This document shows positions 1 through 34,322 of a stretch of 34,322 nt of DNA, in pieces. A program made the position numbers and the translations under genes. The notes under the pieces were generated by a model. It had not been told where the DNA came from, ran no database searches, and worked only from the letters and a program-made list of their open reading frames with translations. This DNA comes from Deltaproteobacteria bacterium (GTDB lineage: Bacteria > Myxococcota_A > UBA9160 > G020347605). The stretch covers positions 3,382,021-3,416,342 of the forward strand of contig CP070734.1 of the NCBI GenBank assembly GCA_020347605.1, read 5' to 3'. How positions within the stretch are numbered: the stretch's first letter is position 1; the number at the start of each line of letters is the position of its first letter.

Positions 1-1106
1 AGGCCCAGGCCTGGCAGAAGAAGAAGGCGGCGGCGGGATGGACCTGCATCACGTGGCCGAAGCAGCACGGCGGTCGCGGCGGGACGCCGATCCAACAGGT
101 CATCTGGAATCAGGAAGAGGCGAAGTTCAAGACGCCGCCGAACATCTTCGCGATCGGACTCGGCATGCTCGGGCCGACGATTCTCACGCACGGGACCGAG
201 GATCAGATCGCGCGCTACATCCCGAAGATGGTCGAGGGCTCCGAGATCTGGTGCCAGCTGTTCAGCGAGCCGGGTGCGGGCTCCGACCTGGCGGCGCTGC
301 GCATGTCCGCAACGCGCGACGGCGACGACTGGAGCCTCAACGGCCAGAAGATCTGGACCACCGGCGCCCAGTTCTCCCGCTGGGGCATGATCGTCACGCG
401 CACCGATCCCAACGTCTCGAAGCACGCGGGGCTCACGTACTTCATCGTCGACATGAAGTCGCCCGGCATCGAGATCCGCCCGATCCGTCAGATCAACGGA
501 GGCTCGGGCTTCAACGAGGTGTTCTTCAACGACGTGCGCGTGCCCGACGGGAACCGCGTCGGCGCCGTCGGCGACGGCTGGAAGGTGGCGATCACCACGC
601 TGATGCACGAGCGCGCCTCGATCGGAAGCGGCAGCGGGCGGGGAACCTTCAAGGACCTGCTCCGGCTGGCGCGCGAAACGCAGATCGGGGGACGTCCCGC
701 GCTCGAGGACTCGACGGTGCGGCAGAAGCTCGCCGACTTCTACATCGCGCAACGGGGCCTCCAGTACACGAGCTACCGGACGCTGACCGCGCTCTCGCGG
801 GGGCAGACGCCCGGGCCGGAGGCGTCGATCGGCAAGCTGGTCGGTGCGCCGCTCAATCAGCAGATGGCCAGCTTTGCGTGCGATCTGCAGGGCGCGACGG
901 GTGCGCTCTCGGATCCTGCCGCGGCGCCGCAAGAGGCGGCCTGGCAGGACCAGTTCGTCTCGGCGCCGGGACTGCGGCTGGCGGGCGGCACCGACGAGAT
1001 CCTGCGGAACATCATCGCCGAGCGGGTGCTGCGCCTGCCCCCGGAGCCGCGCCTCGACAAGGACGTGGCGTTCCGGGACGTCCCGACGGGTCCGGCCAAC
1101 GCGTAG
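1..1106 (+). CDS. Acyl-CoA dehydrogenase, 5'-truncated by the window edge
   Basis: Frame is open from position 3 (AQAWQKKKAAAGWTCITWPKQHGGRGG...) into the 165..1106 ORF. ACAD motifs: WCQLFSEPGAGSDLA, NGQKIWTT, FNEVFF, AGGTDEILRNIIAERVL. Confidence 0.95.
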   Translation, partial: AQAWQKKKAAAGWTCITWPKQHGGRGGTPIQQVIWNQEEAKFKTPPNIFAIGLGMLGPTILTHGTEDQIARYIPKMVEGSEIWCQLFSEPGAGSDLAALRMSATRDGDDWSLNGQKIWTTGAQFSRWGMIVTRTDPNVSKHAGLTYFIVDMKSPGIEIRPIRQINGGSGFNEVFFNDVRVPDGNRVGAVGDGWKVAITTLMHERASIGSGSGRGTFKDLLRLARETQIGGRPALEDSTVRQKLADFYIAQRGLQYTSYRTLTALSRGQTPGPEASIGKLVGAPLNQQMASFACDLQGATGALSDPAAAPQEAAWQDQFVSAPGLRLAGGTDEILRNIIAERVLRLPPEPRLDKDVAFRDVPTGPANA

Positions 1107-1128
1107 CGGCCCGCGTCCGGAGGGGTCC

Positions 1129-2541
1129 ATGCCCATCGCGGTCGAGAGCGCGCCGGCGCCGCGCACCGATCCCGCGGCGATTCCGGAGTGCGTGCGCCGC
1201 GTGCGGCACGGCTTCGAGAGCGGGAAGACGCGGCCGATCGCCTGGCGACTCGGACAGCTCGAACGACTTCGCGCACTTCTCGTCGAGAACGGCGACGCGC
1301 TGGTCGAGACCCTGCGCGAGGATCTGGGCAAGCCCGTCCTGGAGGCGTGGGCCGCGGACATCGTCGGCGTCGCGGCGGAAATCAAGGGGTTCCGCAAGAA
1401 GCTCCGGCGCTGGATGCGGCCGGAACGCGTGGCGACGCCGCTCGAGCAGCGCCCGGCCCGGGCCCGAATCGTGCGCGAGCCGCTCGGCGTGGTGCTGATC
1501 ATCGCTCCCTGGAACTATCCGCTGCAGCTCCTCTTCACGCCGATGGTGGCGGCGATCGGGGCCGGAAATGGCGCGGTGCTGAAGCCGTCGGAGGTGACGG
1601 CGCACACCTCGGCGCTGCTCGCGAAGCTCGTGCCGGAGTACCTCGATCCCGACTGCATCGCACTGGTCGAGGGCGGCGTCGCCGAGACGACGGCACTGCT
1701 GGCCGAGCGCTTCGATCACATCTTCTACACGGGCAACGGCTCGGTCGGACGCATCGTCATGGAGGCGGCCGCCCGCCACCTGACGCCCGTCACGCTCGAG
1801 CTCGGTGGCAAGAGCCCGTGCATCGTCGACCGGGACGTGGACGTCGCGGTTGCCGCGCGCCGGATCGCATGGGGCAAGTTCCTGAACGCGGGACAGACCT
1901 GTATCGCGCCCGATTACGTCCTGGTTCACCGGGAACGCGAAGCCGAGCTCGTCGAGACCCTGAAGCAGACCCTGGACGCGTGGTACGGGGAGGCCCCCCG
2001 GGAGAACCCGGACTTCGGACGGATCGTGAACGATCGCCACCACCAGCGCCTGGCGGCCCTGCTGAAGGACGGGGAGGTGGTCGTCGGCGGCGAGTGCGAC
2101 GCATCCGACCGCTACGTGGCGCCGACCCTGCTGCGCAACGTGCGCTTCGATTCGGCACTGATGCGCGAGGAGATCTTCGGACCCATCCTGCCCATTCTCA
2201 CCGTGCGGGACGTGGACGAGGCGATCGACGTCGTGAACCGGGGTCCGAAGCCGCTCGCCCTCTACGTGTTCAGTCGGGATCCGGGGGTGGAGGATGCGGT
2301 CGTCTCCCGGACCAGCTCGGGCGGCGTGTGCGTGAACGCGACGCTCTGGCACCTCGCCAACCCGAACCTGCCGTTCGGTGGCGTCGGCGCCAGCGGCATG
2401 GGCGCCTACCACGGTCGGCACGGCTTCGAGACCTTCAGTCACCGCAAGCCCGTGGTGCGTCGCTCGACGCGCTTCGATCCCCGCTTCGCCTACCCGCCCT
2501 ACAGCCGCTTCAAGGTCTGGCTGCTCAAGCGGATGCTCTGA
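1129..2541 (+). CDS. NAD(P)-dependent aldehyde dehydrogenase, ALDH3/fatty-aldehyde-like
   Basis: Motifs PWNYP, FYTGNGSVG, LELGGKSP (catalytic E), NAGQTCIAPDY (catalytic C), EEIFGP, PFGGVGASG. ATG at 1129 follows GGAGG. Confidence 0.95.
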   Translation: MPIAVESAPAPRTDPAAIPECVRRVRHGFESGKTRPIAWRLGQLERLRALLVENGDALVETLREDLGKPVLEAWAADIVGVAAEIKGFRKKLRRWMRPERVATPLEQRPARARIVREPLGVVLIIAPWNYPLQLLFTPMVAAIGAGNGAVLKPSEVTAHTSALLAKLVPEYLDPDCIALVEGGVAETTALLAERFDHIFYTGNGSVGRIVMEAAARHLTPVTLELGGKSPCIVDRDVDVAVAARRIAWGKFLNAGQTCIAPDYVLVHREREAELVETLKQTLDAWYGEAPRENPDFGRIVNDRHHQRLAALLKDGEVVVGGECDASDRYVAPTLLRNVRFDSALMREEIFGPILPILTVRDVDEAIDVVNRGPKPLALYVFSRDPGVEDAVVSRTSSGGVCVNATLWHLANPNLPFGGVGASGMGAYHGRHGFETFSHRKPVVRRSTRFDPRFAYPPYSRFKVWLLKRML

Positions 2542-2584
2542 GCCCACGGCGCGGACGACTTCGCTCGGCTGCGCCTCGCTGCGC

Positions 2585-2603
2585 GCGCTGCCTGCGGCAG
2601 CGC
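2585..2603. terminator. GC-rich hairpin between convergent genes (terminator or REP-like element)
   Basis: GCGCTGCC-tgc-GGCAGCGC, a perfect 8-bp stem between the stops at 2541 and 2607. No U-tract. Confidence 0.35.
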
Positions 2604-2606
2604 TTG

Positions 2607-2762
2607 CTATTCCCGGGGGCGGATGTCGATCACGGTGCCGCCGTTGCCGCCACGGGACAGCTCGGCGACCGCCTGGCGATAGCCGGCCTGGTAGCCCCGG
2701 TACTTTCCCACCCAGTAGCCGAGTACGAAGCAGATCGCGATCAATGCGAATAGTCCGGGCAT
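2607..2762 (-). CDS. Small single-pass membrane protein, 51 aa
   Basis: MPGLFALIAICFVLGYWVGKYRGYQAGYRQAVAELSRGGNGGTVIDIRPRE. Purine-rich RBS (GGGGAAGAGAG) and a TACCAT -10-like hexamer at 2834-2839. Confidence 0.65.
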   Translation of the reverse strand: MPGLFALIAICFVLGYWVGKYRGYQAGYRQAVAELSRGGNGGTVIDIRPRE

Positions 2763-2863
2763 CTCTCTTCCCCGTGTCTCTCGCCCGAACGCTCGAAGGG
2801 CGCCGCCCCAGGCGAGTCTGCCGCCGGATGCCGATGGTATCGAAAATGGATCGCGCGTCGGGC

Positions 2864-3517
2864 TCAGTCCGCCCACGCGGGCGGCGCCGCGGGCGGTGAT
2901 GGCTCGGAGGCCTCGAGCGCGGCGATCAGCGCCCGGATGCGGTCGAGTCGCCTCGCGTCGAGCTCCACCGATTCGAACGATTCGACGAGGCCCGCGAGGC
3001 GCCGGCCCGTGGTGCGGGCGCCGAGCTTCTGTCCGAGCGTCGCGTCCTCGAAGAAGTCGAGGATCGCGTCGCGCAGCGCACCCGCCTCCACCAGCCCGTA
3101 GGCGCGCCAGGGCACCGCGGCGAGATGCGCCGCGCGAAAGCCCTCCGACATGAACGTCAGCGATCCGATCTCGCGCACCTGCTCGCCGCGAAAGTTGATC
3201 TCGAAGTACGCGATGGCAACCGCATTGAGCGCGTCGTAGTTGCGCCGGTCGACCGGCGTCTGTTCGAGGTCGTCGCGCAAGGGGCCGAGGTTGGGCTCGT
3301 CGTGGCGTGCCGGGTCCAGGATGATCGCGAAGAATTCGGGATACCGGGGCCCCACGTCGTCGAGCACGCGGTCGGTACCGACCACGTCCCAGTATTCGCC
3401 GCTGTCCGTCAGGCGGTACCGCATCGGATCGGGCCGCGCCTCGAACAGCGACGCGCAAGCGGGCACCAGGGCGGCGGCCATCCACACGAGGCGGCGACGG
3501 CCGGGACGAGAGCCCAT
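2864..3517 (-). CDS. Hypothetical lipoprotein, 217 aa
   Basis: GAGGAG RBS; basic N-terminus, hydrophobic stretch and lipobox-like LVPAC; protein-like composition. No family recognised. Confidence 0.75.
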   Translation of the reverse strand: MGSRPGRRRLVWMAAALVPACASLFEARPDPMRYRLTDSGEYWDVVGTDRVLDDVGPRYPEFFAIILDPARHDEPNLGPLRDDLEQTPVDRRNYDALNAVAIAYFEINFRGEQVREIGSLTFMSEGFRAAHLAAVPWRAYGLVEAGALRDAILDFFEDATLGQKLGARTTGRRLAGLVESFESVELDARRLDRIRALIAALEASEPSPPAAPPAWAD

Positions 3518-3702
3518 CGTTCGTCTCCTCTCGCGGTTGCACGCGGCCCGTTCGGCACACGTAGCCCAGCTCGCAGGTCGCTGCCCGGGCCGCGGGACGA
3601 CCGGGCCTTGAGCCGCATCGGCGGCGCGGAATCGGAGCGGGGCGCGGGATCGGCGGACCTCCGTGTCGAGCTACGCCGTCACGCGCGCCTCGTGGACGGG
3701 CG

Positions 3703-4749
3703 TCATCGATCCCTCTCCGCCTGCTTCGCAGGCTCGGCCTCCCGCGGCGCATCCGCGTCGCGGACGTCGGGCGCGACGAACACGCTGCTCTCCGGATGGA
3801 ACGCCATCCAGGCGAACCAGTACCCCTCGATGACCTCCAGCTCGCCCGGAGCCTCGATGGCGAACGCACCGGTGTCGGGGTCGAAGGCGACGCGCACGGG
3901 TCGCCCGGCGAAGCGTTCCGCGACCTGCCCGCCCGACCGCACGACTTCCGCGGCCGGATAGGCGCGACTCTCGCCGGCCGGTACGCGAAGCCCCGCCGTG
4001 GGCATCTTCGGGTGGTAGCGGCGGTCGCGGGGCGCCGGGAACATCAGGCGGTCCGAGCGTTGGTAGTCCTCGTAGGGTGACACGCCGTAGCGACGCCGAT
4101 GCCCCGTGTCGCGCGACAGCACCGTCGTGTCCGGATGCTCCCGGCGCCAGGACCCGAGGCGCGCGATGCGCGACCGCAGCAGCTCGAGCCGGAGTCCCAG
4201 GGCGGGTCCGGTCACCGCTTCTGCGCGGATCTGTGACCAGAGACTCTCGGTTTCGCGATCGAACATCAGTAGATCGGACCGGTAGAGCAGCCCCGAGACT
4301 CCGAAGCGGAGCGCGCGATCTCCGCTGCGACGGTCGAACGCCATCGCCGTGCCGCACAGCGGGCAGTAGGAGACCAGCACGGGTCGGCCGCCCAGCGTGT
4401 CGTTCACCAGCTCGTGCCACTCGAGAATCGCGAGCGGATAGGCGCGTGCGCTTCCATTGGCGACGAGACCCAGCACCCGCGCCTCGTCCGTGAAGGACGA
4501 CCGCGCGGCGGGAACGACGGCCGGATCGTCGAGTGCGGGGATGCCGTCGCGAGGCGGGCCGCCCACCCGGATCTCCTCGGCCGGAATCGCCGCGGGATCG
4601 AGCGCGAATCCGTTCGCGCGCCGTTCGGCCCCGGTCTCTGCGGCCGCGCCGACCAGGCACAGGGACAGCGGGATCACCAGGGCGCTTCGCAGCGGTTTGC
4701 GCACGGCGGGGGGACGGGCGCAGCGCTCCCGTGAGGCGGGCGTCATCAT
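3703..4749 (-). CDS. DUF3179-family secreted protein with a CxxC motif
   Basis: Motifs GGPPRDGIPALD, ARAYP...WHELVND, YCPLCGT, FGVSGLLYRSDLLMFDRETESLWSQ, YWFAWMAFHP; N-terminal signal-like segment. Confidence 0.9.
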   Translation of the reverse strand: MMTPASRERCARPPAVRKPLRSALVIPLSLCLVGAAAETGAERRANGFALDPAAIPAEEIRVGGPPRDGIPALDDPAVVPAARSSFTDEARVLGLVANGSARAYPLAILEWHELVNDTLGGRPVLVSYCPLCGTAMAFDRRSGDRALRFGVSGLLYRSDLLMFDRETESLWSQIRAEAVTGPALGLRLELLRSRIARLGSWRREHPDTTVLSRDTGHRRRYGVSPYEDYQRSDRLMFPAPRDRRYHPKMPTAGLRVPAGESRAYPAAEVVRSGGQVAERFAGRPVRVAFDPDTGAFAIEAPGELEVIEGYWFAWMAFHPESSVFVAPDVRDADAPREAEPAKQAERDR

Positions 4750-4764
4750 GGTCTGTCCCGGGGA

Positions 4765-4790
4765 TACGCCGCCGGCGCGCCGACGGTTAC
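4765..4790 (-). promoter_or_regulatory. ECF sigma (SigF/ECF16-like) promoter for the DUF3179 gene
   Basis: Minus strand reads GTAACC-gtcggcgcgccggcgg(16)-CGTA, ending 15 nt before the ATG at 4749. Confidence 0.75.
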
Positions 4791-4799
4791 GTTCGCTCC

Positions 4800-4825
4800 G
4801 TAACCGCTTGCGGCGCGGGCGCGTA
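4800..4825 (+). promoter_or_regulatory. ECF sigma (SigF/ECF16-like) promoter for the nrsF-like gene
   Basis: GTAACC-gcttgcggcgcgggcg(16)-CGTA; same boxes and spacing as the divergent copy. Confidence 0.75.
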
Positions 4826-4901
4826 TTCCCGCCAGCACGCCCGGGGCCGGACGCATCCGGCGCCGGGCCGGGGCGAGCGCCCGACGCGCGAGGGCCACGC
4901 G

Positions 4902-5588
4902 ATGAAGGGTCGAATCCCGGACACCCGCCGGTTCATCCGAGCCCTGGCGGCCGACCTGCGGCCCGTCCGTCCGATTCCCCGGCTCGGCTCCGTCGCGCTG
5001 GGCGCGTCGCTCGTGTGGCTCGCGGTCGGGCTCGCCGCGCTCGCGGTGCGGGGGCTTCGCCCGCAGCTCTGGGCGGCGCTGACCGAGCACCCCGCGCTCG
5101 GCGCGATCCTGGTCGGGCTGGCGCTGGTCGCCGTCGGTGGCATCGGTGCGGGACTGGCCGCCGGCGTGCCCGGGCGCGACGTCGCGGTCCGGGGCAGTCT
5201 CGTGGCCGGCGCGCTCGGCGTGCTGCTCTCGGTGGGGGTGGGCGGCGTTCTGTCGATGCGCGGCGGCGCGCCCCTGGTTCCCGCGCCAGCCGTATCGGCG
5301 GACGTCTCCTGCCTCGCCGTGGCGCTGCTCCTCTCGCTGCCGCCCGCGCGGGTGGCGCTGTGGTTCGTGGCGCGCTCCGCACCGCATCGCCGGCTGCTCG
5401 CGGGCCTGTTCCTGGCGACCGGCAGCGTGGCCCTGGGCGCCGTCGTGGTGCACCTGAGCTGTGACGGCATTCACCCGCGTCACCTGATTCTGAGTCACGC
5501 GCTCGCGCCCGTCGCCGGCGCGCTGCTCCTGACGCTTCCCTACCGGTCGGCCCTCGCGCGCGGCGCCGATCGCGTCTGGCGCGGCTGA
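4902..5588 (+). CDS. nrsF: NrsF/DUF1109-family membrane anti-sigma factor
   Basis: N-terminal DTRRFIRALAADLRPVR, about 6 TM segments, AGVPG, two Cys (VSCL, HLSC) and HLILSH, all typical of NrsF. Confidence 0.8.
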   Translation: MKGRIPDTRRFIRALAADLRPVRPIPRLGSVALGASLVWLAVGLAALAVRGLRPQLWAALTEHPALGAILVGLALVAVGGIGAGLAAGVPGRDVAVRGSLVAGALGVLLSVGVGGVLSMRGGAPLVPAPAVSADVSCLAVALLLSLPPARVALWFVARSAPHRRLLAGLFLATGSVALGAVVVHLSCDGIHPRHLILSHALAPVAGALLLTLPYRSALARGADRVWRG

Positions 5589-5749
5589 ACACCCCTTCGA
5601 CCCGGTCCGCCTCGCCCGTTTCCGGCAACGATCTCCTACAGTGAGGCGGGCCGGGTCGTCGCTCGCGGGACGCCGCCGCGCGGCCGGCGGCGCACTGGAA
5701 CCGTGGCCGCAAGCGTGTTTCACTGGCTCACGGCGCAAGGAGGGTACGC

Positions 5750-7150
5750 ATGCGCGCGGACGCGCTGCACTGGACGTCGCTGATGGAGCTCGCGGAGCGG
5801 ATCCGAACGCGTTCGCTCTCGCCCGTCGAGGCGACGACCGCCACGCTCGAGCGCATCGATGCGCTCGACGCCGCACTGCATAGCTACATCACGGTCCTCC
5901 GCGAGCGCGCCCTCGAGCAGGCCAAGCAGGCGGAGCGCGAGATCTCGGACGGGCGCTACCGCGGACCGCTGCACGGCGTCCCCGTCGCGGTCAAGGACCT
6001 GTGCTTCACGCGCGGCGTCCGAACCACCTGCGCGTCGAAGATCCTCGCGGATTTCGTGCCGGACTACGACGCCGCGGTGGTCGAACGGCTCTCACGCGCC
6101 GGCGCCGTCGTGCTGGGCAAGCTCAACATGACGGAGTTCGCGTTGTCCGGATATCACCCGGATCGCCCCGCGCCCGTCAATCCCTGGGCTGCCGACCGCT
6201 GGCCCGGCGTCTCGTCGAGCGGCTCCGGGGTCGCCACCGCCGCAGGACTCTGCTTCGGCTCGATCGGGACGGACACCGGAGGATCGATCCGCTTCCCGTC
6301 GGCCGCCTGCGGCGTCGTCGGCCTCAAGCCGACCTATGGTCGTGTGAGCCGCTACGGTGTCTTTCCGCTCGCCGAGTCGCTCGATCACGTGGGCCCGATC
6401 GCGCGGCGCTCCGCCGACGCCGCCGCCATGCTCGCCGCGATCGCCGGCCACGACGCGCGCGACCCCACGTCGCTTCGCGAGACCGTGCCCGACTACCTGG
6501 CGTCGATCGATGCGGGCGTGCGCGGTGTGCGCATCGGCGTCGACGAACGGTACTGCCGGGAGGAGGTCGATCCGGAGCTGGCGGAGGCGGTGCTCGGCGC
6601 GGCGCGCGCGCTGGCGGGGCAGGGCGCCGAGCTGCGCGAGGTCGAGTTCCCCGACGTCGGCGAAATCGCGCGGTGGTGGTTCGCGATCTGCTCGGCCGAG
6701 GCCGCCTGGGCGCACGAGGGGACCTATCCGTCGCGCGCCGACGACTACGGTCCCGACTTCCGGCGCCTGTTGGAGCAGGGCGCGCGCGTGCGCGGCGCCG
6801 ACTACGCGCGCGCACACGCGGCGCGCGAGGCCTTTCGCGGCCGGCTGCGCGCGCTCTTCGAAGACGTCGACCTCATCGCGTGTCCCTCGATGCCGGCTCC
6901 ACCCCCGCGACTCGCGGAGCTCGGCCTCGAGACCGCGTCGCAGGTCTCGGCCCGGCCGCTGCTCCGCTTCACCGCGCCCTTCGACTTCAGCGGGAGCCCC
7001 ACCCTCTCGCTGCCCTGCGGCCTGTCCCGCGAAGGACTCCCGCTGAGCGTGCAGCTCGTCGGACGCCACCTGAGCGAGGATCTCCTGTGCCGTGCGGGGC
7101 ACGCGTACGAGCAGGCGAGCGACGCGCACGCGCGGACCCCGCCGGTCTGA
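5750..7150 (+). CDS. Amidase-signature family amidase
   Basis: GPLHGVPVAVKDL (Lys), GVSSSGS, GTDTGGSIRFPS (Ser). AAGGAGG RBS. No gatB/gatC nearby. Confidence 0.93.
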   Translation: MRADALHWTSLMELAERIRTRSLSPVEATTATLERIDALDAALHSYITVLRERALEQAKQAEREISDGRYRGPLHGVPVAVKDLCFTRGVRTTCASKILADFVPDYDAAVVERLSRAGAVVLGKLNMTEFALSGYHPDRPAPVNPWAADRWPGVSSSGSGVATAAGLCFGSIGTDTGGSIRFPSAACGVVGLKPTYGRVSRYGVFPLAESLDHVGPIARRSADAAAMLAAIAGHDARDPTSLRETVPDYLASIDAGVRGVRIGVDERYCREEVDPELAEAVLGAARALAGQGAELREVEFPDVGEIARWWFAICSAEAAWAHEGTYPSRADDYGPDFRRLLEQGARVRGADYARAHAAREAFRGRLRALFEDVDLIACPSMPAPPPRLAELGLETASQVSARPLLRFTAPFDFSGSPTLSLPCGLSREGLPLSVQLVGRHLSEDLLCRAGHAYEQASDAHARTPPV

Positions 7151-7157
7151 CGCGGCT

Positions 7158-8051
7158 TCAGACCGGGATGCCCGCCTGGCGCGCGCGCTCCAGGGTGTTC
7201 CGGGCGCGCTCGAGGTGGGGCGCGTCGACCATCTGGCCGCGAAACGCGAAGGCCATGCGGCCCGCCCGGCGGTTCTCCTCGAACGCCTCGAGCAGCTCGC
7301 GGCTCTCCGCGACTTCCTCCGCGGACGGCGTGAATGCCTCGTTCACCACGTCGATCTGGCTCGGGTGGATGGTCAGCTTTCCCGTGAAGCCCATCCGGGC
7401 GGCCTCGCTGCACTCCCGCTTGAGCCCCTCGAGGTTGCGGATGTCGACGTAGACCGTGTCGAGGGCCTGCACGCCCGCGGCGGCCGCGCTGAGCAGGGTC
7501 ATGATGCGGCAATAGCGGAAGACGTCGAGAAAGCCGCCGCGCTCGTCGCGGTTGCGGCGGGCTCCGATGGCGGCCGACAGGTCCTCTGCGCCCCAGGTGA
7601 GCGCGTCGACGCGGGGGCAGGCGGGCAGGTCCCGCAGGTTCAATACACCCTCCGGTGTCTCCGTGCCGAGCACCAACAGCGCGACCTCCCCGCGCGGGTG
7701 GCCGTGGCGCGCCTCGAGCCCGGTCAGCAACCGGTCGAGCTCGAGCAGGTCGTCGCGGCTTCTCACCTTGGGCACGAGGTAGGCATCCGGTGGAGCCGCC
7801 ATGGTCGCCTCGAGGTCGCGCGCGCCCCACGGTGAGTCCAGGGGGTTCATGCGCACCACGCGTTCCCGACGGCCGAAGTCCGCGTCGCGCAGCCAGCCGG
7901 TCACGGCCTCCCGCGCCGACTCCTTGCGCTCCGGCACAACCGCATCCTCGAGGTCCAACACCAGCGAATCCGCCTCGAGGTCGAGGGACTTCGCGAGCAT
8001 CTTCTCGTTCCCGCCCGGCACGAAATGGACGGCGCGCCGCAGTCGAGGCAT
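7158..8051 (-). CDS. citE: CitE-like CoA-ester lyase (HpcH/HpaI family)
   Basis: FVPG, LDLEDAV, VVRMN, ETPEG, GAEDL, GFTGKLTIHPSQI, GQMVDAPH. Confidence 0.9.
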   Translation of the reverse strand: MPRLRRAVHFVPGGNEKMLAKSLDLEADSLVLDLEDAVVPERKESAREAVTGWLRDADFGRRERVVRMNPLDSPWGARDLEATMAAPPDAYLVPKVRSRDDLLELDRLLTGLEARHGHPRGEVALLVLGTETPEGVLNLRDLPACPRVDALTWGAEDLSAAIGARRNRDERGGFLDVFRYCRIMTLLSAAAAGVQALDTVYVDIRNLEGLKRECSEAARMGFTGKLTIHPSQIDVVNEAFTPSAEEVAESRELLEAFEENRRAGRMAFAFRGQMVDAPHLERARNTLERARQAGIPV

Positions 8052-8066
8052 GCGCAGCTCCCCGCT

Positions 8067-8528
8067 TCAGGCGGCGTCCGGCGGGTGGCTCAGCAGCATC
8101 GCCGCGCGCGTGCAGCGGCACACCACCTGGCCCCGCTGGTTCAGTCCGCGGTGCTCGAAGGTGACGATCCCCCACTCCGGTCGCGACCGCGACTCCCGCT
8201 TCGCCTTCACTTCGGTGACCGCCCGAATCGTGTCGCCGATGAAGACGGGTTTGGGGAACTCGACCTTCTCGAAGCCGAGATTGCCGACCGTCGTGCCGAG
8301 CGTCGTCTCGCCGACGGACAGGCCCACCACCAGCCCGAGCGTGAAGATGCTGTTCACGAGGCGCTTCCCGAACTCGGTCTCACTGGCGAACTCGGCGTCG
8401 AGATGGAGCGGCTGGGGATTCATCGTCAGCGCCGTGAACAGGAGGTTGTCGGTCTCGGTCACGGTTCGCGCGGGTTGGTGCTCGAAGATCTCGCCGATCT
8501 CGAGCTCTTCGAAATAACGTCCGGCCAT
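8067..8528 (-). CDS. MaoC-family (R)-hydratase/dehydratase
   Basis: YFEE...[48 protein letters not shown]. Confidence 0.92.
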
Positions 8529-8585
8529 GGTGGACTCCTCGAGTCAGCCGGCCCGCCGGCCGGCGCGGCGCTGCCCGGTCCGCAC

Positions 8586-9752
8586 TCAGTAGCTGCGCGG
8601 CAGTCCGAGAACGTGCTCGCACAGGTAGTTGAGCACCATTTCCTGCGAAATGGGCGCGATGCGCATCAGCCGCGATTCGCGCCAATAGCGCTCGACGTGG
8701 AATTCGCGCGCGTACCCGAAGCCGCCGAACACCTGCAGCGCGCGGTCGCAGGCGCGAAACGACGCCTCCCCGGCCCGCAGCTTCGCCATGTTGGCGAGCG
8801 CGCCTGCGGCCTCGCCCCGGTCGTAGCTCCAGGCCGCCTTCTGCCAGAGCAGGTCGGCCGCCTCGAGCTCGCTGTGCGAATCCGCCAGCGGGTGCGCGAT
8901 CGCCTGGTTCTGGCCGATCGGGCGGTCGAACACGATGCGGTCCCGGGCGTAGCGCACGGCGCACTCGAGGGCGCGGCATCCGATCCCCACGGCTTCGGCC
9001 GCGATCACGATGCGCTCGGGATTGATCCCGTCGAGCAGATGGTAGAAGCCGCGACCCACCTCGCCCACGACGTCGGCCTCGGGGACGGGCAGGTCGCGGA
9101 TGTAGACCTCGTTGGAATTGACCGCGTTGCGTCCGAGCTTCGGGATCTCGCGGATCTCGCAGTGCTCCGGATCGAGATCGGCCAGGAACAGCGTCATGCC
9201 GTCCATGCGCCTGCGGCACGACTCGCGCGGCGTCGTGCGTGCGAGCAGCAGGATCTTCTGCGCCTGCTGCGCCTTCGTGTTCCAGACCTTCTTGCCGTTC
9301 ACGATGAATCGATTGCCGTCGCGGTGCGCGAACGTGCGAATGCGCGAGGTGTCGGTGCCGGCGTCGTCCTCCGTCACGCCGAACGAGACGTGGAGCTCAC
9401 CGGTCGCCGTGGGCGGCAGCGTGCGCTCCTTGAGCTCCTCGGAGCCGTGATGGATCACCGGCCCCATGCCGAAGATGGACAGGTGCAGCGTCGAAGCGGC
9501 GTTCATCGCGCCGGCGCTCGCGCCCACCGCGCGCAGCAGCGTACCGGCGTGCAGGACGCCCAGCCCCGCCCCGCCGTACCGCTCGGGGACGAGGACGCCG
9601 AGCCAGCCCTTCGTGGCGAACGCGCGATAGAACTCCCAGGGAAACGCGCGCTGCTCGTCGCGTTCGCTCCAGTAGTCGTCGTCGAAGGCTTCCGAGAGCT
9701 TCGCGGCCTCGCGCCGGATGCTCTCGAGCTCGGGATCGGCCTCGAAATCCAT
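8586..9752 (-). CDS. Acyl-CoA dehydrogenase
   Basis: FGVTEDDAGTDT, NGKKVWNT, FDRPIGQNQAI, QVFGGFGY, RIAPISQEMVL. Start at ATG 9752 (9764 is an alternative). Confidence 0.93.
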   Translation of the reverse strand: MDFEADPELESIRREAAKLSEAFDDDYWSERDEQRAFPWEFYRAFATKGWLGVLVPERYGGAGLGVLHAGTLLRAVGASAGAMNAASTLHLSIFGMGPVIHHGSEELKERTLPPTATGELHVSFGVTEDDAGTDTSRIRTFAHRDGNRFIVNGKKVWNTKAQQAQKILLLARTTPRESCRRRMDGMTLFLADLDPEHCEIREIPKLGRNAVNSNEVYIRDLPVPEADVVGEVGRGFYHLLDGINPERIVIAAEAVGIGCRALECAVRYARDRIVFDRPIGQNQAIAHPLADSHSELEAADLLWQKAAWSYDRGEAAGALANMAKLRAGEASFRACDRALQVFGGFGYAREFHVERYWRESRLMRIAPISQEMVLNYLCEHVLGLPRSY

Positions 9753-9759
9753 CGCTGCG

Positions 9760-9768
9760 ATCATATCA
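9760..9768 (-). promoter_or_regulatory. Extended -10 promoter, probably leaderless
   Basis: TG-A-TATGAT, then 7 nt, then ATG (9752). No SD sequence. Confidence 0.55.
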
Positions 9769-9849
9769 GACGCGCGTCCCGACTCCGCGCTAGGCTTCGC
9801 GAACACCGGGACGGCGCCGGCGGGGCCGCTCCGAGACGAGGAAGGACCC

Positions 9850-10455
9850 ATGATCAAGCTATACGGTGTGCCCGGATCCCGGGCCTTTCGGTCGCTCTGG
9901 ATGCTCGAAGAGCTCGGCCTCGACTACGAGAACGTGCCCGTCAACTTCGCCACCGGCGATACGCGCAAGCCGGACTACCTGAAGATCAATCCGAACGGCC
10001 ACATTCCCGCGCTCGACGACGACGGCGTGGTCCTGTTCGAATCGCTGGCCATCAACCTGTACCTGGCGCGCAAGTACGGGAAGGATCTCTGGCCCGGGAC
10101 CGTGGAGGACGAGGGCCGCGCCTTTCAGTGGACCCTGTGGGCGATGACCGAGGCGGAGGAGCCGCTGCTCACCGCGATGTTCCATCGACTGCTGTATCCC
10201 GAGAAGCAGCGCGATCCGGCCCGGGCCGACGACGCGGCGAGGCGTTTCGAGGCGCCCCTCGCCGTGCTGGACGCCGCGCTCGCGGATCGGGACTACCTGC
10301 TCGGGGGAGACTTCAGCGTCGCCGACCTGAACGTCGCCTCGGTCGTCTCCTGGACGAAGCTCGCGAAGATCGACATCTCCGGATCGGAGCACGCCGCGGC
10401 CTGGCTGGCGCGCTGCACGAGTCGGCCGGCCGTCAAGCGCGCCCAGGGCCGCTAG
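9850..10455 (+). CDS. Glutathione S-transferase
   Basis: SRAFRSLWMLEELG, INPNGHIP, LFESLAINLYLA, FSVADL. GAGGAAGGA RBS. Confidence 0.93.
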   Translation: MIKLYGVPGSRAFRSLWMLEELGLDYENVPVNFATGDTRKPDYLKINPNGHIPALDDDGVVLFESLAINLYLARKYGKDLWPGTVEDEGRAFQWTLWAMTEAEEPLLTAMFHRLLYPEKQRDPARADDAARRFEAPLAVLDAALADRDYLLGGDFSVADLNVASVVSWTKLAKIDISGSEHAAAWLARCTSRPAVKRAQGR

Positions 10456-10488
10456 CGAGCCGCTCGCGACGCGGCACGCGAGGGGGCG

Positions 10489-11334
10489 TCAGGGCAGGCC
10501 CGCTCCGGGGGACTCCACGCGCGCGGTCTCGATGCGGCCCGCGCGCTGCGCGCGCGCTTCGTCGCCGCGCGACGTCGTGGCGGTGCAGACGAAGAGCGTG
10601 CGCCGGTCGTCCCCGCCCAGCATGCAGGCGAAGGCCTGCGTCGAGACCTTCACGCGGTCGCTGACGGCGCCTCCCTCGTGCACGCGCAGCACCTCTGCGC
10701 TGACCGGCGACGCGACCCAGATCGCGCCTTCGGCGTCGAGGCAGATGCCGTCGGGGACCGCGCGCTCGAGCCGCGCCCAGACGCGCCGCCCGCCGAGCGA
10801 TCCGTCCGCCTCGATGTCGAAGGCCGTCAGGCAGGCGCCGAACGATTCGCCGACGATCAGGGTGCGCCCGTCCGGCGTGATCACACTGCCGTTCGGAAAG
10901 TCGAGGTCGTCCGCCACGATCCGTGCGTCCCCTTCGGGCGTGACCCGCACGATCTCCGCGGGCTTCGGCGTCTCGCGCGCGTCGAGATCGAATCCGAAGT
11001 TTCCCACGTAGGCGCAGCCGCCCCCGTCCACCACCATGTCGTTGCAGTGGAACGACGCCAGCGCCTCGAGGTTCGCCACCTCCGCGAGGCCGTCCGGGTC
11101 CAGCCGCAGGAGCCGGCGATCGGTCATCGACACGATCAGCAGGCGGCCGTCGGGAAGCCAACCGAGGCCGGATGGCTGTCCCGGAACGTCGACGACGGTC
11201 TCGGCGCTGCCGGTGGCGTCGACGGTCATCACCGCGCGGGCGTGCATGTCCGAGAACCAGAGCTTGCCGTCGCGCCAGCGCGGGCCCTCCGGAAAGGCGA
11301 GACCGTCCAGCAGCACGGTGGTTTCGCGGTGCAT
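10489..11334 (-). CDS. SMP-30/gluconolactonase family protein
   Basis: FPEGPRW, CNDMVVD, FPNGSVI, PDGICLDAEG. Confidence 0.93.
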   Translation of the reverse strand: MHRETTVLLDGLAFPEGPRWRDGKLWFSDMHARAVMTVDATGSAETVVDVPGQPSGLGWLPDGRLLIVSMTDRRLLRLDPDGLAEVANLEALASFHCNDMVVDGGGCAYVGNFGFDLDARETPKPAEIVRVTPEGDARIVADDLDFPNGSVITPDGRTLIVGESFGACLTAFDIEADGSLGGRRVWARLERAVPDGICLDAEGAIWVASPVSAEVLRVHEGGAVSDRVKVSTQAFACMLGGDDRRTLFVCTATTSRGDEARAQRAGRIETARVESPGAGLP

Positions 11335-11358
11335 GCGGTTCTCCGCGCGACGCGCGGC

Positions 11359-12333
11359 TCAGCGCTCCGGCGGCGCGCGGCCCGCGCGGCCGCGCTCCAC
11401 GCCGTAGTCGTAGCCGCGGCGGTACGACGGGTCGCTCTCGTACGCCCTGCGGTGGTCCTGTTCCGTCCAGACGGGCTCGACGCCCTGCGGCTTGGCGCCG
11501 CCCGTCGCCTCGGGCAGCGGCCGCTTTCTGACCGCCGGCGCTCCCTCGGGCGGTTCGCCGTCGGCCCACTCGATCACGTACATCCCGAAGTCGCCGTGGT
11601 GGCTCACGTCCGGCTCGCGGTTCGCGATCGAGAGCAGGTAGACCGGCTGGTGCAGGGCGATCCGGGCCGCCGGCCAGGCGATCCCGGCGAGGCCGGTCCA
11701 GGCCACGGCGCCGACGGGTCGCGCGGCGACCTGCGCCGGTGGCGCCAGCGCCGCGTAGGCCAGTCCGCCGCCGATGCCCAGCGGCGCCAGCGCGATCCGC
11801 GCGGCCGGCCGGACCCCGTATCCCCAGACCGCGTTCGCGATGACGCGCGGGATCCAGGCGAACGGCGCCTCTTCGACGTTCTTCGCGATGCGTCGGGTCG
11901 TGAGGCGGTAGTCCTCGGCGATGCCCTCGACGAGGAAATCGCGCGCGCTGTCTTCGACCGCGAACCGCACGCCGTCGGAGAATTCCTGCGCGCGGCGCTC
12001 CCAGAACGGTCCCTCGGAGAGCTGGGCCGCGTAGTCGGCCGCGTCCGACACGGCGTCTGCCCCGTCCTCGACGGGCGGGGCCACGCCCGGAACGATCCAG
12101 ATCCGCCAGCGGTTGCCCCTGGAGTCCGTGAGCTCACCGCGCCAGTAGAGGTCGCGCAGCTGCGGCGGCTGCGTGACGACGAACGGGCGCTCGGAGCGGT
12201 TCGGTCCGCCCGTCATGCATCCCGTCATGCATCCCGTCGCAAGCACCAGGAGCCACAGCGGCAGCCGCGCCGGCGCGCGGCGCACGCGCGTCGCCTCGGC
12301 GGGTTCGCGGGGGTGGGCGGGCGCTCGATTCAT
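11359..12333 (-). CDS. Hypothetical lipoprotein/membrane protein, 324 aa, coupled to folA
   Basis: ATG overlaps the folA stop (ATGA). Hydrophobic LPLWLLVLATGC lipobox-like segment and hydrophobic C-terminal helices. Confidence 0.7.
   Translation of the reverse strand: MNRAPAHPREPAEATRVRRAPARLPLWLLVLATGCMTGCMTGGPNRSERPFVVTQPPQLRDLYWRGELTDSRGNRWRIWIVPGVAPPVEDGADAVSDAADYAAQLSEGPFWERRAQEFSDGVRFAVEDSARDFLVEGIAEDYRLTTRRIAKNVEEAPFAWIPRVIANAVWGYGVRPAARIALAPLGIGGGLAYAALAPPAQVAARPVGAVAWTGLAGIAWPAARIALHQPVYLLSIANREPDVSHHGDFGMYVIEWADGEPPEGAPAVRKRPLPEATGGAKPQGVEPVWTEQDHRRAYESDPSYRRGYDYGVERGRAGRAPPER
12209..12238. repeat. In-frame 12-bp tandem repeat, 2.5 copies
   Basis: CCCGTCATGCAT x2 plus CCCGTC; encodes TGCMTGCMTG on the minus strand. 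Confidence 0.8.
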
Positions 12334-12857
12334 GTGTCGTTCCGTTCCGGGGCGTTCTCGCCGGTCGCTGCCCGACGCGCCGCGTAGCTGCGGATGGTGA
12401 AGGCGTGTGCATGCCGCACGTCCGCTTCGTGCCGCACCTCGTCGACGAGCCGCCAGGCCGAGAAGTCGACCTCCGGGAAGAACACGTCGCCCGCGACGTC
12501 CGTGTGGACCACCGTGAGGTAGAGCCGGTCGGCGCGCGGCAGGGCTTCGCGGTAGAGCTCGGCCCCGCCGGCCACGAACACCTCGTCGTCGCCGGCCGCC
12601 GCTGCGAGCGCGGCATCCAGATCCTCGACGACCACCGCGCCGGGCGCTCGGTAGGCCCGGTTGCGGGTGACCACGATCGTCGTCCGCTTCGGCAGCGGGC
12701 CCTGGATCGACTCGAACGTGCGCCGTCCCATGATGACCGCGTGCCCGATCGTGGCCCGCTTGAAGAAGGCCTGGTCGGCGGGCAGGTGCCAGGGCAGCCG
12801 TCCGTCGATTCCGATCACTCCGTTCTCCGACACGGCGGCGATGATCGAGAGCTTCAT
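12330..12857 (-). CDS. folA: Dihydrofolate reductase
   Basis: [48 protein letters not shown]. Overlaps the thyA stop. Confidence 0.97.
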
Positions 12858-13648
12858 ACCGCGACGGGCGCGGGGATGTGGGGATGCGGATCGTAGCCCT
12901 CGAGCGTGAAATCCTCGTAGCGAAACTCGAAGATCGAGCGCACGCGCTCGTTGAGCCGCATGCGCGGAAGCGGGCGCGGCTCGCGCGCCAGCTGCAGCCG
13001 AGCCTTCTCGATGTGATTGTCGTAGAGGTGTGCGTCACCCAGGGTGTGGATGAACTCACCCGGCGCGAGATCGGTGACCTGCGCGACCATCTGCGTGAGC
13101 AGCGCGTAGGAGGCGATGTTGAAGGGTACGCCCAGGAAGACATCGGCGCTGCGCTGGTACAGCTGACAGGAAAGCCTGCCCTCGCCGACATAGAACTGGA
13201 ACAGCAGATGGCACGGGGGCAGCGCCATGCGATCGAGATCGGCGACGTTCCACGCGCTCACGATCAGACGGCGCGAGTCCGGGTCGCTGCGGATCTGGTT
13301 CACCACCCGCTCGATCTGGTCGATGCGCTCTCCCGACGGCGTCGGCCAGGACCGCCACTGGTAGCCGTAGACGGGGCCGAGATCGCCGGTCTCGTCCGCC
13401 CACTCGTCCCAGATCGAGACTCCGCGTTCGCGCAGGTACTTGACGTTCGTCTCGCCTCGCAGGAACCAGAGCAGCTCGTGGATGATCGACTTCCGATGCA
13501 GGCGCTTCGTCGTGAGCAGTGGAAAGCCGGCGGCGAGATCGAAGCGCATCTGATACCCGAACACGCTCCGGGTTCCGGTTCCGGTGCGGTCGCTCTTCGG
13601 CGCGCCGTGCTCCAGGATGTGTCGGAGCAGGTCGAGGTACGGCTTCAT
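12854..13648 (-). CDS. thyA: Thymidylate synthase, 264 aa
   Basis: [46 protein letters not shown]. Confidence 0.98.
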
Positions 13649-13692
13649 TCGCGGTCCGGTGCGGCGTGGGATCGCATCGGGATCGGATCTTA

Positions 13693-14253
13693 TCACCGCG
13701 AGCGGGCGGCCGCTCCGTCGCACACCTCCGCGACGGGTCGGATCGGCTCGGGCGGAGCCGCGTCCGGGCGAAGCTGAAGCTGCCAGTACTCCACGTCGTG
13801 CCAGCTCCCGGCCTTGAAGCCCACGGCCGCGAGCGTCCCCATGCGGCGCAGGCCGAAGGCCGCGTGCAACCGCTCGCTCGCCGGATTGGGAACGGCGATC
13901 ACGGCGATGGCCGAGCGATACCCCTGCGCGCGCAGCGTCGGCAGCAGGCGCGTGTAGAGTGCCGTGGCGATCCCCTGCCGGTGGTGATCGGGATGGACGT
14001 ACGCCGAGACGTCCACCGACCAGGCATACGCGCACGGTCCCTTGTGGGGCGCGGCGCGCGCGAAGCCGCACACCACGGCGTCCCGCTCGGCCACGAACCA
14101 CGGATGGTCGCGCGCGGTCTCGCGCCACGCTTGGCGCCAGCTCTCGAGCCGGACGGGCTCGACGACGAACGTCGTGTGGGTGTGGAGGACCGCCCAGTTG
14201 AAGATGTCGACGATCGCGGGCAGGTCGGTGTCGCGCGCGCGCCGGACGATCAC
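13693..14253 (-). CDS. GNAT acetyltransferase, Pat/YncA-like
   Basis: [46 protein letters not shown]. Confidence 0.9.
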
Positions 14254-14314
14254 TTCGGATCTCCCCGGGTCTCCGGCCCGCAGCCGATCGGTCTGCGCGG
14301 GCCGCGCCCAGGGA

Positions 14315-14854
14315 TTAGCGCGCCGTCCTCACCGCCTCCACCTCGATCACGCCCTCGAGTCGCGAAGAGAGCTGGTGGGCGCCCTCCGGTGCGTGCGGCA
14401 CGACCCGGTAGCGATACAGACCGGGCGCGAGCTCGCAGAAGCTCGCCGCGTCGCCCGTTCGGAGCAGGCCCGAGCGGAGCTCGTCCTCGGCGAGGTGGAA
14501 GTTCACGAGGCTGTGACACACCATCGAGGCCGCCACCTCGCGCTCGAACGTGATGCGGGTGAGCCCGCGCGCATAGCTGATCCAGGTCACCGTCTCGCCC
14601 TCGCCGATCGTGATCCGCCGCGGGCTCAGTCGGTCGTCGGTGACGAGCACCGATGCCTGTCGGTTCGGCGCCCAGCGCGGGCTGAGCAGGGGGATCGGGC
14701 CCGGCACGTCGTAGCGGATCTCGGCGACGCGGCCTTCTTCGGCCCGGACCGGCAGCGGTACGGACGGGACGGCTGCGATCGCCACGGCGGCGAGCGCGGC
14801 TGCGGCGAGGCGGGCTCGGAATCCGATGCGGTCGGGTGCGGCGTGCGTGGACAT
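14315..14854 (-). CDS. Secreted cupredoxin-fold-like protein, 179 aa
   Basis: GGAGGAG RBS and signal peptide (..PVRA|EE). LSPRRITIGEGETVTW, APGLYRY and LEGVIEV resemble cupredoxin strands. Confidence 0.7.
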   Translation of the reverse strand: MSTHAAPDRIGFRARLAAAALAAVAIAAVPSVPLPVRAEEGRVAEIRYDVPGPIPLLSPRWAPNRQASVLVTDDRLSPRRITIGEGETVTWISYARGLTRITFEREVAASMVCHSLVNFHLAEDELRSGLLRTGDAASFCELAPGLYRYRVVPHAPEGAHQLSSRLEGVIEVEAVRTAR

Positions 14855-14918
14855 GGTCTCGTGTCTCCTCCGGCGCGCTCCCGCATCGCCCCGTGCCGAC
14901 CCCGCACGGCGATCGTCG

Positions 14919-14934
14919 TGCAAACCGCGGGCCA
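14919..14934 (-). promoter_or_regulatory. Sigma54 (-24/-12) promoter
   Basis: TGGCCCGCGGTTTGCA, i.e. GG-N10-GC with TGGC and TTGCA, 65 nt upstream of the ATG at 14854. Confidence 0.65.
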
Positions 14935-15085
14935 GCTCGATCCGGGGATTGGATCGCGCCGGGGACCTCCAGATCGCGCCGCACGCGGGCAAGCGGCGCA
15001 GAGGCTGCCGCCCGCGTATGCAGGTGCCGCATTGCACTGCTGCGACGCGTTGCATGCAGGCGCGCGCCGGCGATACGCTGCGCGC

Positions 15086-16141
15086 GTGACGGCCACGCCG
15101 CCCACGCGCCCGTGGACCCTTCGCGTCCTGGAGGGGGTCCCGCTCTCGCCCGCCGCCTTCGGCGTCGTCTTCGTGGTCGGCTACCTGCTCCTCCACGTCG
15201 CCGTACACGCCGCCACCGGTCGCCTCGAGGATTCGCGGATCGTGCTCCCGGTGTTCTGGGAGCGGCCGCGCTGGTGGACCGAGGTCGTGAACGCCGCGCT
15301 GCTGGGCTACCTGGCGGCGATGATCCGCTATGGGATGCACGGCGCCGCGCGCGACCTCGCGGACCTGCGGCCGGTCCTGCGCTGCTCGCGCGCCGAGTTT
15401 GCGGCGCTGCAGCGCGGCCTCGCGTTCTTCGACCCCCGTCCGCTGCTCGCGATCACGGCCCTGGCGGTGGTTCTCGCGAGCTGCGTGGCGCTCTTCGATC
15501 CCCGGATCTGGCCGGACGGGGGGCGCCCCCCGCTCACCGATCCCGTGCTGCTGTGGGTGCTCGGCCGACACGTCCTGCTGGGCTGGCTGCTCGGCCAGGC
15601 GCTCGGCATGGACGTCGCGCTGACGCGCCGCTTCTCGCGCATCGGGGCAGAGCGCGTGCGCGTCGACCTCTTCGACCTGAGCCCGCTGGCGCCCTTCGCA
15701 CGGCGCGGCCTGCGCACGGTGCTGCTGTACGCGATCGGAACCGCGATCTTCTCGCTGTTCTGGCTGGAGCCCGCGACGGCGGGCTCGGGCAATGCCCTGC
15801 TCCTCGTCGTGCTGGTCGCGCTGGCGATCGCCGCGCTCGTGCTCCCCGTGCGCGGCGTACACGGGAGCATCCGCGCGGCGAAGGCGCGCGAGCTCGACTG
15901 GGTGCGCGCCGCGATTCGAAGCCACCTCGCGGCGCTCCGGGACACCGGCGCACCGGCTTCGGGCACCGCGGCCGCGCGCCTGCCGGCGCTCCTCGACGTC
16001 GAGCGTCGCCTCGAATCGGTGCGCGAGTGGCCGTTCGACGTCTCGACACTCGTGCGTTTCGCGCTCTACGTCACGTTGGGCGTCGGGTCGTGGCTCGGCG
16101 CCGCCCTCGTCGAGCGGCTGCTCGGCGCTGCGCTCGACTGA
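15086..16141 (+). CDS. Hypothetical multi-pass membrane protein, about 351 aa
   Basis: About 7 hydrophobic segments; VDLFDLSPLAPF and VREWPFD motifs. GTG start lies 6 nt after TACGCT. Confidence 0.8.
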   Translation: MTATPPTRPWTLRVLEGVPLSPAAFGVVFVVGYLLLHVAVHAATGRLEDSRIVLPVFWERPRWWTEVVNAALLGYLAAMIRYGMHGAARDLADLRPVLRCSRAEFAALQRGLAFFDPRPLLAITALAVVLASCVALFDPRIWPDGGRPPLTDPVLLWVLGRHVLLGWLLGQALGMDVALTRRFSRIGAERVRVDLFDLSPLAPFARRGLRTVLLYAIGTAIFSLFWLEPATAGSGNALLLVVLVALAIAALVLPVRGVHGSIRAAKARELDWVRAAIRSHLAALRDTGAPASGTAAARLPALLDVERRLESVREWPFDVSTLVRFALYVTLGVGSWLGAALVERLLGAALD

Positions 16142-16151
16142 GCGACCCGCT

Positions 16152-16727
16152 TCAGCCCGTTGCGGGCGCGCGTCCGTCCGGCGGCCAGGGCTCCACGCCC
16201 TCCTCGAGCGGGACCTCGAGACTGCGCAGGACCGACGACACCAGTCGCCAGGTGCCGATCGCGGCGACCAGCTCGAGGAGCTCTGCGTCGCCGCCCACGT
16301 GGCGTCGGCAGCGGGCCCAGGTGTCGCGCGAGATCGCGCCGGTCTCGAGGGTCTCGTCCGTCGCGGCGAGCACGGCGCGGTCCGCCTCCGAGAGCTGCGT
16401 CGAGGTCTGCCAGTCGCGCACGGCGAGGAGATCCGCAGCGGGGATCCCGAGGCGCGTGGCGATTCGCCAGTGCTGGGTCCACTCGTACACCGACCCGGTG
16501 GCCCAGCCGAGGCGCAGGATCACGAGCTCCCGGAGCCGCGTGTCGAGCGAGCCCCGGAACAGCAGGCCGAACAACAGATCGGCGATCCAGCGAGCGAGCG
16601 CGGGCTGGTTGAGGAGTACGCGGAAGATCGAGAGGTCCGCGGCCTGGCCCGGTACACCCGCTTCGGCGGCGGCCTGCCGGGCCGCCTCCGGGGACAGCAT
16701 CTCGATGCGCGCAGACGTTTCGCTCAT
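16152..16727 (-). CDS. Carboxymuconolactone decarboxylase (CMD/AhpD-like) family protein
   Basis: LDTRLRELVILR, YEWTQHWRIA; no CxxC. GAGGA RBS. Confidence 0.88.
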   Translation of the reverse strand: MSETSARIEMLSPEAARQAAAEAGVPGQAADLSIFRVLLNQPALARWIADLLFGLLFRGSLDTRLRELVILRLGWATGSVYEWTQHWRIATRLGIPAADLLAVRDWQTSTQLSEADRAVLAATDETLETGAISRDTWARCRRHVGGDAELLELVAAIGTWRLVSSVLRSLEVPLEEGVEPWPPDGRAPATG

Positions 16728-16847
16728 GTGTGACTTCCTCGCGCGCGGGGCGCATCGCGGTCGCTACCGGCGCGAACCGACCCGGTTCCCTTACACTACG
16801 CGGATCGCGGCGTCCATCGGTCGATTTCGACGACGGGAGCGCGCAAC

Positions 16848-17699
16848 GTGGAATTCGTTCGCCACTGGATCGAGAAATCCGGCTACACGGCCGCGCTCGG
16901 TCTGAGGCTCGACGCGCTGAGCGAGAGCTCCGCGCGCCTGTCGCTGCCCTACGACGACGCCAATTCGAATCCGGGCAAGGCCCTCCACGGCGGCGTGGCG
17001 GCCTCCCTGTCGGCGGTGGGCAGTCAGGCCGTGGGTCGCGCCGCGCTCGGTCCAGACTCCGGCCCCTGGCACATCTGCGCGCTGCAGGTGAACTACCTCT
17101 CGGCCGCCATCGGCGAGGCCGTCGTCGCCGAGGCGCGTCTTCTGCGCCGCGGGAAGGAGATGTGCTTCGTAGAAGTCGATGTCCAGACGTCCGGGGGCAA
17201 GCCGATCGCACACGCGACGAGTGCGGTGCGCGGCCGGTTCGGCGCCGGGGAGTCCGCGCCGGCGCACGCCGCGGGCGATCACGGCGCATCGGACCCCGGG
17301 ACGATGGGCCCCCACATCGGCTCGATTCCCTTCGTGGGAAACCGCGGGATCTCGGTCGAACACATGACGGGCGGGACATCGCGTCTGGTGATGCCGTTCC
17401 AGGCGGCGAACGGCGACAGCGGCGGTGGCGTCCACGAGGGCGCGGTGCTCGCGCTGCTCGACACGACCGGGGCCATGGCCGCCTGGGCCGAGTCGGGTCC
17501 GGGGCGCTACAAGGCGTCGACGCCCTCGATCCAGGCGCAGTTGCTGATGGTTCCGCCGCAGGCGGATCTGGTCGCGTACGGCTCGTGCGTCCGGCGTGAC
17601 CGCGAGATCTTCTTCAGCGCGGTCGATGTCGCGACGGCCTCGGACGCCGTGCTGGTCGCGCGCGGGACCGTCGTCTACCGGATCCTCACCGACATCTGA
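16848..17699 (+). CDS. Tandem double hot-dog PaaI-like thioesterase
   Basis: Two PaaI-like repeats: NPGKALHGGVAASL...LQVNYL and GGVHEGAVLALLDTTG. Confidence 0.85.
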   Translation: MEFVRHWIEKSGYTAALGLRLDALSESSARLSLPYDDANSNPGKALHGGVAASLSAVGSQAVGRAALGPDSGPWHICALQVNYLSAAIGEAVVAEARLLRRGKEMCFVEVDVQTSGGKPIAHATSAVRGRFGAGESAPAHAAGDHGASDPGTMGPHIGSIPFVGNRGISVEHMTGGTSRLVMPFQAANGDSGGGVHEGAVLALLDTTGAMAAWAESGPGRYKASTPSIQAQLLMVPPQADLVAYGSCVRRDREIFFSAVDVATASDAVLVARGTVVYRILTDI

Positions 17700-17718
17700 C
17701 GGCGCTCGGTCGAAGGGG

Positions 17719-19014
17719 TCAGCGGCGCATGCCGAGCGGCATCGGCTTGCCGAACAGCCACCCCTGGCCATAGCGGACGCCCAGCTCGCCGAGCGTCGAG
17801 AGCTCCTCGAGCGTGTCGAGTCCCTCGCCGATGATCTGCGCTCCGATGCTCTCGGCCACGGTGCTGAGCGCGCGCAGCAGCTCCTTGCGGGCGGGATCCT
17901 CGTCGATGCCGCTCACGAAGGCGCGGTCCACCTTGATGAACTCGGGCGACAGCTCCATCACCGCCTCGAGGCTCGCGTAGCCGGCGCCGGTGTCGTCGAG
18001 CGCGATCTGGAAGCCGAGATTCCCGTAGAAGTCGCGCACCTCGCGGAACATCGAGAAGTTCTCGATCGATTCCTGCTCCGAGATCTCGAACACGAGGTCG
18101 CTGGGCGACAGCTGGGTGCGCTCCAGCGTCCGGCACAGCGCCTCGGGCTGGAAGCTCGGATCGTGGATCGCGGTCGGGCGCATGTTCAGGAACAGCTTGG
18201 TGCCGGCCGGCAGGTGGAGTGCTCCCGCGAGGCCGCTGCGGCGACACAGGCAGTCGAGCTGGAATACGAGGTCTTCCTGCTCGGCGCCGGAGAACATCAC
18301 GAGCGGTGAGTGGAGGTCGCTGCCCTCCGGTCCGCGCGCCAGCGCCTCGTAGCCGAAGACCGTGCGCGTCGTGACCTCGACGATGGGCTCGTAGACCGAC
18401 GTCACCTGTCCTTCGAGGATCAGCTTCACGAACTGCTCGCGCCGCCGGCGGGCCGCGATGCGGGCGTCGAGCTGGGCGTCCCTGCGCGCTTCGTCGATCG
18501 CGCGGCGCAGCTGGGTGACCGCCCCGAGGTTCGGATTGCGGATCGCCGGGGCGATGCCGACGAACAGCTCCGGTGCGGAGCGCAGGAAGGGGTACACGAT
18601 CCGGTTTCCGCGCCCCTCGAGCCGAGCGCCGATCGCGCGCCGCAGGCCGGGGAGCTCGCCGCCGTAGAAGTTGCCCTCGTCGATGCTCCGGAACAGGATG
18701 ACGATCGCTTCGCTCCGGCCCGTCTCGCCCGTGACGACCAGGTCGTCCAGTCCCAGATGCCCGCCGATCGCCACGCGGATCTCCACCGCGAGTAACGCGA
18801 GGACGCGCTGGTGCGCGGCGCTGCCGTAGGATTCCTCGATCGAGGCGAGCGGGCCGGCGTCCACCACCATCACCCCGAGCGCGTGTTCCGTGTCGAAGCG
18901 GGCTTCGACGTCGCGAAGGACTTCGCCGAGCCGGGCGATCCGCTTCTCCGCAGCGGCGGACTCGGTCGATCGCTTCGGCGCGTCGGAAGGACCCGGAAGG
19001 GGTGTCGAGCTCAC
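17719..19014 (-). CDS. EAL c-di-GMP phosphodiesterase with a degenerate GGDEF domain
   Basis: GYEALAR, LFLN, FEISE, ALDDTGAGYASL, IKVD, GEGLDT, QGWLFGKP. N-terminal half is GGDEF-like with GRSEA. The GTG start at 19014 is approximate. Confidence 0.88.
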   Translation of the reverse strand: MSSTPLPGPSDAPKRSTESAAAEKRIARLGEVLRDVEARFDTEHALGVMVVDAGPLASIEESYGSAAHQRVLALLAVEIRVAIGGHLGLDDLVVTGETGRSEAIVILFRSIDEGNFYGGELPGLRRAIGARLEGRGNRIVYPFLRSAPELFVGIAPAIRNPNLGAVTQLRRAIDEARRDAQLDARIAARRRREQFVKLILEGQVTSVYEPIVEVTTRTVFGYEALARGPEGSDLHSPLVMFSGAEQEDLVFQLDCLCRRSGLAGALHLPAGTKLFLNMRPTAIHDPSFQPEALCRTLERTQLSPSDLVFEISEQESIENFSMFREVRDFYGNLGFQIALDDTGAGYASLEAVMELSPEFIKVDRAFVSGIDEDPARKELLRALSTVAESIGAQIIGEGLDTLEELSTLGELGVRYGQGWLFGKPMPLGMRR

Positions 19015-19091
19015 GGCCCACCGATCGGCAGGCGGACGGAGTCCGTTGAGCGCAATCGGGACGCGCGCGTGGTCCCCGGGGGACCGGTGGA

Positions 19092-19913
19092 TCAGCCGAT
19101 GCCGGGCGGCTCCTCGACGGCGAGCCCGGGTTCGGCGCAGCCGAGCCGCTCCGGAAGCTCGGCCAGATCGCGGATGATCCAGGCCGGGGGCGGCCCGTCG
19201 TGGCCGCTCAGCACCGCGTCCGGGTCGCGCACGCGGCGCGTGATCCATGCGGTGTGGATCCCGAGTGCCGCGGCGCCCGAGACGTCCGCGACCAGATTGT
19301 CGCCGACGTGCAGCGTCTCGCCGGGCTCCACGCCGAGGCCGGTGAGGATCGCCTCGAAGATCTCGCGTCGGGGCTTGCGCAGGCCCACGTCCTCCGAGAT
19401 GGCGAGGCCATCGAAGTGGCGCAGCAGACCGACGTCCTCCAGCACCGCGCGCGCGGTGGCGGCGTGGCTGAAGTTCGAGCACAGGCCGATCCGGAAGCGG
19501 CGGCGCAGGGCGGCGAGTACGTCGGCGTGGTGCGGCAGGCAGACGACGGCACTTCGCAGGCCGCCCATGTGCACCTCCGTCAGGATCCCGGGCAGGTCGG
19601 GATCCGAGAGCGCCAGCCGCTCGACCAGCCGCTCGAAGCGGGCGCGCGTCGGCAGCTCGCGGCCCTCGTGGAAGATGGCGTCGCGCACGCTGCGGTCCAC
19701 CTCGCGCAGCGCCCGCGCGAACGTGTCGAAGGCCACGTCTGCGCGCTCGGCGATGGCCGCGTGCAGCATGGGATGGGTCGAGCGGACCCGGTTTCCCAGC
19801 ACGTCCGCCTCCGGAAGGCGCTCGCGATCCTCGTCGACGAGCGTGTCGAACAGGTCGAAGACGACGGCGCGCAGAGGTCCCGGTCGGGCGGCAGGCGGCA
19901 TTCCGAACTTCAT
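19092..19913 (-). CDS. HAD-superfamily hydrolase
   Basis: FDLFDTL, LCSNF, RKPRREIF, HVGDNLVADVSGA. Start at 19913 or 19901. Confidence 0.9.
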   Translation of the reverse strand: MKFGMPPAARPGPLRAVVFDLFDTLVDEDRERLPEADVLGNRVRSTHPMLHAAIAERADVAFDTFARALREVDRSVRDAIFHEGRELPTRARFERLVERLALSDPDLPGILTEVHMGGLRSAVVCLPHHADVLAALRRRFRIGLCSNFSHAATARAVLEDVGLLRHFDGLAISEDVGLRKPRREIFEAILTGLGVEPGETLHVGDNLVADVSGAAALGIHTAWITRRVRDPDAVLSGHDGPPPAWIIRDLAELPERLGCAEPGLAVEEPPGIG

Positions 19914-20006
19914 ACCCGATCGCTCTCCAAAAAACGACCGGCGGGACGCTACACTCGTGCCGTGCGACGCGCGCGCGTCGCGGCGCGAGCGGAGGCGGTG
20001 CCGACG

Positions 20007-20543
20007 ATGGCGATCCTCAAGGTGGCGCGGATGGGGCACCCGGTCCTGCGCGACGTGGCGAAGGCGGTCGATCCGGCCGAGCTCGACTCGCCGCACTTCC
20101 AGGACTTCATCGACAGCCTGATCGAGACCATGCGCGAGTACGACGGCGTCGGCCTCGCCGCCCCGCAGGTGCACGTGTCGAAGCGCGTCGTCGTGATGGA
20201 GGTGGCCGGCAACCCGCGCTATCCCGACGCCCCGGCGGCTCCGCTGCGCGTCCTCGTGAATCCCGAGATCCGCTTCCGGACCGAGGAGCGCATCCGCGTC
20301 TTCGAGGGCTGCCTGTCGATTCCCGACCTGCGCGGTCAGGTCCCGCGCTGCGCCCGCATCGAGCTGCGGGCGCTCGACCGGACCGGACGGGAGCAGCGCC
20401 AGGAGCTCGAGGGCTTTCCGGCCGCGGTCGTCCAACACGAGTGCGACCACCTGGACGGCGTGCTCTTCGTCGACCGCGTCGAGGACACGCGCACGCTGGC
20501 ATTCCTCCGCGAGTTCCAGCGCTACGGCTCGGATGCGTCGTGA
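20007..20543 (+). CDS. def: Peptide deformylase
   Basis: GVGLAAPQV, EGCLS, QHECDHLDG. GGAGG RBS. Confidence 0.97.
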   Translation: MAILKVARMGHPVLRDVAKAVDPAELDSPHFQDFIDSLIETMREYDGVGLAAPQVHVSKRVVVMEVAGNPRYPDAPAAPLRVLVNPEIRFRTEERIRVFEGCLSIPDLRGQVPRCARIELRALDRTGREQRQELEGFPAAVVQHECDHLDGVLFVDRVEDTRTLAFLREFQRYGSDAS

Positions 20544-20556
20544 CGGGAAGCGGGCC

Positions 20557-21360
20557 GTGCTGAAACACCTCGGTGTCGCGCTGGCGATCGCCTTCGGGGT
20601 CCTGCGAGCCGCCGATCCGGCCGGCTCCGGCGAGCTGCCGAGCGGTCGGGTGGTGGACCTCTCCCACGCCTTCGACGCCGACACCATCTTCTGGCCGACC
20701 GAAGAGGGCTTCGTGCTCGAGCCGGGCTTCAAGGGCGTCACGGAGCAGGGATACTTCTACGCCGCGAATCGGTTCCGGCAGGCCGAGCACGGCGGCACCC
20801 ACATCGACGCGCCGGTCCACTTCTCCGCCGCGGGCCGGTCGCTGGACGAGATTCCGCTCCGGCAGCTGATGGGCCCGGCCGTCGTCGTCGACGTCTCGAA
20901 GCCGTGCGCTGCGGATCGCGACTACCGGATCTCCGTGTCGGACCTGGAGGCGTTCGAGCGGCGACACGGGCCGCTTCCGGAGCGCGTGATCCTGCTCTTC
21001 CGCACGGGCTTCGGGCGCTACTGGCCGGATCGGGCGCGCTACCTGGGGACCGAAGCGCGCGGCGACGATGCCGTCGCGGAGCTGCACTTTCCGGGCCTGC
21101 ACCCCGACGCGGCGCGCTGGCTGCTCGAGCACCGGGACGTCGCCGCCGTCGGACTCGACACGCCCAGCATCGACTACGGGCAGTCGAAGCACTTCGAGAC
21201 GCACCGGATCCTGTTCGAGCAGAACGTCCCCGCGTTCGAGAACCTCGCGAATCTCGAGGCGCTGCCCGCGCGTGGCTTCAGCGTGATCGCGCTTCCGATG
21301 AAGATCCGCGGCGGCAGCGGCGGGCCGCTGCGCGCCGTCGCGATCGTACCCGAGAACTGA
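20557..21360 (+). CDS. Cyclase/kynurenine formamidase-family metal hydrolase with a signal peptide
   Basis: EHGGTHIDAP, GLDTPSID, FENL, LPMKIRGGSGGPLR; hydrophobic N-terminus. ATG 20533 is an alternative start. Confidence 0.88.
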   Translation: MLKHLGVALAIAFGVLRAADPAGSGELPSGRVVDLSHAFDADTIFWPTEEGFVLEPGFKGVTEQGYFYAANRFRQAEHGGTHIDAPVHFSAAGRSLDEIPLRQLMGPAVVVDVSKPCAADRDYRISVSDLEAFERRHGPLPERVILLFRTGFGRYWPDRARYLGTEARGDDAVAELHFPGLHPDAARWLLEHRDVAAVGLDTPSIDYGQSKHFETHRILFEQNVPAFENLANLEALPARGFSVIALPMKIRGGSGGPLRAVAIVPEN

Positions 21361-23771
21361 TGCGGCAGCGCGCGCTCTACGTCGCGGTCTTCGCCGCCTG
21401 CTTCGCGCTGATCCTGCTCGAGATCACGTACACGCGCATCCTCTCGTTCAAGGTCTACTACTACTTCACGTACTTCACGATCGGGATCGCGCTGCTGGGT
21501 CTGGGCGCCGGCGGCGTGTGGGTCTCGGTCCACCGGGAGCTGCGCGCCGTGCCGCTCGAACGCCTGGTGCCGGTCTGCTGCGCCGCAGGGGCCGCAGCGG
21601 TGCTGGCCGGCTATCTCGTGATCGCGTGGCTTCCGCTCAACGTGTCCCACCTCTTCTCGGAGTTCTCCGAGGTCGCGAAGCTGACGCTCGCCGCGCTCTG
21701 CCTGTTCGCCCCCTTCCTGGCGGTCGGCGTCGTGCTGGCGGCGGTGTTCGGCTCGCAGCCCGAGCGCGTCAATCGCCTCTATGCCGTCGACCTGCTGGGT
21801 GCGGGGGTCGGCTGCACGGCGTCGATCCCGCTGATGCAGCTCTTGACGCCGCCCGGCTGCGTGATGCTCGGTGGGCTCCTGCTCGCGGCCGCGGGCCTCC
21901 CGCTCGCGGCGCGCGGCGGCCGCGGGCTGCTGGGCGCCGGGGCCGCCGTCGCCGGACTGCTGCTCGCCGCCCTCGCGTTTCGCGGCGATCTCCCCGATCC
22001 CGTGACCGACCGCTTGAAGCACCTGAGCGGCTGGCGCGACGCGGGCCTGGTCCGGTACTCGCAGTGGAGCCCGATCTTTCGCGTCGACGTCGCCGACCAC
22101 CCGCAGCATCCGGAGCTCTCCTACGCGATCCATCACGACGGTCAGCTGGGATCGGCGCTCTACCGCTTCGATGGCGACCTCACCGCGCTCGAGCGGTTTC
22201 GCGCGGACCCGCGCGCGTATCCCTTCGCGGTGACGAACTCCGATCCGCGCGTGCTCGTGATCGGGGCGGCCGGCGGCCACGAGGTCCTCGTCTCGCTCTA
22301 CTTCGGCGCCGCCCGCGTCGTCGGCGTCGAGCTGAACCCGGTGACGCTGTCGCTCGTGACGGATCGCTACGCCGATTTCGTCGGGCGCATTCACGAGGAC
22401 GAACGGGTCTCCCTGGTGCTCGGGGAAGGGCGCTCGTATCTCTCGCGCTCCGAGCAGGAGTTCGATCTGATCTGGCTCGTCGCGCCCGACTCGTACGCCG
22501 CGATGAACGCCGCGAGCTCGGCCGCCTTCGTGCTGACCGAGAGCTACCTCTACACCGTCGAGATGATCCGCGAGAGCCTCGATCACCTCGGCGCCGGCGG
22601 CATCCTCTGCGTCCAGTTCGGCGAGCTCGACTACGAGGCGAAGCCGAATCGCACCGCGCGCTACGTGAGCACCGCGCGACGCGCGCTCTCCGAGGCGGGA
22701 TTCGCCGACCCGAGCCGCCACATCCTGGTCGCGACCGCGTCGGACATTCCGCCCTTCGTGCTGTCCACCGTGCTGATCGGCAAGGAGCCGTTCGGCGAGG
22801 ATCAGATCCAACGCTTCGTGGAGCGCTCGGGATCGGTGAGCGGCGGCGTGACCCGGTATGCGCCCGGCCGCGCACTCGACGGCGGCCCGGTGAACCGGGT
22901 GATCGATGCCGCGCCGAACGCCCTGGCGGAGCTGTACGCGGCGCACCCCTACGACGTCACCCCGGTCTACGACGAGGCGCCGTTCTTCTGGCACTTCGCC
23001 CGCTTCCGCGACGCGTTCGGTTGGCGGCTGTCGACCCCCTACGTGATCGACTGGGAGGATGCGATCGGAGAGCGCGTCCTGCTCGTGCTCGCCGGACTCG
23101 TCACCGTGCTGGCGGGCCTGTTCCTGCTCGTCCCGTTCGCGGTGTTTCGCCCGGTCTGGCGGTCGATTCCGTACCGTGCCGCGACCGGCGTGTACTTCGC
23201 GTCGCTGGGCTTCGGCTTCATGCTGGTCGAGGTCTGCCTGATCCAGATGCTGACGCTCTTCCTCGGTTATCCGACGCGCTCCCTGTCGGTCACGCTGTTC
23301 GGACTCCTGATCTTCGCGGGGCTCGGAAGCCTGGCGAGCGGGGCCTACGCGCGTCACCGGAATCGGGCGCTCGTGCTGCTGCTCGCGGCCCTGGCGCTGC
23401 TCCTCGGCTTCTATCAGCTCGGGCTGCCCGGCGTCGTCGACCGCTTCGCGGGCGCGCCGCTCGGCCTGCGGATGGGCCTCGCGGTGGCGTTGGTCGCGCC
23501 GCTCGGGCTGTGTCTCGGTGCGTTCCTGCCTCTGGGACTCCGCAGTGTCGCCGCGCTGACCAGCCACGCGCAGGAGTACGTGGCGTGGTCGTGGGCGGTG
23601 AACGGGTTCTTCTCGGTCTTGAGCTCCATCGTGGGCGTGATCCTCGCCATGATGCTGGGATTCAACGCCGTCCTGCTGATCGCCCTGGCGGCGTACGCGG
23701 TCGGCGTGACCGCGATGGCGCGGATCCCGGTGCCCGCGGAGCGCCGCGCGGGCCCGGGTGCGGAGTGCTAG
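21360..23771 (+). CDS. Membrane-embedded spermidine-synthase-like SAM-binding protein, 803 aa
   Basis: About 7 TM, then a Rossmann domain (VLVIGAAGG, GVELNP, GEGRSYL, ESYLYTVE), then about 6-7 TM (LFLGYPT, WAVNG). TGATG overlap with the upstream gene. Confidence 0.85.
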   Translation: MRQRALYVAVFAACFALILLEITYTRILSFKVYYYFTYFTIGIALLGLGAGGVWVSVHRELRAVPLERLVPVCCAAGAAAVLAGYLVIAWLPLNVSHLFSEFSEVAKLTLAALCLFAPFLAVGVVLAAVFGSQPERVNRLYAVDLLGAGVGCTASIPLMQLLTPPGCVMLGGLLLAAAGLPLAARGGRGLLGAGAAVAGLLLAALAFRGDLPDPVTDRLKHLSGWRDAGLVRYSQWSPIFRVDVADHPQHPELSYAIHHDGQLGSALYRFDGDLTALERFRADPRAYPFAVTNSDPRVLVIGAAGGHEVLVSLYFGAARVVGVELNPVTLSLVTDRYADFVGRIHEDERVSLVLGEGRSYLSRSEQEFDLIWLVAPDSYAAMNAASSAAFVLTESYLYTVEMIRESLDHLGAGGILCVQFGELDYEAKPNRTARYVSTARRALSEAGFADPSRHILVATASDIPPFVLSTVLIGKEPFGEDQIQRFVERSGSVSGGVTRYAPGRALDGGPVNRVIDAAPNALAELYAAHPYDVTPVYDEAPFFWHFARFRDAFGWRLSTPYVIDWEDAIGERVLLVLAGLVTVLAGLFLLVPFAVFRPVWRSIPYRAATGVYFASLGFGFMLVEVCLIQMLTLFLGYPTRSLSVTLFGLLIFAGLGSLASGAYARHRNRALVLLLAALALLLGFYQLGLPGVVDRFAGAPLGLRMGLAVALVAPLGLCLGAFLPLGLRSVAALTSHAQEYVAWSWAVNGFFSVLSSIVGVILAMMLGFNAVLLIALAAYAVGVTAMARIPVPAERRAGPGAEC

Positions 23772-23892
23772 ATTCCCGCCGTCGCACGGGGGGGCGCGCC
23801 GCGGGCCGGACCCGCGTCGCTCGTTCGCAACGCCTTGCACTGCGGCCCGTCTCCTCCGGCACCACAGCGCAGAACCCCCCGAGGAGTACACG

Positions 23893-24333
23893 GTGAAGGT
23901 GGTCCGTCTCGTCGCCGCCGCAATCGTTGGATGCTTCGCTCTGGCCGCGTGTCAGAGTTCCCCGCCCGCCGATCCGGCGGACCGCCCGCTCGAGTCGAGC
24001 CGCGAAGCCGAACGCGAGGCGTTCGAGTTCATGGTGCAGACGCGGATCGACGAGATCGACGAGCGAATTCCCGCGATCCGCGAGTCGCTGGTGGCGATGG
24101 ACCAGGCGACGAAGTCGACCGTGTTCCTCGAGATCAACGAGATCCTGCAGCTGCGCGACACCCTCGAGGCGAACCTCGAAGAGCTGTCCGTCCTGCCCGA
24201 CGACGAGGCCGACGAGCTCGAGGCGGAGATGCGGGCGCTCCTCGGCGACATCGAACAGCGCTTCCAGGAGATTCACGCGCTCCTCGGCCCCAGCGCCTTC
24301 TCGCCAGCCAGCCAGGACCCGAACGGTCCATGA
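23893..24333 (+). CDS. Acidic helical lipoprotein, 146 aa
   Basis: GAGGAG RBS, GTG start, lipobox LAAC. Stop overlaps the trkH ATG. Confidence 0.8.
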   Translation: MKVVRLVAAAIVGCFALAACQSSPPADPADRPLESSREAEREAFEFMVQTRIDEIDERIPAIRESLVAMDQATKSTVFLEINEILQLRDTLEANLEELSVLPDDEADELEAEMRALLGDIEQRFQEIHALLGPSAFSPASQDPNGP

Positions 24334-25769
24334 ACACCCTCCTGAACCTGCGGATCCTGGGATGGCTGCTGGTGATCCTGGGATTCGTGGAGTTCATTCC
24401 GGTGGCGACGGCGATCGTCTGCGGCGAGCCCGTGGAACCCTACCTGGCGAGCGCACTCACGACCCTCGTGTTCGGGTTCGCCCTGGCGCTCGGCATCCAG
24501 CCCGAAAACCGTCGCTTGCGCGCGCGCGACGGCTTCGTGGTCGTGACCCTGGGCTGGATCCTGGCCTCGCTGTTCGGAGCCATTCCCTACGTCGCGACGG
24601 ACACGCTGTCGCCGGTGGACGCCCTGTTCGAGTCCGTCGCGGGCTTCACGACCACGGGCTCCACCGTGATGACGCGCATCGAGGGCTCGCCGCACGCGCT
24701 CCTGATCTGGCGCTCGATCTCCCAGTGGCTGGGCGGCATGGGCATCATCGTCTTCGCGGTCGCCATCCTCCCGCTGCTCGGCGTGGGCGGCATGCAGCTT
24801 CTCAAGCGCGAGATGCCAGGCCCCTCGGTCGAGAAGGTCCGCCCGCGCGTGGCGGCGGCCGCCCGGCGCATGTGGGGGATCTACGTGGGGCTGACCGGAG
24901 CCGAGTTCCTGGCGCTCTGGATCGCCGGCATGGGCGGCTTCGAAGCGCTCTGCCACGCCTTCACCACGGTATCGACGGGTGGCTTCTCGACGCGCGACGC
25001 GTCGATCGGCGGCTTCGCGTCGCCCGCCATCGAGTGGATCGTGATCTTCTTCATGCTCTGCGGCGGAATCAACTTCGTGCTGCACTACCGCGCGCTGACG
25101 GGCGGGCTGCGAAGCTCCCTCGGCGACTCCGAGCTGCGCTTCTACGGATGGCTGATGGCGGGCGCGACGGCCGCCGTCGCCTTCGCGCTGTGGAACCAGG
25201 ACGCCGCTGCGGGGCATTCCCTTCGCGCCGCGACCTTCCAGGTGGTTTCGATCGGCACGACCGCGGGATACACGACCGCCGACTACGAGATGTGGCCGGC
25301 GCTCGCCCAGCTGGTCCTGCTCCATCTCATGGTCCTCGGGGGCATGGCCGGCTCGACGAGCGGCGGCATCAAGACCATGCGCGCACTGCTGTTGCTGCGC
25401 GCGCTCGGATCCGCGCTCTCGCGACTCGGCCACGCGCGCGCGGTGCCGCGCCCCGTTCTGTACGGGGAGCGCCTCGTGTCGGACGAGACGCTGGCGGGCG
25501 TCTTCGCGTTCGTCGCACTCTACGTGTTGATCGCCGCGGTCGCGGCCGCCGGGGTCGCGGCGGCGGACTACGACCTCACGACCTCGTTGTCCGCCGCGCT
25601 GACGGCGATCGGCAACGTCGGCCCCGCCCTGGGCGAGACGGGTCCGTTCGACAACTTCGCCCACTTCCCGGCTTCGGTGAAGCTCGGGCTGGCGCTGTGC
25701 ATGATCGCCGGCCGTCTCGAGCTGTTCACGCTGGTGGCGCTGCTGCGCATCGACTTCTGGCGTCAATGA
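24330..25769 (+). CDS. trkH: TrkH potassium uptake permease
   Basis: Four pore loops GFTTTG, VSTGG, TTAGY, IGNVG; QWLGGMG, GSTSGGIK, GRLELF. Confidence 0.95.
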   Translation: MNTLLNLRILGWLLVILGFVEFIPVATAIVCGEPVEPYLASALTTLVFGFALALGIQPENRRLRARDGFVVVTLGWILASLFGAIPYVATDTLSPVDALFESVAGFTTTGSTVMTRIEGSPHALLIWRSISQWLGGMGIIVFAVAILPLLGVGGMQLLKREMPGPSVEKVRPRVAAAARRMWGIYVGLTGAEFLALWIAGMGGFEALCHAFTTVSTGGFSTRDASIGGFASPAIEWIVIFFMLCGGINFVLHYRALTGGLRSSLGDSELRFYGWLMAGATAAVAFALWNQDAAAGHSLRAATFQVVSIGTTAGYTTADYEMWPALAQLVLLHLMVLGGMAGSTSGGIKTMRALLLLRALGSALSRLGHARAVPRPVLYGERLVSDETLAGVFAFVALYVLIAAVAAAGVAAADYDLTTSLSAALTAIGNVGPALGETGPFDNFAHFPASVKLGLALCMIAGRLELFTLVALLRIDFWRQ

Positions 25770-25846
25770 TCGGACCGAACGCTTCCGCGGGCCGCGCGGC
25801 GCCGTGCGCCCGCTGCCGTCGCGGGGGCGCGGCCGCCTCCCGCGCT

Positions 25847-26317
25847 CTACTGGCAGAGGATGCGGACGACGATCAGGAAGCCGATCAGGAAGCCGGCGGC
25901 TCCGAGCAACCAGGCGGCGCGTCGGTCGAACGCGCGCCGGCCGCGCAAGGCGCGTTGCGCGCGCCCGCCCGCGGGCGTCTCGGAGGCCGTGCCTGCGGGT
26001 TCCTCGGCCGCCTCCGACGCGGCCAGGCGCGCCAATTCGGCGGCCTTCCGCGCCGCTTCCGCGGCGGCGGGAACGAACTGCTGTGCGTCCGCCTCGAGCC
26101 CGACCCTCAACGTCGTGGGCAGGGCGTCGCGCTGTGTTCCCCCGAGCGCCAGCTCGATGCCCGCCACCGCGAGGTCGAGCGCCGACTCGTCGAGCTGATC
26201 GAACCGGGGCCGCAGCCGTTCGATCTCGGCCGCCTCCTCCGGCGAGACGCCCTGGGTGCCGCGATCCGCGAGCAGCGACAGGAGGCGGTCCAGCTCGGTC
26301 GTCGGATGTTCGCTCAC
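25847..26317 (-). CDS. Short anti-sigma factor (RskA-like N-terminus plus terminal TM helix), 156 aa
   Basis: GTG overlaps the sigma stop (GTGA). Reads RLLSLLADRGTQGVSPEE...ALPTTLR, then an Ala/Glu linker, then TM AAWLLGAAGFLIGFLIVV, then a stop. Confidence 0.65.
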   Translation of the reverse strand: MSEHPTTELDRLLSLLADRGTQGVSPEEAAEIERLRPRFDQLDESALDLAVAGIELALGGTQRDALPTTLRVGLEADAQQFVPAAAEAARKAAELARLAASEAAEEPAGTASETPAGGRAQRALRGRRAFDRRAAWLLGAAGFLIGFLIVVRILCQ

Positions 26318-26880
26318 GACGGCTCCGACGCGGTCGCTTCGGCCGCGTACATCTCGGCCCGCACCCGCAGGAGGCCCAGGCGGATGTGGGACTGTACGGT
26401 CTCCAGCGGTAGATCCAGCGCGCGCGCGATCTGCGGATGGGTGTAGCCCCCGACCACCGCCAGCTCCAACGCGCGCCTGCGCTCCGGGGGCAGCTCCGCG
26501 AGGGCGTGGCGCACCGGCGCGAGCTCTTCCGAGTCGTCGAGCTGCGGTTCGGCGGCGTCCCCGCCTGCGGCGCAACGCTCGACGGGCGGGTACGACGCGG
26601 GCTCGGTCGACTCGGCGGGGCGCCGCTCCAGCAGCAGGCGGCGCGCCGTCATCGCGACGAACAGCGGCTCGCGGGTGTCTTCGGGGTCGTAGTCCGGGGC
26701 GGCGTCCCACAGGGCGCGGAAGATGTCCTGCGTCGCATCGCGCGCGTCGGACTCGGAGCGGGAGAAGCGGCGCGCGAGCGACCAGACGAGGTCGCCGTAG
26801 ACCTCGACGGACTCGACCCCGGCGGCGGCATCGCCCGCAGCCACGCGGGAGAGAATCGGATTTCGGTTCGATCCAGACAC
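26314..26880 (-). CDS. Divergent ECF sigma factor (SigK-like)
   Basis: RVAAGD, YGDLVWSLARRF, DARDATQDIF, LPPERRRALEL...THPQIA...LPLETVQSHIR. Confidence 0.85.
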   Translation of the reverse strand: MSGSNRNPILSRVAAGDAAAGVESVEVYGDLVWSLARRFSRSESDARDATQDIFRALWDAAPDYDPEDTREPLFVAMTARRLLLERRPAESTEPASYPPVERCAAGGDAAEPQLDDSEELAPVRHALAELPPERRRALELAVVGGYTHPQIARALDLPLETVQSHIRLGLLRVRAEMYAAEATASEPS

Positions 26881-26996
26881 GCGCGCGCGGTCTGCCCCCC
26901 GGAGCCAGGCGTGTGGAGCCGCGCGACCTGCGCGGCCGCGCCACGATAGCGCATTTGCGAACGCAGGCAGGGGATGGCGCCGCTATCCTGAGCGGC

Positions 26997-28307
26997 GTGA
27001 ACGAGGCCGTCCGGGATCTGCTCGCATACATCGACGCGTCACCGTCGCCGTATCACGCGGTCGCGGAGACCGCGCGCCGCATCTCGGCCGCCGGCTTCTC
27101 GGAGCGGTCCGAGCGCGAGGTGTGGGAGCTCCAGCCGGGCAGCCGCTGCTTCACCACGCGGGCCGACGGCAGCCTGATCGCGATCCAGATCGGATCCGCG
27201 TCTCCCGCGGCGGGCGGCTTTCGAATCGTCGGCGCCCACACCGACTCGCCCAACCTGCGACTCAAACCCCGCCCCGACGTGCTCGCCCACGGCTACCGAC
27301 AGCTCGCGGTCGAGCCCTATGGGGGCGTCCTGCTGCACACCTGGCTCGACCGGGATCTATCGCTGGCCGGACGCGTGACGCTCCGGGATGGCGACGCGAC
27401 GCGCACCGCGCTGGTCGACTTCCGGCGCGCGGTCCTGCGGATCCCGAGCCTCGCGATCCACCTGCAGCGCGAGCTGGCCAGCGAGGGACTGAAGCTCGAT
27501 CCGCAGAAGCATCTCCAGCCGCTGGTGGGGCTCGAGAACGCCCCCGACGTGGCCACGCTCGTGGCGGAGGCGCTCGCCGAGCCGGGCGCCGAGGGGGTCT
27601 CGCCCGAGGACGTGCTCGCCTTCGACCTCATGACCTACGACACGCAGCCGAGCGGCCTGGGTGGCGCCCGCGAAGAGTTCATCCAGGCCCCGCGACTCGA
27701 CAATCTGGCCTCCTGTCACGCGGCCGTCCGCGCGCTGCTGGCCGCCGCCGAGGGCGACCTGCCCGAACACAGCCGCGTCGTCGTGCTCTACGACCATGAA
27801 GAGGTCGGGAGTCGCAGCGCGCAGGGGGCGGCCGGCTCGTTCCTGCGCGACGTCCTCGAGCGTTCGGTCGCGGGCTACAAGGGCGGTGAGACGCAGGGGC
27901 TCGCGCGTGCGCGGGCGCGGTCCGTGCTGATCTCCGTCGACATGGCGCACGCGGTCCACCCCAACCACGCGGACAAGCACGAGCCGCAGCATCGACCCGT
28001 GATCGGCGGGGGACCGGTGATCAAGGTGAACGCGAACCAGTCGTATGCGAGCGATGCCGTGACGTCGGGTCTGTTCGCTGCGCTCTGTGCGCGCGCGAAC
28101 GTGACGCCGCAGCATTTCTCGATGCGCAGCGATCTTCCCTGCGGATCGACGATCGGCCCGATCAGCGCGGCGCGCGTCGGGATCCGCACGGTCGACGTGG
28201 GCAACCCGATGCTCGCGATGCACGCGTGCCGCGAGCTGGCCGGCAGCGCCGACGTGGAGCCGATGATCTCGGTGTTGCGCGCGTTCTTCGACGCCGCGCG
28301 TCTGTGA
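26997..28307 (+). CDS. apeB: M18 aspartyl aminopeptidase
   Basis: SPSPYHAV, GAHTDSP, VEPYGG, RLDNL, DHEEVGS, DMAHAVHPN, CGSTIGP, AMH. GTG lies 7 nt after TATCCT. Confidence 0.93.
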   Translation: MNEAVRDLLAYIDASPSPYHAVAETARRISAAGFSERSEREVWELQPGSRCFTTRADGSLIAIQIGSASPAAGGFRIVGAHTDSPNLRLKPRPDVLAHGYRQLAVEPYGGVLLHTWLDRDLSLAGRVTLRDGDATRTALVDFRRAVLRIPSLAIHLQRELASEGLKLDPQKHLQPLVGLENAPDVATLVAEALAEPGAEGVSPEDVLAFDLMTYDTQPSGLGGAREEFIQAPRLDNLASCHAAVRALLAAAEGDLPEHSRVVVLYDHEEVGSRSAQGAAGSFLRDVLERSVAGYKGGETQGLARARARSVLISVDMAHAVHPNHADKHEPQHRPVIGGGPVIKVNANQSYASDAVTSGLFAALCARANVTPQHFSMRSDLPCGSTIGPISAARVGIRTVDVGNPMLAMHACRELAGSADVEPMISVLRAFFDAARL

Positions 28308-28341
28308 GCGACGCCGCCCGCCGGATCGTTCCGAAGCCCCG

Positions 28342-29355
<1,014 letters not shown>

Positions 29356-29486
29356 GGTGGAAGATCCCTCCTGACTGGCGCGGTCGAGGTGGGCAATCCT
29401 CGCGCGGCTCGCCCATCCCTCGCAACCCCGAGATCGATTTCATCATACATATCAGTCTCTTACGAGTCCTAAAGCGGGGGCGCGGC

Positions 29487-29515
29487 TTGACCGATGGGTA
29501 AGTCAACCGTATGAT
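29487..29515 (+). promoter_or_regulatory. Sigma70 promoter for the tetR-RND operon
   Basis: TTGACC-N17-TATGAT. Confidence 0.8.
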
Positions 29516-29536
29516 TCAAACGTTCGTTTGAATCAT
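29511..29536. promoter_or_regulatory. TetR (PsrA-type) operator palindrome
   Basis: ATGATTCAAACG-tt-CGTTTGAATCAT; perfect 12-bp arms overlapping the -10 box and +1. Confidence 0.85.
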
Positions 29537-29563
29537 GGGCCGAGTCGGCCCGGGAGGCGCCCG

Positions 29564-30223
29564 GTGCGCGAGAAGGACACGAAGGAGCGGATCCTCGACG
29601 CCGCGGAACGGATCTTCGCCGAACGCGGCTTTGCCGGTACCTCGCTGCGCGCGGTGACGTCGGCGGCCGACGTGAATCTCGCCGCCGTGCACTACCACTT
29701 CGGATCCAAGGAGGCGCTGCTCCAGGAGATCCTCCACCGCCGGGTCGCGCCCATCAACCAGGAGCGCGCGAAGCGGCTCGATCGCATCGAGGCGCGCGCG
29801 GCCGAGGAGCCGCCCTCGGTCGAAGAGATCGTGGCCGCGTTCCTGGAGCCGGCCGTGCAACTCGGGGACGGGCCCGAGTCCGACGGCCGGGCCGTTCGCG
29901 CGCTGGCCGCGCGCATCTACGGCGAGCCCCGGGAGCTGGTCGAGCCCATGATCCGCGAGGAGTTCGGCGACCTCTCCCGGCGCTTCGTCGCGCTGTTGGG
30001 GCGCGCGCGGCCCGAGCTGTCGCGCAGCGAGATCGAGTCGCGCTTCCAGTTCGCGGTGGGCGTCCTGATCTTCGTGATCGCCGAGCGCTACGTCTCCAAC
30101 CTGACGCCGGACAGCGAGCTCGATCTGAACGACCGCGAAGCGATCGTGCGTCGCATGTCCGCCTTCATCGTGCACGGCTTGTGCGCGCCGCCGGCGGACG
30201 CCCGGTCTCGGGGGGGTTCGTGA
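29564..30223 (+). CDS. TetR-family regulator, PsrA-like
   Basis: TKERILDAAERIFAERGF..TSLRAVTSAADVNLAAVHYHFGSKEAL. GTG at 29564 follows GGAGG. Confidence 0.92.
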   Translation: MREKDTKERILDAAERIFAERGFAGTSLRAVTSAADVNLAAVHYHFGSKEALLQEILHRRVAPINQERAKRLDRIEARAAEEPPSVEEIVAAFLEPAVQLGDGPESDGRAVRALAARIYGEPRELVEPMIREEFGDLSRRFVALLGRARPELSRSEIESRFQFAVGVLIFVIAERYVSNLTPDSELDLNDREAIVRRMSAFIVHGLCAPPADARSRGGS

Positions 30224-31407
30224 GGCGGCTCCTGCGCTGGATCCTTCCGATCGCGGTGCTCGCGGTCGGCGCCGTCGTCACCTGGCGCATCATCGCGGCG
30301 CGGCCGCCGGTCGCGACGCAGCCCCCCGAGCTGCAGGCACCCCTGGTTCGCGTGATGACCGCGCAGACCCAGACGGTGAAGCTCAACATCACCGCGCAGG
30401 GAACCGTGGTCCCCCGCACCGAGAGCGAGCTCGTGCCCGAGGTGTCGGGGACGGTCGTGTGGGCGTCGCCTTCGCTCGTCGCGGGCGGCTTCTTCGAGGC
30501 CGACGAGGTGCTGCTTCGGATCGATCCGACCGACTACGAGATCGGCCGGGAGCGCGCGCGGGCCGCACTGGCGCGCAGCGAGAGCGAGCTGCGGCGGGCG
30601 TCGCGCGACCTCACCCGTCGCCGCGCGCTCGCGGAGAAGGAGTTCGCCAGCGACGCGGCGATCGACATCGCGGAGAACGCCGAACGGGTGGCGTCGGCGG
30701 CGGTGCGCGAGGCGCGGGCCCAGCTGCGCCAGGCCGAGCGCGACCTGGCGCGCACCGAGATCGGCGCCCCCTACGCCGGTCGCGTGCGGGACGAGCGCGT
30801 CGACGTCGGGCAGTTCGTGTCGCGTGGCATGCCCGTCGCGACGGTCTACGCGGTCGACGCCGCGGAGATCCGCCTGCCGATCTCCGACGATCAGCTGGCC
30901 TTCGTCGACCTGCCCACCGTATATCGCGGCGAGCCACGCGACCAGCCGGGGCCCGCCGCGGTCCTGCGCGCCGAGTTCGCGGGGCGCGAGCACGTCTGGA
31001 CCGGCCAGATCGTGCGCACCGAAGGCGAGATCGATCCGCGCAGCCGCGTCGTGCACGTGATCGCGCAGGTCGAGGATCCGTACGGCCGCAGCGAGGACGG
31101 CGAGCGGCCGCCGCTCGCCGTCGGCCTGTTCGTGGAGGCCGAGATCGAGGGGCGCGAGGTCGAGGACGTCGTGGTGCTGCCGCGTGCGGCGCTGCGCAAC
31201 GGCTCGCACGTGCTCGTGGTCGACCCGGACGATCGCCTGCGCATCCGCGCCGTCGACGTGCTGCGCGTGAACCGCGAGGCCGCCATCCTGCGCTCCGGCG
31301 TTCGCGCCGGTGAGCGCATCTGCCTGTCTCCGCTCGACGCCGTGGTCGACGGCATGAAGGTGCGCACCGTGGACGAGGGCCCGGAACGCACCCGGGTGCC
31401 GTCGTGA
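30220..31407 (+). CDS. RND efflux periplasmic adaptor (MFP)
   Basis: N-terminal TM, EVSGTV, IDPTDY, coiled hairpin, IGAPYAG, VDVGQFV. GTGA overlap with tetR. Confidence 0.93.
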   Translation: MRRLLRWILPIAVLAVGAVVTWRIIAARPPVATQPPELQAPLVRVMTAQTQTVKLNITAQGTVVPRTESELVPEVSGTVVWASPSLVAGGFFEADEVLLRIDPTDYEIGRERARAALARSESELRRASRDLTRRRALAEKEFASDAAIDIAENAERVASAAVREARAQLRQAERDLARTEIGAPYAGRVRDERVDVGQFVSRGMPVATVYAVDAAEIRLPISDDQLAFVDLPTVYRGEPRDQPGPAAVLRAEFAGREHVWTGQIVRTEGEIDPRSRVVHVIAQVEDPYGRSEDGERPPLAVGLFVEAEIEGREVEDVVVLPRAALRNGSHVLVVDPDDRLRIRAVDVLRVNREAAILRSGVRAGERICLSPLDAVVDGMKVRTVDEGPERTRVPS

Positions 31408-34322
31408 ACCGCGCCATCGCATGGTTCGCCGAGAACCACGTCGCCGCGAACCTGATCATGATGCTGCTCGTCGCGGGCGGCCTCACCAGCTCCTTCTTCG
31501 TCAAGATGGAGGTGTTTCCCGAGGTTCGGCCCGAGATCGTCTGGGTGACCGTGGAGTACCCGGGCGCGGCGCCCGAAGAGGTCGAGGAGGCCATCTGCAT
31601 CAAGATCGAGGAGGAGATCGAGGGCCTCGAGAGCGTCGACCGCATCACGTCGTCGGCGGCGGAGGGCATCGGCGTGGTGATGGTCGAGCTGTTCCGCGGC
31701 GAGAACGTGCGCGAGGCGCTCGACGACATCAAGTCGCGCGTGGACGCCATCGACACCTTCCCCGAGGAGGCCGAGAAGCCCCTCATCCGCGACCTCGTCT
31801 ACCGCCAGCCGGTGATCAGCGTGGCGATCTCGGGCGACGCGGACGAGCGCTCGCTCAAGGTGCTGGGCGAGCGCGTGCGCGACGAGCTCACCACGCTGCC
31901 GGCCATCACCCAGGTCGAGCTGGCCAACGCGCGCCCGTACGAGATCTCGGTCGAGATCGCCGAGTCGGCGCTGCGGCGTCACGGCCTCACGTTCGACGAC
32001 GTGGCCGCGGCCGTGCGCCGCTCGTCGGTCGACGTGCCGGGCGGCTCGATCAAGTCCCTTGGCGGCGAGATCCTGCTGCGCGCGAAGGGTCAGGCGTATC
32101 GGGGCGCGGAGTTCGAGCGGCTGGTGCTCCTCACGCGCGAGGACGGCACGCGCCTCACGCTCGGCGAGATCGCCCGCGTCGTCGACGGGTTCGAGGAGAC
32201 CGACCAGTCGGCGCGCTTCGACGGCCGCTCCACCGTGGTGGTCCAGGTCTGGCGCGTCGGCGACCAGAGCGCGCTCGAGATCGCGCGCACCGTAAAGGAC
32301 TACGTCGCGCAGGCGCAGGCGTCCATGCCCGAGGGCATCGTCCTCACCACCTGGGCCGACGACTCCAAGCCCCTGCGCGACCGCCTGAGCACGCTGCTGC
32401 GCAACGGCATCCAGGGCGCCGCACTGGTGTTCTTGGTCCTCACGCTGTTCCTGCGCCTGCGCCTCGCGTTCTGGGTGATCCTCGGCGTGCCGCTCTCCTT
32501 CCTGGGCGCCCTGTGGCTGATGCCCTCGCTGGACGTCTCGATCAACGTGATCTCGCTGTTCGCGTTCATCCTGGTGCTCGGCATCCTGGTCGATGATGCG
32601 ATCGTGGTCGGCGAGAACATCTACACCCACCAGCGGAGGGAGCGAAGCCGCCTGCAAGCGGCCATTGCGGGCGCGCAGGAGGTGGCGACGCCCGTGGTGT
32701 TCGGCGTGCTCACGACGGTGGCGGCCTTCATGCCGATGCTGATCCTGCCCGGCCCGATGGGCCAGGTCTTCGGGGTGATGGGTCTCACCGCCATCCTCTG
32801 CCTGGGATTCTCGATCACCGAATCGCTGTTCGTGCTGCCCGCGCACCTCGGCCACAGCCGCGCCCGCGGCCAGCACGCCGCGGGCGGCTCGAACCCGGTC
32901 TCGCGCACCTGGTATCGGTTCCAGGAGCGCTTCGCGAGCTCGCTCGAGGGGTTCGTCGAGCACGTCTACCGGCCGGCGCTGCGGGTCGCGCTCGCCTGGC
33001 GCTATCTCACGGTGTCGCTGGGCGTGTCGCTGCTGCTGGTCGTACTGGCGGTGCCACTCTCGGGACGGCTGCGCTTCAGCTTCTTCCCGCCCATCGAGGC
33101 GGACAACGTGATCGCGCTGCTCACCATGCCGCTCGGGACTCCCGTGGACGTGACGCGCGCGCACGTGGCGCGCATTGCGGCCGCGGCCGAGGAGCTGCGG
33201 AAGCAGGTGGACGCCGAGAAGCGCACGACCCGCGGCAGCATCGTGCGCCACGTGCTGGCCTCGATCGGCGAGCAGCCGTCGATGGAGCGCGGGCGCGCCG
33301 GACCGCCGTCGGGTGCGGCCGCCCCGGCGCGCGGCGGCCACCTCGGCGAAGTCAATCTGGAGCTCGCGCCGGGCGAGGAGCGCAGCATCGGCGGGGAGGA
33401 GATGGAGCAGCGCTGGCGCGACCTGGTCGGTCCCATCCCGGACGCGGTCGAGCTGGCCTTCACGTCGTCGTACTTCGAGATCGGAGAGCCGATCAACATC
33501 CAGCTGCAGGGGACCCGCGTCGAGACGCTGCGCGTCGTGACGGATCGCCTGAAGGAACGCCTCGCGGAATATCCGGGCGTCTTCGACGTGGCCGATTCGT
33601 TTCGCGGCGGCAAGCGCGAGCTCGAGCTCGACATCCGGCCCTCGGCGGAGGCGCTCGGCCTCACGCTGGCCGACCTCGGACGGCAGGTCCGGCAGGCGTT
33701 CTACGGCGAGGAGGCGCAGCGCATCCAGCGGGAGCGCGACGACGTCAAGGTGATGGTGCGGTATCCGGCGAGCGAGCGGCGCTCGCTCGGCGACCTCGAG
33801 GACATGCGCGTGCGCACGCCCGACGGCCGCGAGGTGCCGTTCGCGGTGGTGGCCATCGCAGATCTGGATCGCGGCTTCGCCACCATCCAGCGCGCCGACC
33901 GGCAGCGGGTCATCAACGTCACCGCCGACCTCGACCTGACGCGCGCCAACGCGAACGAGATCCTCGCCGACCTGCGCACATCGGTGCTGCCGGCGCTGCT
34001 CGCCGAGCACCCCGGGGTCAGCTACTCGATGGAGGGCGAGCAGCGCGAGCAGAGCGAGACCCTGGCGGGACTGCTCCGCGGCTTCGCCCTGGCGCTGTTC
34101 GTGATCTACGCGCTGCTCGCGGTTCCGCTGCGCTCCTACTTCCAGCCGCTGCTCATCATGTCCGTGATCCCGTTCGGGTTCATCGGTGCGATCGGGGGTC
34201 ACCTGATCATGGGCCACAACCTGAGCGTCATGTCGATGGTCGGGATCGTGGCGCTCTCCGGCGTCGTGGTGAACTCGAGCCTGGTGATGGTGCACTGGGT
34301 GAACGGCCGCCGCGCGCAGGGT
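31404..34322 (+). CDS. RND transporter permease (AcrB/AcrD/AcrF family), 3'-truncated by the window edge
   Basis: Absent from the ORF track because it has no stop. GTG at 31404 gives MNRAIAWFAENHVAANL; the same frame gives LGILVDDAIVVGENI near 32580 and GVVVNSS near 34260. Confidence 0.95.
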   Translation, partial: MNRAIAWFAENHVAANLIMMLLVAGGLTSSFFVKMEVFPEVRPEIVWVTVEYPGAAPEEVEEAICIKIEEEIEGLESVDRITSSAAEGIGVVMVELFRGENVREALDDIKSRVDAIDTFPEEAEKPLIRDLVYRQPVISVAISGDADERSLKVLGERVRDELTTLPAITQVELANARPYEISVEIAESALRRHGLTFDDVAAAVRRSSVDVPGGSIKSLGGEILLRAKGQAYRGAEFERLVLLTREDGTRLTLGEIARVVDGFEETDQSARFDGRSTVVVQVWRVGDQSALEIARTVKDYVAQAQASMPEGIVLTTWADDSKPLRDRLSTLLRNGIQGAALVFLVLTLFLRLRLAFWVILGVPLSFLGALWLMPSLDVSINVISLFAFILVLGILVDDAIVVGENIYTHQRRERSRLQAAIAGAQEVATPVVFGVLTTVAAFMPMLILPGPMGQVFGVMGLTAILCLGFSITESLFVLPAHLGHSRARGQHAAGGSNPVSRTWYRFQERFASSLEGFVEHVYRPALRVALAWRYLTVSLGVSLLLVVLAVPLSGRLRFSFFPPIEADNVIALLTMPLGTPVDVTRAHVARIAAAAEELRKQVDAEKRTTRGSIVRHVLASIGEQPSMERGRAGPPSGAAAPARGGHLGEVNLELAPGEERSIGGEEMEQRWRDLVGPIPDAVELAFTSSYFEIGEPINIQLQGTRVETLRVVTDRLKERLAEYPGVFDVADSFRGGKRELELDIRPSAEALGLTLADLGRQVRQAFYGEEAQRIQRERDDVKVMVRYPASERRSLGDLEDMRVRTPDGREVPFAVVAIADLDRGFATIQRADRQRVINVTADLDLTRANANEILADLRTSVLPALLAEHPGVSYSMEGEQREQSETLAGLLRGFALALFVIYALLAVPLRSYFQPLLIMSVIPFGFIGAIGGHLIMGHNLSVMSMVGIVALSGVVVNSSLVMVHWVNGRRAQG

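Follow-up and report, generated by a model that had tools for sequence, protein, structure and literature searches.

Among the described systems closest to the locus analysed here, SigF-NrsF of Azospira is an ECF16 system reportedly responding to hypochlorite. Another is SigF-NrsF of Caulobacter crescentus, also ECF16, whose sigma-F site is given as GTAACC-N16-CGAA (PMC3511200). The general ECF16 consensus is written (T/C)GTAAC-N17-CGAA in a second source (PMC8315932). Caulobacter NrsF is described as a DUF1109 anti-sigma that has six helices and conserves two cysteines (C131 and C181), placed in the periplasm by the topology model, and the SigF regulon is described as small and made of exported or membrane proteins (PMC3511200). 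The hypochlorite-responsive BcrS-AbcS system of Brucella (ECF16) and the Azospira system have an ECF16-type promoter and a two-Cys DUF1109 anti-sigma, like our locus, and a divergent target operon beside the sigma operon; in Brucella and Azospira the described targets are a methionine-rich peptide and MsrPQ, and sigma and anti-sigma are co-transcribed, unlike here (PMC8315932). Myxococcus xanthus, which shares its phylum with the organism under study, has CarR, a DUF1109-type six-helix anti-sigma that we compared by description alone. The system is described as responsive to copper as well as, with plasmalogens, to singlet oxygen; carQ, carR and carS form a single operon, which is not the case in our locus, and CarR orthologues are said to be confined to the Cystobacterineae (PMC9304148).

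The window, i.e. the whole stretch of 34,322 nucleotides analysed, contains the sequence TACG-N16-GGTTAC gttcgctcc GTAACC-N16-CGTA. Its minus-strand half (4765-4790; -35 box GTAACC at 4790-4785, 16-nt spacer, -10 box CGTA at 4768-4765) faces a gene of the DUF3179 family (3703-4749, minus strand), and its plus-strand half (4800-4825; GTAACC at 4800-4805, 16-nt spacer, CGTA at 4822-4825) faces nrsF (4902-5588, plus strand). The gap separating the two -35 boxes measures 9 bp (4791-4799), and the two spacers, compared by eye in promoter orientation, are identical at 8 of 16 positions. A preliminary description of this DNA had reported two back-to-back elements with closely spaced -35 boxes, each aimed at a gene and differing in their spacers, and had assigned them to the SigF/ECF16 kind. 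The exact sequence reads as claimed on all these points, and the -35 box and spacing equal those of the Caulobacter sigma-F site (PMC3511200). In both copies the -35 box is cGTAACC, which fits the published (T/C)GTAAC(C), and the N16 spacer fits the ECF16 spacing, which becomes N17 when the box is written GTAAC. The -10 box of both copies is CGTA and not the ECF16 CGAA; this one-base lineage variant is also found before the sigF of relatives. The prediction that both elements are SigF/ECF16-type promoters is supported. A consensus scan of 2700-6000 found neither a sigma-70-like promoter nor an intrinsic terminator, and Rfam had no match at the gathering score in the whole window.

The likeness to Caulobacter extends to the arrangement, since sigF and a target operon have highly similar promoters there, as do the two genes here (PMC3511200). 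The DUF3179 start codon lies 15 nt past the -10 box, so the leader must be very short, as for Caulobacter CC2907, where the start is at -7 (PMC3511200). There are also differences. Apart from the -10 box, nrsF does not lie behind sigF and sigF lacks the motif; furthermore, the Caulobacter targets are given as DUF2282, DUF692, DUF2063, DoxX and YedY proteins, whereas those in the window would be DUF3179 and the downstream orf217 (PMC3511200).

With at most one mismatch, GTAACC-N16-CGTA occurs 3 times in the window for 0.23 occurrences expected, and none of 100 shuffles gave 3. Only three exact copies exist in the whole assembly. Two are those of the twin element and the third (C1:978786), going by a crude gene call based on GC3, is antisense within a minus-strand ORF. 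No genome-wide enrichment is seen for the looser pattern G[TC]AACC-N16-CGTA, with 8 sites found and approximately 9 expected from composition. Hence, the weight of the twin sites comes from their placement and conservation, not from their number. A position-weight matrix made from 42 sites of relatives gained little over the two boxes alone; when used to scan the assembly, it recovered only the twin sites, the antisense site and weaker ones. A GCAACC-N16-CGTA site just past a second DUF3179 gene (C1:407644) was rejected as a chance match, as it falls inside an FAD-oxidoreductase-like ORF.

To this assembly (G000) we compared 40 genomes of the same order. Since related genomes are not independent, the tallies given here and below overstate the support. 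Across the order, GTAACC-N16-CGTA directly precedes a sigF-like gene upstream of nrsF, often with a divergent second copy, which in its strict form is present at 9 of 27 sigma loci. When the second position of the box was left free to be T, C or G in the search, the sites immediately upstream of the sigF-like gene still read GTAAC without exception (17 loci: L007-L016, L018, L019, L023, L026, L027, L030 and L031). The -35 boxes are 10-14 bp apart in nine loci (L012, L018, L019, L026, L027, L067, L069, L074 and L104); in others the distance reaches up to 181 bp. The twin layout is not peculiar to our locus, since sigF loci of this order are usually laid out in this way. The variation in distance also bears on another reading of the inverted repeat, namely that it is the operator of a dimeric transcription factor and not a pair of ECF promoters. 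The 33-nt arms are 73% complementary and the arrangement is near-palindromic, as such an operator would be. We find this reading hardly credible, because the boxes are separated by anything from 10 to 181 bp among relatives, many DUF3179 orthologues have a single copy of the motif (e.g. L039, L040, L044, L045, L046 and L049), the box, spacer length and second box fit the published sigma-F promoter (PMC3511200), and each copy lies at a fixed short distance upstream of a start codon.

If the elements are two ECF promoters, the plus-strand one would drive an anti-sigma gene. The 228-aa product of nrsF is of the DUF1109 type (PF06532, 40 bits for a cut-off of 26.8, residues 15-207 on profile positions 1-191 of 204) and has hydrophobic stretches when inspected by eye. 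Like the Caulobacter protein it has both conserved cysteines (PMC3511200), here C137 and C187, which are invariant in 27/27 and 26/26 aligned sequences. Its N-terminal LAxDLxPV motif is common to sigma-linked NrsFs. The NCBIfam equivalog model of NrsF (NF042994, cut-off 300 bits) gave no match for this protein and 19.6 bits for a second NrsF of the genome, encoded at 1.368 Mb, and a scan of metagenome contigs with the window protein found no relative. Matches to the window NrsF are carried by 28 of the 41 genomes.

The leader of nrsF (4826-4901, plus strand, 76 nt) occupies the site where relatives have sigF. It includes a likely ribosome-binding site (GAGGG, 4890-4894) 8 nt before the ATG, and there is no in-frame start codon in 4826-4902. 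Its predicted fold (-45.9 kcal/mol, z -1.98, equalled by 7 of 200 shuffles) is not clearly better than those of shuffled sequences. As the preliminary description had stated, no sigma gene adjoins nrsF: none lies between promoter and nrsF, and the nearest one in the window (26314-26880, minus strand) encodes an unrelated ECF. That description had also taken this NrsF for an extra anti-sigma, which needs correcting. The protein is the orthologue of the sigma-linked NrsFs of relatives, with which it shares 36-44% identity, and a sigma stands beside NrsF in 27 of the 29 loci of other genomes.

An ECF16-type sigma had been expected elsewhere in the genome, and two SigF-type sigmas are indeed present, at 2.89 Mb and 1.368 Mb. 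The former (G000:C1:2891493-2892060) is an ECF with r2 and r4_2 domains (Pfam). All 27 sigmas of relatives match this region best (C1:2891466-2892056, 51-62% identity) with the 1.368 Mb sigma as the next match (36-44%). A 34-row tree places the 2.89 Mb sigma inside a 28-row clade with 100/99 support, that of the sigmas encoded ahead of nrsF, and places the 1.368 Mb sigma (P0004) outside. The 2.89 Mb gene is an orphan: the next gene, after 40 nt, encodes a histidine phosphatase in place of NrsF, and the 350 nt upstream contain no motif with two mismatches or fewer. On its other side is a gene for a 476-aa membrane protein. In relatives, the histidine phosphatase follows nrsF (L008, L009, L010, L012, L013, L014, L015 and L028) and the 476-aa membrane protein follows DUF3179 (L038/L075 and L067). 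The orphan at 2.89 Mb is therefore the likely cognate sigma of the window module. Given the orthology of NrsF and the position of the orphan sigF between the flanking genes of the module, an ancestral module seems to have been split. We consider it probable that our locus belongs to a SigF/NrsF (ECF16-like) envelope stress switch, of which it would hold the promoter core and two output genes, with the sigma gene separated from them. The ancestral order would have been phosphatase <- nrsF <- sigF <- P|P -> DUF3179 -> membrane protein, and duplication followed by complementary loss would be the simplest way to split it. No convincing scar of a sigF deletion emerged when the nrsF leader was set against three-frame translations and against the 3' ends of sigF from 14 relatives, so that only synteny points to duplication and complementary loss.

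The assembly has 3,670,899 bases, 55,100 of them N, and is a bin of 68% completeness and 1.9% contamination in which contigs were joined by N runs. The presence of both loci on one chromosome hence depends on the binning, and more SigF targets or another copy of sigF may be unassembled. Such a concatenated bin could mix strains or species or misjoin contigs, in which case the split would be an artefact and the true organism would have an ordinary sigF-nrsF operon. Many runs hold just 40-57% of the sampled words, which indicates that related strains exist. However, neither junction has an N run, and the promoter-nrsF junction is crossed, with the nrsF leader unchanged, by public contigs of two runs from two studies (X18, 4656-4920, no difference; X2, 4809-5280, one difference), one of them possibly the source sample. 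Furthermore, the parts missing from the two loci complement each other exactly, as do the flanking genes that they keep, a pattern that is hard to explain by the mixing of bins. We regard an artefact as very unlikely. X18 is the sole contig from an RNA library and runs continuously over both predicted transcription starts. Two divergent transcripts would explain this less well than read-through or carry-over of DNA, and we gave the contig no weight as a sign of transcription. Elsewhere in the assembly, the region upstream of a DedA/VTT homologue (C1:1632206-1632823) is interrupted by an N run.

The SigF/NrsF pair at 1.368 Mb (sigma P0004, NrsF P0003) has a bufferin-like cluster alongside. It is divergent from two genes, one for a small secreted peptide with six Cys and one of the MbnB/TglH/ChrH (DUF692) kind, and resembles the Caulobacter buf1 layout among the bufferin (MNIO RiPP) clusters described as being under SigF (bioRxiv 10.1101/2024.03.18.585515). 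In contrast to these clusters, the window module has no MNIO or bufferin gene. The 1.368 Mb locus uses GCAACC boxes, its two divergent promoters (GCAACC-N16-CGTA) being a single base away from the window sites. With this proximity and 40% identity between P0004 and the orphan sigma, P0004 could be the main or an additional reader of the window promoters, and the window NrsF, as in the preliminary description, an extra anti-sigma, here with a cross-regulating role. Cross-wiring between the two types seems to occur, as one relative (G038, L080) has a solitary P0003-type nrsF preceded by an exact GTAACC-N16-CGTA. We nevertheless judge this scenario unlikely. At all sites immediately upstream of a type-1 sigF, the second position of the box is T, as in the window, and it is C at both sites of the P0004 locus. 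The window NrsF groups with the type-1-linked NrsFs and its search left P0003 unmatched at an E-value of 1e-5. Synteny joins the orphan sigma, not P0004, to the window module, and the second sigma type was found in only 4 of the 40 relatives.

With the orphan at 2.89 Mb as the likely sigma, the minus-strand promoter would place a DUF3179 protein among its outputs. This protein of 348 aa matches PF11376 almost end to end (268 bits for a cut-off of 27, profile positions 1-291 of 292). Its N-terminus is hydrophobic and it is probably exported. It has a CxxC motif, C129-P-L-C132, within VSYCPLCGT; CPLC is present in 12/12 aligned orthologues and replaced by D-P-L-T/A in a paralogue clade. The AF2 model (pLDDT 86.7) matches Rieske domains at residues 98-198 (best 2qpz_A, Z 6.8, rmsd 3.0 Å, 92 aligned). 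The 29 top rows are all Rieske proteins and all have Z < 8, a range in which, as the tool cautions, matches may reflect a common arrangement only; with Foldseek, E-values were 0.05 or worse. In the model, H112 and C129xxC132 sit on loops of the Rieske-like domain, and their separation equals the H-to-C distance of the Rieske ligand motif, which we take to be CxH-x(15-17)-CxxH. The full CxH...CxxH set is absent and only H112, C129 and C132 are present: where Rieske proteins have their first Cys, the aligned sequences vary (E, N, V, D, A or H), and the last ligand position has Cys instead of His. Any likeness to Rieske [2Fe-2S] proteins is at the level of the modelled fold, with three of the four ligand positions plausible (H, C and C). 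DUF3179 is most likely a periplasmic thiol-redox or soft-metal-binding protein acting through C129xxC132 and H112. The family is listed among selenoprotein families, with UxxC/T, in two sources (PMC9312934, PMC13188914), and the literature located by a full-text search for its name assigns it no function. In a control search with Pfam, DUF3179 matched only in Haloferax and not in Caulobacter.

The association of this protein with the motif was studied at 29 non-duplicate loci of DUF3179 orthologues, 4 of which were untestable (loci without 5' ends, L108 and L110, counted as such). Within 400 nt upstream of the 25 testable orthologues, the motif is exact at 13, has one mismatch at 7 and is missing at 5. 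It is thus kept, with at most one mismatch, at 20 of 25, in agreement with the conservation that had been predicted for it. Two of the five orthologues without it (L038 and L067) have a twin promoter around 600 nt upstream, before an intervening ORF. For comparison, the motif was found before none of 17 DUF3179 paralogues and, with one mismatch or fewer, in none of 25 control stretches within the same genes. Distant DUF3179s that bear a CxxC (L062, L063, L064, L111 and L112) are also without it. Together with the five orthologues lacking the motif, this indicates that the link is to the orthologue group and not to the CxxC as such. Exact sites in relatives also precede exported thioredoxin-like WCGTC proteins (L083, L090, L095 and L102), for two of which (L083 and L102) Pfam confirmed a Thioredoxin domain. 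Like the listing of the family among selenoproteins, this favours a redox reading of DUF3179.

The adjacency and predicted co-regulation of DUF3179 and nrsF in the window would also fit a closer relation, along the lines of the preliminary description: as a dedicated partner of NrsF in the periplasm, DUF3179 would terminate the response by re-reducing or otherwise resetting C137/C187. DUF3179 adjoins sigF-nrsF in L038/L075, L067, L069 and possibly L074. The protein appears to be exported, and the Caulobacter topology model puts the NrsF cysteines in the periplasm (PMC3511200); furthermore, the DUF3179 family has Sec variants at the CxxC (PMC9312934, PMC13188914). However, NrsF is matched in 15 of 25 searched genomes without a DUF3179 orthologue, compared with 13 of 16 with one, so that such a partner is at least not obligatory. 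Most DUF3179 orthologues are far from sigF-nrsF, on other contigs or megabases away, and co-regulation is expected for any effector of the regulon. A complex prediction of NrsF with DUF3179 residues 44-332 scored 0.01 (mark 0.32), from which the tool drew no verdict and which speaks neither for nor against a contact. A dedicated partnership seems to us quite unlikely.

In the mechanism that we propose for the split module, NrsF would hold SigF at the membrane, and SigF itself would come from a different promoter, probably a constitutive one. A thiol-reactive periplasmic stress (Cu, Cd, Cr, hypochlorite or similar, the analogy being with Caulobacter, Brucella and Myxococcus CarR) would hit C137/C187 of NrsF and release SigF, which would then fire both promoters. 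DUF3179 and orf217 would be exported as effectors, and the additional NrsF would close the loop, so that negative feedback is kept and positive autoregulation lost. A sigma without an autoregulatory promoter and a separate sigma-dependent cassette for anti-sigma and effector would then form a natural ECF circuit with negative feedback only, and its main effector would be DUF3179, a periplasmic redox or soft-metal protein derived from a Rieske fold and using Cys (elsewhere Sec), which would belong to the core SigF response of this Myxococcota order and might act on the NrsF cysteines. Taken jointly, these propositions are speculative, and we doubt that all of them hold. The split layout would nonetheless offer a natural test of what positive autoregulation contributes to ECF signalling. 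The regulon also gives a regulatory context to DUF3179, a widespread family with no assigned role. The placement of one orthologue group in it, beside exported thioredoxin-like proteins, suggests a testable function in periplasmic thiol or metal stress defence and points to the conditions under which a phenotype could be sought. Lastly, the promoter set defines the ECF16-site variant of the lineage (CGTA at -10) and can serve regulon prediction in uncultured Myxococcota.

The second candidate effector, orf217 (2864-3517, minus strand, 217 aa), shares the strand of DUF3179 and lies 185 nt downstream of it. The intervening region (3517-3703) has no motif with two mismatches or fewer and no terminator-like site, and the two genes are probably co-transcribed. 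Neither Pfam nor NCBIfam gave a family match for the orf217 protein, and its Atlas feature scores (0.78 or less) yielded no lead at the 0.9 level; by eye, its N-terminus resembles a lipoprotein signal. In two relatives (L017 in G040 and L020 in G020), sigF has a homologue of orf217 (52-57% identity) as its divergent partner, located behind GTAACT-N16-CGTA.

At 4765-4825 the window reads TACG-N16-GGTTAC gttcgctcc GTAACC-N16-CGTA, which confirms the two back-to-back elements reported in the preliminary description, on opposite strands and with -35 boxes 9 bp apart. On the minus strand, 15 nt separate the end of the element from the ATG (4749) of a gene (3703-4749) for a DUF3179 protein of 348 aa (PF11376, 268 bits) with the sequence VSYCPLCGT. 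On the plus strand, the element is 76 nt away from the downstream ATG (4902) of nrsF (4902-5588), which has GAGGG 8 nt ahead of its start and encodes an NrsF/DUF1109 protein of 228 aa (PF06532, 40 bits for a cut-off of 26.8). No sigma gene is found between the promoter pair and either start. With at most one mismatch, the motif occurs three times in the window for 0.23 expected, and none of 100 shuffles reached three. A one-mismatch site at 29329-29354 (plus strand, GTAACC-N16-CGCA) overlaps the start codon of a gene for a luciferase-like monooxygenase (28342-29355, minus strand); a TetR gene (29528-30223) lies 174 nt further on. This site is probably due to chance. The assembly (3.67 Mb, 70% G+C, 55,100 N) is a bin, 68% complete, in which N runs connect the contigs. 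It has three exact sites: the window pair and one at C1:978786, antisense within a minus-strand ORF according to a crude GC3 gene call. The looser pattern G[TC]AACC-N16-CGTA shows no genome-wide enrichment (8 sites for about 9 expected), so that the argument is one of placement and conservation. Across the assembled sequence of the genome, the only intergenic sites scoring like those of relatives are the two in the window.

To place the motif, we compared 40 genomes of the same order, among which the genome of the window is the sole member of its family. The window NrsF has a match in 28 of the 41 genomes (its own included), and of 29 loci retrieved from other genomes, 27 have a SigF-like ECF sigma gene directly before nrsF. 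In 17 of these 27 (L007-L016, L018, L019, L023, L026, L027, L030, L031), GTAAC[CT]-N16-CGTA stands directly before the sigma gene, usually a few bases ahead of the start codon (in a search that accepted T, C or G at the second position of the box). The published sites are GTAACC-N16-CGAA for Caulobacter sigma-F (PMC3511200) and (T/C)GTAAC-N17-CGAA for ECF16 (PMC8315932). Hence, the proposal of an ECF16-type promoter stands as to box, spacing and position before the sigF of relatives, but the -10 element is CGTA instead of CGAA; GTAACC-N16-CGTA is the predicted SigF-type promoter of this lineage. The twin arrangement is real but not special: a strict second copy on the opposite strand is present in 9 of the 27 sigma loci, with boxes only 10-14 bp apart in five of them (L012, L018, L019, L026, L027), and the mirror-image twin is thus the normal layout of the sigF locus in this order. 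That the inverted repeat is a palindromic operator seems very improbable, because the distance between boxes varies from 10 to 181 bp and many copies are single.

A candidate for the distant ECF16-type sigma that had been postulated was found, together with a second SigF-type sigma at 1.368 Mb. All 27 sigmas of the relatives have their best match at C1:2891466-2892056 (51-62% identity), the 1.368 Mb sigma being second (36-44%). In a maximum-likelihood tree (34 rows), this orphan sigma (L036:3494-4060, 188 aa, Sigma70_r2 and r4_2) groups with the nrsF-linked sigmas in a clade of 28 rows (support 100/99), whereas the 1.368 Mb sigma (P0004) falls outside, with "type-2" sigmas. The gene after the orphan sigma, 40 nt away, encodes a histidine phosphatase and not NrsF, and the 350 nt before the orphan sigma gene lack the promoter motif at up to two mismatches. 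The window itself encodes another ECF sigma (26314-26880, minus strand), which has r2 and r4_2, sits on the longest branch of the tree and is only very remotely related to the SigF types. Identity between the window NrsF and the sigma-linked NrsFs of relatives is 36-44%; they have in common the LAxDLxPV motif near the N-terminus and two cysteines, C137 and C187, which are invariant in 27/27 and 26/26 sequences of two alignments. By these sequence criteria the window protein is the orthologue of the sigma-linked NrsF, separated from its sigma, and not an extra anti-sigma. The preliminary interpretation is partly supported.

The flanking genes point to how the separation arose. The phosphatase after the orphan sigma also follows nrsF in eight loci (L008, L009, L010, L012, L013, L014, L015, L028), and in L038/L075 and L067 the gene after DUF3179 is that of the 476-aa membrane protein, which here diverges from the orphan sigma; these loci run nrsF <- sigF <- P|P -> (ECF-like ORF) -> DUF3179 -> membrane protein. 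At 2.89 Mb, both flanks of the ancestral module therefore persist with only sigF inside, and the window retains DUF3179, the twin promoters and nrsF, without sigF. The simplest reading is that the module was duplicated and that complementary losses then left two partial loci. No recognisable scar was found in the nrsF leader. Two public runs, each from a different study, have contigs that reproduce the promoter-to-nrsF junction (X18, 4656-4920, no difference; X2, 4809-5280, one difference); one of these runs may be the source sample. The X18 contig, 265 nt from a metatranscriptome library, spans both predicted transcription starts and may reflect DNA carry-over or read-through. Other rearranged loci exist. 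In L033 (G007:C166, about 1400-1920, minus strand), GTAACT-N16-CGTA precedes an in-frame fusion of the first ~30 SigF codons to the C-terminal half of NrsF, with both cysteines retained, and then a histidine phosphatase; this looks like a deletion remnant of a sigF-nrsF operon. In L080 (G038:C53, 1501-2223, minus strand), the gene that follows an exact GTAACC-N16-CGTA is an isolated nrsF of type 2 (P0003-like); no sigma gene occurs closer than 1.5 kb to it, and the genome has a normal sigF-nrsF pair (L028) as well.

We then assessed the motif before DUF3179 genes from the 40 relatives, genome_contigs (records labelled Myxococcota or Deltaproteobacteria MAGs, and one Opitutales) and metagenome_contigs, recording for each locus how closely the 400 nt ahead of the conserved domain match GTAACC-N15-17-CGTA on the gene strand, at the best-matching site. 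The orthologue group (at least 49% identity) comprises 29 loci once duplicates (L068, L070, L075) are left out, 25 of them testable; the others are L054, L066, L108 and L110, the last two missing their 5' ends. Related genomes are not independent in this tally, and L113 has nearly the same sequence as L039. The motif is exact in 13 loci, has one mismatch in seven (L041, L042, L043 with a spacer of 17, L047, L069, L073, L107) and is absent in five (L038, L048, L067, L071, L109). The expected conservation is thus seen in 20 of 25 loci but not within 400 nt in the other five; in L038 and L067 a twin promoter lies ~600 nt upstream, ahead of the intervening ORF. With at most one mismatch, there are no matches in control stretches inside the same genes (0/25) or before paralogues below 49% identity (0/17). 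CPLC is present in 12/12 aligned orthologues and D-P-[LI]-[TA] in 9/9 aligned paralogues, including the second DUF3179 of the same genome (L003:3143-4111). The motif is also absent before distant CxxC-bearing DUF3179s (L062, L063, L064, L111, L112), and the link therefore concerns this orthologue group, a conserved member of the predicted SigF regulon.

Other putative targets appear in relatives. Five of them hold 21 copies of the exact pattern, compared with 8 for a backwards control, so part of the sites are chance matches. Genes that recur directly behind the pattern are sigF, an ECF-like second sigma that diverges from sigF (L085, L093, L098), DUF3179 (L086, L089) and VTT/DedA proteins (L094, L099); a bufferin-like peptide gene occurs once (L100). 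Exported thioredoxin-like proteins with WCGTC, more fully KIHADWCGTC, are likewise encoded directly after exact GTAACC-N16-CGTA sites in L083 (G006), L090 and L095 (G005) and L102 (G003), those of L083 and L102 matching Pfam Thioredoxin; tblastn (E 1e-5) gave no homologue in the 68%-complete genome of the window. The divergent ECF-like gene lies behind the second motif copy in L085, L093/L097, L098/L101, L018 and L038/L075. With its Sigma70_r2 match in L085, it suggests a sigma cascade in relatives. In the window, orf217 (2864-3517, minus strand) sits 185 nt downstream of DUF3179. Its homologues in G040 and G020 are divergent partners of sigF behind GTAACT-N16-CGTA, and all three cassette genes are therefore predicted SigF targets somewhere in the order.

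The AF2 model of DUF3179 from alignment A1 is a confident one (pLDDT 86.7, pTM 0.81). It gave nothing against the PDB with Foldseek at E 0.001. With E 0.05-0.5 and probabilities of at most 0.89, the best rows were Rieske ferredoxins, and the 29 top rows of an exhaustive structural aligner were all Rieske-domain proteins, the best being 2qpz_A (Z 6.8, where values under 8 can reflect a common arrangement; rmsd 3.0 A, 92/103 residues). This match covers residues 98-198, modelled as a Rieske-like beta domain whose loops carry H112 and C129xxC132; H112 and C129-P130-L131-C132 are invariant, and the paralogue clade has D-P-L-T/A in place of the latter. The Rieske motif is CxH-x(15-17)-CxxH, and the 16 residues between H112 and C129 match its spacing. 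The residue at the first cysteine position varies, and cysteine takes the place of the last ligand, so the site is not a canonical cluster site. Selenocysteine generally replaces a catalytic redox cysteine. A full-text literature search found DUF3179 in only three papers, and tables in two of them, PMC9312934 and PMC13188914, simply name it among selenoprotein families, with UxxC/T; with the above rule, this points to a redox-active first cysteine. We give even chances to DUF3179 being an exported thiol-redox or soft-metal protein. The earlier suggestion that it resets the NrsF cysteines is unlikely, given that NrsF is present in 15 of the 25 genomes without a DUF3179 orthologue.

Altogether, sequence comparisons place the window module among ECF16-like SigF/NrsF systems, a known kind. 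It differs from them by its lineage-specific -10 box CGTA, by a predicted new conserved target family, DUF3179, and by a split architecture that would retain negative feedback and drop sigma autoregulation. The genome also carries, outside the window, the P0004/P0003 SigF/NrsF pair (C1:1.3677-1.3696 Mb; NrsF Pfam 70 bits), a kind found in only 4 of the 40 relatives. It lies with a bufferin-like cluster at C1:1366161-1369799 (L001/L077), divergent from genes for an 88-aa six-Cys secreted peptide and an MbnB/TglH/ChrH (DUF692) protein, with GCAACC-N16-CGTA in both directions, and an N run starts right after the nrsF stop. This layout resembles Caulobacter buf1 as described in bioRxiv 10.1101/2024.03.18.585515, and cross-talk with the window promoters is possible. 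Long ORFs at 38-1498, 1188-2753 and 8025-10664 have no Pfam match and may be wrong frames in 70% G+C DNA. The neighbours at 5750-11334 are ordinary metabolism genes: an amidase (5750-7150) and, on the minus strand, an HpcH/HpaI aldolase or citrate-lyase-like protein (7158-8051), a MaoC dehydratase (8067-8528), an acyl-CoA dehydrogenase (8586-9857) and an SMP-30/gluconolactonase (10489-11334).
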